From assembly GCA_965240325.2 (NCBI GenBank), contig OZ251229.1, forward strand, positions 2,604,001 to 2,668,000: DNA of 64,000 nt. The letters run 5' to 3'. The position numbers and the translations under genes are program-made. This document shows, one piece after another, positions 1 through 64,000 of this stretch. The notes under the pieces are model-generated. The model was given only the letters and a program-made list of their open reading frames with translations, was not told the origin of the DNA and made no database searches. The stretch is from Rebecca billardiae RCC1528. Taxonomy: Eukaryota; Protista; Haptophyta. How positions within the stretch are numbered: position 1 is the first letter of the stretch; each line of letters begins with the position of its first letter.

Positions 1-1799
1 CCAGACCCAGCGCCCGACGCCTCGGGCTGGCCCGCACCGCCCGCAGCCGCGTGGGCAGCGGCCGTCTCGACCCCCCACAGCGCGTGCGCGGCCCAGTGCC
101 CCGCGCAGATCGCTTCCGCCACGTTTGTGTCAAGCCGAGCGCGCCGTGTGCCGTGTGCCTCTGGCGCGGCGCCCCCGTGGTTCCGGGGCGCGTTCGCCGC
201 ACGTGGGCGCGGCTGTGCGCCCGGGCCCGCGGCGCGGCTGCGCTGCATCACCTGCCGCGCAATCAGCCGCGCGGCTGCCTTCGCAGCGCCCTTGTCGCGC
301 TGCTCGCGCGCCGTGAGCAGCGCCGCGCGCCACGTCTCCGCAGACACGCACACGGCGTCGACAGTGCGCGGCGACGCGCGGTCAGAGCCGTCCTCGGCCT
401 CGCGCCGCGCGTCGCCGTCGGCGAGCGCGCGAAGCAGCGCGTCCCGCCAGCGCGCAGTGAGCTGCGCGTTGCCCTCGAGCACCGCGCGCTCGAGCACGCC
501 CCCCGTGCGCGCACACGCGCCGAGCATCGTGGCCAACTCCGCCTCGGCCGACGATGGCGTCGCGCCCGCTGCGCCCGTGCTGCCGCTCAGCGGCCCGTAT
601 TCAAGTAGCCGCCCGGAGCGCGCGTCGAAGAGGGCGAAGCCGCCGACGCGCGCGCCGACGTCCACGGCGAGGAGGAGGCTGTGCTGCGCGCGCAGCTCGA
701 AGCGCGCGGCGCGCTCGGCGCTCAGCAGCGCCCGGCCCGAGGGCTGCTGCTCAGCCGCGGTGCCACCTGACAGACGACTGGTGGCCGGCGTGCGCGCCCC
801 GGGGGGCGCTCCTGCCCTGTGCTTCAGGTAAGTTGCCAGCAGGGGGCTGGCGCAGGCGGGCGGCGTGGGCTGCGCAGGCACGGGCAGGTCGTCGGGCGCG
901 CACGCGCTGCGCAGGGCGAGGCGGTACTGCTCGGCCGTGAGCATGCGCACCGCAGTCGGCTCGCGCGTCCGCGTCGTCGCGTGCGGGCTGCCAGCGGGCT
1001 GCGGCGCGGCATCGGCGACGGCTCGCTCGCCTGCGCGCGCCGCGCCCGGCTCGGACGCAGCCGACACCTCCGCCGCCAGCAGTGCCCAGCGCGCGCGCTC
1101 GAGCTGCTGCCGCCGCCGGGTGAGCTTCAGCCGCTTCTTGCGCCCACACCCGCGGCGCAGCTGGTGCCCCAGCTCGAGCAGCTCTGACGAAATGCGGCGC
1201 TCTCGCGAGCCGAAACTGTCGCGCCCTCGCGAGCCGCTTGTCGGAGCGTCGTCGGTCGGTGCGGCCTCCGCCTCGGGCGTGGCGGCAGCCGCGGATGCCA
1301 CGCCATCGGCCGTGTGGCGCAGGGCGGCGATGAGCGCGCCCGGAGAGACCAGATGAAGGTGCCGACGAGCGAGGGCGCCTTTGGCACATCGCACGCCCAA
1401 TTCAGTGTCTGCGGTGGCCACTGTCACGACTGCGCGCACCTCGCACGTCAGCCAGCGCACAGCGTCGACGATGACGTCGTCCGCCTTGGCGCGGGGCCCT
1501 GAGAACGCAACCGCAAGCCCGTCTGGCCTCCACGCCGCGTCGGGCACGGTGCCGTGGTCGAAGAGGAGCAGGACGCGCCCGTCGAGCGCAGTCTCGTGTG
1601 CCCACGCCGCCGTCAGATCTGCCAGCTCCGCCGGTGACCATTGGAAGCTCGTCTTGCCGCGCACGTTGTCGCCGTCGATGATCATGACATCGGCTTGCCG
1701 CAGTGCGTCCGCCTCGGCGCGGAGCCGCCGCGACGGCGGGGCCGGACGGTAGGCGAGGGCTGCGGCGGCGACGAGGACGGCAGCTGCGGCGGCCGTCAT
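1..1799 (-). CDS. N-terminally targeted NYN/PIN (YacP/Rae1-like) + RuvC-like (RNase H fold) double-nuclease protein; 3' end outside the window
   Basis: Not in the ORF track because the frame stays open from ATG 1799 to the window edge. The hydrophobic leader is MTAAAAAVLVAAAALAYRP. NYN motifs: MIIDGDNVRG, LLLFDHG, FSGPRAKADDVIV, VATADTEL. RuvC-like motifs: LLAVDVGARVGGFALF, VLEG, VSAETWRAALL, KAAARLIARQ, DTNVAEAICAGHWA. Confidence 0.75.
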   Translation of the reverse strand, partial: MTAAAAAVLVAAAALAYRPAPPSRRLRAEADALRQADVMIIDGDNVRGKTSFQWSPAELADLTAAWAHETALDGRVLLLFDHGTVPDAAWRPDGLAVAFSGPRAKADDVIVDAVRWLTCEVRAVVTVATADTELGVRCAKGALARRHLHLVSPGALIAALRHTADGVASAAAATPEAEAAPTDDAPTSGSRGRDSFGSRERRISSELLELGHQLRRGCGRKKRLKLTRRRQQLERARWALLAAEVSAASEPGAARAGERAVADAAPQPAGSPHATTRTREPTAVRMLTAEQYRLALRSACAPDDLPVPAQPTPPACASPLLATYLKHRAGAPPGARTPATSRLSGGTAAEQQPSGRALLSAERAARFELRAQHSLLLAVDVGARVGGFALFDARSGRLLEYGPLSGSTGAAGATPSSAEAELATMLGACARTGGVLERAVLEGNAQLTARWRDALLRALADGDARREAEDGSDRASPRTVDAVCVSAETWRAALLTAREQRDKGAAKAAARLIARQVMQRSRAAGPGAQPRPRAANAPRNHGGAAPEAHGTRRARLDTNVAEAICAGHWAAHALWGVETAAAHAAAGGAGQPEASGAGS

Positions 1800-1915
1800 C
1801 GCGACGCGGCGAGGCCGGCGAAGGCCGCAGCCCGGAATTCAGAATACATAATGCCGGATTCTCGGCCCGGAAGCCCGGAACAGGTCGTCTGAACTCCGGG
1901 CGATCGACGTGCACG

Positions 1916-2773
1916 ATGCTGGCGCGCGGCGTGCGTGTGCTGGCAGCAAGCCAGCGGCTGAGCAGAGCTCCCATCGGGTTGCTGCCCCGCGCGCAGGCAT
2001 GCAGAGCGCTGTCGCAGGCAAAGTCGCCGCCCCCGCCGCCGCCGCCTCCCCAGTCACCGCCGCCGCCACCCTCTGACGACTCGGAACCGAAGCCGTCGGA
2101 TCCGAAGCCGGCGGCGGCGGCGGCGCCCACGCCACCAGCAGGCGGAGCCGAGAAGGCGCCCACGGGTGGCGGCGGCGGCGAGAAGCCGCATGAGCCGCCA
2201 CGATCAGCCCTCGCGATCTCCGACGAGGATGAGAGCGCCCCGCCGCCCATGGAGTGGGAGCCGGGCGTCGCCGGCACCGTTCAGAAGGGCCTGTCCGCGG
2301 TGATCATCGCGTTCGGCGCCGCGGCCTTCGGCGTGTGCGCGTTCGGCGCGTACTGGGCGCTCTTCCCGGGCGCGAGCAGCCCGGGCGCCATCCTCGACGA
2401 CGCGCTGGAGAAGGTCAAGGTGGACCCCGAGGTGGCCGACCGCATCGGCACGCCGATCCGCTCGTTCGGCGCCGACCTCGGCGGCGGCGAGGGGCGGCGC
2501 AACTTCGTCCAGTCGTGGGACGTGCAGGCGGAGGACGGCGCGTCGGCGGTGCAGGTGAAGTTCAACGTGCAGGGCCCGCAGGGCCGCGGCATCGTGCACG
2601 TGCAGGCGCCCGCCAGCCGCAGCCGGGGCCAGTTCAACTGGATCGTCTTTGAAGACCGGAGCGGCCGGAGCCGGCAGATGATTTATATTCTGGACGAGCG
2701 GGCCAAGCTGCCGAGCGGCGGCCCGGCACCGCCGCCGCCGGCGCTGGCGGGCGCGGGCGCGGGCGGGAAGTGA
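1916..2773 (+). CDS. TIM21: Mitochondrial inner-membrane translocase subunit Tim21
   Basis: Presequence-like MLARGVRVLAASQRLSR, one TM helix, then LFPGASSPGAILDDALEKVKVDPEVADRIGTPIRSFG..GRRN..VKFNVQGPQGRG, typical of the Tim21 intermembrane-space domain. Confidence 0.85.
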   Translation: MLARGVRVLAASQRLSRAPIGLLPRAQACRALSQAKSPPPPPPPPQSPPPPPSDDSEPKPSDPKPAAAAAPTPPAGGAEKAPTGGGGGEKPHEPPRSALAISDEDESAPPPMEWEPGVAGTVQKGLSAVIIAFGAAAFGVCAFGAYWALFPGASSPGAILDDALEKVKVDPEVADRIGTPIRSFGADLGGGEGRRNFVQSWDVQAEDGASAVQVKFNVQGPQGRGIVHVQAPASRSRGQFNWIVFEDRSGRSRQMIYILDERAKLPSGGPAPPPPALAGAGAGGK

Positions 2774-3281
2774 TGCCGCGCGTCGGGAGCCGGCGCTGCC
2801 CGCTGAGAGGCCGCGCACACCGCGACCCTTCGCTCGCGAGCGCCGACTCACACGTCGCAGCATGCGAACAAGCCGAGCCGGCGCTCGGGCGGACGGCGTG
2901 CCCGCGGCACAGTCAAACGCAGTGGATGTACACTTGGAGCCAGGCGCCTACGGTGGCCGCAGCGAGACGCTCCGTCCATGCCGAGCCTGGCCGGCGTGCC
3001 CGTGGCGCCACCCTGCCAGCCTCCGCGAGGGACCGACCGCCGGTCCGGCGCGTGAGGCCCGTGAGGGCGACCACCGCCGCGTCTGCCTCGATCCGGCCTA
3101 CAGTAAGATTCTGAATAAATCACGAGCAGATTATTACTATAATCACCGGCCGAGGAGCAGAGGGAATGCGACCGCTGCGGAGGCTCCGGCTTCGATTGAG
3201 ACGGTTGACCCCATCCCCCGCCCCCAGTCCCGTGCCTGAGTCCGTCAAACTCACGGTCCGCGCCGGTCCGTCATACCGCCG

Positions 3282-3284
<3 letters not shown>

Positions 3285-3378
<94 letters not shown>
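3285..3378. repeat. (TA)n microsatellite
   Basis: About 47 perfect TA units. Confidence 0.99.
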
Positions 3379-3379
<1 letters not shown>

Positions 3380-5219
3380 CTCATCAATAAATAATAATTC
3401 TGGTCTCGCTCCAAGTCAGGAGCGTATAACATCTTGACGACGTATTATATACGGAAATCGACGGCGCGGGATCGCCCACCTGCTGCCTGCTGGCTGCTCC
3501 GAGACCGAGTCCGACTCTGAGACAGGATGAGGAGGGCGAGGCCGGGCCCTGAATCCTGATGAGGCCGGCGCGGCCGTGACGGCCCGCGGCATTATCTTTA
3601 TATATACTATTAGCGCGGCGGCCGGATATTTAATAATTTATAATAACAGTCGGGCTGCAGGCTGGCCCGGGGCCCGCCAGGCGTCCGGGCACCGCGGCTT
3701 GACGGCCGCTGGCCAGCCGCTCAGTGCTCAGAGTCGGGGCCGAGTCCCGCGAGGCGGTTAGTCCGGGTCAGGGTGGCGAGCCCCGACGCGACGATCGACA
3801 GTTGCCCAAATCCGCGACCACGGACCAGGCGCCACGCGCCGCGGCCTTTGCGGGCTTTGGCTTTGACATCGGCTGTGACGACAGTCTCAGTGACATTTTA
3901 ACTGCGCGCCTCTGCTGACTGCGTCGTACTCGTATATGGCAGACACGGTAGACACGGTCACTAGTGGCACTACACACCCGCGTGGGCTGTCCGAGTACTC
4001 GGACAACAGATATCAGTAGTGATGCCAATTCTGAGCAGCAGACTAGCTACGACTGAGTCTGCTACGAGTATATATACGACGATTCGGATGACCGTCGAGT
4101 GTAAATTTGAGCTATAGCTTACCGCTGACGACTGAGTAGCTACATTCTGACTGATGAAACAATAAATATATTCTGATGGCTTATTTATGTTAACAGTTCA
4201 CTGCTATACGAATATATATGAGACGCACACAGCTTATCATAGGCAGGCGAGATTGACGCCCGCCAACTGTCACCGCCCATGAAGCCGTCGCCGATGGTCA
4301 TACTCACGTAGTTCGCAACATCACGGACTACCCGGGGACCGGAATGAATATTACGCGCCGTAGTGCAGGCTTATCGCTTATTAGTGAAGGCTCCCTAAGT
4401 TATGTAGCCTAAGTAGCAAGCTGGATCTCATATTGACTGAATATCATCGCCTGGCGGCACGGCCGATCTGAGCAACTCAGGCGGCTTCTCACAGTTTCAT
4501 TACGAGATCACTGCTCACGGGCTGCCGGCGCCTGGCCGCGCCTGGAATAACGCCGAACGGCAGCACTTGCCTTTCAACGGTGAACGCGTCAAGCAAGCTC
4601 GCACCTTGAACCCAGCACGTGCGCAGGCTAGCCGGACGAATACTTGTAAAACAACATAAAGCCGTGCATTAATCCATTATTCCACGGTAGACGGTCACAG
4701 TGACTCTGAGTCTCGGCGGTCCGATGGCCAGTCAGACACAGTTCGTGCCGCCGTGGCTCGAGACGTCAGGCTCGAGACGGCGTCCTGGGCCGGCAGCCTC
4801 TCTAGGCAGGTGCTCATGGCAAATGAGCGCACCTAGATACAGTAGCTGTCTGTGCGCGCAGCAGGCCAGTGCACTCGCGTGCCACGCGGTGCCATTTCGC
4901 CGATTCCGGCTTGCGACGCGGCCGACAAGGAGCGACAAGGAGCGGGGAGAGCGGGCCGCCAAGCTGGACCAAGGTCCTCGGCACACGCGCGCATGGCCTG
5001 CGAGACCACCTGGGCCACGAAGAGCGCACTACTAGTGCGCCAATCCCGGGATCAAGGGCCCGCGATGTCTCCGACGCCGCCGCCACGCTGAGGGCGGCCT
5101 GGGCGGGGCAGGTTGGGCGTGAGGCGGAGTGAGGGAGTCCGGCCCCACGCGTTCACCGTTCCGGGAGGTCACCGGACGCAACCGCAAGGTTTCTGCTCGG
5201 GCACGTTCCTCGCGGCACG

Positions 5220-5631
5220 ATGGCGAAGAGCACGGTGAGCACGCGCGTGTTTCCGAGCCCACGCAGCGCGGGCAGGTGCCCGCCCGCAGGTGCCGTGGCG
5301 CGGCAACGCGGTCTGACGCGAACGCGCGCCTTGCCTCCTGGTGCCGCGCAGAACCACACCGCGCACAACCAGTCGTACAAGAACCACAGGAACGGCATCA
5401 AGAAGGCGCGGGTGGGCTTCTCGGTGAAGGGCTCGAAGCCCTCGCTCAAGGGCGTACGCGCTCCGCGCGGGGCGCGCGTGCCATCGCGCCCGAGCCCACC
5501 CGCACGCCCTGCCCAGCTCTCACACGCGCGCGCCGCGCTCGCGCGCATGTGCGCAGATGGACCCTAAGTTCCTGCGCAACCAGCGGTTCGCAAAGAAGTG
5601 GAACGGCAAGGGCCGCGGCGGCGACGAGTAG
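5220..5631 (+). CDS. RPL29: 60S ribosomal protein L29 (eL29); exons 5220-5234, 5352-5453, 5557-5631
   Basis: Spliced product MAKST-NHTAHNQSYKNHRNGIKK...SLKG-MDPKFLRNQRFAKK...*. Both introns are GT-AG and phase 0. Confidence 0.97.
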
Positions 5632-7241
5632 GCGTGGTTCGATGCGCAGTGGGGGCTGTCCGGCGAGCGCGGAAGCTTGCTGGGCAGCCGTGCTCGCGGT
5701 CCATGGGTGAGGATCGCCCTCTCGCAAGGCGGAGTCAGGGGTCCTGGCACAGGCAGGGGCATCGACATGGCACGTGCACACTCGTTTGCGCAGAGCTCGG
5801 CTGCTGCCCGGCGGGCGTGCGAGCTCTCACGCGTGGCACGGTGACATTGTGTCCCCCGGCAGCACGCGCTGCTTGCCAGTGGGCTCACTCGCGTGAGCAA
5901 GCTCCTGGCGGCCCAAGTGGACCATCCGGCGTGATGGGTAACTGGTATCACCGGGATTGACCGTTGCTGCCGCCAATCAGTCTCGATCCGTAATCGGGCT
6001 CAACTGTTCTCCGAGTCTAAGCTCTTGTCTGTACGACTCAGGGTCAGGGAGTGAGTACTCGCGCGATGATGGCGGCGATATTGATGCTGACAAGTTAATT
6101 CGGCCTGACGCGATTCAGAATCAGATTAATGCGGCGCTGATAGTGACACATATTATTACAATTATAATTTAAATATTTTATCCGTGCTGCCAGTCGACGG
6201 TCCGCATTATTAATATAGTAAATCATTCCGTCTGCCGTCATTTCAGTGCCTCTGTCTTTAAATCATCATAGAATTAGTCTGACAATTCCGAGTCTCAGCT
6301 TCGGAGACGGCGGGCCAGCTCAGAAGGCGAAGGCCGAAGCGGCCCGTCTGTCAGCGGCCCGTAATTAATTAATGCCGCGGCCTGCTCATGAATGAGCAGC
6401 CTGCTGTGTCACTGCGGAGTAGAGAGTGCCTGTGACCAGCCGACTTTCATTCATTCACTTAGTTGGCGGCACCGTCGCAGGCGGCGTCATTTTATTATTT
6501 ATATTAATAATATATATATAATTGACGGCCTTATGCCGCGGCCGCGCCGCCGCGGTGGCGACTGAGGAGGAGTGAGGGCGCGAGGCCGGGCACCGGGCTG
6601 ACAGCGCAGTCGGCAGTGCCATCGTCAGCGCGCAACTAATTATTAAAAAACTTATCCGAGCGTCGTCCCGCGACCAGGTCTCTACGCGACCACTGGCGTT
6701 AATGACCAGACACTGAAGACAGACCGCCCGCGGACCGCCGTCGCCGTCGGAGCCGGGCCCGGACCGCGAGTGGCCCGGAGGCCCCCGACGCGGGAGTATA
6801 ACTGAGTACCCTGGCACGGTACTGAGTCACTCGGTAGTGATCGGTACGCGCTATAAACGCGGTCGCGGGTCGGCGGTACGGCGCGTCAGACACTAGTCTT
6901 AGCCCGGCGCCAGAGTGACTATGGAGTGAGAGAGTTAAGACTGAGACAGTAGTCGGTCCTCGGGTCGGCGCGGTGCGGGAGTGTCTGGCTGTAGCTTGAG
7001 CCTGCTCACGTAAATTAGTGCATAGCTTGTCACTCATTATTATAAGCTCGGTGAGTGGCATCAGGCAGCCCGCGTCCCGCCGCGTCCCGCCATCCCGGGG
7101 CCGGTCCGACCGGGCACCACGCCGTCGCCCGTCGGCCGAGTCGCGCAGCGTAGCCGTGTGTTATGCGCCGCGCGCCGCGGCTCATCACGTGACCCGGCGT
7201 AGTCACTCCGTCACCGCACGTGAACGCACCGCAGTCACTAG

Positions 7242-7787
7242 CTAGAAGTCATCGTCGTCACTGGATCGCTGTCGGCGATCTCCGGTGCTGCCGGCTGGGG
7301 CATCTCCCCGCCGTTCCAATTCGCCGGGGTGCAGGTCGTCGTCCTGTGCTTCCGCGTCGAGTGCGGCGAGACGTCCGCGCAGGTGGATCTCGGCCGCCTC
7401 AGCGAGTCGATTGTGCCGATCGACGTCCGCTTGCGTCGTGCGCGCGCGCTTGGCGCGCAGCAGTGCCTGCGCATCACGCTCTACCTCCGGCTCCACCTTT
7501 GTGCCCAGCAGCATCGGCACGGCGTGGAGCGGGCGCTTGTCACCGGGGCGCCGGGGAGCGGGCTGCGGGGCGCGTAGTCGCATCTGGCTCCTCGTCTGCA
7601 TCACGTCCGCATGCATGCGGTGCACCAATGATGCGTACGATCGGTGTGTCGACTCTGCGCCGAGCACGATGCGCCGCAGCACCTCGCGTGGTTCCGAGAT
7701 TGCGGCGTCCTCCTGCATCAGCGCGAAGAGAACCTCCGCACGCGAGCGGCAGGAGCCAAGCGTCGCTGTGAGCTCGGCGTCCGTCAT
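7242..7787 (-). CDS. Mediator subunit 8-like protein
   Basis: 181-aa ORF with VPMLLGTKVEPEVE, resembling the Med8 signature (VPDYLRTKPDPEVE / LPVMLSSKLLPEME), followed by a helix containing HN. Confidence 0.5.
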   Translation of the reverse strand: MTDAELTATLGSCRSRAEVLFALMQEDAAISEPREVLRRIVLGAESTHRSYASLVHRMHADVMQTRSQMRLRAPQPAPRRPGDKRPLHAVPMLLGTKVEPEVERDAQALLRAKRARTTQADVDRHNRLAEAAEIHLRGRLAALDAEAQDDDLHPGELERRGDAPAGSTGDRRQRSSDDDDF

Positions 7788-7951
7788 CGCGCCAAGTCCA
7801 ACACGCCGTGTGCCGCGCGGGGCGTGCCCGAAAGCTGGCCTTCGGGCAGGTCGTCGCCGGCTCGCGCTGCGCAGGTGAGATGAGCGGCGTCGCTCGCGGC
7901 AGAGCCGTGCACGGTTGCCGGTGGGTCGCCAAAGACGCCTGCCGATCCAGC

Positions 7952-8872
7952 ATGGCGCCTCTGGCCGCATTCACGTGGGCCGTCCTCGTGGGCGTGCAGC
8001 TGGTGTGCACGGATGCGCTTGCTCCGCCGCCGCCCTTGCGGGGGCCGAGCGCCGTCCCGCGCCTGCGCGGTGGCGCGCGCGAGCTCGCTCGCTCGCCGCG
8101 CTCGTACGCGCCCACCCGTGTCACATACGAGGTGCCGGTGCACGAGGCACCGCTCGAGGTGCGCGACGCGTTCGTCGAGCGCGTGTACCGCACCCTCTCG
8201 CTGCAGCTGGGGGCGACGATGCTGCTGTGCTGGTACCTGATCACGTACCACCCGGGCCTCCTCGTGAACATCATGCGCGATCGCACCAAATCCCTCCTCG
8301 CGCTCTTCTCGCCGATGGTGGCCGCGATGATTGTCACGAACGCGCCCACGGCGCGGAAGACGTGGCCGACGGACCACCTTCTGCTCGCGCTGTTCACCGC
8401 GTGCGAGGGGCTCGTGCTCAGCCTGGTCACGCTCTTCGTCCCGCGCGAGATCATCTGGCGCGCCGGGCTCACCACGGCGGCGGTCGTCGGCTGGCTCTCG
8501 CTGTACGCGCGGACGACGCGGCGCGACTTCACGCGCCGAGGCTCGATGCTGCTAAACGGGCTGCTCGCGCTCACCGTGCTGCAGCTGCTGCAGCTGGTGT
8601 TCTTCCGCGGCTCGCCGATGTCGCACTCGCTCTTCTCGGCCGTGGGCGCGCTGGCCTTCGCCGGCATGCTCGTGGTGAACACGCAGCAGATCGTCGGCGG
8701 CAAGTCGACGCACGCGCAGATCGCGCCGGACGAGCACGTGCTGGCGAGCATCCTGCTGTACACCGACATCGTGGCGCTGTTCATGCACCTCGTGTCGATC
8801 ATGTCGGATGGCGGGGGCGGCGGGCGGCAGCGCGAGCGGGGCGGGGCGGGGATGCTGGACGAGCTCCTCTGA
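7952..8872 (+). CDS. Bax inhibitor-1 / Lifeguard (TMBIM) family membrane protein with signal peptide
   Basis: VRDAFVERVYRTLSLQL, several TM helices, LLALFTACEG, RDFT, NTQQIVGG, PDEHVLASILLYTDIVALF. Confidence 0.92.
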   Translation: MAPLAAFTWAVLVGVQLVCTDALAPPPPLRGPSAVPRLRGGARELARSPRSYAPTRVTYEVPVHEAPLEVRDAFVERVYRTLSLQLGATMLLCWYLITYHPGLLVNIMRDRTKSLLALFSPMVAAMIVTNAPTARKTWPTDHLLLALFTACEGLVLSLVTLFVPREIIWRAGLTTAAVVGWLSLYARTTRRDFTRRGSMLLNGLLALTVLQLLQLVFFRGSPMSHSLFSAVGALAFAGMLVVNTQQIVGGKSTHAQIAPDEHVLASILLYTDIVALFMHLVSIMSDGGGGGRQRERGGAGMLDELL

Positions 8873-9435
8873 CGAGAGTGGGTGCCGTCGTGCGTGACTG
8901 TACGGCCGCTGCGGCCGGGGACGGCGAGGTCGCGGTATTGCTGTTGTCGTATTTCCGCCCTGACCTAGGCGCAAGAGAGGAGTCCGGATCATCGGGCAAT
9001 CCGGAGCGCGCGAATTTCTGAAAGCAAACCGGCGAGTAATGATTAATGAACCGTACGTACCCCCATACCCGTCCGGGGAAACAAACCGGAAAATCGGCGG
9101 CGAACAGCAGCTATGTGATCCGACCGTTGGCCCACCCTCTCTAGTTTCTTTGTCCCGGGTACCCCTCCTCGCCTGTAATAGCACACCGCCGCAAGGGAAG
9201 CACCGTGGGAGGAGGGGTACCGGAGATACAGCAACGAATATCCGAACCGCCACATGACGACTCAGAAGCTTGGAGAACAGCGAAGCTGATTGGGCCTCGG
9301 CGCAGGTCCATTTTTCCGTATTCGGTGCGTGGGCCTTTCAGTGATGACGAAACGAATGTGCCGCGCTCGCACGGGTTCGTCACATATCAAAACCTACGGA
9401 GCTCCGCAGGCCGTCGACGGCTGGCGGCTGAATTG

Positions 9436-11350
9436 ATGGCAAGCTCGCCGGAGCGAGCGAACGTGCCGGGCGACGCCGAGTTGCCCAGGGAGCACGCGAC
9501 GGTGCTGGACGCACCAGACGACACACCCGCGCAGCAGCCTCAGCCCGCACCCGAGGGCGAGGCCGCCGGCATGGGTTCGCGCGACGCGGCAGACGGCGAT
9601 GTGCCGCTGCCGCACGGCGGCGACGCGCACGCAGCGCGCGCAGGAGTGGGGGGTGGCGCGGCCGAGGCCGGTGGCGCGGCGGAGGGCGCCGCAAAGTTGG
9701 AGCCAGCCTCCGCCACCGCACCGGCCGGCCCAACGGACGCGGGAGCCGCGGCTGCTGTCGCGGCGGCCGCGGCGGAGGCGGCGGCGAGCGGCGGCGAGCA
9801 GCCAGCGGCCGCGCTGCAGATGCCGCTGCTGGGCGGCCTCGTGCCGAGCACATCACTGAACATGATGCCTTCGAACCCGATGCTGTTCCAGCAGATGAAC
9901 CCGATCCCGATCCCCGCGCTCGCGCCATCGGCGGGTGGCGCCGCCGCGCCGGCGGCCGACGGCGCGGCGCCGACGGCGCCGCCCGTCGACCCCGCGGCGG
10001 TACCACCGCCGCCCGCGGCGACAGCGGGCGCCGATCCGGGGGCGGTGGGCGGCCTCGTGGTGGCGCCGGCCGCGGATGGGCTCGTGGCCGCCCCGGACCA
10101 CGCCGCGCGCGCGGACGTGGAGATGGCGCCCGCGGCGCCGGCGGCGGACGCCTTGGGCGACGCGGCCGCGGCGTCGGGCGGCGCGGCGCCGCCGGACGCG
10201 GCGCCGACGGGCGGCGCGGAGGGCATGCCCATGCTCGCGCAGAACGACCAGAGCTTCGTGTGCAACATCTGCCGCAAAAGCTTCAAGCGCGAGATGAACC
10301 TCATCTTCCACATGACCACGCACCGGCAGCGGCAGACCGTCGAGGGCGTCGGCGAGGTGCCCAACTCGAACGCGCCCGTCAAGTGCTCCGACTGCCCAAA
10401 GGTGTTTGCCACCAAGTACCAGGCGAAGAAGCACTTCTTGCGGCGCCACTTCAAGGGCGAGCGGCCGTACAAGTGCAAGAAGTGCAACAAGAAGTCGTTC
10501 ACCGTCAAGGAGGACCTCACGATGCACATGAAGGCGTGCGGCCAGGTCTTCACCTGCTCGTGCGGCATCCGGCTCTGCTCGCTCGGCGCGCTCAAGCGGC
10601 ACGCAAAGTACTTCAAGCACGAGCCGACGACCTGGGAGGGCACGCCGGTGGTGGGCAACGAGTTCGGGCTGCGCGGGCCGGGCGACGACGGGCTCTCGGG
10701 CGTGCTCATGCACGACGGGGGCAAGGGCGGCGACGACGACGACTCGGACGACGACGGCGCGATCGGCCACGCCGGCGTCGGCAGCCGCGGCGGCATGATG
10801 CCAAGCGTCGACGTCGCGGACGGCGCGGCCGCGCAGGCGCTGCTGATGGCGGACCAGTCGCGCGCCGCGCAGTTCGACCACGGCAACGGCGCGATGCCCT
10901 CGGGCATGCCGCAGCTCTGGGTGCCGCAGGGCGCGCAGCAGACGCCCGACGCGATGCTCCGCCAAATGCAGGTGGCGCAACACCACGCCGCTCTGCTCAG
11001 CCAGCAGCAGGTGCGCGCGCCGCGCCGCGCCCCGCGCCGCGGCCGCGGCCGCCGCCGAGCGCGCCGCCGCCGCCGCGCGCGCGCGTGAGGCGGCTCGCGC
11101 GCCGCCGTGCGCGCTCGGGCTCACCGCCGCGCCGCGCCGCCGCACGCCGCGCCGCCTCCGCCCCGCCGCGCCCGCGCAGCAACTGCAATCCGCTCTCCTC
11201 GCGCATCCGCAGCTGCAGATGGCGCACTACAACCCGGCCGCGCTGCAGGTCTGCGCCAGCCACATGCTGCTGGGCGCGTCGGCACCGCAGGGGCCCAATG
11301 ACTCGGCCGCCGCCGCCGGAGCCGGCGGGGCCGGGGGGCAGCAGCACTGA
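9436..11350 (+). CDS. C2H2 zinc-finger transcription factor, STOP1/WIP/ASCIZ-like; intron 11011-11179
   Basis: Four fingers: CNICRKSFKREMNLIFHMTTH, CSDC..HFLRRH, CKKCNKKSFTVKEDLTMHMKAC, CSCG..ALKRH. The Gln-rich tail is restored by a GTGCGC..CGCAG intron. Confidence 0.88.
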
Positions 11351-12069
11351 GGGCGCGCGGGACCGCACGCCGCCGCCTTCACTCCGCACCTCGCTACTCC
11401 TCACCCACGTGCTGCTCTCTCCGTTTCTACGCGGCCGGCGATCGCTCAGCCGCCCGCGCCCGGCGCCAGCCAGCCAGCACGCTTCGCCGCCACATCGACC
11501 ACTTTGCCGGCGCGCGCGCCTAACGCGCGCGCTCGGACGTTCGCCACCGGCATCTTTCCCCCGCATCCATCGTCAAGCCGGGCGGACGCTGCCCGTCGGG
11601 GCCACGCACGCGCGGCTCGTCTCGGCGGCCGACCAGCGGCCCCGACGCCGGCCCGCGGCGCGCCACCTGCCGCGGCACGCAGCAATCACACGACACGGAC
11701 GACGCGCGTTGGCGTCGCCCGCACGACGCACGACGCTCGAGCCCCGCCCACATCGAGGAGCCGACGTCGCGCGTCGGCCCGGACGTGTGTCAGGGTGGCG
11801 TCGACGGCCCCGACTCGCGCCCACTACTTCGCACGCTGCCAGTGCTCATCATCGACTCGGCCATCCGATGAACGAGATCCGAACGCGCTGCCCCGTTGCC
11901 CTGTGTGTTGACGGCGACGAGCCGTGCCACGGCGGCGGCTTCATCATTCATCAATCAGTTCTTCATGCAGCGGCCGAGCAAGCTCCATCTACCGTAGCTC
12001 AGAGAGTCTGTCGTATATATATAGCAGCAGCATCATTCGGACACGGGCAGTGTCACTGTCAGTCTATTA

Positions 12070-13786
12070 TAGGGGGGCCAAAGTGGCACTGTAGCGTTAC
12101 TGACGGCCACGAGCGCGGGTCCTAGCGAGTGTTTAGAGCTGATTTCGGGCTGGATCATTTGCCCTCTGGAGGGGTCTGGGCCGGCCATGTAAAAAAATCA
12201 GGTGCACATACCCTGAATATAGGGCGTAACGGCTAGCATATTTACTTATTAGAATGAGCCTGAACTTATTGGAAACGGCATGTAACGGTCGTCCTATATG
12301 TGACATATAGACCATGTCGACCTCACTTTGTTAGAGCATCTCAGCGAGATCGTTCTGAGTCCCCAGCAGCAGCAGGTCCCAACATGCGATATAGGCTGTG
12401 TACTGGCAGGCTGTCAAATATGTAGTTTCCTAGAAGCCACCGATCGTTACATACCCACTGTGTATATAGGCGCCATGCTGATGAATACAGCCTCGTCTGA
12501 TCTCGAGCTGCGAGATACGTTTTCAGACTGTGTATACGGCCACGCGTACGGCGTATTGCAGACATATTAGACCCAAAGCACCGGCCCCACGTCCTCAGCC
12601 CGGGAGTGCTCTCGGTCATAGTCAAGGTTTAAAGTCACTCGAGCCAACCGTCACCGCTCCCTGGCCGAGACCTACGAGGCAGGTCAAATCTGTCGTCGTC
12701 GCAGTGCGGCACAGTGCCGAGCATGCGATTCGGCAGCAAACGTCTGCTCCAGGCGGTGGCTGGCGTGTCTGCACCAAACCAGGCTGGATGGGATTGGTCC
12801 ACATAGGTACGCACTACCCTGTTCCGCGCTATTTCTGGGCTTAGGGGCGGATATTCGGCCTACAGAGGCTGATCCGGCGCTGTTCGGCGCTCCTGGCTGG
12901 CTGCGCGGAGCCCAACGGCAAGCGCCGGCGTGTGCAAGGTGTCAAGATTGAGACGGTCTCTGACGCTCCCGCCGGTCTTGGGCGCACCAGGGTGCATGAG
13001 GGCCCATCTGCATCTGCTTCTGCAGGCATGAGCGTCACAGGGGCGCGCTTGCAGGCACGGTCGAGTGCACGTCGGACCTGTCGAATGAGCCAACCGCTGC
13101 CTGCGAGCACGTCCGCGACGTCCTGAGAGGCGAATGGGAGGCGCCCAGACGCCATCAGAGGGCACACGTGACCCATACCCAACGTACTGACCATCGCAAG
13201 TGCCACGGCAGGTGCAAACACGGGCCCTACAAGCGGAACATGACAGTTGCGAGCTCCGCGGAGGTGCTGTGCGCGAGCTCGCGCCGGTCTGCTGACGGCG
13301 ATTCCGGCGCAGTAGGGCAGGTTAGGCGAGCTGGGCATTCACAGACATACATGGACGATTGGTCCGAGCATCGATCTCATTGGTCCGAGTTGATCATGCG
13401 CCACAACGTGCGGTAGCGTAGCGGGCGTACGCAGCGCACCAATTCAAGCCGGCCGACGCGCGCCGCGCACGGCGCGAGGTGGCCAAGAAGCGGGTGGTGA
13501 GCCGCTGGTGGCGCAAAGGCACGGGTCAGTAGCGCCCACCAGCGTCACGCGCGCGCGCACCCGAGACCATCTCGGCGTATCATGGGACGCGAGCGCGCGG
13601 CGGTCCACTGCCTCCGGCCGCTCGTGCTGGAGCGGAACCGAGCTCTGAGCGCCCGAAGGCGTCGGAGCTCGATTTTCGAGCGGGGTCCGAGAAAAAGGCT
13701 CCGCGCCACCCTAAAAGGCCGAGGGCGGAGCGAAAATGCGACGCGACTTTGCTTTTCATTTTTAAATGGGCGGTTTGGCCCCCCTA
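12070..13786. mobile_element. Non-autonomous DNA transposon, 13-bp TIR TAGGGGGGCCAAA, 7-bp TSD TCTATTA
   Basis: TIRs at 12070-12082 and 13774-13786. TCTATTA lies at 12063-12069 and 13787-13793. No transposase is recognisable inside. Confidence 0.8.
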
Positions 13787-14283
13787 TCTATTAACCACCG
13801 CCGAAGCCGCCGCCGTCATCTGGCCGGTCAGCAGCTGAGCCTGACTGCCTGAGCCCTGCGTAGCCTGCTCACTTGCTGTCTGCTCATGCTGACTGCTGAG
13901 CTGCTGAGCCCCGGCGGCTGGCTGGCCCTCGGGGCCACTGCCGCTGTGGCCATGCAGCAGGTAATCCGCCCGAATCCGATGTTGTGTGCCGCGGCGGGGC
14001 AGCATGAAGGCGCGCCGGGGCTGCACTGCGCCAGGCAGCCCCCTCCCCATCTATCGGCAGGGCCACTGACGGCCAGCCCGCCGTCCCGGCAGTCGACCGG
14101 CGGCTCAGCCGAGGAGCCGCGCCGCGCCCGGCCTCGCAATCAGCACTCAGTGCGATGAGACATGGGCAGGCTGGTGGCTCGCGTGTCGCCCACGATGGCC
14201 TCGGCTCGTGTATGTACGCCCCGAGCGCCGCGCCGCGTTGGGCCCACAGCGACGTGCGCAGCGCCGCGGTGTGATCGGCCGAT

Positions 14284-14654
14284 TCACTTCATCAACTTCT
14301 TGATGGCGTCAATGTCCTTCTGCAGCTCGTCCAGCTTCTTCTTTGGGACCTGCACCATCGTGCCGTCGCTCTCCAATGTGTCGCGGTAGTACCACGTGAA
14401 GGCACCTGCGCGCGCGCAGGTGCCAGCGGGCCCGCAGGGCGCCGTGTCAGCCATGCTCGCGCATGGCGGACGGGCGCAAATGGTCAGGCGCACGTACCGA
14501 CGTAGACTGCGCCAATCACCATCCACGAGTCGCTGTCGAGGAGCGGGGGCGATGACTCGGCAGCCGCCTCGGTCGAGAAGCTGCGCATGGAGCCAGACGT
14601 CATCTGACGCCGCACCCCCGCACCACCGCGGCGAAAGAGTGAGGCCGCGAACAT
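14284..14654 (-). CDS. Small mitochondrial-type single-pass membrane protein; intron 14406-14497
   Basis: MFAASLFRRGG..RSFSTE presequence, TM segment WMVIGAVYVGAFTWYY, coiled tail KKLDELQKDIDAIKKLMK*. Confidence 0.7.
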
Positions 14655-14872
14655 CGCTCCCTTCCGAACGAGACGACGCCCTGCTGCTCGCAGTCGCAGC
14701 TGCACCTCTCCCGGATTCTCGCGACGAAACAGCGCGCGGAAAATGCGACGTTTTCCGCTTTTTCCCCGCATAATGATTTCCCCTCGCTGCCACTGGCTTT
14801 GCTGTTCGCTGAAAAGGCGCGTGCCTCCCGACCGAGGACCCGACCTGGTCGTGACACAGTGGACGGCGCCCG

Positions 14873-16186
14873 CTAGCGCGCGTGCAGCTTGGCTCGCATC
14901 GCCGCCGCGCCGCGTGGCCGCCTGCACCGCGCCCGGCCCTCTGCAATCAGCTCGGCGGTCGAGAGCACGCACGAGTCGAGCAGCATCGCGATTGTGAAGC
15001 CGCCGCCGATGATGGCGCACGCGGACGCGAGCAGCTCGACGGGGGCGCGCGCGCTCTCCTCGATCACGACGCCGATGGGGCTCAGCCCGTACGAGAGCAG
15101 CACGCGCGGCGCCTCCGCCCCCGCGCCGCCCGAGCCGCCGCCGGCGCCGCCGCCACCCGCCCCGCCAGCTGCGCGCAATCTCCCGCAATCTCCCAGCGGC
15201 AGCTCGCGCTCGCTCACGGCGTAATCGAACTGGTCACGGTGGAGGAGAGCGCCGTCGGGCGCGCGCACGGCCTCGGGCACGACGGTGGCGGTGTACTCGT
15301 ACGCCCGGCCGCACGCGCCGTCGGCTGCGCCCGCGTCCACGACGCGCTGCGCCCCGGCCAGCGCGCCCGCGCCACTCGCCTGCGGCGCGCCGGTCGGTGA
15401 GGCCGCGCCCGCGCCGCCAGCCGACGCAGGCGCTCGCCCAAAGGTGAGCGCGTGTACGACGTGGGTGAGGTTTGCGCCCGCGCCTCCGCTGAGGCGGAGC
15501 ACGCCGGCGGCGCGCGGGAGCTCGACGTGGCCGAACAGCGCGCACCCCGCCGACGACGCACCGCCGCTCGGCGGCTCGCCGCCACCGGACGACAGCTGGC
15601 GGGCCGTGCCATCGGCTGCGACGGCGTGGGAGGTCAGCCCTCTGCACAGCGGCGCGCGCTTCCACGCGCCGAAGAGGCCGTGCGCGTGGTGGGCCGCGCG
15701 CACATCGGCGCACGTGTTGCAGCACGCGCTGCCCGCGCGTGAGCTCGCGGCCTCCGCCGCGTCCTGCTCCCCTGTGATCGCGAAGCAGCGGCCACACGGG
15801 ACGCCGCCGACGGCTCGCCTCGCCGCGCGCGCCTCAGGGCCAGAGGCGGCAAGCGGCGCGACGTAGAGCGCCCAGCTCGCAGCCGCCTGCCGGGCGCCAA
15901 AGTGATCAAGCGCTTCGAGCTCGACGGCGTCGCACGCTAGGGCGGGCAGGGATATGTTCAGCTGCACGCGCATGCGCCCGCCGGGCGGCGTCGTGTCGAC
16001 ATCCATGGTCACGTGTCGACGCGGCGGCTCGAGCACGAAGGCTCGGATGTCGGCGAGCAGCAGCGCGCCGATCACGACGCACGCAACGATCGAGATGAGC
16101 CCACCGCCACGCGTGCGCTCGAGGAACTCGTCCAGCGTCTTCGGGTACGCGTCGAGCGAGCGGCACCACAGCGCGCAGGCGGCCAT
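14873..16186 (-). CDS. ER-Golgi vesicle protein, ERGIC3/Erv46 family
   Basis: SLDAYPKT..RTRGGGLIS, LNISLPALAC, CCNTCADVR, GC, NLTHVVHALTFG, YGLSPIGV, CAIIGGGFTIA. Confidence 0.92.
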   Translation of the reverse strand: MAACALWCRSLDAYPKTLDEFLERTRGGGLISIVACVVIGALLLADIRAFVLEPPRRHVTMDVDTTPPGGRMRVQLNISLPALACDAVELEALDHFGARQAAASWALYVAPLAASGPEARAARRAVGGVPCGRCFAITGEQDAAEAASSRAGSACCNTCADVRAAHHAHGLFGAWKRAPLCRGLTSHAVAADGTARQLSSGGGEPPSGGASSAGCALFGHVELPRAAGVLRLSGGAGANLTHVVHALTFGRAPASAGGAGAASPTGAPQASGAGALAGAQRVVDAGAADGACGRAYEYTATVVPEAVRAPDGALLHRDQFDYAVSERELPLGDCGRLRAAGGAGGGGAGGGSGGAGAEAPRVLLSYGLSPIGVVIEESARAPVELLASACAIIGGGFTIAMLLDSCVLSTAELIAEGRARCRRPRGAAAMRAKLHAR

Positions 16187-16947
16187 GCTGCCGCCATGCG
16201 CGCCGCCGGCTCCGGCCAGCGAGCGGCCATCCGGCCAACTTATCATTGGGCAACTGGGGCAGCGGGCCGTGGCCAAGGACTCGGCACCACCCACTCTGAG
16301 AGCCAGAGAGCGTCAGACTCAGGCTGAGTGCGTATGTAGCAGGGCAGAATCATGCCACGGCTACGTATTACGAGTGCGGGTGTGCGAAGGCAGTGCTAGT
16401 GTTGCCACCAGTGCTCGTACGATACGGACACTCCTGGGCAACCGGGTCGGCTGACTCTAGCCGTCGTCGCGGTGCGTGAAGCCGGAGGGCGTACAACCGC
16501 CGCCGTCGTTGACAACAGCACGCGCAAGAGCCGCTGCCACACCTATTCGAGGTCGCGCGCATGACAGTCCGGGGCGCCCAGCCGGGTTGCGATGTCATGC
16601 ACATGCGCCCCGCAAGGCATGAGGGAGCACGTCGACCCGCATCTGTATGCCCAGATTTGGCCGAAGCCCGAGCCGCGAAGCCGCCGCCGGCAAAAAGCGG
16701 GACTTGAGATGATCAATCAACTCATCAAGTTATGCTCACTTTTGTACATGGGCAGTTCCAATCGATCCGAAATAGCCAATAATAATCGAGAGCCGAACAC
16801 GTGAATCGTTCTCCACGAACCACTGCCGCGCGGGCAGCCGCCGCTTCCACGTGCTCAGCAAAGGTGCAACAGCATCTCGGCTGTCGAGGGGCGCAGTCAA
16901 ACTCGAGCCAGGCCTCGCACCCGTGGCCAGTGGTGCCGCCGAGCGCG

Positions 16948-17347
16948 ATGCCCACGGAGAGCAAAATCGAGAAGCGCGACCTCGACGCCGTGCCCTCGTC
17001 GTTCGCCGACTTTGCCCTCCGTGATGGATTGTGCGCGCCTGCCGAGTGCGGCGCGCCCCTCGCCCTCTGCGCAACTGGCAGCACGCTCACCGAACCTGTT
17101 GCCTCCGCTGCGCGCCCTGGCGCCCACCAGCTGCCCAGGGCAGATTGGGGAGATGGCGGTGGTGCACGATGCGTTGCATCTCTCTTCCGACAGCAACACG
17201 TGCATGCAGATCTGCCTGCCAGCCGCGCTGCGGTCGGCGCCGATCTCCGGCGTCTCCTTTGGCTCGACGTGCTACGACCTCGGGTTCAGCGACTACGCGG
17301 GCCACGACAGGAGAGATGGCGTGGAGTACCTGACGTGGTTGAGGTGA
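16948..17347 (+). CDS. Small hypothetical Cys-containing protein (probable intron about 17031-17130)
   Basis: MPTESKIEKRDLD..DG joined through GTGCGC..CCAG to CPGQIGEMAVV..CMQICLP..TCYDLGFSDY..LTWLR*. Codon usage looks coding. Confidence 0.45.
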
Positions 17348-17909
17348 ACGTGTCGCACGCGTATGACCGCACGCTGCCACGCTCGCAGGGCCCTCGCCTC
17401 CCGGATGCTTCGTGCCAGGCGGACCACGCTGTCGATGTCGGCACGTCCGAGTGCGCTGCCACAGTGGACGCCAGCGCCGCCCAGCGCAGCTGCGCTGCTG
17501 CGTCATTGTCGCGTCGGACTGGATCAGGTCACCCGGTGGGGCTTGCGCGTACACACCTGTTGCACTACATGTACACTTCTGATTCTGACTCTGGAGCATG
17601 ATAATCCTTCGCAGGCTAGTACATGTGCCTAGGGAGAGTAGGTAGCTGCGGCTAGCTGTTCTGCGCCGGCGCGGGACGGCCCGCATCACGATCTCGTCAC
17701 GCGCAGCATTTCTTCCTCGAAAAAAAGAAGATGCTGCCGATTCTCAAGTTCCCGGTGGTTGACTGGTTGCTCAGTGGCAGGCTGGCAGCAGAGCCGGACA
17801 TTGTACATCGGTTCTGGCCGGATCGCCGCTTGAAAGCCGCCACTTTGCGCACTGGCGGACTGGCCACTGGCGCAGCGGCTGCCCAACGGCCTTCGTCGAG
17901 GCCTACGCG

Positions 17910-20900
17910 ATGGCGCACACCGCCCCCGCCACGAGCGCCGGCGTGACGTACCACCTGCAGCGCACGCGCGAGCCGTCGGGGGCAAAGTGCGCGCGCGCAC
18001 TGTGGGATCCGAACGCCGCGGAAGCGCTCGCCCTCGTCTGTGCGCATGGCGAGCTCACCTACCGCGACGTGCGCGCGCGGACGGCGGAGCACTATGAGCT
18101 GATCGCGTTCGAGCACGGCAGCGCGACCACTGTCCGCGTCGAGCGGGCGTGGTCGACGGCGTGCTTCGTGCCTGGGGCGCCGGCGCGGCTTCTCTTCTCC
18201 CTCCTCCACTCCTCGCGCGTGCTCAGCCTGGACTTGCCCACGGGCCAGGCCTCGGTCGCGCGCGTGCCGATCATCCCGCTCGCTGTCGCGTTTCATCAGA
18301 GCGCCATTTGCGCGCTCGCAAGCTGCGGTGGGTGACTCCTCCCCCCCGTCACGGGCGCGCGTCCGTGTGCGCGCCGTACTGCGCGACCTCGCCCTCGACG
18401 CTCACCCGTGCCCCGCCACCCCGACCCTGCGCACGCCGCAAAATCGTGACGCGGCCACGCGCTGGCTCGTTGCTTTGCGCGTGCGCGCGCTCGCACCGCC
18501 GCGCTGGCCTGTGGCGCAGGTGAGTACGTGGCCGTGGGGTACGAGGATGGCTCGGTGGGGTACTGGCAGCTGCCGCCGCCCGCGGGCGGCGCCGCCGGCG
18601 TGCGGCCGCCCGCGGCCATCTCGCTCAAGCGGCACGCGCACGCGCGGCCGGTAATCGCGGCCTCGAGCATGCACATTCACTCCGCGGACTTTCGACTGGC
18701 TGTGATCGCGAGCGGCTCGACGGACGGCGCGGTGCGGCTGTGGGACGCTGTGTCGGGGGAGGCGCTCGTGGCGTTCGCGGGGCGCGACGCGCTCGCGCCG
18801 ACGATCCGGACCGCGCTCCTACCGCCGCCGGGTGCGCTCTCGGCGAGCCTTGCCGCCGCGATCGCCGCCGCAGCCGCGCCCGAAGTCGGTGCGGGCGGCG
18901 CCGCCTCGCAGTTTGGCGAGGTCGCGATTCTGACCGCCCTGCAGTCCGGCTCGGTCGGCGTGGCGACGCTGCGTGAGGGCACGGGCGGCCTGCACACGCA
19001 CCAGGCGCTCGTGCCGCCGCCGCCGAGCATGCCCACGCCAGTCCGGGTCGTCGACATCGCCGTAAGTCCGGACGGGCGTTACGGCGCCGTGATCTTCGCG
19101 TCCCGGGCGGCTCGGCTTCGCGAGGGGGTGGAGGAGGAGGAGGCTGAGGCGGAGGCGCACGGCGCGGGCGCGGAGGAGGAGGTGCCCGTGGACCAGCGCG
19201 TGCGCGTGTTCGCGCTCGCGGACCTCGGCCGCTTCCACACCGTGCGCATGCCCGCCACGCTCGACGAGCCTGTTGCAGGCATCTCGCTTGTGCCTGCGGC
19301 TGCGCCGGCCGCGGCGCACCCGCCTGCGTCTGCGCCGGCCGCGCACCCTCACGCGGGCGCGTGCGAGCTGCGTGTGTGCACGAGCCGCGCGCGTGTCGCT
19401 CGCTGGGCGGTGAGCCAGCGCGCGGGCGAGCTGGTGGTGACGCCGCTGGTCGAGCGCACTGCGCACCCGGCGCCGGCGAGCCCGACTGGCGCGCTCGCCG
19501 CGGCCGCGTCTGCCTCCCACTGTGGTGCGGGTGCGGCCGCGGCGGGTCCGGCGACGATCGCCCTGATTCCGACAAGTGACGGGGCTGCGGACGTCTCGCT
19601 GCGGCACGACGCGGCGCATCGGCACGGCGCGGCGCCGCCGCTCCGCGCCCCGCCGACGCCGAGCGCGCCGTCGCCCGGCGTGCTGCGCTCGCCCTACAGT
19701 CGCGAGAGTGCGCACGGCTCGCCCGCACGCGCGGCGGCTGGCGCGTGGCGTGGCGAGGCCGGCGACGCACTGGGTGCGGCGCTGCGCACGTCGCCGCCGC
19801 CCTCTCGCGCTGGAGCTTCCGCGTCGCCGGCGCGCTCGTTCGAGCCCTCGCCGCGCGCGTCGACCGCCCGCGCGGCCGCGCACGCCACGGCGAGTGCCTG
19901 TGCGGCGCACGGCGCAGGTAGCACCGCCGCCAACACCCCGCGCGGCGGTTACGGATACGGTTACGGATACGGTTACGCGCCCTCCTCGCCCGGGCGCGCG
20001 CCCACCACGACGACCAACAGCCCGCCGCGCGGCCACGGCCCGCCCAGCCTGCCCTCGACCGCCACCTCGCCGCTCCGCCAGCCGGCAGCGGCGGCGGCGC
20101 CGCCACCGCAGGCGTGCGCCCGAGCCGACGGCTGGGTGGCTGGCGCCGGTGGCGGCGGCGGCGCCGAAGTCATCGCCGGCGGCGGCCGCCGCGAGACGAC
20201 GAGCCTGGCGAGCTCCGCGGCGCTCGCGGCCGCGACGGCGCGCTCTCACGCGTACCGTCCGAGCGGCGCGTCAAGCCAGGCCGCCGCGCCGCCGTGGGCG
20301 GACGCGCCGAACGCGCTGGCCGTGCCGGCCGCGCACTCGATGGCTCGGCTCGAAGCCGAGCTGGCGGATTTGCATGCCGCGCTCGGGGCGGGCTCGGAGT
20401 CGGCGCCGGCGCGCGCGGGCGGGTTTGCCTACGGCGCGAGCGGCGCGCTCGGTGCCTACTCCGACGGCGCTGCCCCGCTGAGCGCGAACGCGGAGGGCGA
20501 GGAGGAGGGCGCGCTCGGCGGCGGCGCCGGCGCACCTCTGTCTGCCAAGGTGGGTAGGGTCGCCCGCGACGCGCGTCTGCGGCGCGTGCCACGGCGGAGC
20601 GGCCGCGCCGCCCGCCGCGCTCGGAGCGCTCGGAGCGGCGCACGCGCTGACCACGCACGAGCCTGCGCGCCCGCCGACCCCCTTGCGCTCGCTGCTCCGT
20701 GCGGCGCGCGCAACGATCGCGCGCGCATTCGGCTGCCTACGTCCCGTGCGCACGCGCGCAGGTTCTCAACATGGGGAGCGGCGCGCGCCGGTTCGGCACG
20801 GTGCCTGCACTCACCGAGCCGCGGCCGGAGGATTTCGCGACGCCAATCGCCGACCCGCACGCGCCGCCCGCGCTCAGCACGGCGCGCGCCGCCGACGCGC

Positions 20901-21229
20901 TGCTGCGCGTCATGTACTCGGCCGACCGCGAGCTGGAGGTGCGCGCCGCGACGGCGGGGGCTGCGCCGTGCGGCGCACGCGGCCGCGCGCGCGCGACGGA
21001 GCGCGCCGTGCGCCGTGCCGACACGCGCTTCTCCCGCGCGCGCCGCGCGCCGGCGGCTGCGCAGGTGCGCTCGGTGGAGGCGGTGCCAGAGGAGCCCTGG
21101 CTGATGAGCGTCCCCGCGTCGCACCACGTGCTGCTGGGCCACTCGCTCAACCTGCTCAGCTCGGGCGACGTGGCGGCACACTTTGACCTGGCACGCGCGC
21201 CGTCCTTCCAGCAGCATGCGATTCTCTGA
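17910..21229 (+). CDS. WD40-repeat protein with long low-complexity region; introns about 18328-18519, 20550-20761, 20939-21064
   Basis: YVAVGYEDGSVGYWQL, IASGSTDGAVRLWDA, DIAVSPDGRY. Three GT-AG introns give a continuous frame to TGA at 21229. Confidence 0.75.
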
Positions 21230-21793
21230 CGTCCGACTCCGAGCGAGCTCGTCTACTTAGAGCTGACGAGCGTATCAGCTCGTGCGGGCGCCGCGCCCGG
21301 CTCGCCCGGCGCCCGCAGCCGCCGCAGCGGTCGAACTCAGAGTGGCACTGCGGCCTGATCAGCCGGCACTCAGCCCGTGATGTCCATGTCGTCTGCCGCC
21401 GTGATGGCCTGATCGGCCCGCGGCGGCGGCCCCGCCGCCCGCGCCGCCGGCCCGCGCTGACGGGCCGCGCGTTGACGTCGTGACGATGCGGCCCGTGACG
21501 GCGTGATCGGTACCGAGTAGTGATGACGACGATACTGATGACGACGGCGCGCCGCTCGTCGAACGACGATCATATCCGCCAGGACTAGCTCATCAATATC
21601 ACTGTTATGACGAATCAGATTGATGCGCGAAGTCTGAGAGCTAGTGCTGAGAAGTGGCACGCGCTCCGGGCTCAGCCTCGTCGGTCACACTCGATCACAC
21701 TATTCACAGTGCGTCAGTGGCGGCCGGCACTTAAAGTCGACACTGCTGCCTGCTCGTCGTTGCGGACTGCGACTTTGAGCGCAGCGGCAACAG

Positions 21794-22489
21794 CTACGAG
21801 TGCCCCCCAATCCACACATTCGCCTCGCTGAGGCTCATCCCCGAGCCCACTTCGATCGACACGTTGCCCCACGTCTGGCCAGAGTTGGCCCCGATGAGGG
21901 GCTTGTGTGTGCTCCACGCGACTCGATCCGCCTGGGGGCAGGGGCGGCGGGCGGCGAGCCACGTGGTCAGCGGCGGTCGGCGGGTCACGTGGGTGCTGAC
22001 GCCGCTGCACAGCCACAACTGCCTCACGGCGCTCGCCCGGGCGAGCTGCGCGCACCCCACTGCCATAGATCACCTGCGGCGATGGCGCGCGGCGGTCCGC
22101 CAGGAGCAGCAGGGGCGCAAGCCGGAGCAGCAATCAGCCTTGGGCGCAGCCGGCGGCAATTGGCGGCGCGCGAGGGTTCGCACCTTGCACGCGGTGTAGG
22201 CACCACCCTCTATGGTCTGGTAGAGCGTGCCGCCCGTCATCTTGCCGCTCTTAGCGCCGATGGTCTGGCTGGGCATCATTGAGAAGAACGAGGACTGATT
22301 GTCGTCCGTGCAGCTGTCGTCGTCCGGTGAGGGCGACAAGAGGGTCCACTCGTCGCCGGTGTTGTTGATCACAGCCACGTCTGTGACCGCGGAGCCCGCC
22401 TCGTGCGCCCCGTACCACCACTCGTTGGCGAGGTCCGGAGGGACCTCGAGGCCGATCGCCATCGCCAGGTCGGCAAGCGGCCCCGACAT
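21794..22489 (-). CDS. About 153-aa beta-sandwich protein, aegerolysin/Cry34(ET79)-like; exons 22489-22184, 22073-22056, 21931-21794
   Basis: VAVINNTGDEWTL..MPSQTIGAK..KVIYG..VAWSTHKPLIGANS. Both introns are phase 0. The family call rests on motif spacing only. Confidence 0.5.
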
Positions 22490-25400
22490 GCTGCGAACTG
22501 CCTGCCCATCCAGCTGCCACTGGGCGCAGGAATTTCGGGTGGGGATTTTCTTTTCCGAATAAGTTGGTGCCGGCCTGAGGCCGGCACCAACCTCTGCCGC
22601 TGGCGGCTGCACTGACAGCGCGCTGGGGGGCGCCGGAGGGCGAGATGGGCGCCGACTGCGCGCCCTCCTGCCGGTAGTTGAGTGCCCGCGAAGGCGGTGC
22701 GCGTGGTCGAGCGCGGCTGAAGAGCAGCCATTTGCGTCGTTCTGCCGCTCGCCGTTCGGAGTCACTGCATCCGCCGCGCCTCAGGCCATCGCGTGCGCCG
22801 CAACAACAAGGAAGTCGTGTGCGTTCCTCGGCTGACTGCACGCGTGCTGCGAGCAGCGGCGTCGGCGTCCGGCACTTGGTTGCACAGGGCAATATCCAGG
22901 GACTTTATGCACGCGTCATCACTCGTAACAGTACGCTGCCTGGCATGCGCATCTGCACGGGTCACACAGCCGTCAAAAGGCATGATCGAGCATCACGCAG
23001 CGGTTGGCATCGACCTACGGCGAGGGTCGTGTGAGCATGAAAAGCACTGACATGCGCCCTTCTGGATAGTGATGTAGTGAGCACATTCCCGCGTGAATGA
23101 AGCGCGCGCCATTTAGGCACCGGACGCGGCGTCGGGGCTGGATGCTCACGTCTTGGGCAGGCTGATGCTGCCTTCTGGCTGCACGGGGTCGGGTGCGTCC
23201 ATCAAGGCTGACCGTGTGTGCGCGATGCGCACCGTGAAGTTCGACAGGAACGTCCAGGCGTGAGCTACTGCTTGACAATGTAGTACACACATTCATACAC
23301 GCGCCGTGTCATCCGAAGAGGCACATACACGCAGGCCATGGGCCTCGTTCAGGTATGTTTTGCATTGCACGCATGTATGTTCGTACTACCTCGGGCCAAG
23401 ATTGACGTCGGAGCACGAGTCAGGGATGTCAGTGCCGAGGCGGAGCTGGACAAACGTCACGTGTGCGGCGACTCCGCGCGAGCGCACATGCTGCGCGTCA
23501 GCGCATATCAGCATGGCGTGCGCTGCAAGTGCAACGTCGTCGTCGGGCCAGAGCGCTTGTTCGACCAATCGAATCGTATGATGCAATCAGCACACCTGAG
23601 CGCAGCTGTTCGGACCCGCGCTCATGCGCGGCGGTGCAAGGCAGCGCAGTGTGTACAGTGTAGGCCTCGCCACGCGGAAGCGCATGCTCCGTGTTTGTCT
23701 CGCCTCGCATGGCGCACGCGGGCGAGGCTGGCCGTGTGGCGGTGTGCACAGACATGCTGGCCCGAGGCAAGTACAGCCGAATGCGATGCGCGGCGCGAAG
23801 CAGCGCATGGCACTTCAGCACGACTGCCCAGCCTAGCTCGCCGGCTCTGCGCTCGCGGGATCGTCCACACGCACGGGAGCGCGGCGCCGTCGCCCGCTCG
23901 CCCGAGACGCGCGCGGCCGCCGCGAAGCGCGCGGCTGAATAAATGCAAGGCGGAAATAAAAAGCGCGCCGATTTTCTCCGACCCTGGGCTTCTGAGACAA
24001 ACGCGTGAAGCGCACTGCTTAGGAGGGGGGGGGGGGCTCCTAAGCAGGGCCTGGAGTCCGGACGCGGCCGCCGCTGCCGCGGGCGCTGCGAGGTTTGAGT
24101 CCGGGTCGCCCTTCCCACGTCGCGCCGCCGCGCGAGAACGCGACGTAGGCCGCGAGGACGTCCCCCCGCGCGCGGCGCGTGGTGCGCCGAGCAAGAGCAC
24201 GTGTACTGCCGCCCTCTGCCGCGGCTCGTCACCTCATCTCACCCGCGTTGCTCAGCGCGGGCGCCGTGCGACGCCGGCGACGTGACTCAGCTTGCACACG
24301 CCGGATGAGAAGCTGCACCCAGAGGCCGAGCTGCGCTCTAGCCCCTGGTGCGCCCGGTGGGCAGCGTGCACATGGATGTTATGCGTCTTCCCCGCGCTCA
24401 GTGGTCTGTCTCGAGGCGTCTCTAGAGTGAGTTGTTGGCTCTGCTACACGACTGCGTTTGAATTGCGCGTGTCGACGCACTCTGTCATGCCCGTGCGTGG
24501 GCAGTGTACGTCCTCAGGTTGCGGGCGCACGCGCGCGCCTGGTCGCAGTAATCATAGGCCTACCCGACACCAACGATTTTGGGTCCTGCACGGTCATCAG
24601 GTGGGCGCAGTGCACGTGCGTGCGCGGTGCGAGTTGCATCCAAGCCGCGACGCCTTTGCGCGCGCTGCTCGCGTTGGCGGAGAGAGGCGAGGAGCGACCG
24701 CCGACGCGTACCTGGGGACTACGTATGACCTTGGTCGACTACCAGCCTCGTCGCGTCCGCGCGCACGGGCCGTATTCGTCCGCACCGACGCTCGCGAGGT
24801 ACGCTAGCAGCGGCACCGGGGGCACGGTGCCGCCTTTCACGGGTTTGAGTCACAAGCCCTGGGTGCCGTGTCCCCAGTGGAGGGCTGCTGCAGACGGGTG
24901 CGTCCACGTTGGTGCGTCCAGCTTGCTCTCCACCAACGGGCCGCTGGGCCTCCAGGCGCTGGAGAGCTCGCCATCCGCCGGAGCAAGGCCGGAGCCAGCG
25001 CAGTCAGCGCACAAGTGCCAACGACGGGCGGCGGAACTGTGAGGCGACCCTCCACGACGGCACCGGCGCCCGCGAGGACGGCGAGACGATCGCCGAGGCC
25101 GACCACGGCGAGGTGAGCTACGCGCATACCTTGCCGGAAGACAACCTCGCCTTCTTGGCCGAGGTCGCTGCTGGAATGCCAGCCACGCGCGGAGGTGCAG
25201 GTGCCCACGGAGGAAGTCACAGGGCGCAAGAAGAAGCGCCGCGTGTACTCGCAGGAAGCCGCCGACCTCTTGCGCTCGACGTGGATGACCACGCCCTCGA
25301 CCCTGCCCAAGCTCAACGTGCGGTCGCTCTCACGCTTCTTTGCACCATGGTCGCAATGGCGTCCGTGTACTGTCTCTACAAGGCGTACAACGCCCTCCTC

Positions 25401-26341
25401 CTGGTCGCGCGTCTCATCATGTTCGCCATCGACTCGTACAACGCCAATGCCGAGGGCGTCGAATTCTACCACCGCGCGGCCTGGGGCGACTTCGCGCCGG
25501 CGATGAACATCACGCGTTCGTTCACTGGCGGCTCGAACTGAGAGTCAAGTGCACGCGGGCTCGCAAGCCATGCCAGCGGTCCGCGCGTATCACCAGTCAT
25601 CAGCCAGCACTCATCCGCGCCAGCAGCATCACATTCGTCATCATCAGCGGCGCGCATCATTATCATCTGTGAGCGCGCGCGCGCGCTGCCGCATGCATGC
25701 GCAGGCAGGCAGTGCGGCATGCATGCGCAGGCAGGCCGGGCGGCACTGGGCCACCGGACCAGGCGATTGACCTCATCAGACATCAACGTGAGCTACTGCT
25801 TCATCGCGCGAGCATATATATATATACCCGTAGTCTGCTCATCAGTATCCACCGCATGTTCTGACACTAAGCAGTAAGCTGCTACATCAGTACGACGTAC
25901 GACTACTCATCACATCAGAATCATCGTCAGCAGCAGGCTATGACGGTCAATAATGACGCGGCGCGCACATTACTTATAAATCGTCATAGTTATAACATGA
26001 CCGCAGACCGCTGCTGCTGCCGAGCGCCCTGGTCGCCCCCGCTTCAGACGGCGGCGGAACTCGACCGCGGTGCCCGTGCCTACCATCGTGTCCGCGAGCG
26101 CCTCTAGGCACATCTGCGCTGTCTGCATCGCCCCGCCGGGGTAGCGCGCGGAGGGCATCGTGCGCCCACTGCGCCCACTGGTTGACTGCCCGCGGCGTCG
26201 TCTCGCCGCACCCGTGCACTTCCGCCGAGCCGCTTGCTGATGAGGGTCACGGCGGTGCCCACGGCCCTTGCCGTGCCGGGTCGCCCATACAACGGCGGCC
26301 TATTGCTAAAGTACGGCCTTATAGCAGGGCCTATATACGAG

Positions 26342-26345
<4 letters not shown>

Positions 26346-26373
<28 letters not shown>
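26346..26373. repeat. (CT)n microsatellite
   Basis: Perfect CT run. Confidence 0.95.
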
Positions 26374-27069
26374 AGTCTCTCTTTACAGTCTCGATCGTCA
26401 TTGTCATTGTCACTATGATGCGTCTACTTAGTACTTACGATGATGACGACTGCTGTTAATATTGACTACGAAGCCTATACGTCAGTACGCCGCGACGCCC
26501 TACTTTAAGCCTACTACGCCGCCGCCGAGACAGTTACGACTTATACGTGGAACGGTGGATGGCCGCCATGGCCGGCACGACGTCGTCATGTAATATAGTA
26601 GTATCGACCGCGTCGACATATCAATCGGTCGTCATCTGACTACGACTCTGACAGACTGATTCACAGCAGCATCAGGGATCCGAGCATATGCTGATGTAAA
26701 CAATGACCGCGTTCCGCGGTCCTTTTCCGTAGAACCAACGCAGTTGGGGGCCCGCGGCGCAGTGGTTGAGAATGAGACCGTGACGTCGTCAATCCGCACG
26801 GTCTGGCGTCTGCCTGGCAGTCAGACAGGCCGAGCCGCACCGTCTCGGAGAGTGAGTGAGAGTCAGACCCGTCCGTCGGACTCGCGGCGCGTGAATGGGC
26901 GCGCCGACGGCCAAGGGTGGCACGGGACACCAGCGGACGGGCCGCGCGGGGAAGCGGGGCGGCGCGCGCGCAGGGCGAGAGGCGCGGACGGGCCGCGCGG
27001 GGAAGCGGGGCGGCGCGCGTGCAGGGCGAGAGGCGCCACGCGGCGCGGGCCGGCGCGTGCGCGCGCGCG

Positions 27070-27630
27070 CGCGCACCTGCTTGAGGTGCTCGCGCTGCGC
27101 CATGCGCTCGACGAAGGGCCGCTGGTCGCTCAGCCGGCGCGCCTCGGGCCGGCATAGCGAGAGCGCGCGCCACTGCTGCCCGCCCACGCTGCGCAGCCAC
27201 GCGCAGACCGAGCGGAGCTCGGGGTGGGACGAAGCGAGTGGCGTGTCGCGCCCGCCGCCAGGCGCACGCGTGCCCTGCTCCGCACCGCGCCGCCGTGCTC
27301 GCCCGCCGCCTGCTCCGCCGCGTCGGCCTCGAGGATGGCGGCGGCCAGCGGCAGGCTGAGCGGCGCGCGCTCGCCCACCGTAGCTTCGAGGGCCGTCCAC
27401 ACCTGCTCGAGCTGCTGCAGGGCGTGGACAAGGGCAGCGCGCGCGCCCAGCGCATCCGTGCCGCGTGACGCAGCGCGTCGAGCTCGGCGTCTCGCTTCGC
27501 CAGCTCGGCGCCCAGCGCCTCTGCGCGCACGCGTCGAGCTCGGCGTCGCGCTTTGCCAGCTCGGCGCCCAGCGCCTTCACGCGCACGTGCTCGTGTATCT
27601 GCGCGCGCACGGCCTGCGCGCCGCCGCCCA
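27070..27630 (-). pseudogene. Decayed HMG-box / coiled-coil gene fragment
   Basis: SHPELRSV..VGGQQWRALS..DQRPFVERM resembles HMG helices 2-3. A 55-bp tandem duplication (ALGAELAKRDAELDA twice, about 27476-27586) shifts the frame. Confidence 0.4.
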
Positions 27631-29606
27631 TCTGCGCGCGCAGACTCGGACTCGTCGCGGCTGGCTGCTAGGGAGTGCTAGGGTGCGCGCCGCGTAGTCG
27701 ATGGCCAAGGCCTGCAGCCAGCGCGCCTGCACCGAGAAAAGAAGGCGCGGCACGCGCGCTATAACCCAGTCCACGCAGACACGCGAGCGCGTGCTGGAGC
27801 GGCGCGCCGGGGCAACCGTCCACGTCGGCCGCGCGGGAGCCGCAGGTACTCTCGCGTGCCTGCGCGACGCAGCGCGCACGCACAGCGAAACGGGCGCGGG
27901 GTAGAAATCAGGAGAGCGCCGCCGCCCGCGCACCACCCCACCGAGAGTGCGCACATGCGCACGCCACGACATGGCACGACATGGCGCACGAGTCGGACGC
28001 AACGCCCGACAGACAGAAGCCTTCGAAAATCCGCGCGCGCCCGCAAACGCGGCCGCGCGCGCGGGCGGGCGCGCGGGCGGGCGCGCGGGCGTGCGTGCGC
28101 CACCCGCGCGGGAGGCGCCCGCGGCCGCGCGGGCGGCGCGCGCGCGGCGCGCGCTCCGCGCGGTCGTCCACACCGATGGCGGTCGATCGAGGGCGACGAG
28201 GGCTCGCCCCGTTTTGGAGCGAGCGCGTGCCGCGCGCCCCCTGGCCCCCAACTGGGTATGATAATACCCACAATTACCCAAAATGACCTTATGCCCCCAA
28301 CACCGTTAGCGAGCCAATGTACTGATATGATAGACTGAACGAGAGTACCCACAATTACCCAATATACTCCAGTAGTGAATACGACCCCGACGAAGCCAAT
28401 ATATATCGGTTGGTTACTTCGCTGATCCCGTAAGGACGTGCAAAAATAGCCTCAAAGAAGCTGACGCTTGTATTGGACTTGTAACCGTCCTACTTCACAC
28501 AGAAGTGAACTCTCACGCCCGGCCGTCCACGATTGATTAGGGGAATGTCGTGGACGCGGTTTTTTTCTCCGTGATGCATGTGTAGAGAGGGTCTCAAAAT
28601 TCGAAACTCGGTCTCCGCCAGCCCTAAAAATCGGCCCCCGCGTCCCTTTTTCTTGATCAAAGATCTTTTTGAAACGTGGTTCCGGCCCGCTGGTGCGGGC
28701 TCCACGCTGCGCGCTCCGCCCTGCACCGCGGGCCATAACTTACTATATTGGGCTCTGGCTCCGGTTGACCCCTGCCAGTCCGGTCATAGAAACCGGGCGT
28801 ACCGAAAATGATATCTTCGCATTCCTGCGGCCGAATGCCAACGCCCGAAGTGTCCCACGGGGCCCCAAGTAGGGTTGCTCTGGATGGCCAATAAGTGCCC
28901 AGGGTGTGAAACTCAGTTTGTGACTACTTCAGACTCATCTATTTTTCATCACACTTCACAGCTATTTACCCAGTCCAAAGACATGTTTCCGATAACTACG
29001 GGTGCATCCGGATCGCTCCCGCACCGTGTTCTGAGTCTGACCAGAATCTGAAATGGGTAATTTTAACATAGTAAAAATAGAGTCTGAACTATAGAGAGAG
29101 AGAGAGAGTCTGAGAGTCAGAGAGAGAGAGGGGCGAAGTGATTGTTGGCCCAGTAATCAGTATCGCTACTCATATCTGAAGTCATCATCATATATCGATC
29201 TAGGCGTCCATTGAGGTGGCCTCCTCCTGTGCAACTTCACGATGACGAGTGATGACGACTTCATCGTCATCGGAAGTAGGAGCGCTCGTCACACTCACAG
29301 TGCTGCACCCCGCGGCCCGTCGGCCGTCCGTCTAGTTACTACCGTACTTCTAGTAGCAGTGGCAGCAGGCGGGTCAACGACAACCGACGAAGCCAGAGCC
29401 ATCATTGACTACTCACACATACGCCTGCTGCTGTTGTCATTATCCTGGATGACCACTGACCAGCCGTGGACTGAATCATCTTATTGGCACAGCATCAGCA
29501 AGTGCTCGGACCGCGCGTGGCGGACTCAGGCGGACGGCCGTCATTCGGAGTTGCCATCCGTCCGTCATCATCATCGTCGACGTGAGACTCCATCAACCCG
29601 CCCATA

Positions 29607-30112
29607 TCATACTACGCCTCCGTGCTGCTGCGCGCTGTGCACCTCGTCTGCAACACCGCACAGTCTGTCCACGATCAGCTCGAAGCGGTCCAAGTCCTCG
29701 TTGATCAATCTCGCCTGCTGTGCGATCTCGCGCATGCGCTCCATTTCGAGGTCCACCTCCAGGCACTTGCGCATGAAGTCTTTGCTCGCCTGCATCGCAT
29801 CCTCGAGCTCCGTTGACGTGCGCTGCAGCGACCCAGCGTACACATTCACGTACTCCACCGTCAGCCCAGTCACCTGCATGATGCGTGCAGCGGGCACGAC
29901 GTCAACAGACATCCTTTTGCGCGGGTCCGGTGCGGGGTGCGCGCGTGTGCAAGTGCGCGCCGCACCTCGTGATACGACTGCCGCAGCGAGGTGACCATGC
30001 CATTCACGTCCGTGAGCAGCGCGTGTGTCTGTTCTTGTATGGCGCTGAGGTCTTTGAACGTGCCACGCGCCTCTTCAGCAGCAGGCGCAGCCGCCAAATC
30101 GTCGGCCGCCAT
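29607..30112 (-). CDS. BORCS6: BLOC-1-related complex subunit 6 (lyspersin)-like; intron 29874-29965
   Basis: Coiled coil LLTDVNGMVTSL..VTGLTVEYVNVY..FMRKCLEVDLEMERMREIAQQARLINEDLDRFE matches the pattern of the BORCS6 C-terminal domain. Confidence 0.65.
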
Positions 30113-30262
30113 CGTGAACGATGAGACCGGCCACCACGGTGCGTCGTACCGGGTACGGCGCACCGCTTGAACCGTCGTCAACGCGTGATGCACCATTGCC
30201 ATTGGCGCATTGCACCGGCGGATCGTCGTATCACCAGCACAACAGGTGCTACTAATGAGACT

Positions 30263-30317
30263 AATTCTATGATTTAAAGACACAGGCACGAGGGCGCAGC
30301 TCTCCTGATTCGTCTGT
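30263..30317 (+). repeat. Dispersed 55-bp repeat, copy 1
   Basis: Identical to 54637-54691; a partial copy lies at 30456-30478. Confidence 0.9.
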
Positions 30318-30641
30318 CGAAGTACTGAATGGAGTTAATGGAGGATGTCGGAGCGCGTTGGCCGCGGGTGAGGGAGTCGTCGTAACCGATGCTGATCACA
30401 CGGTCACTGAGGTAGTAGGCGCCCGGGGATGCCGCTGTTTTGTGACACTATACTCATTCTATGATTTAACGACACAGGTAGGACGACGCGGGTACTATGT
30501 AGCTGGCGATTGTCACTCACTTTCACGATTGTAACCAAATCACTGCGATCGATGCTGGCTGAACAAATGCTCTGAAGCGCGCTCGACCGGCTCCTCCTCG
30601 TCCAGGACCTCATGCATCTCGTCTGCTACCGGTGCACTCGG

Positions 30642-33504
30642 CTACGACTGCTCCGCGCCCGGCGCCCTGTCATAGCCGCGCTCACCGCGCAGCTGGCTGA
30701 TCACGTGCGCGGGGAAGAAGGCGTCCTTGATCTGCACGCGGCCCGCGCGCACGTCGTCGTTCAGCCGCGCGAGCCGCTCCTCCACCGTGCCGCGGAAGGC
30801 GAAGCGCGTGACGGTCACCGCCGAGCGCTGGCCGATGCGGCGCACGCGGCCCTCCGCCTGCGCCTCCTGCGCCGGGTCGCTCGCCGGGTCCATCAGGTAG
30901 ACGCGCGTCGCGGCGGTGAGCGTGAGCCCGACGCTGCCGGTGCCGTAAGTGCTGACGAACACCTTGATCGCCGGCGCGGCCGCCGGGTTGGGCGTGGCGC
31001 AGGCCGACGGCGGCGGCTCGGAGCCGTGCTGGAAGCGGCGCGCCATCTCGAATCGCGCGGCCGAGCCCATCGCCGCCACCAGCGGGAACGCTTGCACCCC
31101 CTCCGCCTCGAGCGCGGCGGTGAGGCGCGCGGCAAATGCAGGGTGGGCGGTGAACGCGACCGCGCGCACCGACCCGCCGGGCGCCGCGGCCGCCGCCGCC
31201 CTCAGGTCGGAGAGCAGCGCCTGCACCTTGGTCGACGCGGCGGCGCGCAGCGCGGGGATCAGCTCGCGGCCGCGCTCGCCGATCGCGGCGGAGAGCGGCG
31301 CGGGCTGCGTGTCCGAGCCGCTCGGCGGCGCGAGCTCGCGCGCCGCCGCCTCGCCCAGCCCGCCCGTCCGCAGCGAGACGCTCGCGCTCGAGCGGTAGAG
31401 CCGGCGCCACGTCTCGGGCGCGCGGCGGCGGAAGGCCTCGAGCTCGGAGGGCTCGACGGCGCTGGCGCACGCCGCCTGTCCGCGCGCGATGCCCGGAATA
31501 CCGCGCACCGTCGGCCGCATGCCCCGTCCGGGGTTCGAGTCGTGCCGGTGCGCCCAATCGTAGAGCTCGCGCTCGGCGCCGCTCAGCTCGAGCAGTCGGC
31601 TGCGCGCGTGCGCGGGCGGCAGCTTGAGCGCGCAGCCGGCGCCGACGCGCTGCGCCATGGTGTGTCGGATGAGCACCGGGCGGAGCGCGCGCGCGAGTCC
31701 GTCCACGCTGCACGCGCGCTGCTCGAGCTGCCTCCGCAGCGCGCTGCCCGACGGGTGGCCGAGCATCTGTAACTGCCGGTCCAATTCGGTGACGTCCGAG
31801 ACGCAGGGCGTGCCGGTGACGCACCAGCGGTGCGCCGCTCTGAAGGTCGAGGTGTAGGTGGGCAGCGCGTGGCCTTCGTCTGCGATCATCCGGTGCGCGC
31901 GCAGCCGCTGCTTGCTCCCGCCGATCGCACCCCACCTCTCGTCCGGCGTCGTCACCAGTACGTCCGCCGTGCGCAGCTTGTCCAGCCCCTGCGCCGTGCC
32001 GAGGCCCGCACACCACGTCGCCACGTGCAGGCCTGGCGCCCAGTGGCGAAACTCGTCCACCCACTGCGGGCGGGTGCGGGCGCGCGCGTGGGGCGGTCGG
32101 TCAGCGCGGGATGCCCATCTGCGCACCCGCCCTGTCGCGCCGCGCGCCGCCCGCTGGGCCGGGGCGCTCGCGGCCTCTCGGCCGCGCGCCGCCGCGCAGG
32201 GCAGCGCGGCGCCCACGGCGAGACCCCCGCGCGAGTGCACCGCGCAGCACAGCACAGCACAGCACAGCACCACACACACAGCACACAGCACAGCACAGCA
32301 CAGCGCAGCACAGCACAGCCCTACGCACCTGTCCGATGAGTGCGGGCGCCGTCTGCACGACCGTCGCCTTGATCGGGACCACGTCGCTCGTGTCGAGCAG
32401 CGCGCGGCAGAAGGCCTTCTCGTCGGGGACGGGCCCAGCGAACGGGTGCGCGAGCACGAGCGCGATGCACACCAGCGTCTTCCCCATCCCCATCTCGTCG
32501 CAGAGCCAGCCCGTCGTGAACGGCAGGCCGTCCGGAGGCGCGGCCGCGGTCGGCGCGGCCGTTTTCTCCAGCTCCGCCATGAAGGCGAGCGACTGCCGCT
32601 GGTAGTGGCGCAGCGTGCAGCCGGGCGCGAGGCCGGCGGGCTCGGCCATCTCGACCGGGTGCACGCGCACGAGGGCCCTGAGCAGCGCCGCCGCGCTCAC
32701 GGCGCGCTGCTGTGGCTGCGGCGCCCAAGCCGGCGCGGGCGGCGGCGCGAAGCGCGAAGGCACGTTTGGCGGCCCCGGCTGCGGCCGCGGCGGAGGCAGC
32801 AGTCCTGCCACTGAGCTCCAGCGCATGTCCGTCGGCCGCGGCGGTTGTCGCGCCGCGGGTGTGGCGGCTGCACTCGTCGCCGCCGTCGCGCTCGGGCGGG
32901 CGGCGGTCATGGCCGCCGCGCCGTGGGTCGGGCGGGCACTGGCGGCAGCCGGCGGCGGCGGCGCCGAGCTGCCCGCGCGCTGCCTTCGGCTGCGCTCCTG
33001 CTGCCAGCGCTTCTCGCGGTGATCGGCGGCGCAGTGCGCCTGCCACTCGGCGCACGCGGCGGCCGGCTTGTCGCACACGTAGCAGTAGCAGTTCTCGCAG
33101 TGCGCCGACTCCTGGCCCTTCGTGAACGGGCAGGCGAGGCAGTTGGGCCGCGCGTGAGGGAAGTCCACGAGAGCCACCGTCCCGCGGGTCCCCACGACCT
33201 GAAAGTCAGCGTCTTCGCCGTCAGCTGCGGGCACGGCCGACGCGGCGGGGGTGCACGTGCGCGGAGGCGCGACGACCTCCTCCACCTCGTCGTCCGTGTC
33301 GCCCAGCGTCACCACCGCCGCGCGCTCGACGTTGGCGCGCTCGCGGGGCCGCTTGGGCTGCTCGCCGCCGTCGCTCGCAGCGAGCGGGCGCTTGCGGTGC
33401 GTGTGCTCCATGGACAGCCGCGACGGTCTTGGTGGGCTCGATCGTACGGTCGTCGCGTCCGGCTCGAGCCTCTCGGGCGAGCGCAGATCGATGACGAGCG
33501 CCAT
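30642..33504 (-). CDS. SNF2-family (RAD5/RAD16-like) ATPase with N-terminal RIN13-like Cys/His domain; intron 32064-32328
   Basis: DFPHARPNC..HCENCYCYVCD..C..W..HC; LRHYQRQSLAFM; GWLCDEMGMGKT; IADEGH; RWCVTGTP; GSVGLTLTAATRVYLMDP; QAEGRVRRIGQ. Confidence 0.9.
32245..32318. repeat. (CACAG)n pentanucleotide repeat inside the SNF2 intron
   Basis: Imperfect GCACA/CACAG array. Confidence 0.9.
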
Positions 33505-34099
33505 CGTCGGCCGCGCGCGCCCGTCGCGCGCGTTTGAGCGAGGGGAGGTGCGCCGCGCTTGATGCTCCTTGTCGTGTCGGCTGCGCTCGCGGGCAGGTGG
33601 ACAAGACACTGGCCCATGCACCCGCCTGGCGGCTCTCGGTTGGCGACAGTGGCACTGCCGGCTGCCAGTGCCGCCAACTGTCGTTGTTCGTCAGCACCGG
33701 ACCGCTGGCTCCGCGCTGCGCCGACCTCTCACTCTGGCTCGTAGACGTAGTCGTAGTGGTGACCTTGGACTCGGTCACCTAGATGTCTACTAGTATGACC
33801 TAAGTGTAAGTGGATGCCACCGACGGAGTGATACAGCTGACAGCAGAGTCTCCCGAACTACAGTAAGTTGCCTGGAATGCCGCCGTCTTATGACTGTACT
33901 CTGAAGTCTGCCCCGGGGGCGGGGCGGGGCCGGGCCCGGCCGCTGGCGGTTGGGGATGGCCGTGGCCCACATGGGCCCCTGATCCCGGCAGGCCGGCGCA
34001 CTCGGTCGACGGGCGAACGAGCTGTAGTCACGCGAGTGCCAACAGGCAGCACGCCAGCACGTGCGTGCATGGCAGCCATCGCAGCAGATGGACGCAGGC

Positions 34100-34978
34100 T
34101 TAGACGCCCTTACTGCGCCAGTCCAGCGTCATCTCCTGCTCCAGGCCCTCCTCGCCCTCCTCGTCCGACTCGGCGCCGTCCGCTGCCGCGGCGAGCGCAG
34201 CGTGTGACAGCGCGCCCACGCTCGTCATTGGCTGGCGCTCGGAGCGCGAGACAGTGGACGCGCGCGCGCGGATGGCGTCGAAGCGCTGGGAGAAGGCGCG
34301 CTGCTCGTGCGCCTCCTCGACGGCCCTCAGCTCCGCCTCCGCCTCCTCCTCCAGCTCATCCGTCGCGTGCGCCCGCGCTACTTCCGGCTCGATCGCCTTT
34401 GCAAAGCTCGCCAGCTCTTGCCTCAGCCGCTCGCCCTTCTGCGTCGTGCTGAGCTGCTGCGCGTCGCTCCGCCCGCGGTTGCTCGGGTCCTCCTGCGGGT
34501 TGTCGAAGAAGTCCGACGGGAGCGCCGAGCCGGGCTGCGTCGGCGGCGCCGCCGCCGCCACCGGCGCACTCGGTGGCGCGGCGGGCGGCGGGACGGCAGC
34601 GGCGACGGCAGCCGCAGTCGTGCCTGGCACCGCGGGCGATGTGCCATCACGGTAGTAGCCCACGCCTCGCTCGCCGTGCTTGAACACGTACCCAGCACGC
34701 GGTCCAGCAAATGCCTGCGTCGGCACGAAGCCGTCAAGGGCGTCGCCCTGTGGCGCACGCTTCTTTGAGGGCTCTGCGGGCGGGCCATCGAGCGCGCTCG
34801 CGTCGCGTTTGCCAGCGACGGCACCTGGGGGTGCGGCCCTCGCGGCGCTGGGCTTGTACTGCTGCCGGACGTCAGTCAGGCGATCGCGGTGCTCTTTGAT
34901 CTTCCCGACCCCGCCCCCGGCCGCCGGGCTCGCCTGCACCTTGAGCAGCGCCTTGAACGAGGTCTTCTGCGACGCCAT
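34100..34978 (-). CDS. ZNF830: ZNF830/CCDC16-like splicing-associated protein
   Basis: ALPSDFFDNP, ELASFAKAI, acidic coil, terminal DWRSKGV. Confidence 0.75.
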   Translation of the reverse strand: MASQKTSFKALLKVQASPAAGGGVGKIKEHRDRLTDVRQQYKPSAARAAPPGAVAGKRDASALDGPPAEPSKKRAPQGDALDGFVPTQAFAGPRAGYVFKHGERGVGYYRDGTSPAVPGTTAAAVAAAVPPPAAPPSAPVAAAAPPTQPGSALPSDFFDNPQEDPSNRGRSDAQQLSTTQKGERLRQELASFAKAIEPEVARAHATDELEEEAEAELRAVEEAHEQRAFSQRFDAIRARASTVSRSERQPMTSVGALSHAALAAAADGAESDEEGEEGLEQEMTLDWRSKGV

Positions 34979-35306
34979 CGCTGCCGGCCGGGGTGGGCAT
35001 GTGCGCCTGAGCTCGTCAGATTCTCACTCTGCTCACTCTCTCATTCAATGTTCAATGTTGTATGGTACTACATGCAGTACTGTGATGAGGTGCGGCCAAC
35101 GCGCCCCTCACCTGCCTGCGCCGGTCTGTTTTGTGGCGGTGTCTTTGTGCAGTGTTGGATGGCGTCAATCACGCCTTAACCAAGTGTGCACGTTAAAACA
35201 TAGTAGACTGTACTCAATCCCGAAACATTTGAGTCGCGACAGCACGTGCGCTGTCAGCTAAGTGACTGCTGCAGCAGCGGCACCCAAATTCTGAAGGCTG
35301 CAACGA

Positions 35307-37265
35307 CTACGGCTCCTCGGCCGCCGGCTCGACGCACGTGACCGCATCGTCGGCACCGCGCATGTCATCCACCACGATGGACGGCTGCCCGCTCCCAGGG
35401 TGGAGGACGACGAGCAGCTGAGGGCCCCGGGGAGAGGGCGGCGCCACCTGGGCGGCGGCATCGGCGTCGCGCGGTGATGCCAGCCCTGGCGGACTCGCCG
35501 CGTCGGGCGGCGGCTGGTTGGCCGCGCCCGCGCGCCGATCGCGCAGCGCGCGCGGCGAGAGCATGCGCGCGAGCGCGCTCACCCCCCGCGGCCTCTGCAC
35601 CGCGGTCGCGGGCGTGAGCAGGACATCGAGGTGCCTCGGCCGTCCGGGCGGCGTCAGTTGCGTTACGCCGGCGATGATGCCGAGCATGATTGATTGCAAG
35701 AGTAGCCAGATGCAACAGAAGCACGGCAGGAGGGCGAGGACGATCCACAGCGGGTCCGGCCTCGGCGGAGGGGCGCACAGCCGCCGACCGCGCTCCTCTT
35801 CCGCCCCCGCGCCGCCTGGCAGCAGGCTCAGCCGTCGCCTGCTGACGCAGTAGACGATTGGGCCGTCGGCCGGCGGCGCGTCGAAAATCTGCGGCGGCGG
35901 CGAGGGCGGCGACGCCACGGGGATGGCCCCAGCGAGGAGGCTGGCATAGTACAGCCGCGGGCCGCCGACGACGAGGTCGAGCACGGGCGCCGCGCCCTCC
36001 GCCGCGCTCGTGGGCACGGCGCCGAGCGAAGTCATCACAGTGCCCAGGTGTGAGGCATTGGCGATGCGTGATTCGCTGCCGCTGTCGGAGGGCAGTTGGT
36101 GCGCGCCCGCGGCCGCCGAGCTGAGCCGCGCGGATCGGCGAGCGGCGCCGTCCGGCGCGCTGAGCAGGACGACGTCGACGCGCCCGACGCCGCCGCTGTG
36201 CGCGTCCGGCGAGCCGACGAACACGTCGGGCACGCCGTCCGCGTCGAAGTCGCCCGCGCCCACCGCCGACGAGCAGAAGCGAGTGCCACTGGTCATCCCG
36301 TCGTTTCCGAGAACGTTCCGAGCGGTGATAGCGCTCGCGCGCAGCACGGCGTCGGCGCCGGGCTGCGCGGTGGCGTTGAGGAAGAGCACGAGCGCGGCGC
36401 CCGTGTTGAGCGCCCCGCGCGCGTCCCACGCGTGCGGCGCGCAGACGAGCACCTCGCTCGCGCCGTCGCCGTCGATGTCGCCGAGCCGGGCGGCTGCCCA
36501 GCCGAGCCGATCCCACGGGCGCGCGAGCGCTGCGACCGGCGCGGACGCGCTGAGCTCGTGCGCGCGCTGCACGGCGCCGCCCGCGTCGAGGAAGAGGAGG
36601 ACGACCGCCGACATCCCGTCCGGCCGCTGCCCCGACGCCAGCAGCTCGACCCGGCCGTCGCCGTCCACGTCGCCGACGCTCGCGAGCTGCGCCAAGTGTG
36701 GCAGTTGACCGAGCGAGCTGAGGTCTGCCGACACGGAGAGCGCGCGCGGAGGGCGCGAGGGCTTGGGCTCGCCGGTGCGGGCGAGGAAGATGATGTCCGC
36801 AAACGCGGGCGACGACTCGTCCGCTGAGCTCACCGCCACGTCCGGCACGCCGTCGTCGTCGAGGTCGCCGAGCGCAGCCACGGAGTGACCAAAGCCGGGG
36901 CGCCCGCCCGGAAAGTTGGGCTCAGTCGGGGAGATGCAGGTGATATGCCGGATGAGGCTGAGCGCCATGCTACTCGGGTGCTCGAGGAAGAGCACGCACG
37001 CGCCCCACGCCCACGCGCTCGACGACCCGACCACGAGGTCGTTCGCCCAGTTGCCGTCCACGTCGCCGATGCTCGTGGCGGCGCCGCGCGCCGAGAGCGT
37101 GTCCGGGGGCACCCAGCCCAACGTCGGCAGGAGCACGCGGTCGTACTGGACCAGTGGGCGGTGGTAGGACCTGACGCCCTGCAGGAGCAGCAGCGCGAGC
37201 CCCAGCCACCGCCGGGGCCGTGGCCGAGGCCGCCCGCCACCTGGCGGCGCGGCCAGCTGCCTCAT
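35307..37265 (-). CDS. FG-GAP (integrin-alpha-type beta-propeller) single-pass membrane protein
   Basis: Signal-like WLGLALLLLQG; repeats GDVDGNWANDLVVG, FGHSVAALGDLDDDGVPDVAV, GDIDGDGASEVLVCAP, GDFDADGVPDVFVGSP; TM segment LWIVLALLPCFCCIWLLL. Confidence 0.88.
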   Translation of the reverse strand: MRQLAAPPGGGRPRPRPRRWLGLALLLLQGVRSYHRPLVQYDRVLLPTLGWVPPDTLSARGAATSIGDVDGNWANDLVVGSSSAWAWGACVLFLEHPSSMALSLIRHITCISPTEPNFPGGRPGFGHSVAALGDLDDDGVPDVAVSSADESSPAFADIIFLARTGEPKPSRPPRALSVSADLSSLGQLPHLAQLASVGDVDGDGRVELLASGQRPDGMSAVVLLFLDAGGAVQRAHELSASAPVAALARPWDRLGWAAARLGDIDGDGASEVLVCAPHAWDARGALNTGAALVLFLNATAQPGADAVLRASAITARNVLGNDGMTSGTRFCSSAVGAGDFDADGVPDVFVGSPDAHSGGVGRVDVVLLSAPDGAARRSARLSSAAAGAHQLPSDSGSESRIANASHLGTVMTSLGAVPTSAAEGAAPVLDLVVGGPRLYYASLLAGAIPVASPPSPPPQIFDAPPADGPIVYCVSRRRLSLLPGGAGAEEERGRRLCAPPPRPDPLWIVLALLPCFCCIWLLLQSIMLGIIAGVTQLTPPGRPRHLDVLLTPATAVQRPRGVSALARMLSPRALRDRRAGAANQPPPDAASPPGLASPRDADAAAQVAPPSPRGPQLLVVLHPGSGQPSIVVDDMRGADDAVTCVEPAAEEP

Positions 37266-37323
37266 CGAGCGCGGGTGGGCTTGGGTGCTCACTGCTCACC
37301 GACGGGCTAACTAACGTCACACG

Positions 37324-39168
37324 ATGGCCGGCGACGACGCGTCGTGGCACGAGCTCCTGCGTGGCGCCGACGCGCTCGTGGACGAGCCGATCCCGCCGCC
37401 ATCGCGCCCTGCGGGTGTACCACCGTACGCCTCGCGCGCGGAGGCCTTCATCGAGGCCGAGCTCGACGCGCGCGGGGACAGCCATGGCGCCGAGCACGCA
37501 CGGATCGTGCGTGACAACGCACTCGCCATCCTCGCTGAGCTGCGCGCCGTCTCGGCGCCGGCCGGCTCGGCATCGCCGCCGACGGCGCAGCTCGACGAGA
37601 CGCTCTCGCGCGAGGCGAAGGTGGTTGAGCTCGCCGCGCTGCTGCACGACGTGTGCGACCACAAGTATTGTGACCCGGCGACGGATGCGGGCCGCGCGGT
37701 GATCGCTCGGCGCGATGCCTGCCTCGCCGAGGTCACGGTGGCTGACGAGGCGCGCGACGTGCTCGCGATCGTGGAGGCCGTGTCGTTCAGCCGCGAAAAG
37801 CGCGGGCAGCTCCGGCTCGACGAGCTCCCGCCCGGCGTGCGCGCGCTGCGCGACATTGTGAGCGACGCTGACAAGCTGGAGGCCATTGGCACCGTCGGGC
37901 TGCGCCGCTGCATCGACTATCGGCTGGAGAGCGCGGCCGCCGAGGGCGTCGAGCCGGCCGGCCCCGAGGCGGTGGCGCGCGACGTGGCGGCGCACTGCGA
38001 CGAGAAGCTCCTCCGGCTGCGTGACCGTTACATCCGCACCGAGCCTGGCCGCCGCCTCGCGCTCGCGCGCCACCGCGCCCTGGCCGCGTGGCGGCGCGCG
38101 TGCGCGCGCGCCGCGCGCGAGCCTCCGCTGGTGAGCTGCGTCATGTCGGTGCGTGATGGCGAGCCCTGGCTGGCCGAGGCGTTGCGCAGCGTGGGCGCGC
38201 AGGCGCACCGGCCGCTCGAGCTCTCGGTGTACGACGACGGCTCCACCGACGGCACCGCGCACGCCCTGGCGGCCGCGCGGGACTCCCTTGAGGCCTCCGG
38301 CGTGCGCGTGCTCCTCAGCTCCGGCCCGCCGTGCGCCGAGCGCGGCCGCGGCATCGGCTACGCGCAGAACCGCGCGATCGAGCAGGCGTGCGGCGAGTAC
38401 GTGTGCTTCGTCGACGCGGACGACGTGAGCGCGCCCGAGCGCGTGGCTGCGCAGCTCGCGCGCGCGCTCGACGAGGGCGTAGCGCCCGAGGACGCGCGCC
38501 TGCTGGTGGGTTCGGGCTTCTCCAGAGAACCTTTGGACGCGACCCCTCGGTACTCGCGCTGGGCGAACGGGCTGAGCGACGCGCAGCTGGTGACGCACCG
38601 GCTGCGCGAGGTGACGCTGATCCACCCGACGTGGTTCTGCGCGCGTGCCGTCCTCGAGCGCCTTGGCGGCTTCCGCGAGGACGGGCCCGGATTCCCTGAG
38701 GATCTTGACTTCTTTTATCGGCACCTGAGCGCCGGCGGCGCACTCGCGCGACTGCCTGGGCCGCTCGTCATGTGGCGATATGTGGCGAGCGGCGTGACGG
38801 TCTCGCGCGGCGTGCACTGGCGCACGATCTGGGACATGCGCGTGGCGCAGCTCGAGGGCGTGCTGCGCGACGAGCCGTGGGCCTCGGGCTTTTCCATCTG
38901 GGGCGCGGGCAAGGAGGGGCGGCGGCTATACCGCTCGCTCTCCGAGCACGCGCGTGCGCGCGTGCGCGCCTTTTGCGACGTCGACGCGCGCAAGATGGCC
39001 GCCGGGTACACGCACCACGAGAGCGGCGCGCACGTGCCCGTCGTGCACTTCCGCGAGGCGCGGGCCCCGCTGCTCCTGTGCGTGAAGGACTTTGACGGCG
39101 AGTTCGCGGCGAACCTCGCCTCGCTCGGCCTCGAGGACGGCGTGGGCTACCTCCACTTCAGCTTCTGA
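37324..39168 (+). CDS. HD-domain phosphohydrolase fused to queuosine-tRNA galactosyltransferase (QTGAL/B3GNTL1-like GT2)
   Basis: HD part: SHGAEH, LLHDVCDHKY, DADKLEAIG, HCDEKLLRL. GT2 part: VYDDGSTD, GIGYAQNRA, FVDADD, TPRYSRWAN, PTWFC, PEDLDFFYRHL, IWGAGKEGRRLYRSL, AFCDVD, LCVK, YLHFS. One intronless ORF. Confidence 0.9.
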   Translation: MAGDDASWHELLRGADALVDEPIPPPSRPAGVPPYASRAEAFIEAELDARGDSHGAEHARIVRDNALAILAELRAVSAPAGSASPPTAQLDETLSREAKVVELAALLHDVCDHKYCDPATDAGRAVIARRDACLAEVTVADEARDVLAIVEAVSFSREKRGQLRLDELPPGVRALRDIVSDADKLEAIGTVGLRRCIDYRLESAAAEGVEPAGPEAVARDVAAHCDEKLLRLRDRYIRTEPGRRLALARHRALAAWRRACARAAREPPLVSCVMSVRDGEPWLAEALRSVGAQAHRPLELSVYDDGSTDGTAHALAAARDSLEASGVRVLLSSGPPCAERGRGIGYAQNRAIEQACGEYVCFVDADDVSAPERVAAQLARALDEGVAPEDARLLVGSGFSREPLDATPRYSRWANGLSDAQLVTHRLREVTLIHPTWFCARAVLERLGGFREDGPGFPEDLDFFYRHLSAGGALARLPGPLVMWRYVASGVTVSRGVHWRTIWDMRVAQLEGVLRDEPWASGFSIWGAGKEGRRLYRSLSEHARARVRAFCDVDARKMAAGYTHHESGAHVPVVHFREARAPLLLCVKDFDGEFAANLASLGLEDGVGYLHFSF

Positions 39169-39445
39169 CGACGGACAGTTCCGGCTGCTCACTCTCCGCC
39201 GCAAGCGGTGGCGGCGACGACGACTGACAGATGGCAACGCGCTGCGACTCCTACGGCTGACGACGACGCCGACTGCATGCCAACAATATAAGAAATCGTC
39301 GTCGAAATTAAGTGACCACGATGATGCTGGCCGGAGACGGAGTGATGATCATGACGATGGTGAGATTATTTGATGGGCATTGGCGCGGAAAATTACAGTG
39401 CGCAGCAAAGTGAATATAAAACTGCTCATCCATCGATCAAGCACG

Positions 39446-40420
39446 ATGGCGGCGCGTCGCAGCCTGCGCGTCGCGTTGCTTGGCCTCACGAACAGCGGCA
39501 AGTCGACGCTCTGCAACGCGCTCGTGGGCGAGGAGGTGTCCATCGCCACGCCAAAGCGGCACACCACGCGCACCAACGTGCGCGCCATCGTCGTCGAAGG
39601 CGACACCCAGGTCGTGCTGACGGACACGCCGGGTGTGCTCGAGCTGAGCAAGGGCTCTCGGCGGGAGCGCGCGCGCAACCGCGCGGACTTTCGCCCGCTG
39701 ATCGGCGTGGCGCGTGACGCGCTGTGGGAGGCCAGGCTCCATCTCCTCGTCGTCGATGCCGCCGCCCTCGACTCGCGTCACCGCGCCGCACACACGGGCC
39801 GCGAGCTCGCGCGGCTACGCTCGCTGGCCATTGAGAGCTTGCCACCGAGAGTGCCTGCCGACAGCGCGGCCGATGCGGGCGGCGGCTCAGCACGAGCGCC
39901 GACGCCGTGCGTCCTCGCGCTGAACAAGGTGGATCGCCTGCGCGGCGTCGCGCCGGGCCACACCTCGGCGCTCGCCGACCTCGTCGCGCACGGCGGCGGC
40001 ATCGAGCCCTGCGCCACCTTCGAGATCTCGGCGCGCACGGGCGCAGGCGTGGCTGCGCTCAAGCAGTATCTGGTCGGCGCGGCGAGGCCCGGCGAGTGGG
40101 AGTTCGACGATCCGTCCCAGCGGACCGACCTCACGCTCGGCGAGCGCGCGCTCGAGCTGCTCCGCGCCGCGCTGCACGGCTCGCTGCGCCACCAGCTTGC
40201 CTACGTCTGCCGGCAGGAGGGTGCGCACTGGCGGGAGGAGGGCGCTCGCGGCCAGCTCGCGCTCGAGGTGACGCTGAGCATGCCCGGCCGGCACGAGCTC
40301 GCCATCCTCCGCTCGGCGCTCCCGGAGATCGTCGGTGCTCTGCGCCCTCGCCTGCGCACGCTCTTCGACCGCGAGGTGAGGCTCACGCTGCGCTGCCGGA
40401 TGCGCTCGAAGAGGAGCTAA
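39446..40420 (+). CDS. Era-family GTPase
   Basis: G1 GLTNSGKST, G2 KRHTTR, G3 DTPG, G4 NKVD, G5 ISARTG, and a degenerate KH-like C-terminus. Confidence 0.88.
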   Translation: MAARRSLRVALLGLTNSGKSTLCNALVGEEVSIATPKRHTTRTNVRAIVVEGDTQVVLTDTPGVLELSKGSRRERARNRADFRPLIGVARDALWEARLHLLVVDAAALDSRHRAAHTGRELARLRSLAIESLPPRVPADSAADAGGGSARAPTPCVLALNKVDRLRGVAPGHTSALADLVAHGGGIEPCATFEISARTGAGVAALKQYLVGAARPGEWEFDDPSQRTDLTLGERALELLRAALHGSLRHQLAYVCRQEGAHWREEGARGQLALEVTLSMPGRHELAILRSALPEIVGALRPRLRTLFDREVRLTLRCRMRSKRS

Positions 40421-40491
40421 CTGTTAGTATTAACTAACAGTCGTCTGACAGGCTACGAATACAGGCGGCGGTAGCGTCGCTACATCATGAC

Positions 40492-40564
40492 ATATATAAT
40501 ATATATATGTATGTATGTATGTATGTATATATATAGATAGATAGATACTATAGATAGATAGATA
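40492..40564. repeat. Compound microsatellite (TA)n(TATG)n(TAGA)n
   Basis: Seen directly. Confidence 0.9.
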
Positions 40565-41335
40565 GTCGATAGGCCACGCGCACGTCGTCGAATATTATTA
40601 AGCGCGCGAATAAGCCGCTACTTATTATTGAATTTGATGATGCCGATGATGCGCAGAAATTAGCGACAGTTGCGGATCCCGCGGCTGGCCCACGCGTTCT
40701 ATGAAGAATGGCACGGCAACCTGCCACCGTGAGCCTTACGACGCACGTTAAAACAAATAAACTGTACTAGGAGTCTCCTACTTCTAGCCGCACTAACTGA
40801 GTAACTTTCTGACTATAAGATAGGGCAAATAATAAAGGCTGCGGACTCCGACATTATTAACCGGGGCCCGTCCTGAATCAACCATCAACCGCACCAAGGT
40901 CCACTGGTCGAGCCTGAGCGTAAATATTGCGACGAATACTACCGAGCATGCGGTAAGCACGCAATAGTATCGTCTGTGTAGTGTCAAGTTAATTAAAGTA
41001 AGTGGCGGCGGCCCGACGGCGACGCGGATCTGTCATCTGAACCCGCCCGAGGCGGCCGCCGCACTGGGGCTGGGCGCGCCAGCCGACTTGCCGAGGGCGA
41101 GGCTAGGCGGCTGATGGGCCGGTCTGCAGACCCGGACCTACGCCCCGGACACCCCCCGACAAGCGGTGGAGGTGTGGGGGTTGGTCCGGTACGGTCCGGC
41201 TGCATGCGCTGGCTGATGGGCGTCAAGCGGCAAGCGCCCGGACGCGAGGGCGAGGCGCCCGGATTGCAAACCGCGCTGGACTCTGGAGGGACGCGAGTCG
41301 CGAGCACCCCGAGATCGCTCCCACGCGCGCGACCA

Positions 41336-43294
41336 ATGGAGACTGGCAACACGCGCCTCGACCGCGCGGTGCGCGAGGCGCGCGCCGATCCGCAGGCGGC
41401 GCTGGAGCGCCTGCGCGAGGGCGACATCCCAACCATGTTTGCGGCGCAGATACTGCTCGTCTCGCAGCCCGGCCTCTTCTCCGACGCGCCCAAGCTCATC
41501 AAGGCGGTGTGCGCGGGCGTCAACGCGCGCGTCGCCGATGCCGAGCTGGAGCCGCGCCAGCGACGCGACTTGTGGATGTACGCCCTCACGGCGCTGGGCA
41601 ACGCGTGGTACACGATCGACACCGACTCGCCCTCCGCCGCCTCACGCCGCCTCTACGACAGCGCGATGGGCCCGCTGCTCGACCACCTCCAGGCCGCTCT
41701 GGATGATCTCGGCCCAGCCAACGACGGCCCGACGGATGACGGCGGCGAGACGCAGCGCGACATTCGGATGCCCGTCGCGATGCTCGTGTGCAACACCGCG
41801 CGCGAGTGGAACCTTGCCCACTTCGCCAAGCGCCCCGAGCTCGTCCGCCTTTTCCCGCGCCTCGCGGGCGAGCTCGCGGCCGGGGCTGGCTCGGCTAGCG
41901 CCGTCGCGCTGACCGCCGCGTCGGTTCGCGCCCATCGCTCGGCGGTGGCCAAGTCCGTGCACGAGTTCGTGGACAGCCCGGCGGTACGCGCGGTGCTCTG
42001 GTCGGACGAGCAGGGCCTGCGCGGCTGCGTCGAGCTCGCCCGCTCTGCCTCCGCCGCCGGCGCCGCCGAGGCGACCACGCTGGCCATGTGCATCGAGGCG
42101 CTCAATGAACTCGGCCGTGACGGCGACTGCCCGCGGCTGGCCGGGCTGGGCGCGGCGCAGCTGATCGCCGAGGTGGCCGCGCGGCCGAGCGTGCGCGCGG
42201 ACAACGGGCGCCGCGTGCGCACCGGCGCGATCGGCATGGCCTTCAACCTCGTCCTGCACGACCGCGCGGGCGGCAGGGCGGGCGCGTGCCCGGGCGCACG
42301 TGCGCTCTGGCGCGCCGGCGTGCTTGCGCCTCTGCTGAAGGTGCGCGAGGCGCCTGCGGACGCGGAGGAGCGCGAGCTGGCGGGCAACGCGATCGAGGGG
42401 ATGCTCAAGGACGTGGACGGGCTGCGCAAGCACGGCACCGACGCCGAGACCTCCGCCCTCATCAAGCGCGCCGCGCTCCGCCCGGGGCAGGGCCAGCAGG
42501 CGCTCAAGAATGCGGCGGCCATGCTGAACCTGCTGAGCACGGACGGCGAAGGCGCGGCCGAGCGCGCGCGCATGCCGGGCGCGCTCGGCGGCGGCATGCG
42601 CCGCGGCTGCCACAACGCGCTGTGCAACCAGGTGGAGGAGGAGGGCTCGCCGTTCCAGGCGTGCGCGCGCTGCAAGGGCGTGCGCTACTGCAGCCGCGAG
42701 TGCCAGCGCGCGGACTGGAAGGTGCACAAAAAGATGTGCAAGCAGAACGGCGGCGGCGGCGGCGCGGACGGCGGCGGCGGCTCGGCGGACGGCGGCGGCG
42801 CGTCGTCCGGCGTGCGCACGGGCTCCAAGTCGAAGGAGCAGATCGTCAGCGCGTGGATGAGCGAGCACCTCTCGATGGTCCTGTTCACCGCGCGCGGCCT
42901 CGAGGTGAGCCCGGAGAATCTCGTGATCTATCTCGACTTCACCGCGCCGGACGACATGGGCAGCTTCCCCAATCGCGAGATTCTGAGCGAGGAGGAGGCC
43001 ATGGCGGGCGGCGCGCTCAAGGAGCTCGGCTCGCAGCCCGGCCGCGAGTGGTGGAACGAGCGGCAGGAGGCGAACATCGCGTACTACCTCGACAAGCGGC
43101 GGCAGGCGGTCGCGGCGGGCAACGGCGCGCTCCAGATCGTGCACGTCGCGCGCTTCGAAGACTCCATCTTTGCCGGCCGGTACGTGGTGAGCGCCGAGCA
43201 CCGCGCGCAGGTGGAGCGCGCGGGCGCCAACTTTGGCGAGATGATGCTGGCGCGCATCCAGGCGGCCGCCACGCAGATGGGCGTGGGTTCTTGA
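41336..43294 (+). CDS. MYND zinc-finger protein with helical (ARM-like) N-terminus
   Basis: CHNALC..CARCKGVRYCSRECQRADWKVHKKMC in a long intronless ORF. Confidence 0.88.
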   Translation: METGNTRLDRAVREARADPQAALERLREGDIPTMFAAQILLVSQPGLFSDAPKLIKAVCAGVNARVADAELEPRQRRDLWMYALTALGNAWYTIDTDSPSAASRRLYDSAMGPLLDHLQAALDDLGPANDGPTDDGGETQRDIRMPVAMLVCNTAREWNLAHFAKRPELVRLFPRLAGELAAGAGSASAVALTAASVRAHRSAVAKSVHEFVDSPAVRAVLWSDEQGLRGCVELARSASAAGAAEATTLAMCIEALNELGRDGDCPRLAGLGAAQLIAEVAARPSVRADNGRRVRTGAIGMAFNLVLHDRAGGRAGACPGARALWRAGVLAPLLKVREAPADAEERELAGNAIEGMLKDVDGLRKHGTDAETSALIKRAALRPGQGQQALKNAAAMLNLLSTDGEGAAERARMPGALGGGMRRGCHNALCNQVEEEGSPFQACARCKGVRYCSRECQRADWKVHKKMCKQNGGGGGADGGGGSADGGGASSGVRTGSKSKEQIVSAWMSEHLSMVLFTARGLEVSPENLVIYLDFTAPDDMGSFPNREILSEEEAMAGGALKELGSQPGREWWNERQEANIAYYLDKRRQAVAAGNGALQIVHVARFEDSIFAGRYVVSAEHRAQVERAGANFGEMMLARIQAAATQMGVGS

Positions 43295-46200
43295 GGAGTG
43301 GCGCCAAGGGGGCGCGCGCACATCAATCAGCAAGTCGTGTCGAGCACCCGCGCCGGCACCGCACTCCGCAGGGGGGGGGGCGCTCGGGGCCCGCGGCTGA
43401 GGCGGACGCCTTCATCGTGAGCGTGGTCAGCCATCATCAGTGTAGTCATGATCATCATCGTCAGCGCAGTCATCTCATCAGCAGCAGCTGTCAAAAGAAT
43501 AAATATAATATATGGCATCCGTACTGAGACGACAGAGTCACTACTCGGTACTCAGACCCGAGACCGCGGCTCACTCGCTAGTCCGCAGTGTGACAGTGAC
43601 TAGTGAGTCCGAGTGTGCCAGTCTGTCTGTGTGAGTGTGACTTACTCTGACTCAACTGTTGATCGACGATATAATAATATAATATATATGATCGGCTACG
43701 CCGATCTTCGGGTAGTAAACAACGAAGTTGAGGGCGCACGGCCCTGGTATCTAGTTGTCGCGCGCGTTCTTCACGACTGCTGAATCACGTTGCGCGCGCG
43801 CCCGGCGCGTCGCCGTACACGAGGGCGACTGCGAGCACGGGTTAGACTGAGAGGGGAGCACGGCGTCGCCCGCCTAGCTGCGGCTAGCATATGTTATTAT
43901 GCCACCTCGCCATCGTCGCAGAGAGTGCAGACTCGCCGCTCGCAGATCTAAGCCTGTGGCTCGTCTCGTCGGTCAGGCAGTCAGGCATCCGTCGAGTGAT
44001 GACTGCGTCAGACGACTGCGCGTTGCAGCCGCAGCCATACCGTACATACATACGCTCTCAGCGGGACTACGCGCGAGTTGTTCATCTGCCCTTCTAACGG
44101 TGCCGGCACGTGGCGCGACGATTCTGGCGTCATTAATGTCATTATCACTTGACGACTCGACTGATCACGACGAGTGCCGTCATCGTCTGGTTCCCCTGAG
44201 AAGTCTTCTGGAATGCATCAGCGACATGCTCCCGCAGCCTGGTCAGTGGTCCAAGCCAGTCACATCCGGCAGCCTGACATCATCCCACCCACATGCCGCG
44301 CGGGCAGAGAGGCGCGCTATGCCCACGCGACTGGCTTCCTAGAAGCTGCCGTGACGGAACGAGTGTCAGCAGTGGACCGCCGGCCGGTGCCGCGCGCCGC
44401 ACCGCCGGGCCCAATGGCAACGATGAACACCCGGTGGCCGGCGGTGCGGCCCTAGGCTAGTGCGCCGGATCTAATTCTATCGCGTATAGAACGACCGGCC
44501 GTGACGCGCTCTGCATCACGTACATTCGGACGCGGCAATGAGCAGCATGCACCACCGTCCGGCCGTCTCAGGTCGCTGTCGTCGGCAGCCAGCCGGTGCC
44601 GGGCACGGTGGCGCCGGGCGCTCGCAGCTGAAGGACCGCGATCAAGGATTGATTGCCAAGTCCGTGAGTGAAGTCGTCAGCCGCGACGACTGGGAAGTTG
44701 AGCCTGATGCTGCCCGCTGCCGGTTCGCGGGACGAATGACGAGCAGCCTATGGTCCGTGAACCTGCGTCAGCTCCTAGAACTCTTCCAGACGTGGTGAGG
44801 ATATCCCTCACTGCGAACTCAGCCCTCTCGCGCTGACGCAGCGCGTAGACCTTGCGGCCTGCTGCGTGCCGCGAGCTATCGGACAGCGCGGCCCGCCGGC
44901 CGCGGGCCTTGGGCGGCGGGTCGACGGCTCCAGGCAGCTGCGGAGGACGCGGAGGCCGGTCGCATCCCGGCCAATGCGTGGGCATCGGCCCGGCGGTTGG
45001 GCCCGTCAGCACGTCGGCAAGCGCTCTGATGCCACTCGACTCTCGAGACTGGCTGCCGAGCCGTGTCGCGCAACCGTGCCCGGCAAGACACGTGGGTCCG
45101 CGCCGAGCGTTCACCGGCCTCCGAACCCGCGCACGCCTACCAGCCCAGGGCCAGGGCACGCGCCGTCGAGCTGCCCAGTCGCAAGCAGCTCGACAGCCCC
45201 GCTGTGTGCGCGCGCCCTGCCGGTCCGTCCGCTGCCCGCTCGAGGGCGAGCACGCGGCGCCTCACCTGTCGACCACGACAGCGCGCCTCGCGTGCACACT
45301 CTGACGGCGAGGCCCGGGATCTGGGCATGCGATGGCACTACCCGCGCCTCCGCCAAGTCTCGGCCTGGCCGAGGGGTGCAACACCGGCCGAGCCCTCGGC
45401 CCGGCGCGCCGCCGCCAGCCTGAATGCGCTGAAAAGCCCCGAAGCCGTGCGCGGCAGGCCTGCGCGTGCGAGCGGCGATGGGCGTGGGCGGCGTTGCGCG
45501 GCGCGAAGTGGGCCAGGGGCATACGTCAGCCTCGACTTTAACTTTGCACTTGCATATGTATGTGATTAAGGCGACAACCGTCCAAAAACGGACAGAGATG
45601 AGATAGGCAGAGAGCCCAGAAATGACGGTTCGTTAGCTCGTACCATTATAAAACTTTACCACCTTGATAACCGTATGAACCAGGGCGCGCGGGAACGTCG
45701 ATTCAAGCTACCCGCGCAATACCATATCGCGTCGCTGCCATCATTGTTGATGAGCGAATTCAGGCCTCATCAACAAATGATCATATGGGTCGAGAGCGAG
45801 AATGTTCGCCTTCAGGCTGTGTCGTTCATCTGAAATACAAGAATTGGATTGCCACCGAACCAAATGTTTGGTTCGCTTTATTACCGATTTTGGGCAACTG
45901 AAAACATGAAACTGCACTTTTTTGAAAAACGCACTTCAAAAAGTTTCATCTTTTGAAAACCGGATTTAAAACATGTTTTGTTTTGTTTTTGGAAAACAAG
46001 TTTTGCCAAAACGAAACAAAACATGAAAACGTTTTTCAAAACGTGTTTTCAAAACGTGTTTTCAAAAAGTGCAAACCTGTTTTCTCTTTTTCAAAAACGT
46101 TTTCACTTTTTGTCTTCTTCCAAAAAGTGACGCTCGAAAACACACGGTGAACAGAATGGCGGCCAAATGTCTACTTCACGGTGGCCGCCGCGCGACGCGG

Positions 46201-47508
46201 GCCGGCGGCCTAGTAAGAACCCTGAGCCGGCGCGGACGGGCACTGGCAGGTGCGCAACCACCCAATACATGCTCCAGACACCGCTCACCAGCCCCTGCCA
46301 CTGCGTCTCCTCGTCTACTACTGCCCGCGACACGCGCGAATGTCATCTCAATCGCGGCTGCGTCGCGCGACCGCGCGTCCGCGCGCGCATGCGGTGCGCA
46401 GGCGTCAGATGGCGGAGGTGGAGATGCGGTGCGACGCGCATGGACGATCTCGCGCAGACGCACCTCGCTCGCAGGCCCGCTGCCACTGGATGCGCCCGGC
46501 TGCACCGTCCGTTTGCTGCGCGCAGTCGCAGCCGGCCGTTCTTGTCAACGGTGTTGGTGCGCTTCTTCATGATCTTGCCCACGATCACCTGCTTGGCGGC
46601 CTGCTCGACGCGGCCAGCTCGCGGCATGCTCGTGCCGCGTCTGTTCGAGCTCAGCCCGCCCGCCCGGCACGTGCGGTCGCGGAACGTGTTGCCGATGATC
46701 TTGCCGTCGTGCTCCGACGCTTGTGTGCTCGCGCGGTGCAGCGCGCCGCCGAGTCGCACGATGGCGCGAAGGGCGATGGCGACGACCACGTGCGGGTAGC
46801 ACGCGACCGTGCTCGTCCACCGCTTGAGCTCACGCACATACGCGCACCTGGCGTTGAGCGCAGCAAGCACCATCACCTTCACCTCCGCGGCGGTCGTCGG
46901 ACGCCGCCGACGAGTTCGCGCACCGCCGCCAACCACAGTCGGCAGAAGTCCTCACGCGTGAGCTGCGGCTGCTGCGGTGCCTGAGCAGCGTTGGCGTAGC
47001 CCTCGCACGGCACGTTGGCGTCACGCGCGTGCTGCATCCTCTGCTGCCCGCCGTCACCGGCGTGGCCCTGGCGGTACCTGGCCGCACGCGGCGCGCACTA
47101 CGACCTCGTCGTGTCCGCCGACTTTGCGTCTGCCGACGGCTCGGTCCACACTGATCGTCAGCCCTGGGCTCCGCGGGGCCCCGTGCAGCGCCACTGCTGT
47201 GCGACGATCGCATCGATATGACTCACAGCGACTCACGCGTACTTGTGTCGTAGTAGCAGTATGGCAGCGTCATGCAGGGCATCAGACGACTGATAATGAC
47301 GCTGAGGGCTCCTGCCCGAAGCGCACGGGCCCGCGGAGGGATGAAAGTCGAAAGACATGATATAATTCTGGTGAACACAGCTTTAAACAATTTTAATTCG
47401 TGAGGGGAGACCCAGCTCCGACCCCCTTTAATTGTGTGTCCAATACTGCTGAGGAAAGTAATACCGGAGTAGGAATACGAACAATGGGGCCTCAAACGTT
47501 TTTTGATT

Positions 47509-47605
47509 AGGCACGCCTCGGGAATCGAGAACGCACTTGGTTAATTTTTGCGCCAATTAAGGCACGCCTCGGGAATCGATAACGCACGTGGTTAATTTTT
47601 GCGCG
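47509..47605. repeat. Near-identical tandem duplication of about 51 bp
   Basis: AGGCACGCCTCGGGAATCGA(G/T)AACGCAC(T/G)TGGTTAATTTTTGCGC occurs twice. Confidence 0.9.
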
Positions 47606-47686
47606 CGCCGCATAGAGATGTCGTTGCGATTCCCACAAATCTGGCGGCGATCTTAGCGGTACCCCTGTTACCCAGTTCATACCGCC

Positions 47687-48688
47687 TATCCCCTTACCGC
47701 AGGTTGCTTCTATACGAAGCAAAGATGGGTTCGCCCCCGCGGGTGCGTGCTCGGCGGGCAGGTGGACGCCGCGAGAGGGCGCGCGATGGCTGAGAGGCAT
47801 CTTCGTGAGCATGTTCGTGGGCCACCCGAGCCTCATCGCCGCCGCCCTCCCCCTTCTCCGGTGCCACGGCGTCCAAACGGAGTGCCAAACGAGTGTTCGA
47901 GCACGCCCAGAAGCAAAGTTTTGAGGGGTGCTCAGCTCGCCTCTGAGGTGCTCGTATCGCTGCGGTATGGTGCCGCACGCGGTACCGCATCAGGCGGGGT
48001 GAAGGACGTCACCCGCCGGTCGGCTCTCGGGCTGCCAGTCAGTGCCTGTGGTGCTCGGACGCTGCTCTCCGAGCTCGAGATCCATCATGCGGCTTCCTGT
48101 GTGACGTCGGCAATGAGGAGGGTGTACTTGCGCAGCGGGGCGCGCGCGTCGCGCATGCGATCGACACCGAAGCAGACGAAGAAACATGACCGCCCATCCC
48201 GCCGAGCTCCTGGCTGACTTGCACTCGGCAATCACGCCGCGCGCGCGGCCTGCGGCTGCTGCGTGCGCCGCAAGCCGCCAAGCGTGTCACGCGCGACTAT
48301 CAGGTGAGTGAGTTCAGCGCGACGAGTCAGGTGAACGCGCGCAGACCAGCGCGTGCAGTACGTACACCGCCTACAGCCATCTCGACCGATCGCCTACCTG
48401 CCTGAAGCAGCTGCAAGGCGTGCAGCCGGGTGTCGCGGGCACACGGCCAGCCTGGCGGGCACGACACGCCCGTACGGCAGCTCGGCGCGCTGCCGCGCGA
48501 TGCCATCGTGGAGGCATTGTAGCTGGAGGGACCAGTCTGGCGGCTGTCTGAGGGTAGCTAGACCATGCCTGCACAGTATCATGCGGCGTTCAGCGCCCAA
48601 AGGCGCCCTGACTGGCCGCAAGGCGCCCTCAGCGGACGCCGTCAACTTTGCTTCCATACGAAGCAAAGTGAACTGCGGTAAGGGGATA
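47687..48688. mobile_element. Nested 1.0 kb TIR element inside the IS630 element
   Basis: TATCCCCTTACCGCAG at 47687 and CTGCGGTAAGGGGATA ending at 48688 form a perfect 16-bp inverted repeat including the TA. Each end is followed internally by a TTGCTTC-N5-GAAGCAA palindrome. Confidence 0.75.
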
Positions 48689-49849
48689 CAATACGGTGAC
48701 GGTACGCAAAGCGCCTGCCGCTTTTGCCGACGACGCCGGGTCCCCGGTAGGGAGGGGCACGCGTGCAGATGCGGAGGCGGAGCGCGGCGGCGTGCGCGCA
48801 ATTCGCCAACGTGCGTGCAGCCCTGGCCATTCTCATCCGCCGCCGGTACCGCGGTGAGGGCGACGCGGGCGGCGCGCGCATGTCGGACGCGCTGTCCACT
48901 GAACACGTCGCGCGCTGGGACGCGCGCGTCGCCGGGCTGCGCGCGCTGGAACTGCGCGATGAGCCGTTTGTGGACCTGGCGCGCCTCGCCGTGCACCCGC
49001 ACGAGGCCACGCGCCCCGGCGCGCGCGCGTCCGCGGCCTCGCACCCAAACTGCGAGACGCCGGCAGCGCTCGACGCGTGCCTCGCGCAGCTGCGCGCGCG
49101 GCTGGCGAGCACGCTGAACGACGTGGACGAGGCGCGCAACGCGGAGCGCCGCGCGGGTCACGCCGCGCGTCGAGCCGCCCCGCGCGCGGCGCGCGACGGC
49201 TGCAGGAGTCTACGCCGTACAGTCGGTTGTGCCCTGCGCCGCTCGCTCCGCACCTGCAGACCGGTGGGCCATCCGCGGTGCGTGCCGTTGCCGCGCCGTC
49301 GTGCCCTAGGGCCGTGCGCAGCGACGACTGCATCGACGCGCGCCTCGCCGTGCGCCTCGGTGGGCCTTGCAGAAGTGCCGCGCTGCCGCGCCGCTGGCTT
49401 AATCGCACGCGCGACTGCGGCGCGCCACCGGATGATACCGTTAGTCAGCGCTGAACGGCCAACTCGTCCCATCGTCAGACCCTAACCAGCTTCTCCGTCG
49501 CGTCCTAGACGCGCTGTGTTCGACCAGCCCCACCGGGACAAGGCCGCTAGGCCCCCGCTGTTTATGATGATGAGTGAATTGAGTGATGATCGGCTCGCGT
49601 CCGGACGCGCGCATCATCACGCTGCTCGTCGCGCCCAGATTCCGCTGCTCGCCATGATGACGAACGAAGCACGGACTCCTGCAGGCCGATGTGCTCAGCG
49701 GCGCGCTTACTGCGTCGGCGACAGGATCCTCCATCAGCTCCCGCCCCTGGCCCTGTCGCAGCAGGGCACGGCTGAGGGTCACACCCGCTGATGGCCGGGC
49801 GAGACCAAGCATCAAGCGCGCACGCATGCGCGGTCGCCGCGGCGCACTT

Positions 49850-50307
49850 GCGCGCACCACCGGAACCTCAACGGTCTTCTTGCGCGTCATGCGGATGACC
49901 TGCATTGCCCTGCAGACGGTCGGCGCGCTGACGCTCAGGCCATACCACAGCGCAAGGCGTGCACACGTTTGGGCCAGCGTGTCTCGCGAGTACATCGTGA
50001 CGAGTGCTTTCAGCAGGAAGAGCTGGGGCAGGTCAAAGATCGGCGGGCCAGAGGACGCGACGCCACCCGACTGCGTGCTCACGATCTGCTGCGTCGCGAG
50101 GTACTCCCGCACCCACTTGAACACGGTCGATTTGGCGACGCCCGTGAGTCGAGCGATCTCGTCGTACGTGCACGACGAGTTGCCCGCGCGCAGTCGGAGG
50201 GCAGTCCCCACGACGCGCTGCCGAAGGCACACGTCGTAGCTCCTACCCTGTCGGTACACGCCGTTGTGCGCGTTGACTGCGATCCGCGGCCGTGGCTCGC
50301 GCGGCAT
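49850..50307 (-). pseudogene. IS630-type transposase, N-terminal HTH region only
   Basis: GRSYDVCLRQRVV..YDEIARLTGVAKSTVFKWVREY..TLAQTCARL..VSAPTVCRAMQVIRMTRKK. No intact DDE domain follows. Confidence 0.8.
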
Positions 50308-51173
50308 CTCCTGTCGCCGCCGATGCCCGCCGCCGCGCGACGCGGTGGGCAACGGTCTTTCTTTCCTCTCCAAGAAAACTTTTTCAAAACAAAACTTGAA
50401 ACACGTTTTGAAAACTTAAGTTTTGTTTTGTTTTTTTGAAACACGTTTTGAAAACTTGTTTTCAAAACGTGTTTCAAAAAAACAAAACAAAACAAGTTTT
50501 TCGAAAACATGTTTTCAAAAAGATTTTTTTCCAAAACCTGTTTTAAAAAATGAAAAAAAGTTCAAAAAACAAAACAAAACTTGCAAAAACGAAATGCATG
50601 TTTTCAGTTGCCCAAAATCGGTAATATGCAGAATCTCGTTTCAGTTGAATGGCGGGCGATCGTCTTTCGTTGAAACGGTGTTTTTGAAGCGCAGTTCTCT
50701 TAAGAGAAGAGGGATGCGTCTAATCTAAAACGCTGTTTTTCAGAAGCGCGTGAATCAAAGCTGACGACCCAACCTATCGTTTCTATGGTTGGCGAGCTGT
50801 TTCAGGCTCTTACAATTCAGGCATCTGTTACTATGACGGAATGTTCTAACACACGGCTGGTGTTATGTGCTATTCCACTCTGCATTCCCCTAAGTGTTAC
50901 TATCGTTAAAATTAAGGGGCAGTACAAACGCAATCATTGCGGCAGCGATATCCACTCATACGCGGTGGCCACCTACCGAAAAATCCCCAAAATCCTGCGC
51001 GCATCCTCTTTTTGATTTTGCGGAGCACGTGCGCCGCCCCCCCCCCCCGGCTTTCGCTCACGCTCAGACCTTTCGGGGGGGGGGGGGGGGGGGGGGGGGC
51101 GTGCGCCATAATAATAACACTGCATCATGCTGCGCGCAGCTTATTTAATTTTTCATCAGTGACTATCATCGTT

Positions 51174-51177
<4 letters not shown>

Positions 51178-51212
<35 letters not shown>
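51178..51212. repeat. (TA)n microsatellite
   Basis: Seen directly. Confidence 0.95.
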
Positions 51213-51216
<4 letters not shown>

Positions 51217-51415
51217 TATATATTAACGACATATATCATGAAATAGCACGCACGCAGTGATTATATATGAATCGTGTAATGATGGTGACGCGATGATGAT
51301 ACGGTAGTAGTTTGTAGCAGTCGTATAATATAGCAGCAGTAGTATTACATCCGTCAACTGAGTCTGATGATGACTGCCGACATGGCTGATGAGTGATGTG
51401 ATGATTATATAGTAG

Positions 51416-53947
51416 TTAACTCGCCGTTGTAGTGTGGTTGTAGATGCGTAAGTAGTTGAGCAAGCGCCCGTAGCGCGCCTGGTCGTCGGCGTGCTTCTTT
51501 GCCAGGTTCGACAGCTCCTGCACCTCCGATGCCTGCGGACATGCGCGCCAGACGCGCACCACAGCGGCAGCGGTAGCAAATGTGAGCAGGCGCGCGGCGT
51601 GCACGGCGTTCACGAACGGCGCGCGACCGCACGCGCGCGCAGCTGCGCAGCGGGGGACGCAGAGTGCGTGTGCCGCGCACCTGGATGCACCGTTCGCGGA
51701 TGTCAGGCACCAGCGAGGTCAGGCGTCCGAAGTACGCCTTGTCCAGGCGGAGCACGTAGCACGGGTCGGCAGCAGACACTGTCGCCTGGCGTGCTCCTGT
51801 GCCGTTGGTCGTGATCGACGCCTCGCCGAACACCTTCACGCCGGTGCTCGAGACGCCGTTGTCGTGCGAGGCGATGCTGCCAACCACGACAGGAACGTCC
51901 ATCGCGCCCACGAGGCTCACATCCAGGCGGCCAGAAATGAAGACGTAGAGAGAATCGGCGCGTTCCCCTTGGCGCATCACGACCTCGCCGACGTCCACGG
52001 ATCGCAGCTTGAAGAGCGGCGCGGCCGCGAGCGCGTCGGGCAGCTTGCGCAGGTTCAGCAAGTGCGCGCGCTGCAGGAACTGCACCACAATGTCGCGCTG
52101 CAACACCTCCCGCGAGGCGGCGGGCACATCGTCGCGCTTGATGATCATCACGATGGTGTCGTCCGCGACGGCCGAGCACGTGCTGAACCGAATGAGCGGT
52201 ATCACCGCGCCGCCTTCCTCGCCAAACGTGACCGGCGGCTCGCCAGCACTCGTGCGAGCGAGATCGCGCTTGAACTTGCGGCCGTCCTGCCCCTGCACGG
52301 CACCGTGGAGCAGCACGCATGTCCAGCTGGCGGCCGAGCCCTCACGATAGATGACGTTGTGGCGCGCGTACGTGCGGAAGCCGGCGTCGCTGCACACGTC
52401 CAGCGCCTCCTCGCGCGACAGCGCCGCGAACGCCGGGATCGGCATCAGCGCGTCCACCAGCCGGTCGACGAGGGAGCGCGAGTTGCCGGCATCACCGCCC
52501 AGCAGCTCATCCGCGAGCGAGCCCTGGATCGAGCTCACGTCACCCAAGATCCCGCTCTGCCGGGCCCTGCGGACGCCGATAGCTGCGCGTGGGGCGTTGA
52601 CTTCTTGCGTCGGCGGCGCATGCTCTGCCGGTTCCCCTCCGGCGGCGCCTCCTAGTGGGCTCATCTGAGGGATCGACGTCGACCGTTCTTCGTCACGCTC
52701 TGCGGGATCGGAGGAGGAGGACGAGCTGCTCCCGCCCGCCGTGATCTGCTTCCTCACTGGAGGCATCGTCCTGCGCACGCACGCCGGAAGTGGAGGGTGG
52801 TGTGACGCACCGCGATCAGCATGCGCGGGTGGGCGCGCTCGGGCACAGTGCTCGCAAGCGCGCATTCGCCGAGCATCATCCGCGCGACGTACTCGGACGA
52901 AAGGTCAGCGGAAGACGGGCCCATGGAGGGGGCGACGGTAGCTCGATCATCAGCGTCGGTGGTCTCCCCCAGCACGGCGGGTCTGAGAATCGGACCCAGC
53001 TTCGGCACCGGGCTCCACGACGAGGGAGAGTGTGTGGAGTCGGCGGTGGCCGCCTCGGCGCCGAGCTGCGCTGCAACAAGCTGCGCAGCTAACGGCGAGG
53101 AAGCGTAAGGCCGCGATGGAGTCGGTAGCAGTGCGGCCAGGGCGGGCTGCGAGGCGCCCATGTGGCGTACACCGGGCAGCTTGGCGGGGGGGCGCTGGCG
53201 CGCTGCCGCCCATTCGTCGGACGGTAGCACGCTGCCCAGCGCGAGGCGGCCGGAGGCGTGAGCGTGGTGCGTGTTGGACACGTGCATGGGGGGGTTGGGC
53301 GCGTCGACAGCCGCCGCCAGCATCGAGCTCACGTCGGCTGGCGCCTGCGCGTAGCAGCCACCAGCGTGTCCAGCCATTGGCCCTGACGCTCGGCGTGATG
53401 ATGCCGTGCCGGCCGAGCTGCTTGCCCCGTAGGTGCTAGCACCGGGCAGTGCAGACCCGCCTAACGTCGCCGAGCCGCGATGGAAGCGCGTCCCAACCGC
53501 ACCCTTGCCGCCGCTGCCGAGCACGCCGGTCAGAGAGGCTGAGCTGCGGTGGAAGCGCTGTCCCGTCGAAGCCGGGCCGGCCGCACCATCTCGCCGCCCC
53601 AGTGCCCCGGGGTTGAGTGGCGCGCCAGACGCGCCAGCGGCGTTGTTGCTGCCGCTTCCGAGCAGTCCCGTCCCGGACGGCGTGCGTGACAGGGATGCCG
53701 GTGTGCGATGCACGCGTGAGGACCCGCCGTAGCCTGTCGACGACGGCGCGCTCGAGCTGAGCGGGGCGCCAGACGCGCCAGCGGCGCTGCTGCCGGCGCT
53801 GCCGAGCAGCCCGGTTCCGGGCTGCGCTTTTGCCAGGGAGGCCGATGTGCGACGGAAGCGTGAAGACCCGCCGCTCGTCGACGACGAGGTCGCGCTGCCG
53901 CCCCCACCGGCTGACCTCGTGCCCGCCAGCGCCGGACGCTGCATCAT
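51416..53947 (-). CDS. Tandem cyclic-nucleotide-binding domain protein with long disordered N-terminus; introns 52771-52892, 51533-51680
   Basis: CNB-A: VIYREGS..VLLHGAV..FGEEG..RFSTCSA. CNB-B: VMRQGERADSLYVFISGRL..FGEASI..RQATVSA. The splice phases are consistent. Confidence 0.85.
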
Positions 53948-54636
53948 CTTGACCCGCGTATGGAGGCGGATGGCCCAGCGTCGCGTGAGACCACGCGATT
54001 GGTCAACCGGCGGCGGAAAGATCGTGAAGCCCCCGCGTGTTGATGAGATTCCTCACCCCTGCAGGCGAAGCCGCGAAGATACGCAGGCCGCTGCCACCGG
54101 CTAACTATTGATTTTCCCCACGCCTAGCTACCCAGCTGCTGCTTGATGTTCCTGTTGATGACCTGAACACTCTACTTTACAAGTATCTGCTGTTACATGA
54201 GCTAACCCCGCCGTAAACTTTAACTGTACACCGAAATAGTAGCAGTATTCCGCGCGCGCGCGATTGCCGATTGTCGTCAATGTCATCAGGTGCATCTAAT
54301 CTCCAGTAACGGTAGATCACCCCCCGCTCTGCGAGGAGCGACGACCCGCCGGGGGCGCCGCCGGCCGTTACATGCACGTCGTCATCGATTATGATCGCCT
54401 GCTGCGCTGAGGATAGTCCTTTTAATACTCATTCTATGATGATTCAGTAACGACATGCAGCAGTGAATAAGCATTAGATATAAGTAGAGACGCACACAGC
54501 TAGTATTATATACGCATTATGCTGATGGCATAATCGGCTAGCTGCTGGTCACTCATGACTCAGTCCGAAGTGTGACTCACAGCCCAGTCAGTCGTGGAGT
54601 ACTTAGCGGTCATAGCGGTCTCTCCCCTCGCAGACC

Positions 54637-54691
54637 AATTCTATGATTTAAAGACACAGGCACGAGGGCGCAGCTCTCCTGATTCGTCTGT
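54637..54691 (+). repeat. Dispersed 55-bp repeat, copy 2
   Basis: Identical to 30263-30317. Confidence 0.9.
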
Positions 54692-54720
54692 AGTGGGACC
54701 GCCCTGACGGTCTCGTCGGA

Positions 54721-54723
<3 letters not shown>

Positions 54724-54756
<33 letters not shown>
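54724..54756. repeat. (TA)n microsatellite
   Basis: Seen directly. Confidence 0.95.
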
Positions 54757-54759
<3 letters not shown>

Positions 54760-54920
54760 AAGTATATGCGCTGCCCAGGCTCAGCGCAGCAGATGCTACT
54801 CTGCTCGTCGTCATATCCCCGTATTCGTCACTTCGTCCTCCGGATTCGTATCGTCGCGTATGCGCGCATGTTGCGTGGCGCGGCTGTCCTCGTCATCAGC
54901 GTGCCACGGCCAGCGCGTCA

Positions 54921-57900
54921 TCAGCGTGCCACGGCCAGCGCGGCGGCGATGCGCGCGGCGCTCCGCCTCGCCTTGCGCGCGATCGCCGACTTGCGCCGCG
55001 GCGCCGAAGCCTCGACGGCGGCGACGCGGTGGAGCGGGAAGTCGACGAGCGCATGGCAGCCCGTGCGCACGAACTCGCCAAACACGGCCTCGGCCTGGCC
55101 CCGCCCCTTGTCCGCCGTCGGCCAGTGCGGCCCGGCGCCGCGGCCGCTCGCCGAGCCAAACACGGCGCCGAACGCCGCGCCGTTGCGTGCGGCGACGGCG
55201 CTCCACAGCTCGACGGCCGGGTCGGCGGCGGGCTCGTCGAGCAGTGCGCGCCACTCGACCTCGCTCACGCCACTCGGCCGAGGCATGCCCGCGAGCGCCG
55301 GCTCGAACTCCAGCGAGCTCGGCTGGAAGGCGGTGCCGCGCTCGAGCGCACTCGCTCGAATCGTCGCGCCTGCGGCCGCGGGCGCCGTCGTGGCCGCACT
55401 GGCATCCGGCGCCGCGCCCGCCGGCTCGCCGAGCACGAGGCCGAGGTGTGCGCACCAGAGGTAGCGGCGCAGCGAGGTGGCGAACGACTCGCCCTGGATG
55501 CGCACGCCGATCTCTTCGTCCTGGTCGCCGGCGAGATCGCTGCCAGGTCGAACGCGCGGCGCGCGGGTGGGGCCGGGTGCGCAGCGTGTCACGCGCGCGC
55601 GGGCGCGAGTGCGCGCGCGCACGCCGCGGCCTCGAGCGGCGCGCGCGGCGCGCGGGGCGCCGTGCAGCGGCCGCACCATGTGGTGAGCTTGGCCGTGCCC
55701 GCGACGACGACGCGATCGTCGGCGATCGCGATGCGCGAGAGCACGCTCACCGCCCTCGCGCACGGCCCTCCCTCCGCGGGCGCGCACGCCCGCAGCGAGA
55801 AAAGCCGAAGGAAGTCACCGGGAGCAGCCACGCCGCGCGCCCTGAGCTCGGTGAAGATGGAGCCGAGGCAGTCGAGCGCGGCGCGGTCGGGCGAGCCGGG
55901 CTGCGCGTCGTCGGCGGGGAGCGGCAGCAGCAGGATCGCGCGGAACGGCGCGCCCAGCGAGTGCGCGAGGCAGATCCGGTCCACTAGCGCTTGGGCAATC
56001 CGGTGCTGCTGCGCGGCGCCGCCGAGCGCGCCGCTGCTGCTGCCGCCCGCGCCGGTGCCCACGCCTCGCGCGGCGTGCGCGCGCGTGAAGGAGGGCCGCT
56101 GCGAGCGCGGCTGGCCGGGCGCGCCGGCGTCGGCGGCGTGCGCGCGGGGCGGCTGCTCGGGCCGCTCGACCGCCGCCTCCACCAGCGAGCTCTCGACGTA
56201 CACGAACCGCTGCGCCGCGGCGATTAGCGAGACCAGCGCGTCATGCAGCGAGGTCTCGTGCGAGCAGCCGACGGACCACGCCGCCGCGGAGCGGACGGCC
56301 TGGCACGCGAGCTCGCCCTGCAGCTCGGGCGGGACGTGCCCGGGGAGGAAGTCCGGCGCGGGCAGGAGCGGCGGCACCGGCGCGAACGCGGGCGGGCCCT
56401 GCGCGCCCGCACGCCCGCCGCGCGCGCCGCTCGCCGGCGAGACCGGGCCGGGCGGCGCGCGCGCGCCGTCACCCCGCGGCCACTGAAGCGCGTGGGCATG
56501 GCGCAGCCGGCCGCTGCCGGCGTGCTTGAGGCTGCCGTGGCTGAGGCTGCCGTGGCCGAGCTCGAGGGCGGGCAGCGGCTCCGTGCGCCGCACGTGGTTC
56601 CACACCTCGGCAAAGTGCCGCGAAAGGTCGCGCGCCGGCGCTGCGAACACCTCGACCGCCATCTCGTGCTGGAGTGAGAACGGCCGCGCGGCCGAGCGGC
56701 GGCCGAGCGGCGAGGCGGCGTGCGCCGCACGCGCTGCGCCGCCTCCCGGCCGCGCGGGGGCCGCGGTGGCGCTGCCGACGGGCGGGCTGGTCGGCGTGTC
56801 CGCGGTGCGCTCGCTCGACGAAGGCGAGATGCTCGGCGTGTGCGCGAGCGCGAGGCTGCTGCCGCTGCGGCTGCTGACAGCGAGGCCGCCGCTGCTGCTG
56901 CCGCCGACGGCAAGGCTGGCAAGGCCCGGCGGTGGGCGCAGCGACGGCGAGCTCGCTGACGACCGAGCGCGCCCCGCCGCGCTCGGCGGCGGGGCGTCGG
57001 CGTTGGCGGCGGCAGCAGCGCACGCGCGCTCCGACGCGGCGCGGCGCATCGGTGCCTCCGCCTCAGCGCACGCGCTGGCGGGCGCGGCGGCACTCGGCGT
57101 CGGCGACGGCTCGCCACTCCAGGCGGGCGCGGCCGTGTCTGCCTGCTCGGCCGCCGGCGCTGGCTGGGGGGTCGGGCGGCGGGCGGCGACGGGCTGCTGC
57201 TGCGGCGTGGGCGCGGCCGAGGCGCCGGGCTCGGCGGCAGCAGAGGCTGCGCCATCGGCCTCGGCGGCGCCGTCGCCGTGCGCGCCCCTCTTCTCCTGAG
57301 CCGATGCCTCGACGAGCGCGGCGGCGCTGAGCAGCGCAATCCGCTGGTCGACAATCACGATCCGGCCGCCGCGCACCGCGCCCGGCCGGCCGGCCGGCGG
57401 CGGCGCGGCGGCGCGCACGTCGGGCGGCGGCGCGGGCGGCGCGATGAGAACAGCGATACTCGGGTGCAGCTGCCGGAGCGCGTCGGCCATGGCCTGCACA
57501 CCGCCCGAGCGCGCCGCGCTCCCGCTCGGCGCGCAGCCCGCCGGCGCAGCGGCCAGCGCGCCCGCGGGCGGACGGTTGGACGGCCTTGGCGGCGTCTCCT
57601 GCGCGGCGCGCTCGGCGTCGCCCATCGCTGCTGAGTCGCGCGCCGCGCCGAAGAGGCTGCGGGCGGGCGAGGCGCCAGCAGACTGCCTACTGGAGGTGGA
57701 GGCGCGGAAGAGAGCCGAGGCGCGGCCAGAGGAAGACGCGCGGAACGAGCCGCGCGTCGAGAGGATGTCCGGCGAGGCCGGCGCCTGCCCCCAGCGCCCG
57801 CTGCCGCCGCCCGCGGAAGCGGCGGCCGCCGTCGTCGCCGCCGCCGCCGCCGCCTCGTCCACGTCGCCCTGCGTCGGGCACAGCAGCACGCGCACCGCCA

Positions 57901-60900
57901 CGCCCGCGCGCGCCTTGGTGCAGAGGAGAGATCCAAGGGTCGTGCCGCCGCCGAGCGCGAGCGCGGTGGAGACGTGCCGCGCGGCGATGAAGATCTCGGC
58001 GCGCGCGCCGCCGAGGCCGCGCGCGAGCGCGCGCAGCCACGCGCCTCGCCCCGCGTGCCACGCCGCGGCGCACCCGCTCCGGCTGGGAGCGAAGGAGCCG
58101 TGCGCGTGCGCTCGCGTCCACACGGACCGACCGTGCGCTGCGCGCACCGCGCGCAGCCACTCGTCGAGCGCGCGCTCGGAGGGCGCGGCGAGCTCGAGCG
58201 AGCGCGCGGGCGAGGTGAGCGTGAGCACGCGGGACGCGATCTCCGCCTCCGCCTGCGCCGCCGCGCACTCGCCCGTCCCGCGCCTGCCGCCGAAGAGGCT
58301 TCGCCTCACGCTGCCGCCGCCATCTGCTGCGGCGGCCTCGGCACTGCGCTGCTGCTGCTGCGCGCCGCGCGCGCCCACGCGCAGCTCAAAGCCGCGATCG
58401 AGCAGCCAGACGTCGTCGACCGCGCCGGACGCCGCGTCCGCCGTGTGGCACAGCAGGTTCGACTTGAGCACGAACCAATGCTGCTGCTGCTGATGATGCC
58501 ACGGAACGGCCGAGAAGCCGCCGCCCGCCGAGGGGGCGGCGCGCGCGGGCTCGCGGCCGCTCACGCCGAGCCGCGCCGGGCTGCCGTGGGCTGAGCCGTC
58601 GGCGGAGTCGGGAGCGCCGCGGAGCGGCGACGCGAGCGGCATCGACGGCTGGCGGAGCGACGCGCCCGAGCCACCGGACTGCCCGGGGCCGGACTTCCCG
58701 GACTCGGGCTCGACGACGAGCAGCGGGGCGCCGCGCGCCGGCGCGCACGACAGCGCGCGGCTGAGCGCGGCGAGCGGCCGCGCGGCCGCTCCGCCTCGGC
58801 GCGGCGCGTCGTGCGGCGCGTGCGCCAGCACCAGCGGCCCCTCGTGGCCCTTGTCCCACCCGTCCCGCCCGAACGAGAGCGCGGACACCTCCAGGAACCT
58901 TCGCAGCGGCGGCGAGTCCCAGCCGGCACGCTGGCCAATCAGAGCGCGGACAAAGACGCTCAGCTGCATCTCGAGCTCCGCGGCGGAGACGCCGGTCATG
59001 TGCAGCGGCGGCAGCAGCAGCGAGGCGTGCGCGCGCGCCGACGCGCCGCCGCCCGCGCCCGCATCCGCCGCCGCCGCCGCCGGCTGCGCGCGGTGCGCGG
59101 AAAGTTCCGCGGAAAGTTCCGCGGAAAGTTCCGCGCGGTGCGCGGAAAGTTCCGCGTGCAACTGGGCGAATTGCTCGGGCGTTCGCTCCACCGCCCAGCG
59201 GAAGCCGGGCGCGCGCACCCTCGGGCGGTACGCGAGGCGGATGCGGTACGTGAGCGAGCGCAGCTCCTCCGCCGAGAGCGGCGCCTGCGAGCCCGCCGCA
59301 CCCGACAGAGGCGAGGCTGCGTCGGGCAGCGGCTCGAGAGCGGGGCGCGGGCGCGCTCGGATCATCGATGCGCGCCCGTCGCTCACTGCGCGCGTGCGGT
59401 AGCTGGCGCGCCGCGGCGGCGCGAGGAGGCGGGGCTCGTGCTGGATCGGCCCGTCCTCGCTCGTCCGCGCGGCCCGCGCCGCGCCGCGCGCGTCACTCCC
59501 CGCCCGAGAGTCGCGCGCTGCCGAGTCGGAGGCTGAGTCGCGGCCATCGCCCGTCCCCTCCGCTGTCTGCGCCGAGTCGGTCGTCAGTCTGGAGTCGGCG
59601 GTCAGTCTCGAGTCTCTCTCTTGGTGCTGGGAGACGCGGAGCTGCGGCGAGCGCTCGGCGCCGCTGTGCGACCAGCGCGCGCTGGGCGTGCGCGACGGCC
59701 GCCGGTCCCACGGCTGCGGCTGCCGCGCTCGGCTGCTCTCGCGGCCGAGGGGCGTGACGCGCCGGCCAGCGCGAGCCCACGCCGAGCGCCGCGCCGCGCC
59801 TCGCTCGCGCGCGCCGCGCGGAGCGGTGGACGTGTCAGCGTCGTCGCCGGCGGTGCTGCTGCCGCGCCGGCTCGTCGGGCGCTCCGCCGAGCCGTCCGAG
59901 GAGCGGCGCCACCGCTCGGCCGAGCCGCGCGGCAGCTGCGTCACGGAGATCGTCACCTCGGGGCCGTCGAAGAGGTGGGGCGCTGGCTCGGGCGCGGCGT
60001 CGGCGCGCGGCTGCCGCGCCGGCGCGCCAAACATGAAGAGGCGCGGCGCGTCGGGCGAGCCCACGGCCATCGCGGTTCGGAGGCCGGTTTTGGTCTGGTG
60101 CCAGCGCTCTGCGAGCGGGGACATGCGCGCCTCCCTCGCCAGGTGCAGCCGCTCGGCGAGCGGGGACATCCGCTTCTCCCTGGGCGCGCCGCCGCGCCCC
60201 GCAAGGCCGCGGCCGAGCGCGCTGCGAGTGCCGGACGAAGCGCCGCCGCTGTCACCACCCTCGGCGGCGGCGGGCGGCGCGCGCGCCTCGGCGTCGGCGG
60301 CGACGGCGGCGTTGGTGCGGATCGGCGCGCTCATGCTGAGCGCCGCGCTGCCCGAGAGCGGCGAAGGCGTCGAGCCCGCGCCGCCTCCACGCCGAGCGGC
60401 GGTAGTGCTGCCATCGCCATCGCCGTCGCCAGCGGCCGCTGCCAGAGCCGCCGCCGAGCGCGCGCCATCCATGCCGTCCCCCGCGAGCGTCGCCGGCGGC
60501 CCCGGGCCGTCGTCGTCGAAGGGCCGCACGGCGTCAAAGTCCACCCGCGCACGCTGCTGCGCGGACGGCCCCTCCGACTCCGAGTCGTCCGACTCCGACT
60601 CCGCCGCCAGCGCCGCAAGTGCTGAGAGCGGCGCGGCGGAGCGCGTCGGCACGCGCGCTGGGCTCGAGGCCGCGCGCCGATCCCAGCGCGAGCGCGGCTC
60701 CGCCTCCTCCTCGTCGTCCACGTCGGGGATGGTTGGGAGGCGCTGCAGCAGGGGCGCCGAGAGCCTCGGCGCGGCCGCCGCGCCGTGCCACGCGCCGGCC
60801 ACCGGGCCGGCGCGCTGCGCCCGCGCGCGCTCCGCGTCGCGCCTGCGGCGCCACTCCGCCTGGATCGAGACAGCCGCGCGGTACGCGACATGCGACGCCT

Positions 60901-61993
60901 CCGACGAGAGGCCGGCGGCGTCGTACGCGGAGAGCTGCCGGTCGACGCGCCCCTGCAGTCGGCGCAGCGCCTCGTGCTGCTGCTGCGAGCGCTGCTCGCG
61001 CGAGAGCAGCGAGCGGCAGATCGCCTCCATCCGGCGCGTGAGCGGCCGCATCGCGAGCAGCTCCGAGGCGGTCGGGCGGCGCGCCGGGTCCTTCACCAGC
61101 ATCGCGCGGATCAGGTCGCAGAGCTCCTCGCGCTCGGCGGCCGCCTCGGGCTGCGCGGGCACCTTGACCTCCGAGTGCACGATCTCGAACGCGAGGTGCC
61201 CCAGGTTCTTCCCGCGGAACGCGCGCTGCAGGAAGACGAGCTCGTGGAGAATGCAGCCCAGGGACCAGATGTCTGCGGGCGTCGAGTACGGACGACCCAT
61301 CACCATCTCGGGCGCGAGGTAGTACGGCGTGCCGCAGATCGTCTCGGCGAGGTGCGCGGCGTTGGCGAGGTGGCGCGAGATCCCAAAGTCCGCGAGGCGC
61401 ACGAGCGCCCCGCCCTGCGTGAGGAAGACGTTGCCCGGCTTGAGGTCGCGGTGGATGATGGCGCGCTCGTGCAGGTGCTCGAGCCCCCACAGCATCTGCG
61501 CGAGCCACGAGAAGATGAGGTCCGCGTCGAAGGGCTTCGCCCCATCGAGTTGCTGCGCGCGGATGCGCTCGGCCAGCGTGCCGCCGTCCGCGTGCTCCAT
61601 CACGATGTCCAGGACGAGCAGCTTGCGATTCAGCACGCTGCCGTAATATTTGATGACATTTGCGTGGTCGAGCGACGCGAGGATGCGCACCTCGGTCGCG
61701 GCGCCCGCGAGCTCGCGCTCGTCCATCTCGCTGACGGTCAGCCGCTTCGCCACGACGTACAGCCCGGGCTCGCGCGCGTGCTGCAGCAGGAACGCCTCGC
61801 CGCTCGCACCACGGCCGAGCGAGCGGATCTCGCGGAACTCGCTCAGCGGCACGCGGCGCTCGTCGTCGCCCACGTCGAGGGCGAGCTGGGCAGCGTCGAT
61901 CGTGCTGCGCACCAGCGGGCTAGCCGGCGCCTCGCCTCGGCGAGGCGGCGCCGGCGACTCCGCCGGCGCGCCCAGGGAGGGCGTAAGCTCCAT
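54921..61993 (-). CDS. About 2310-aa NEK-like Ser/Thr kinase + IQ + PX + PH + degenerate phospholipase D; intron 55540-55676
   Basis: Kinase: LGRGASG, VAK, HANVIKYY, HRDLKPGNVFL, LADFGIS, GTPYYLAPE, DIWSLG. IQ: AAVSIQAEWRRRR. PX: WAVER..FAQLH..LRRFLEVSALSF. PH: WFVLKSN. PLD landmarks: HGSFAPSR, ARAEIFI, AAPARDLSRHFAEVWN, CQAVRSAAAWSVG, AQRFVYVES, IADDRVVVAGTA, LWCAHLG, LVDFPL. Confidence 0.88.
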
Positions 61994-62487
61994 GCGCACG
62001 TAGGCGCCCACGAGCTTCGCTGAACTTGTGGTGCGCGTGTTTGGCGTGTTCGCTCGCTCACAGAGTTATTAGGACCGGTGTGAAGATGCGTTCGATTCCC
62101 ATCATCAACATCCTCGTTGATTGTGATCATGTAAAAACTCATCCCCATACCCCCATAGTAGTATGCCGGAAAGCTAGAAATACCGTAGCATAGATGACTT
62201 GTGGCGGGCGGCGGCGGGCGGCGGCAGCCGGGTCTCGGTAGTCAATTTACCCCTTCTGGCCTTCTCCTCACCTACACAATACCTGCGGAATGTTTCGTCT
62301 TTCTATATGAGTTGGCGTGTAGTAAGGTAATTGCTTAAACCATATACAAAATGTAGCACCGATAGGTACCGAAGGCCGATGAAAAGACCGCGCACAATCT
62401 GGAAACCGACGTGTACTCATCAGCATGGCGGCGGCTGCGCCGCGGCCGCCCTCAATGCACACGTCTTTGCTGCTGCACTTGTGCTGA

Positions 62488-63546
62488 ATGAGAGCGGCCG
62501 CATTGCTCGTCGCGGTGCTATGGGCGCGCGCAGGGGCGGGTGGGCTCCCCACCTCGCCGCAGCAGCCGGCTCCCCTCGCCTTCCTCGCGATGATGAGCCG
62601 CTGGCGCGACTTTGAGCTCCGAGATGCGCTGCGCGCGACGTGGCTGCACAATCTCGACGCCGCGCACGCGCAGTACCGCTTCTTCGTGGAGGAGGCACGG
62701 CTGCTGGCGCACAACATGACGCTCGATAGCAGAGGCTCCGTCGCCGACTACGTCGCGCTGCGCTCCCCTCGCGGCACGCGCCGCGCCTGGTTCAACAACA
62801 CGGAGCAGGTGCTCGAGATGCTGCAGTGGGCGCTCACGCACGTGGCGCCCGCGTACATCGCGCGGGTGGACACGGACGGCTACCTGTGCACGCCGAGCTT
62901 CCTGCGCGTGCTGCGAGGGAGCCCGCGCGGGCTCTTCTTCTGGGGCAAATACTGGTGCCCCGCTGCTGACGAGCGCGACGTGCGCCGGTGGCGCATGCTG
63001 CGCAGAGCCGACGAGAACTTCATGGTCCTCTCCGCCGAGCTGGCGAGGCTCACGCTGGCCGGCTTCCGGGCGGGCCGATTCCGCCGCTTCTTCGGTGGGG
63101 AGGGCGGGCTGCACACCTTCGCGATGCGCTTCGGCCCCGTGACCACCGAGGTGGGCCACGTGCGCGGCCTGCAGGTGCTGGACGATCCGTTCCGACTCGC
63201 GCACCGATTCAACACGCGCGGCACGCCCGGCTGGCCGCCGTGGCGCGGCGGCACGGGCGCGGGCGGCCAGCTCGCGCCGCCGCCCGGCTGGGATCCGTGC
63301 GCGCTGGGCTACGTGTGGGTGCACCCGATCAAGAGCGCACACGCGCTGCTGTCGCTCGGCAGGCCGGGCCCAGACCTGCACGGCGTGCCCACCGGGCCCG
63401 CTCGCCCGGACGCGCCTGCCGTGGCGCCGGCAGCAGCTGCCGCTACGCCGCCGTTAGGCACACCTGCGCTTGGCCCTCCGTGCGGGTACGCTTTCGACGC
63501 GAAGATGATGCCCACCGCCAGACGAGGAGTTCGTCGCAGCCGCTGA
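62488..63546 (+). CDS. GT31 (Galactosyl_T / Fringe-like) glycosyltransferase
   Basis: Signal or anchor segment, ELRDALRATW, YRFFV, DxD motif YIARVDTDGYL, FFWG, VHPIK. Confidence 0.8.
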   Translation: MRAAALLVAVLWARAGAGGLPTSPQQPAPLAFLAMMSRWRDFELRDALRATWLHNLDAAHAQYRFFVEEARLLAHNMTLDSRGSVADYVALRSPRGTRRAWFNNTEQVLEMLQWALTHVAPAYIARVDTDGYLCTPSFLRVLRGSPRGLFFWGKYWCPAADERDVRRWRMLRRADENFMVLSAELARLTLAGFRAGRFRRFFGGEGGLHTFAMRFGPVTTEVGHVRGLQVLDDPFRLAHRFNTRGTPGWPPWRGGTGAGGQLAPPPGWDPCALGYVWVHPIKSAHALLSLGRPGPDLHGVPTGPARPDAPAVAPAAAAATPPLGTPALGPPCGYAFDAKMMPTARRGVRRSR

Positions 63547-63758
63547 GCCGCCGTGATGTTGATCAGCAGATGTGACGATCGATCTCACGGCGCCGCCGGA
63601 CGACGAAACTGGAGTCACGGTCAGGCTCAGTGAAGCCGGAAACGTCATGCTAGAAAACGACGAACGGTCGTCCCCGTGCTGGGCCGCGCCGTCCACCACT
63701 TTCTTGCGTCCTCAGCTTTTGGGGCTGCGCCCATCAGCAATCGCCGCGCGCGCACCCG

Positions 63759-64000
63759 ATGTGGGCCACTACCACGCTGCTCGCGCTCGCCGCGGCGTCT
63801 GGCGGGGACAGCACCCTGCGCGAGGAGTTCGCCGCGTGGGCGACGGCGCACGCCAAGCTCTACGCGAGTGCGCAGGAGACGGACGCGCGCTTCGAGGCTT
63901 GGCGGGCCAACAAGGCGCGCGTGGATGAGCTGGCCGCACGGCGCGAGCTGCGCGGCGGCGACCGCGACGCAGACTACTGGCTGGCGCTCAACGAGTACGC
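63759..64000 (+). CDS. Papain-family (C1A) cysteine protease, signal peptide and I29 prodomain; partial
   Basis: MWATTTLLALAAASG..EEFAAWATAHAKLYASAQETDARFEAWRANKARVD..YWLALNEYA shows ERFNIN-like and GNFD-like motifs. The frame is open to the window end. Confidence 0.85.
   Translation, partial: MWATTTLLALAAASGGDSTLREEFAAWATAHAKLYASAQETDARFEAWRANKARVDELAARRELRGGDRDADYWLALNEY

Follow-up and report, generated by a model that had tools for sequence, protein, structure and literature searches.

An algal gene family that joins a Rae1-type NYN domain to a RuvC-like fold, as found at a haptophyte locus

The stretch of DNA analyzed here (the window) comprises 64,000 nucleotides of contig OZ251229.1 from the haptophyte Rebecca billardiae RCC1528 (assembly GCA_965240325.2, positions 2,604,001 to 2,668,000 of the forward strand). 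At its start, the minus strand carries a single-exon gene whose frame stays open for 599 codons, from an ATG at position 1799 to base 3, where it leaves the window at its start. Fifteen codons upstream of this ATG the frame is closed by a stop. A preliminary description, made from the letters alone, had noticed a hidden minus-strand frame of about 600 codons, and the frame is indeed there. It is missing from the list of open reading frames (ORFs) made for the window because ORFs running off either end of the window were left out of that list. The preliminary description also called for the contig to be extended, and the complete product (P0001; Logan contig L001) proved to be 623 amino acids (aa) long. 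The last 24 codons lie beyond the window start, and about 73 nt of the gene, including the stop, fall outside the window. The motifs and domain coordinates first reported were correct when located in the translated frame. The gene and its parts are as follows, with the basis of each call in parentheses:

1..1799, minus strand: coding sequence, codons 1-599 of 623 (open frame, upstream stop, full product P0001, codon-position GC, orthologs)
1752..1799, minus strand: hydrophobic signal-peptide-like leader, aa 1-16 (MTAAAAAVLVAAAALA), then Tyr17 (Kyte-Doolittle maximum 2.5-2.7)
1320..1688, minus strand: predicted Rae1/YacP-type NYN (PIN-like) nuclease core, aa 38-160 (sub-threshold Pfam NYN_YacP, Asp conservation, AF2 model against Rae1 5mq8)
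900..1229, minus strand: predicted helical tail, rich in Arg and Lys, that belongs to the Rae1-like module, aa 191-300 (AF2 helices, conservation, Rae1 alignment)
693..899, minus strand: Ala/Pro-rich, poorly conserved linker, aa 301-369 (low conservation and gaps in the full-length alignment)
1..692, minus strand: predicted RuvC-like RNase H-fold domain, aa 370-599, with the domain end near aa 620 (family profile, AF2 model, structure searches, PHROG)

The length of the frame is by itself weak evidence for a gene. At the local GC content of 75%, chance alone should keep 599 codons open about 0.46 times per 64 kb (0.008 times at the mean GC of the window), a point in favor of a chance opening in GC-rich DNA, or of two neighboring genes wrongly taken for one. 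Other evidence shows that the frame codes for a protein. GC by codon position is 0.79/0.63/0.85 in frame, a coding-type pattern. Full-length orthologs with 42-43% identity over 93-96% of the query are found in Diacronema lutheri and another haptophyte-like genome, and the haptophyte orthologs P0002 and P0003 (609 and 646 residues) are collinear with the query along their entire length. A TIM21 gene stands head to head with the fusion gene both here and in the other haptophyte-like genome. A chance ORF is ruled out by this conservation together with the codon-position GC. Both domains fold confidently in AF2 models, and at least 36 relatives carry both domains in one chain, diatom transcripts among them, which also speaks against two neighboring genes. 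A chance frame or a misread gene pair is thus extremely improbable, and the gene is real.

The sole Pfam match of the protein is NYN_YacP (PF05991), at 17.2-18.9 bits and below the gathering threshold of 24.6. The same model is the recurring best Pfam match across the family, and one relative (P0094) exceeds the threshold with 28.9 bits. Proteins of the NYN_YacP type are described as carrying a G-Y-N motif after the first Asp, no fewer than four conserved Asp residues, and a pair of basic helices at the C-terminus (PMC5499597). The acidic residues of the core in the haptophyte protein are D42 in the DGDN motif (aa 42-45), D81 in FD (aa 80-81), D107/D108 in ADD (aa 106-108), and D131 in TAD (aa 129-131). 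Across 28 relatives, D81, D107/D108, and D131 either never vary or show conservation of at least 90%, and the G-x-N motif is also kept. An AF2 model of the N-terminal half (pLDDT 84.6) has Bacillus subtilis Rae1 as its best match in the PDB (5mq8_A; Z 13.3 over 145/174 residues, with the next match at 8.6), and Foldseek gives the same pair an E-value of 1.1e-4 (prob 1.00). These comparisons bear out the early assignment of this half to the YacP/Rae1-type NYN domains.

The likeness to Rae1 extends past the nuclease core. The Rae1 chain aligns over positions 23-261 of the N-terminal model, and confident Arg/Lys-rich helices follow the core at aa 191-249 and 282-300 (segment positions 177-201, 206-235, and 268-286 of the model, corresponding to aa 191-300). 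The tail contains two conserved motifs, QLRRGCGRKKRLKLTRRR and E-x-T-x-x-R...AE..R, and is kept in P0002-P0005 and in diatom relatives. On the strength of the model, the N-terminal half is a predicted Rae1/YacP-type NYN fold with a basic helical tail. In common with Rae1 it has G-x-N behind the first Asp, a set of four conserved Asp residues, and basic helices that follow the core. It differs from Rae1 in several respects. The Rae1 family motif is DGYN whereas the haptophyte protein has DGDN, the haptophyte tail is longer and broken by low-complexity loops, and the protein adds a leader and a second nuclease-fold domain. Rae1 carries out translation-dependent mRNA cleavage on the ribosome, a function known from B. 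subtilis only (PMC12407103, PMC13622287).

The C-terminal half contains the motifs VDVG (D380, nt 660-662), VLEG (E442, nt 474-476), and ETWR (W490 R491, nt 327-332), followed by K507 (nt 279-281). A 25-aa low-complexity insert is located between K507 and N559 (nt 123-125), and E562 (nt 114-116) is in the AEA helix. The profile of the C-domain family matches the domain with an E-value of 7e-42, and column counts show D380, E442, W490, R491, K507, and E562 to be invariant across that family. The AF2 model (pLDDT 82.7, pTM 0.83) has the element order beta-beta-beta-alpha-beta-alpha-beta-alpha. Its highest VIA Z scores are with the phage 67 RuvC (4ktw, 11.8) and a poxvirus resolvase (5e6f, 11.7), ahead of MOC1 (6kvn, 11.0, and a second structure at 9.9) and the bacterial RuvC 6lw3 (10.0). 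A Foldseek search of the model placed Ydc2 at 6e-4, with Tex and Spt6 domains also among the structural matches, and the ESM Atlas matches include viral RuvC and Pox_A22 clusters. The suggestion that this half is RNase H/RuvC-like therefore held up, and the modeled domain is predicted to be an RNase H fold nearest the RuvC-type resolvases.

Sequence searches place the domain less directly. The PHROG family phrog_1770, annotated 'Holliday junction resolvase', is matched by 28/43 members of the C-domain family (best E-value 1.5e-10), and the orthologs P0002 (3.4e-4) and P0003 (2.8e-5) match it as well. The haptophyte protein itself has no PHROG match. The Pfam models RuvC, Pox_A22, Ydc2, and YqgF match neither the haptophyte protein nor any of 43 relatives, and a search of NCBIfam returned no match. 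We found nothing meaningful in a PDB sequence search with the whole protein and with profiles of both halves. When the family profile was run against all PDB sequences it recovered no resolvase, MOC1 included, and the similarity to MOC1 is one of fold only. An hhalign comparison of the family with Escherichia coli RuvC gave a probability of 1%, with no more than a weak resemblance at the first motif. Viral contigs yielded no relatives of the C-domain family, and the gene neighborhoods of three stand-alone bacterial relatives had no common theme and gave no functional hint. The C-domain belongs to an unnamed family, without a Pfam model, that is probably related to phage Holliday-junction resolvases. 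One ESM Atlas cluster of bacterial relatives had been auto-named 'YqgF family'. We rejected a YqgF identity for the domain, as it ranks below a RuvC-type identity on both the Z scores (YqgF/RuvX, 8.3-9.3) and the PHROG matches.

Compared with the RuvC-type resolvases (4ktw, 5e6f, 6lw3/4ld0, phrog_1770), the C-domain has the same RNase H fold and element order (Z 10-11.8). As in RuvC, strands 1 and 4 end with acidic residues and the last helix begins with one, a mapping of the tetrad made by secondary-structure position and not by superposition of atoms. The last acidic residue is Glu in the C-domain family and not Asp, and the family has its own W-R and AK..AR..AR motifs and a C-terminal V-E-R-T strand. 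The haptophyte domain is also fused, not stand-alone. YqgF/RuvX, Tex, Spt6, and TEFM are of the same fold class but score lower than the RuvC-type resolvases (Z 8.3-9.8), and the C-domain family as a whole appears to retain a full acidic set in contrast to the pseudo-resolvases Tex, Spt6, and TEFM.

The preliminary description suggested a bacteria-derived, possibly plastid-imported dual RNA/DNA nuclease. On such a reading the C-terminal domain would resolve Holliday junctions in the plastid nucleoid as MOC1 does, and the NYN domain would add an RNase activity to the same chain. MOC1 works in an organelle as a homodimer, and four acidic residues make up its tetrad (PMC7078210). The green-plant chloroplast resolvase (6kvn, 6is9) has a similar fold and is among the top structural matches of the haptophyte domain, which, together with the match of the family to a phage Holliday-junction resolvase profile and the RuvC-like placement of the acidic residues, is consistent with such a role. 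Unlike the haptophyte protein, MOC1 has no RNase fusion. The family also matches neither MOC1 nor RuvC at the level of sequence, whether in the PDB or in Pfam, and the RuvC-like folds of TEFM, Spt6, and Tex, which resolve no junctions, score nearly as high. Finally, the third catalytic Asp is replaced by Asn559 in exactly the short clade to which the haptophyte protein belongs. A working plastid resolvase is, in our assessment, quite unlikely.

The replacement at the third catalytic position is confined to the short haptophyte clade. Asn is found here and in four other short forms (5/5), while 39/42 family members have Asp, and the longer, three-domain algal proteins described below retain it. 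We take Asn559 to be the same change as D138N, which abolishes cleavage in E. coli RuvC. Because the third catalytic Asp is Asn in the short clade, the C-terminal domain of these proteins may cut weakly or only bind. The change could point to a pseudo-nuclease that pairs chains or holds RNA or the ribosome in the manner of TEFM or Spt6/Tex, in which case the protein would act as a Rae1-type RNase dimer that has a single catalytic activity. An Asp-to-Asn change at a metal-binding position that is specific to one clade fits this reading, as does the presence of TEFM (Z 9.8), Tex, and Spt6 domains among the structural matches. Yet D380, E442, and E562 are invariant, and all five short forms have an Asp two residues before Asn559. 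Some active RuvC domains have His at the equivalent position, and so Asn need not abolish activity. The pseudo-nuclease reading also gains from the action of Rae1 at collided ribosomes (PMC13622287), a setting that in our view would suit an enzyme with two heads. We consider a C-terminal pseudo-nuclease improbable to much the same degree as a plastid resolvase. The Asp-to-Asn change in the haptophyte clade amounts to a natural experiment that could tell cutting by the second domain from binding alone.

The preliminary description had proposed looking for the same fusion in other algae, where we found it, including in a diatom. Both domains occur together in at least 36 protein cluster representatives, one of them from a diatom, and most have a Pfam Metallophos domain between the two. 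The usual layout of the family is NYN, metallophosphoesterase, and RuvC-like domain, and transcripts from the diatom Pseudo-nitzschia pungens (P0228) encode the entire three-domain chain. The three-domain algal proteins, e.g., P0228 and P0004 from a TARA metagenome, have the same end domains in the same order as the haptophyte protein, and most have a leader. They differ from the short form in their Metallophos domain, which is MPPED2-like and about 300 residues long. The linker of the haptophyte protein occupies the place of this domain and gave no match to either domain profile. Short forms group with some of the three-domain forms on a quick, unrooted IQ-TREE phylogeny of the C-domain (SH-aLRT 88, below the star threshold). 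Judged by sequence comparison, the haptophyte gene falls in a small clade of short forms, without the middle domain, within a wider algal family. The statement that no fusion of these two domains had been described stands insofar as our literature search found no paper describing an NYN and RuvC-like fusion, but the fusion is not unique to this gene, given the clusters and diatom transcripts above. The family, which is defined here, joins a Rae1-type module to a RuvC-like fold, usually with a phosphodiesterase. The analysis also brings to light a RuvC-like family of bacteria and algae that has no Pfam model.

Taking the gene, its two folds, the conserved architecture, and the range of the family as given, we lean, with little more than even confidence, toward the following explanation. 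The 623 residues would form one chain of leader, NYN endoribonuclease with all four catalytic Asp residues, linker, and RuvC-like domain that enters the endomembrane or plastid route and combines RNA-cutting and nucleic-acid-binding roles. By way of the leader, the protein would enter the endomembrane route, by which the plastid is also reached in these algae. RNA would there be cut by the Rae1-like module, the most likely target being mRNA on 70S ribosomes that have stalled or collided, by analogy with Rae1 in Bacillus. Branched or hybrid nucleic acid would be bound, and perhaps cut, by the RuvC-like module, which would probably pair two chains in the manner of RuvC-type resolvases. The fold is shared, and it is therefore no proof of substrate.

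A signal-like leader had been noticed from the sequence, and MTAAAAAVLVAAAALA is present as described. P0002-P0005 and the majority of full-length relatives have similar leaders. A bipartite plastid presequence of algae with red-type complex plastids combines a signal peptide, an aromatic residue at the cleavage site, and a transit-peptide-like stretch, and in the haptophyte protein Tyr17 comes directly after the hydrophobic leader. The spacer between the leader and a conserved APPSRRLRAE helix is only about 4 residues here and 8-20 residues in the orthologs; with so short a spacer in the haptophyte protein, a transit peptide is hard to fit. The protein could instead be a secreted or vacuolar enzyme that degrades RNA and DNA outside the cytoplasm for the recovery of phosphorus, with the leader a plain secretion signal. 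In addition to the leader and the near absence of a transit-peptide-like spacer, this would agree with an aromatic residue at the predicted cleavage site in only a minority of the full-length fusion relatives, and with the usual family layout, which strings together three hydrolase domains, one of them an MPPED2-like phosphodiesterase. However, diatom relatives that consist of the NYN domain only have plastid-type cleavage motifs, with Phe at the predicted cleavage site as in the plastid presequences of such algae. The whole Rae1 layout is kept, including the basic tail, which points to a specific partner and not to bulk digestion, and Asn at the third catalytic position is a poor fit to a scavenging DNase. 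We also detected neither an ER-retention motif nor a known secreted-nuclease family in the protein. A scavenging enzyme is unlikely on this evidence, though if the protein is secreted it would be relevant to the recovery of nucleic-acid phosphorus by phytoplankton.

The explanation that we favor, of an RNA-cutting and nucleic-acid-binding chain, can be carried further. The cleavage of mRNA by Rae1 at ribosomes that have stalled or collided was reportedly demonstrated in Bacillus only recently. Rae1 relatives are said to exist in plastids, and we know of no studies of them. The red-lineage algae (haptophytes and diatoms) might have a plastid enzyme family of their own in which a Rae1-type ribosome-collision RNase is joined to a RuvC-like nuclease that binds junctions or hybrids, usually with a phosphodiesterase too. 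Stalled plastid ribosomes would then be rescued in a process tied to the way DNA or RNA-DNA structures are handled, with the C-terminal family as the red-lineage counterpart of MOC1. We regard this extension as speculative and rather unlikely. If the proteins do reside in the plastid, they would give direct access to the study of how the plastids of major marine primary producers rescue ribosomes and control the quality of nucleic acids.

A PADLOC search returned no match for the NYN or RuvC-like parts. The metallophosphoesterase of one relative matched the candidate system PDC-S10.

The preliminary description had proposed a hidden minus-strand ORF of about 600 codons, and this ORF holds up as a gene. 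Translation gives 599 stop-free codons with an ATG at 1797-1799. An in-frame stop lies 15 codons 5′ of this ATG, so it is the first possible start, barring an upstream intron. The frame is absent from the mechanical ORF list because it runs off the window. The complete product of 623 residues (P0001) was found by a word-indexed protein search, and its coding sequence is located on L001, a Logan contig of 5.3 kb with 3 differences from the window over 1799 bases. At 75% GC, chance alone would yield about 0.46 open stretches this long per 64 kb in six frames. Length is thus weak evidence in such GC-rich DNA, and the case for the gene rests on other evidence. The GC content by codon position (0.79/0.63/0.85) is of coding type. 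Two full-length orthologues, KFE25_000145 of Diacronema lutheri (646 aa; 43% identity, 93% of the query covered) and a 609 aa protein from another genome, can be aligned with the fusion protein from the leader through the C-terminus. The Diacronema orthologue is in keeping with a haptophyte genome. The gene also has a conserved neighbor, TIM21.

Features at this end of the window.
1-1799, minus strand: fusion gene, open to the window edge
2249-2773, plus strand: TIM21 (mitochondrial import), 174 aa, head to head with the fusion gene across a gap of about 450 bp
3285-3378: perfect (TA)47 microsatellite, amid GC-rich DNA

The head-to-head pairing with TIM21 is repeated beside the 609 aa orthologue (contigs L002 and L003). 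Since it occurs in both genomes, a conserved divergent promoter region may serve both genes.

The N-terminal half is a Rae1/YacP-type NYN domain, as first proposed. NYN_YacP was its sole Pfam match, below threshold (17-19 bits vs. 24.6); it is also the recurring best Pfam match among the relatives, exceeding the threshold in one (P0094, 28.9 bits). In an alignment of 28 relatives, D42, N45, R47-G-K49, D81-H82, A106-D107-D108, T129, D131, and R137-C138 are invariant or nearly so. The PIN-superfamily classification defines NYN_YacP by a first Asp followed by G-x-N, plus further Asp residues (PMC5499597), and all of these are present. An AlphaFold2 model of this half (aa 15-305, pLDDT 84.6) found Bacillus subtilis Rae1/YacP (5mq8) as the best of 48,161 PDB representatives, with a Z score of 13.3 and 145 aligned residues that span the whole Rae1 chain. 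The runners-up (Z ≤ 8.6) matched long helices only, and Rae1 was also the top Foldseek hit (E 1.1e-4). The Arg/Lys-rich helices at aa 191-300 are the counterpart of the basic C-terminal helices known for NYN_YacP.

The C-terminal half was modeled over aa 365-623 (pLDDT 82.7, pTM 0.83). Its elements run beta-beta-beta-alpha-beta-alpha-beta-alpha, the order of RNase H-like nucleases. In the model, D380 falls where strand 1 ends, E442 where strand 4 ends, and positions 559 and 562 where the last long helix begins. Judged by element order rather than superposed atoms, these are probably the places of the RuvC catalytic tetrad (D7, E66, D138, and D141 in the Escherichia coli enzyme).

Z scores of the C-terminal domain model in a structure search independent of Foldseek.
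Lactococcus phage 67 RuvC: 11.8
Canarypox resolvase: 11.7
Chloroplast resolvase MOC1: 11.0 and 9.9
Cas9 RuvC lobes: about 10
Bacterial RuvC: 10.0 and 9.8
TEFM: 9.8
YqgF/RuvX: 8.3-9.3

The top Foldseek ranks were Ydc2, the YqgF-like domain of Tex, TEFM, and RuvC. A shape search of the ESM Atlas gave unnamed bacterial clusters (TM 0.82-0.86), followed by clusters of viral RuvC and Pox_A22, and a language-model search was a marginal pointer in the same direction. No Pfam resolvase or YqgF model matched the fusion protein or 43 relatives, even with the E limit relaxed to 1-10. A profile of the domain recovered 50 relatives, mostly stand-alone proteins (145-250 aa) of bacteria (e.g., a Myxococcota MAG) and algae (e.g., Rhizochromulina marina); several are located behind a metallophosphoesterase.

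Conserved positions of the C-terminal family.
D380, motif LLAVDLG: 39/39 members
E442, motif EG: 42/42 members
W490 and R491, motif W-R: 43/43 members
K507, motif AK..AR..AR: 43/43 members
559 and 562, motif T-D-A-A-E-A: Asp at 559 in 39/42, Glu at 562 in 42/42 members

The PHROG family phrog_1770 (Holliday junction resolvase) was matched by 28 of 43 members (best E 1.5e-10), and phrog_159 (RuvC-like Holliday junction resolvase) by six. The orthologues P0002 and P0003 matched phrog_1770 at 3.4e-4 and 2.8e-5. P0001 itself did not match phrog_1770, probably owing to a low-complexity insert of 25 residues between its motifs. Element order, Z scores, and PHROG matches together place this half in the RNase H/RuvC fold that had been assigned to it.

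The fusion is not unique to this protein. Searching 1.84 billion representatives exhaustively with a profile gave 575 proteins with E ≤ 1e-3. When all fetched proteins were scored with our own profiles, one per end domain, at least 36 cluster representatives carried both end domains. Most are 700-1050 aa long with Pfam Metallophos in between. This three-domain layout (Rae1-like NYN, MPPED2-like metallophosphoesterase, RuvC-like domain), usually with a hydrophobic leader, is found in the metagenomic protein P0004 (L004:5176-7938), whose middle domain matches 3rl4 at 1.4e-15, and in about 30 others (e.g., P0084-P0103, P0228). The layout also occurs in MMETSP transcripts of Pseudo-nitzschia pungens, a diatom (898 and 962 aa, in one cluster), which carry both end domains; thus, one mRNA encodes the chain in that relative.

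Only five sequences are missing the middle domain: the fusion protein, P0002, P0003, and P0082/P0222. They form one clade in a quick maximum-likelihood tree of the C-terminal domain (SH-aLRT 96), which adjoins three-domain forms in the unrooted tree (SH-aLRT 88). This position points to a loss of the metallophosphoesterase by the short forms, without proving it. All five read L-D-T-N-A-A-E-A: Asn stands in for the Asp seen elsewhere in the family, and two residues before it there is an Asp.

A hydrophobic stretch of 16 residues, with Tyr next, forms the N-terminus of the fusion protein, and a hydrophobic leader is also present in the orthologues and most full-length relatives. The protein is likely to enter the endomembrane system. 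Leaders of diatom NYN-only relatives end in Ala/Ser-Phe where cleavage is likely, as plastid presequences typically do in algae that have complex plastids of red type. Only some fusion proteins have an aromatic residue there, and in ours about 4 residues separate the leader from APPSRRLRAE, a conserved, structured helix.

In B. subtilis, Rae1 cuts mRNA beside stalled ribosomes and directs collided ones to trans-translation (PMC12407103, PMC13622287); it is reported to be conserved in cyanobacteria and plant chloroplasts (PMC10351889). Given the full Rae1 layout and intact active site, RNA cutting is the best-supported inference for the role of the N-terminal half. The C-terminal half agrees with RuvC-type enzymes in its fold, in the positions of its motifs, and in its kinship to phage resolvases. 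Such enzymes form homodimers and have an acidic center of four residues, as described for MOC1 (PMC7078210). The short-form clade has Asn at one of the four positions. From the Rae1 layout, the RuvC-type features, and this Asn, we rank four readings. We place first an RNA-processing enzyme directed to the plastid; its RuvC-like part would bind structured nucleic acid and pair two chains, and might or might not cut. A nuclease that recovers nutrients outside the cell or in the vacuole, which the leader would also serve, ranks second. A true plastid junction resolvase, with the resolvase kinship on its side and the Asn against it, ranks third. A catalytically dead C-terminal domain, with that same Asn set beside the retained D380, E442, and Glu at 562, ranks fourth; it overlaps with the RNA-processing enzyme that we favor.

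Both folds are of known kinds. What is new is the architecture and its distribution among red-lineage algae, together with a RuvC-like family that has no name and the catalytic change specific to one clade. Full-text searches gave no account of the fusion, we found no description of the three-domain algal family, and the PIN-superfamily survey gives a TetM-like fusion as the only one for NYN_YacP (PMC5499597). Databases name these proteins "hypothetical protein," "NYN domain-containing protein," or "predicted phosphodiesterase."

NYN plus tail proteins without the RuvC-like domain are common among diatoms and haptophytes. Ten diatom or other algal proteins of 520-630 aa (P0005, P0057, P0063, P0065-P0071) continue after the tail for about 200-270 residues that matched no Pfam family and no RuvC-like domain; the diatom ones have the Ala/Ser-Phe leaders noted above. 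Stand-alone RuvC-like proteins of 150-180 aa from Myxococcota and other bacteria (P0020 on L006, P0033 on L005, P0025 on L007-L009) matched no Pfam model and have no conserved gene neighborhood among them; one ESM Atlas cluster of such proteins is auto-named "YqgF family." The PADLOC candidate defense model PDC-S10 matches the metallophosphoesterase of P0004 (aa 484-562, E 7.6e-33), which may merely reflect shared Metallophos ancestry.

Follow-up and report, generated by a model that had tools for sequence, protein, structure and literature searches.

A pavlovophyte fusion of a YpgQ-like HD domain, predicted to be a phosphohydrolase, with a QTGAL-type glycosyltransferase

Why would an alga encode a predicted HD phosphohydrolase and a relative of a tRNA-modifying glycosyltransferase as a single polypeptide, and do the two parts work together? 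To our knowledge, glycosylated queuosine has been studied almost exclusively in vertebrates, and the names of its enzymes date from 2023. QTGAL, also known as B3GNTL1, galactosylates the queuosine of tRNA-Tyr to produce galQ and, as an earlier note on this DNA had stated, is a stand-alone protein in vertebrates (PMC11755703, PMC11705514, bioRxiv 10.64898/2026.06.28.735034). The window analyzed here, a 64,000-nt stretch of the genome of Rebecca billardiae RCC1528, contains an ATG-initiated, uninterrupted and intronless ORF of 614 codons plus stop, hereafter HD-QTGAL. The ORF listing and our alignments agree with the earlier description of this ORF, including the intact H..HD..D site and a GT2 collinear with B3GNTL1 up to the terminal LHFS (Table 1). 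The neighboring genes, coding for an FG-GAP protein, an Era-like GTPase and a MYND protein, offer no functional hint, and no tRNA gene was found in the window.

Table 1. Features of the HD-QTGAL locus (positions within the 64,000-nt window).
Feature	Position	Strand	Basis
HD-QTGAL fusion protein, whole ORF	37324..39168	+	ORF listing, homology, codon-position GC
N-terminal region, aa 1-49, acidic, two helices	37324..37470	+	Alignment, model, sequence read directly
HD phosphohydrolase domain, aa 50-258	37471..38097	+	Profile/phmmer matches, alignment, model
HD motifs: SHGAEH 53-58, LHDVCDHKY 107-115, SDADKLEAIG 180-189, R195, HCDEKLL 224-230	within 37471..38097	+	
Junction, aa 259-267, ACARAAREP	38098..38124	+	Short; gap-free vs P0002
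GT-A (GT2) catalytic core, aa 268-499	38125..38820	+	Pfam, homologue alignment, model
GT2 core motifs: DDGSTD 304-309, DxD VDADDV 363-368, HPTWF 434-438, PEDLDFF 458-464	within 38125..38820	+	
QTGAL-family C-terminal alpha/beta domain, aa 500-614	38821..39165	+	Alignment, model
C-terminal domain motifs: WGAGKEGRR (GxGxxG-like) 526-534, FCDVDARK 550-557, LLLCVKD 583-589, terminal YLHFSF	within 38821..39165	+	

The GC content of this genome is 70-75%, and long chance ORFs arise in all six frames, as exemplified by a 615-aa antisense ORF at 36970..38817. Such an abundance of long spurious ORFs lends some credit to the idea that the fusion is an artefact, whether two adjacent genes, a pseudogene or a chance ORF, and is the reason why uniform codon-position GC matters here. 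We observed values of 0.77/0.53/0.91 (GC3 0.91 in frame), even over both domains and the junction, and strong full-length homology in that single frame. An in-frame TAA lies 12 nt 5' of the ATG, and no stop interrupts the span between M1 and M274. As the next Met residues are M274, M483, M505 and M558, with no others in the protein, an intact GT2 could not start from an AUG of its own. Furthermore, an identical protein is present on an independent Logan assembly, and the fusion is kept in two other genomes, with the junction inside a single exon in one of them. The artefact reading is effectively refuted and retains a vanishing chance at most; the fusion is real.

A fusion orthologue, P0002 (633 aa, 58% identity, 100% coverage), is located on another genomic contig next to a different neighbor gene. 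Comparison with P0002 yielded dN/dS values of 0.29 (HD domain), 0.38 (GT core) and 0.45 (C-terminal domain), and both halves are under purifying selection. The C-terminal domain is the best conserved segment in terms of identity (69%). In Pavlovales sp. CCMP2436, the exons, compared singly with the reference, are collinear with the fusion protein, a run of N (about 9100-11800 of L001) hiding part of the GT2. The exon that spans the junction reads ...WRAKFAASNNEAVLVSVVMTVRNCEP, which corresponds to the C-terminal helix of the HD domain and beta1 of the GT2. We rejected the contig L002 as a transcript, given that a divergent gene begins about 30 nt upstream, indicating genomic DNA.

In a survey of the distribution of the fusion, as proposed earlier, the architecture was seen in three related pavlovophyte-like genomes only. 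Of the metagenomic HD loci, 48 extend at least 600 bp downstream, and none of these carries the GT2. Likewise, the two genes are not adjacent at the nearest stand-alone QTGAL loci (L010 and L014) or at the stand-alone HD locus L004. The nearest QTGAL relatives of the fusion GT2 are stand-alone; the partial GT2 proteins closest to it, P0021 and P0023, lie on contigs that are cut or interrupted at their 5' end and are therefore uninformative. With the fusion confined to three genomes, a Rosetta-stone argument for a functional link is weak. Judged from its sequence, HD-QTGAL is a new domain architecture built of known families, and may have arisen by the joining of two pre-existing genes in the pavlovophyte lineage.

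The C-terminal two-thirds of the protein would be an inverting GT-A glycosyltransferase of the QTGAL/B3GNTL1 type. This part matched Pfam PF00535 (E 7e-18) and vertebrate proteins named queuosine-tRNA galactosyltransferase (E 1e-60 to 1e-76, coverage 97-99%, identity 40-47%); over the full length, identity to animal QTGAL, including that of vertebrates, is 42-48%. The alignment extends from beta1 (PLVSCVMSV) to the terminal YLHFSF, which reads YYHFS in QTGAL. The DxD residues D364-A-D366-D367 occupy invariant or near-invariant columns, and aa 500-614, a domain that presumably serves substrate recognition, align without large gaps and contain the invariant residues G529, G532, F550, D552 and V553. 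AlphaFold models were computed separately for each half; that of the GT2 part (pLDDT 91) matched TarS, SpsA, RmlT and TarP in Foldseek.

Phylogenetic analysis places the fusion GT2 inside the eukaryotic B3GNTL1/QTGAL family and far from the bacterial GT2 outgroups, which sit on branches of 4-10 substitutions per site; clustering outside the B3GNTL1 clade, named earlier as a refuting outcome, did not occur. With Metazoa as the root, it is a co-orthologue outside the metazoan clade, grouping with P0002 (support 100/98), then with algal stand-alone forms (99/95) and streptophyte algae (97/89), in a subclade that includes Klebsormidium, Closterium and Pyramimonas. Homologues were found in streptophyte and prasinophyte algae, haptophytes, a brown alga, Paratrimastix and many invertebrates. 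Therefore, this alga's lineage is not special in having a QTGAL homologue, and while the vertebrate enzyme does stand alone, the vertebrate focus of the earlier note does not extend to the family, which is no vertebrate specialty. A homologue alone is no proof of galQ, as C. elegans has a QTGAL gene, yet its pre-tRNA-Tyr showed no galQ (PMC12313893).

The N-terminal third is predicted to be a catalytically competent, YpgQ-like, metal-dependent HD phosphohydrolase with a free nucleotide as substrate. An alignment of 36 HD sequences revealed seven invariant residues (H54, H58, H108, D109, K114, D181 and D183) and four near-invariant ones (H113, R195, H224 and K228), and all metal ligands (H58, H108-D109 and D183) are present. 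Compared by spacing in the sequence, R195, H224 and K228 are arranged like the substrate-binding R140, H174 and K178 of PenF. A phmmer search of the PDB with the HD part matched YpgQ (5dqv, E 5e-7). The AlphaFold model (pLDDT 90) had HD hydrolases of the SE1688, YpgQ and YedJ type as best Foldseek matches (probability 1.00), with TM scores of 0.68-0.79 normalized to the target (2qgs, 5dqv, 5dqw and 3djb) and of 0.76 normalized to YpgQ. The domain scored below the cut-offs of both Pfam PF01966 (14.5 bits, gathering score 22) and the YedJ equivalog PRK10119 of NCBIfam (20.9 bits, cut-off 286), and is therefore a divergent relative rather than a YedJ equivalog. These alignments and models indicate that the domain is a divergent branch, from algae and giant viruses, of the YpgQ/YedJ/AtCN-PDE1/PenF group, to which its structural and sequence neighbors belong, and the description of an orphan HD subfamily was not borne out.

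The region preceding the HD domain contains an ALVDxPIPPP motif common to P0002, Pavlovales P0137 and stand-alone relatives; direct reading of aa 1-49 revealed no apparent signal or transit peptide. We also considered the HD domain as a diiron oxygenase of the MIOX/PhnZ type, by analogy with the dioxygenase-fused paralogue, and rejected this candidate: the domain lacks the two additional His ligands expected between the HD motif and the final Asp, and its closest structural neighbors are mononuclear hydrolases.

Could the HD domain act on the tRNA itself, for instance on 2',3'-cyclic or 2'-phosphate ends left by the splicing of pre-tRNA-Tyr, so that repair would be tied to queuosine glycosylation? 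Phosphoesterase activity toward tRNA ends occurs in the HD domains of bacterial CCA-adding enzymes. In mammals, pre-tRNA-Tyr can receive galQ before it is spliced (PMC12313893), which brings glycosylation and splicing close in time. However, the structural and sequence neighbors of the HD domain are all free-nucleotide enzymes, and an RNA-binding surface is not indicated anywhere in the sequence, making action on tRNA highly improbable.

Fusions of QTGAL-type modules with other partners bear on a further possibility. In protists, such modules are also joined to Myb-2OG-dioxygenase modules (Myb and PhyH domains in P0382, P0384, P0389 and P0395, the P0384 cluster including Prasinoderma coloniale and that of P0395 counting 113 members), DSP-phosphatase modules and UVSSA modules. 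The dioxygenase and the DSP phosphatase of P0390 could both prepare an acceptor, and PenF, an HD protein of the same structural group, is a nucleoside-5'-monophosphatase. The HD domain might then dephosphorylate a nucleotide or nucleic acid whose product, or a neighboring group, is glycosylated by the GT2; Q34 of tRNA-Tyr would not necessarily be the target, and the separation of the algal QTGAL clade from Metazoa would fit such a divergence. Against this two-step scheme, the fusion GT2 belongs to a clade of mostly stand-alone algal homologues, apart from the clade of dioxygenase-fused paralogues, no algal homologue resembles vertebrate QTGAL more closely than it does, and its C-terminal domain is fully conserved. 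Furthermore, we know of no candidate phosphorylated acceptor. We consider this scheme quite improbable.

Our leading reading, held tentatively and at somewhat less than an even chance, is that HD-QTGAL is a genuine bifunctional enzyme in which a QTGAL-type transferase acts on Q34 and the HD hydrolase acts on a free nucleotide. The GT2 would most likely move a hexose from a UDP-sugar onto the cyclopentene-diol of queuosine-34 in a cytosolic or nuclear tRNA with a GUN anticodon, tRNA-Tyr by analogy with animals. As a leading guess for the purpose of the fusion, the HD domain would hydrolyze the UDP freed by the transferase and relieve product inhibition. Q-tRNA as acceptor, the sugar donated, the substrate of the HD domain and any coupling of the halves are our inferences; clearance of UDP is plausible, and the earlier proposal of UDP removal or queuosine-nucleotide salvage remains speculation. 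The characterized relatives of the HD domain all act on free nucleotides, which favors a substrate of this kind. Conversely, YpgQ-type enzymes are known as NTP pyrophosphohydrolases rather than UDPases, and ordinary kinases can recycle UDP in the cytosol. The QTGAL of animals works without a member of this HD subfamily; QTGAL chemistry therefore does not require the HD domain.

A serious rival to UDP clearance is an incidental fusion, in which a pavlovophyte ancestor combined two housekeeping enzymes with no relation to each other, a nucleotide-sanitizing or cyclic-nucleotide hydrolase of the YpgQ/CN-PDE1 type and the alga's QTGAL. The two would still work independently, and their fusion would have no mechanistic meaning beyond co-expression. 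The narrow distribution among related genomes, the lack of linkage between the two genes in relatives and the solitary action of QTGAL in animals all fit this explanation. Furthermore, stand-alone members of this HD subfamily abound in marine eukaryotes and giant viruses (Nucleocytoviricota), with no QTGAL nearby, and stand-alone relatives bear NLS- or AT-hook-like N-termini, which suggests a nuclear, DNA-related role. In contrast, retention of the architecture across about 40% sequence divergence and the gain or loss of introns, the short, gap-free junction and the constraint on both halves are less expected of a chance pairing, and the independent fusion of a DSPc domain to a GT2 in P0390 hints that such pairing is not random. 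On balance, we regard the incidental fusion as somewhat unlikely.

The significance of the locus depends on which of these holds. With an incidental fusion, the result amounts to no more than a tidy annotation of an unusual gene. If the halves are coupled, as in the bifunctional reading that we favor, HD-QTGAL would give the HD subfamily of algae and giant viruses its first functional context and would represent a product-clearing or substrate-preparing trick absent from the animal enzyme. A conserved algal QTGAL with a predicted nucleotide hydrolase is a concrete gene for asking whether algae of the haptophyte type have hexosyl-queuosine. More broadly, QTGAL modules with oxygenase, phosphatase and DNA-binding or DNA-repair partners point to unexplored sugar modifications of nucleic acids in protists. 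A wider claim, which we rate as distinctly unlikely, would have HD-QTGAL as a coupled two-activity machine for tRNA or nucleic-acid glycosylation, clearing UDP or preparing a substrate, and as one of an undescribed set of protist fusions (HD-, DSP-phosphatase-, Myb/2OG-dioxygenase- and UVSSA-QTGAL modules), with QTGAL-type transferases of non-animal lineages serving several sugar modifications of RNA or DNA.

Compared with known systems, HD-QTGAL resembles vertebrate QTGAL (B3GNTL1) throughout its C-terminal 350 aa. From beta1 up to the final residues the two proteins are collinear, with a GT-A fold, DxD, HPTWF and PEDL motifs and the GxGxxG...FCDVD...CVK...HFS domain in common. HD-QTGAL differs in that the animal protein, of about 330-400 aa, stands alone whereas a 260-aa HD enzyme comes first here, and in that its GT2 belongs to the algal rather than the metazoan subclade.

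The HD half has its counterparts in YpgQ of B. subtilis (PDB 5DQV/5DQW), solved with ADP bound, and YedJ of E. coli (3GW7), both Mn-dependent (d)NTP pyrophosphohydrolases whose relatives include the cGMP phosphodiesterase AtCN-PDE1 and the ara-NMP 5'-nucleotidase PenF. It shares with YpgQ and YedJ the all-helical HD fold, the H...HD...D ligands and the motifs AALxHDxxD, DADxLxAxG and HxxxKLL. However, identity is only about 25%, and the algal domain has an extra N-terminal helical segment, an attached glycosyltransferase and a place in a distinct subfamily common to marine algae and Nucleocytoviricota.

The uncharacterized Myb-PhyH(2OG dioxygenase)-QTGAL-like GT2 proteins of marine green picoalgae and haptophytes likewise carry a transferase of this family as a C-terminal module after an N-terminal metalloenzyme, in marine algal hosts. 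Their partners are instead an oxygenase and a Myb domain that binds DNA, a combination that recalls base-J synthesis, and their GT2 belongs to a different subclade, so that they are probably aimed at another acceptor. Finally, P0390 (833 aa), known from one Logan contig, has a DSPc phosphoesterase N-terminal to a QTGAL-type GT2, as in the HD fusion, but with a cysteine-phosphatase fold instead of HD and a long-branched, unplaced GT2. Judging from this single contig, the pairing of a phosphate hydrolase with a QTGAL-type transferase would have arisen at least twice.

Long ORFs occur in all six frames around the fusion locus, as revealed by an ORF listing, and GC content across the window ranges from 58 to 80%. 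Since these ORFs include an antisense ORF that covers most of the fusion gene, ORF length alone is little proof of coding in the window. No homology was returned for the antisense ORF, a by-product of the ~74% GC. The fusion ORF starts at its first ATG, with an in-frame TAA 12 nt before it, and its GC content at codon positions 1, 2 and 3 is 0.77, 0.53 and 0.91, respectively. The third-position bias is kept in each 50-codon block, including the one spanning the junction. Furthermore, the same protein (100% identity) and the same neighbors were found on an independent Logan assembly. This ORF is a real gene. No Met residue occurs between M1 and M274 of the encoded protein, and M274 lies within the first beta-strand of the GT2; thus, an intact GT2 alone is not translatable from an AUG. 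The start codon of the divergent FG-GAP gene is ~30-60 bp from the fusion ATG, leaving a very short bidirectional promoter region common to both genes. Neither the Era-like GTPase nor the MYND-finger protein showed an evident tie to tRNA modification.

Features at the fusion locus (window positions)
Feature	Position	Strand	Length	Remark
FG-GAP repeat protein	35307-37292	-	650 aa	C-terminal transmembrane segment; divergent from fusion gene
Antisense ORF	36970-38817	-	615 aa	
HD-GT2 fusion gene	37324-39168	+	614 aa	
Era-like MMR_HSR1 GTPase	39380-40420	+		downstream of fusion gene
MYND-finger protein	41114-43294	+	726 aa	downstream of fusion gene

P0002, a 633-aa orthologue from Logan SRR30872636, shares 58% identity with the whole window protein (100% coverage). 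Its contig is genomic, and the divergent neighbor located ~30 nt upstream is other than the one in the window. The HD/GT2 junction is gap-free between the two fusions (window, WRRACARAAREPPLVSCVMSV; P0002, WRARFAEVAGEPTLVSVVMTV). NG86 dN/dS values against P0002 were 0.29 for HD, 0.38 for the GT core and 0.45 for the C-terminal domain, with dS near saturation, so that constraint can be read qualitatively only. In Pavlovales sp. CCMP2436 (GCA_026770615.1, MU631380.1, L001 6001-11966), the deposited 191-aa HD model T492DRAFT_864584 is truncated. Exons of this locus, compared individually with the reference protein rather than as a joined model, gave further collinear same-strand matches to aa 189-202, 215-251, 251-281, 282-315 and 340-378; the gene, broken by several introns and an assembly gap, continues into a QTGAL-type GT2. 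One exon translates as ...VEWRAKFAASNNEAVLVSVVMTVRNCEP, running from the last part of the HD domain into the beginning of the GT2. The single uninterrupted HD-GT2 ORF described in the earlier note is thus confirmed by P0002, this junction exon, the uniform third-position GC and the independent assembly.

A whole-protein word search revealed no further fusion besides P0002, and among the best 150 matches of an exhaustive search of 1.84 billion representatives, both domains were spanned by the window protein only. Scanning JGI metagenomes with the HD alignment retrieved 80 loci, 48 of which extended at least 600 bp downstream beyond the HD match; QTGAL-like sequence was found downstream of HD in none of these 48. 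HD-QTGAL adjacency was also absent from the nearest stand-alone QTGAL loci (L010 and L014) and from a stand-alone HD locus (L004). Surveyed in this way, as the earlier note had suggested, the fusion is real, otherwise unseen, and old enough to be common to three diverged pavlovophyte-type genomes. Both families in it are known; the domain architecture that they form is new.

Residues 271-386 match Pfam Glycos_transf_2 (E 7e-18), and in a PDB sequence search the C-terminal part was matched to SpsA-type GT2s. Used as a separate query, aa 260-614 returned 407 matches. Among the named ones, fish, amphibian, reptile and mammal proteins annotated as 'UDP-GlcNAc:betaGal beta-1,3-N-acetylglucosaminyltransferase-like protein 1' or 'queuosine-tRNA galactosyltransferase' accounted for nearly all (E 1e-60 to 1e-76, coverage 97-99%, identity 40-47%). 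Further homologues came from Klebsormidium, Closterium, Pyramimonas, Chrysotila, Choristocarpus, molluscs, arthropods, nematodes, a sponge and amphioxus; identity to animal QTGAL was about equal for all algal sequences (41-49%). An alignment of 27 sequences was collinear from the first strand through the final residues, with conservation of DDGSTD, the DxD motif VDADDV (aa 363-368), HPTWF and PEDLxFF, and of WGAGKEGRR, FCDVDARK, LLLCVKD and YLHFSF in the family C-terminal domain. The AlphaFold model of this half (pLDDT 91) matched the inverting GT-A enzymes TarS, SpsA, RmlT and TarP; no QTGAL structure was among the PDB entries searched.

In a tree including bacterial GT2s, the bacterial branches (4-10 substitutions per site) fell outside the eukaryotic family. 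A careful GT2 tree paired the window protein with P0002 (100/98); this pair was joined by two environmental proteins, algal and stand-alone (99/95), next by Klebsormidium and Closterium (97/89), and then by Pyramimonas. The haptophyte Chrysotila protein belonged to a second algal group. Monophyly of all haptophyte-like GT2 sequences was rejected (p-AU 8e-5), a p-value that is indicative only, as the grouping was chosen after the tree was seen. By sequence, the window GT2 is a bona fide QTGAL-family member, co-orthologous to the enzyme of animals. The collinearity with B3GNTL1 to the C-terminal end, as claimed from the sequence alone, stood, and the clustering outside the B3GNTL1 clade that the earlier note gave as a refuting outcome was not seen.

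The Pfam HD match (aa 89-187) stayed below the gathering score, and the domain scored far under the YedJ equivalog cut-off. In a PDB sequence search, the N-terminal part hit HD hydrolases, YpgQ among them (5dqv, E 5e-7). When residues 1-265 were aligned with relatives (36 sequences), H54, H58, L107, H108, D109, V110, K114, D181, A182, D183 and G189 were invariant, and H113, R195, H224 and K228 nearly so. The model is all-helical (pLDDT 90) and closest to SE1688, YpgQ, BT9727_1981, Lin1889, BH2835 and YedJ (YpgQ: 25% identity, target-normalised TM 0.76). Both YpgQ and YedJ act as (d)NTP pyrophosphohydrolases that depend on Mn. AtCN-PDE1, the orthologous plant protein, is a cGMP phosphodiesterase from a clade described as widespread and lost from animals (PMC6692503). 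PenF, which has the same core, is an arabinonucleoside-5'-monophosphatase that binds its substrate through R140, H174 and K178 (PMC11592144); judging from motif spacing, R195, H224 and K228 would be the corresponding residues of the window protein.

The nearest HD clusters comprise stand-alone ~283-aa proteins from GC-rich marine eukaryotic contigs (~50% identical) and 'HD superfamily hydrolase' proteins of Nucleocytoviricota (Dasosvirus, Indivirus; ESM Atlas, BFVD), fungal HD/PDEase proteins being more remote. A subfamily member also lies at 8001-8732 of a JGI metagenome contig (L006, 344 kb, 32% GC); an arginyl-tRNA synthetase gene is ~1.7 kb away and HSP70 is close by. With a kinase and numerous ORFans besides, this contig is giant-virus-like. 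The HD domain is therefore a divergent, uncharacterised alga/giant-virus branch of the biochemically known YpgQ/YedJ/AtCN-PDE1/PenF group. As structure neighbors and sequence matches indicate, it is not an orphan fold, and the orphan subfamily of the earlier note is an overstatement. The intact H...HD...D site described in that note is borne out by the invariant columns.

Stand-alone relatives P0004 (372 aa) and P0138-P0148 carry basic N-terminal extensions (AT-hook-like RKRGRP, NLS-like KRRRRDD), which suggests that the unfused enzyme is nuclear. Stand-alone HD relatives are abundant, some having such N termini, and the fusion is narrowly distributed; both points favor the main rival to a coupled function, an incidental joining of two independent enzymes, which we consider possible but somewhat unlikely.

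QTGAL (formerly B3GNTL1) is an inverting enzyme that takes galactose from UDP-galactose and attaches it at the homoallylic hydroxyl of Q34 in tRNA-Tyr; Zhao et al. reportedly discovered it in 2023. In insects, galQ is predicted from QTGAL orthologues. C. elegans has a QTGAL gene, but galQ was not detected on pre-tRNA-Tyr (PMC12313893). Bacterial-type Q enzymes are described in marine green algae (PMC12301720). Because the catalytic and C-terminal domains are conserved and the clade consists mostly of stand-alone algal enzymes, Q-tRNA hexosylation is the most likely activity of the window GT2, a prediction we make with moderate confidence. The earlier note's interpretation holds in part: it is plausible that the fusion gene reveals Q glycosylation in algae, which would not be specific to the pavlovophyte-type lineage. 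For a coupled function, our leading mechanistic guess, a tentative one that we rate as unlikely, is that the HD half would hydrolyse the UDP released by the GT2 reaction. This guess stems from the action of all characterised HD relatives on free nucleotides, of which the transferase reaction offers only UDP-sugar and UDP, and from the conservation of the catalytic and putative substrate residues.

QTGAL-type modules were C-terminal in many longer proteins retrieved by the exhaustive search, ten of which were scanned with Pfam. P0297 (1561 aa; Paratrimastix pyriformis KAJ4463068.1, annotated as a putative B3gntl1 protein) combines UVSSA_N and DUF2043 with a GT2, and may reflect either the merging of gene models or a genuine tie to transcription-coupled repair. 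P0390 (833 aa), from one Logan contig of unassigned origin, carries a dual-specificity (cysteine) phosphatase upstream of a long-branched GT2, and is a second, independent phosphoesterase-transferase pairing. Such joining, having occurred at least twice, keeps alive another reading, improbable in our view, in which the HD half would prepare the acceptor that the GT2 then glycosylates. P0384, P0389 and P0395 contain Myb DNA-binding, PhyH (2OG-Fe(II) dioxygenase) and GT2 domains, and P0382 has PhyH and GT2 without a Myb match. The P0384 cluster includes a Prasinoderma coloniale protein, and the P0395 cluster has 113 members. These dioxygenase fusions are abundant in marine metagenomes. In a tree they form their own clade (support 100), adjoining the Chrysotila group and apart from that of the window protein. 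The domain logic of the Myb-PhyH-GT2 proteins resembles that of base J, a DNA base modification made by hydroxylation followed by glucosylation.

Follow-up and report, generated by a model that had tools for sequence, protein, structure and literature searches.

The reuse of pseudoenzymes as scaffolds is a growing theme, and the phospholipase D (PLD) fold offers an example. The pseudo-PLD domains of FAM83 (DUF1669) proteins, which have lost the catalytic His, anchor CK1 kinases, and mammalian PLD5, a PLD-family protein without canonical HKD motifs, is presumed inactive (PMC6008594). Until now, every described pseudo-PLD that positions a kinase has done so in trans (vertebrate FAM83 with CK1). 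We analysed a 64-kb stretch of DNA from an alga (hereafter the window) and found a locus at which such a partnership appears to be built into one gene. Our preferred reading, to which we assign a probability of roughly 0.6, is that a two-exon gene on the minus strand, from 61993 to 54921, encodes a NEK-linker-PX-PH-pseudo-PLD protein of about 2310 residues, in which the catalytically dead PLD would serve as a membrane, lipid or docking module for the kinase.

The predicted protein resembles FAM83 in having a PLD-fold domain without the catalytic His, of the kind for which a role in targeting a Ser/Thr kinase to a cellular site has been proposed (PMC6008594). FAM83 proteins, however, are restricted to vertebrates, possess just one pseudo-HKD lobe and bind CK1 in trans; the gene described here would instead couple a NEK kinase covalently to a full PLD1/2-type body that comprises both lobes and has PX and PH domains. 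No Pfam match to DUF1669 was obtained with the whole open reading frame (ORF) or with pieces of it, and the resemblance is one of functional analogy only. PLD5 likewise lacks canonical HKD motifs, but it is a membrane protein of the PLD3/4 type and has neither PX-PH nor a kinase. In comparison with the PX-PH PLDs (animal PLD1 and PLD2, yeast Spo14 and plant PLD-zeta), the locus shows the same PX-PH-N-lobe-loop-C-lobe order, the PH domain being a probable one, and, in collinear positions, the motifs SFAPxR, RHFxxxWN, QxxRSxxxWSxG and FRxxxxxPL and the C-terminal EHLG and GHLVxFP; its best sequence and fold matches are human PLD2 and PLD1. It differs from these enzymes in the loss of both HxKxxxxD motifs, in the erosion of most active-site blocks, and in the N-terminal kinase and the very long disordered inserts. 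With NEK kinases it has in common an N-terminal kinase domain whose catalytic apparatus is intact, together with the GTPYYxxPE signature, whereas the C-terminal PX-PH-pseudo-PLD partner was seen with no kinase in the searches made.

We found that the minus-strand frame from 62011 to 55589 has no stop in 2140 codons, as compared with 8-30 stops in each of the other five frames; the chance of such a stop-free run, given the base composition, is about 1e-10. The first ATG lies at 61993 and the stop codon, TGA, at 54923-54921 on the minus strand, in agreement with the gene limits (start 61993, end 54921) given in an initial annotation of this DNA. That annotation had put the kinase, an IQ motif and the PLD scaffold together in one 6.3-kb exon; we find that the gene is not a single exon, a 137-base intron lying between this exon and a last one that carries the C-terminal region of the PLD (Table 1). 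Once the intron is spliced out, GSAN and RDSE stand 13 residues apart, which is the canonical spacing, and the PLD homology carries on; without splicing, the frame terminates 29 codons past the donor. The last exon encodes the motifs QDEEIGV, FATSLRRYLWCAHLGL and CHALVDFPL, and by itself it aligns with the C-terminal parts of 13 homologues. The two exons were analysed separately, not as one joined protein. No paralogue of the gene was found within the 64-kb window.

Table 1. Features of the predicted gene, with positions counted from the first base of the window.
Feature	Position	Strand	Details
Exon A	55677..61993	-	ATG to GT donor; 2105 whole codons + 2 bases; contains kinase, linker, PX, PH and most of the PLD body
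NEK-type Ser/Thr kinase domain	61052..61834	-	ORF residues 60-320; Pfam Pkinase 2.1e-55
IQ-like string IQAEWRRRRDAERA	60824..60865	-	unsupported as IQ motif
Linker, low-complexity, Ala/Arg/Ser/Gly-rich	59282..60814	-	ORF residues 400-910, ~510 residues, disordered
PX domain	58871..59278	-	ORF residues 912-1047, ends FLEVSALSF; hhalign against the homologues' PX profile
PH domain	58127..58480	-	ORF residues 1178-1295; putative; weak Pfam PH match and Foldseek matches
PLD N-lobe	57272..58114	-	ORF residues 1300-1580, with disordered insert; phmmer against PLD2; core pLDDT >90
HKD1 remnant VRGGRIVIVDQR	57341..57376	-	His to Gly, Lys to Arg, Asp kept
PLD C-lobe, exon A part	55677..56689	-	ORF residues 1775-2111; phmmer segments 2-4 against PLD2, PLD1
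HKD2 remnant SVLSRIAIADDR..GTAKL	55685..55747	-	His to Leu, Lys to Arg, Asp-Asp kept
Intron	55540..55676	-	137 bases, GT..AG, 86% GC; read directly from the sequence
Exon B (last exon, ~618 bases)	54921..55539	-	PLD C-terminal region, then basic tail and TGA

The genome of the host alga is very GC-rich. Between 54900 and 62000 the GC content stays at 0.66-0.84 throughout, and it dips to 0.45-0.55 solely on the two flanks. In exon A, GC at the third codon position (GC3) exceeds that at the other positions in 200 of 211 windows of codons, the 40-codon windows in which it does not lying at ORF residues 501-560 and 931-1000. Those windows leave a real if minor possibility that exon A is itself split by one or more short, in-frame, stop-free introns within the low-complexity inserts, the architecture being otherwise right. 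The one recognised intron matches the exons in its high GC content, so that composition cannot reveal further introns. However, codon periodicity was significant in every segment tested, including the linker and both large inserts, and no break in homology demands an intron beyond the one found.

The N-terminal position of the kinase domain was given by Pfam, and all kinase catalytic motifs are present in the translation, namely the VAK Lys (as VVAK), HRDLKPGN, DFG and GTPYYLAPE; the kinase is apparently active. Among PDB entries the best match was NEK1 (1.2e-49), followed by NEK7 (about 1e-41) and NEK2 (about 1e-37); non-NEK entries matched more weakly (GCN2, 5e-35; MST, about 1e-33). All database matches to which the source gives a family name are NIMA-related, NEK1_4_5, Nek5 or Nek11, the NEK placement being one by E-values and family names of the matches. 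Identity to any database NEK is only 38-45%. The intact NEK-like kinase recognised in the initial annotation is borne out by the Pfam and PDB matches. The same does not hold for the IQ motif that had been described beside it: we obtained no Pfam IQ match in the whole ORF or its pieces, and no match in the ORF to the full consensus [FILV]Qxxx[RK]Gxxx[RK]xx[FILVWY], while the half motif, found three times, does not exceed chance (1.45 expected, P = 0.18). Since the motif is at chance level, the Ca/calmodulin link that had been proposed from it is unsupported.

Between the kinase and the PX domain, the GC contents of the linker at codon positions 1, 2 and 3 are 0.77, 0.71 and 0.90 (chi-square p 5e-13), and its 510 codons contain no in-frame stop, as compared with 1-7 stops in the other frames. 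These values bear on the reading that the frame is continuous but yields two products, with the NEK kinase and the pseudo-PLD made as distinct proteins through an internal promoter or cleavage in the linker. We regard two products as rather unlikely. The linker is indeed long and low in complexity, and the fusion was seen in no database protein searched; on the other hand, a stand-alone PLD gene would need no 1.5 kb upstream in frame with a kinase, and the linker keeps a frame-specific GC3 bias and has no GC dip of the kind found in the flanking intergenic DNA. We infer a single transcript, because the open frame is continuous, the linker is codon-periodic and the two halves are not separated by any AT-richer stretch resembling intergenic DNA.

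The assignment of the second half of the ORF as a PLD1/2-type scaffold, made in the initial annotation, proved correct: phmmer matched it to human PLD2 at E 3.4e-14 in four collinear segments, and Foldseek matched it to PLD2 and PLD1 at 2e-15, with a TM-score of about 0.55 on the target. ESM features placed the PLD part in PLD clusters (0.92). The AlphaFold model, which was built from an alignment of PLD homologues and is in that respect not independent of the homology, has confident cores (335 residues with pLDDT >=90; pTM 0.68). The portion of the C-lobe in exon A includes RHFxxxWN and QxxRSxxxWSxG, and its IYIENQFF motif is eroded to VYVESSLV. For the PX domain, hhalign gave a probability of 92% (E 8e-7) and the model a pLDDT of 85-93; scanning of the ORF pieces gave no Pfam PX match, and membership holds at the profile level only. 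This domain holds an in-frame repeat insert (12 bases, 3.3 copies). The Pfam match for the putative PH domain was weak (E 0.0024; 18.8 bits, under the cut-off of 25.1), and the region gave Foldseek matches to PH domains (E about 1e-3, TM 0.62-0.66) and aligns with the PH domains of the homologues.

The HKD1 and HKD2 columns were assigned from a MAFFT alignment with 18 canonical homologues, and the two strings that the initial annotation had named as degenerate HKD motifs are present and fall in these columns. The GGxDLxxGRxD block after HKD1 is lost; erosion has also reached DYSN and GSAN(I)N, along with GGxDL and IENQFF, and GSAN at HKD2 reads GTAK, with an added Lys in the block. Overall, the PLD part retains 10 of 45 conserved active-site columns (22%), as compared with 59 of 75 elsewhere (79%; Fisher p 1.3e-9). 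None of the six frames between 54800 and 62100 encodes an HxKxxxx[DE] motif, so that splicing, which had been named as a possible route to restored HKD motifs, cannot restore one, and we rejected it as an explanation. Pfam PLDc gave no match in the ORF pieces even at E up to 10, whereas it matched all eight homologues tested, seven in two stretches and one in one. We read the PLD body as no longer able to hydrolyse lipid, with the fold-defining positions kept.

Among 47 aligned PLDs the PLD part forms the longest terminal branch (2.30, against a median of 0.52), which shows strong acceleration, and some neutral drift could be included in it. It could then be argued that the PLD half is a functionless, decaying relic behind a functional kinase, its frame still open since stops are rare at 78% GC; the long branch would fit this, as would the young perfect repeats within the coding sequence and the failure of PLDc, PX and PH alike to rise above the Pfam threshold. 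We consider a relic quite improbable. With 8-30 stops waiting in the other frames, any frameshift would soon end the protein, and yet some 4.2 kb of PLD-coding DNA can still be read in frame without interruption, with the codon-position bias kept. The losses, moreover, centre on the active-site blocks, the non-catalytic conserved positions being largely spared, the C-terminal motifs persist across the intron and last exon, at the spacing canonical for PLDs, and the AlphaFold cores are confident. These results agree with the initial annotation, which had favoured a pseudoenzyme over pseudogene decay. That the body is still an enzyme, working on a lipid or nucleic-acid phosphodiester by non-canonical chemistry through other residues, seems barely credible: the fold, both HKD Asp residues and a basic residue (Arg) at both Lys positions are retained, but the nucleophile and general-acid His residues have become Gly and Leu, the surrounding blocks are eroded as well, and both HKD His residues are required for PLD catalysis (PMC6008594).

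In the preferred reading of a NEK-pseudo-PLD fusion, an apparently active NEK kinase and a complete body of the PX-PH-PLD1/2 type would be held together by a disordered linker some 500 residues long, and the dead PLD body together with PX and PH would act as a membrane-binding, lipid-binding or protein-docking module. This module would place or gate the kinase at a particular membrane, an arrangement that would be the cis equivalent of the anchoring of CK1 by the vertebrate FAM83 pseudo-PLD. The altered pocket may have retained the ability to bind a phosphate head group, an anionic one, since the two Lys to Arg changes are conservative, the Asp residues are kept and a Lys has been added in the GSAN block. 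A more specific and distinctly tentative proposal, which we think doubtful at present, is that the pocket, PX and PH together read phosphatidic acid or phosphoinositides and recruit or switch the NEK, giving a lipid-gated NEK kinase that might sit at the base of the flagellum or haptonema. Should the fusion exist as a protein, NEK signalling, which concerns the cell cycle and cilia, would be tied directly to membrane lipid identity, and a natural system would be at hand for asking what the PLD fold does after its chemistry has been removed. Here an entire PLD1/2-type body that includes PX and PH would have lost catalysis, kept its fold and been built into a NEK kinase.

Our searches for relatives and for the fusion elsewhere are consistent with the earlier statement that no protein of this architecture was known, as it was absent from the databases and literature searched; the literature search found no paper describing a kinase-PLD fusion. 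An exhaustive HMMER search with the PLD piece gave 287 PLD matches and no close relative among 1.84 billion proteins, a library that evidently lacks the proteins of the host genome, so that the absence of an orthologue is weak evidence. The kinase catalytic-loop motif occurred in none of the 150 best PLD relatives. Word searches for long fused relatives gave none with the PLD region, where low-complexity words probably swamped the candidates, and with the kinase region just unrelated multi-domain kinases. One candidate, P0001, was rejected as a fused relative, being a multi-kinase repeat protein with no similarity to PLD. The exact product of the unspliced ORF was not on record in a look-up. 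In two metagenome scans, the C-terminal half of the PLD had no match and the best match of the kinase had 39% identity, the matches lying on short contigs. Pfam-type family scans of this gene report the kinase only and miss the pseudo-PLD class entirely; because Pfam sees the kinase alone, similar proteins may hide in other protist genomes. The searches also brought up an HKD-less PLD homologue, P0073, which is presumed inactive; unlike the PLD body described here, it retains enough of the motif for a Pfam PLDc match, and it is without a kinase.

In the minus-strand gene at 61993-54921, a NEK kinase domain, itself intact, shares a single uninterrupted coding frame with a PX-PH-phospholipase D (PLD) body that is catalytically dead and retains its fold. 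The kinase domain was recognised by Pfam at ORF residues 60-320 (2.1e-55), and the Lys of VAK, HRDLKPGN, DFG and GTPYYLAPE were all found in it. Its best matches among solved structures were NEK1 (1.2e-49), then NEK7 and NEK2, with GCN2 (5e-35) and MST (about 1e-33) as the next families, and all family-named matches in a word-indexed database were NIMA-related, in agreement with the NEK-like kinase of the initial annotation. Since the top identity in that database was 38-45%, no close kinase orthologue is present there. An IQ motif and a calmodulin link had also been proposed. We found no Pfam IQ match and no full consensus in the ORF, and the half motif [FILV]Qxxx[RK] occurred three times, where shuffled sequence would give 1.45 (P = 0.18); the motif was thus not borne out, and the calmodulin link is not supported.

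A Pfam scan of the whole ORF detected the kinase and no other domain, and isolated pieces gave a sub-threshold PH match only. Direct comparison aligned the PLD body with human PLD2 in four collinear segments (3.4e-14), and an exhaustive HMMER search of 1.84 billion representatives gave 287 PLD matches, the best at 3.8e-24 and 33% identity. A feature search of the ESM Atlas returned PLD1/2-type clusters exclusively, at 0.92. Pfam found PLDc in all of eight aligned homologues (two stretches in seven, one in one), PX in five, PH in five and all three in four, and a PX profile from five homologues matched the PX region of the query (hhalign 92%, E 8e-7). The AlphaFold model of the PLD body, which rests on an alignment that included 46 homologues and is therefore not independent proof of PLD homology, was confident in the cores of PX, PH and the two PLD lobes (335 residues with pLDDT of at least 90; pTM 0.68) and had 568 further residues in disordered inserts. 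In Foldseek the model matched the catalytic domains of PLD2 and PLD1 (2e-15, target TM about 0.55), while its PH part matched PH domains (about 1e-3). A perfect in-frame repeat inside the PX domain (12 bases, 3.3 copies) encodes AELSAELSAELS; this young, microsatellite-like expansion lies inside a folded domain, and model confidence is low there.

The active site was read from an alignment with 18 homologues having intact motifs. The HKD1 consensus WAHHEKxxxxD..GGxDLxxGRxD is AVRGGRIVIVD..SAAALVEASAQ in the query, the IYIENQFF block is VYVESSLV, and the HKD2 consensus YxHxKxxxxDD..GSANIN is SVLSRIAIADD..GTAKLT. Gly and Leu stand in place of the two catalytic His, Arg stands in place of each Lys, and the Asp residues remain, confirming the reported loss of both HKD motifs. 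Rescue of a motif by splicing was ruled out: none of the six frames of 54800-62100 encodes HxKxxxx[DE], and therefore no alternative exon could restore it. The query had the longest terminal branch of 47 aligned PLDs (2.30 vs a median of 0.52). It keeps 69 of 120 ungapped columns at least 85% conserved in 46 homologues: 10 of 45 in five active-site blocks, set by hand from known PLD motifs, vs 59 of 75 elsewhere (Fisher p 1.3e-9). Because the heavy erosion is specific to catalytic sites, while fold positions, splice geometry and an intact frame of 4.2 kb are kept, the PLD body looks like a retained pseudoenzyme, as the initial annotation had suggested, and not like a neutrally decaying gene. 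Another PX-PH-PLD homologue, P0073 (1079 aa, Logan contig of 4046 bases), has no kinase and is still recognised by Pfam PLDc; with HNEK at HKD1 (His to Asn) and HSN at HKD2 (Lys to Asn), it seems to be an independent example of a PLD1/2-type protein that is probably inactive.

The minus-strand frame 62011-55589 is open for 2140 codons, with its first ATG at 61993; the other five frames of this DNA contain 8 to 30 stops, and the chance of so long an open frame from base composition alone is about 1e-10. Of 211 sliding windows, each of 40 codons, 200 had their highest GC at the third codon position, and codon periodicity was significant in all segments tested, including two large inserts within the PLD body; in the low-complexity linker of 510 codons, GC1/2/3 was 0.77/0.71/0.90 (p 5e-13). 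At 200-base resolution, the very high GC of the gene (0.66-0.84) drops to 0.45-0.55 on either side (54000-54800 and 62000-62400), with no drop between the kinase and PLD parts. These statistics suggest a single transcript, in which exon A would have no further in-frame introns. The frame stops 29 codons past the GT at 55676. Removal of the intron, whose AG ends at 55540, fuses ..GTAKLTT to ..DLAGDQDEEIGV.., exactly restores the 13-residue GSAN-to-RDSE spacing of canonical PLDs, and carries the frame through the C-terminal PLD blocks (FAxxLRxxLxxEHLG, the DP..W..A..N region and GHLVxFP) to a TGA at 54923-54921. The gene ends initially given were therefore right, but there are two exons, not one. 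The intron is 86% GC and mostly a degenerate repeat; GC content cannot separate introns from exons here, and codon periodicity alone can. The stop codon is spanned by a perfect tandem duplication, owing to which TGA, together with its context, is present as two consecutive copies; the duplication looks very young.

Features of the kinase-PLD gene and its surroundings
Feature	Coordinates	Strand	Remarks
Exon A	55677-61993	-	kinase to most of PLD body
Linker	59282-60814	-	ORF residues 400-910
PX repeat	59096-59135		12-base x3.3
Intron	55676-55540	-	137 bases, GT..AG
Intron repeat	55592-55660		degenerate (CG)n or 27-base
Exon B	54921-55539	-	PLD C-terminal region
Stop-codon duplication	54891-54942		25-base, 2.1 copies
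Microsatellite	54724-54756		(AT)16
ORF	62488-63546	+	352 codons, no Pfam match; head-to-head neighbour of the gene, whose ATG is about 490 bases away
ORF	52754-53947
ORF	51405-52865	-	cyclic-nucleotide-binding domain, Pfam 3.3e-13; two ORFs downstream of the gene
ORF	49441-50373	-	weak matches to helix-turn-helix families (HTH_29, HTH_23), none reaching the cut-off

Among the 150 top-ranking PLD relatives, of which 122 have two HKD motifs, no protein had the kinase motif HRDxKxxN. No fused relative turned up among long proteins with words in common with either half, and two metagenome scans gave no close relatives. A full-text literature search found no such fusion, and the architecture, of which the initial annotation knew no described example, was absent from the databases and papers searched. 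The 1.84-billion library gave no self match, the genome's own proteins being outside it, and thus absence of orthologues there is weak evidence. What would be new is the joining of a NEK kinase to a PLD-family pseudoenzyme, each of known kind. We infer that the dead PX-PH-PLD body probably serves the kinase as a membrane-/lipid-binding or docking module. The closest parallel comes from the FAM83 proteins of vertebrates: their pseudo-PLD domain (DUF1669), in which the catalytic His is missing, anchors isoforms of CK1 to particular compartments (PMC6008594). HKD motifs are also absent from PLD5 (PMC6008594). Since the Lys of each motif was changed conservatively, to Arg, and the Asp residues were retained, one may speculate that the pocket still holds a phosphate head group. 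The ciliary role suggested initially is not supported and would be only a guess, from general NEK biology and from the association of a PLD with the ciliary membrane in Chlamydomonas (PMC3628507).

Coding and intergenic GC differ sharply in this genome, which makes gene limits easier to set. The microsatellite lies just downstream of the gene, in the AT-richer stretch. The 352-codon ORF and the kinase-PLD gene may share a bidirectional promoter region. The ORF at 52754-53947 separates the gene from the cyclic-nucleotide-binding ORF. The ORF with helix-turn-helix matches, which may be a transposon remnant, adjoins the stretch where GC is lowest in the window (0.53; dip at 50001-52000).
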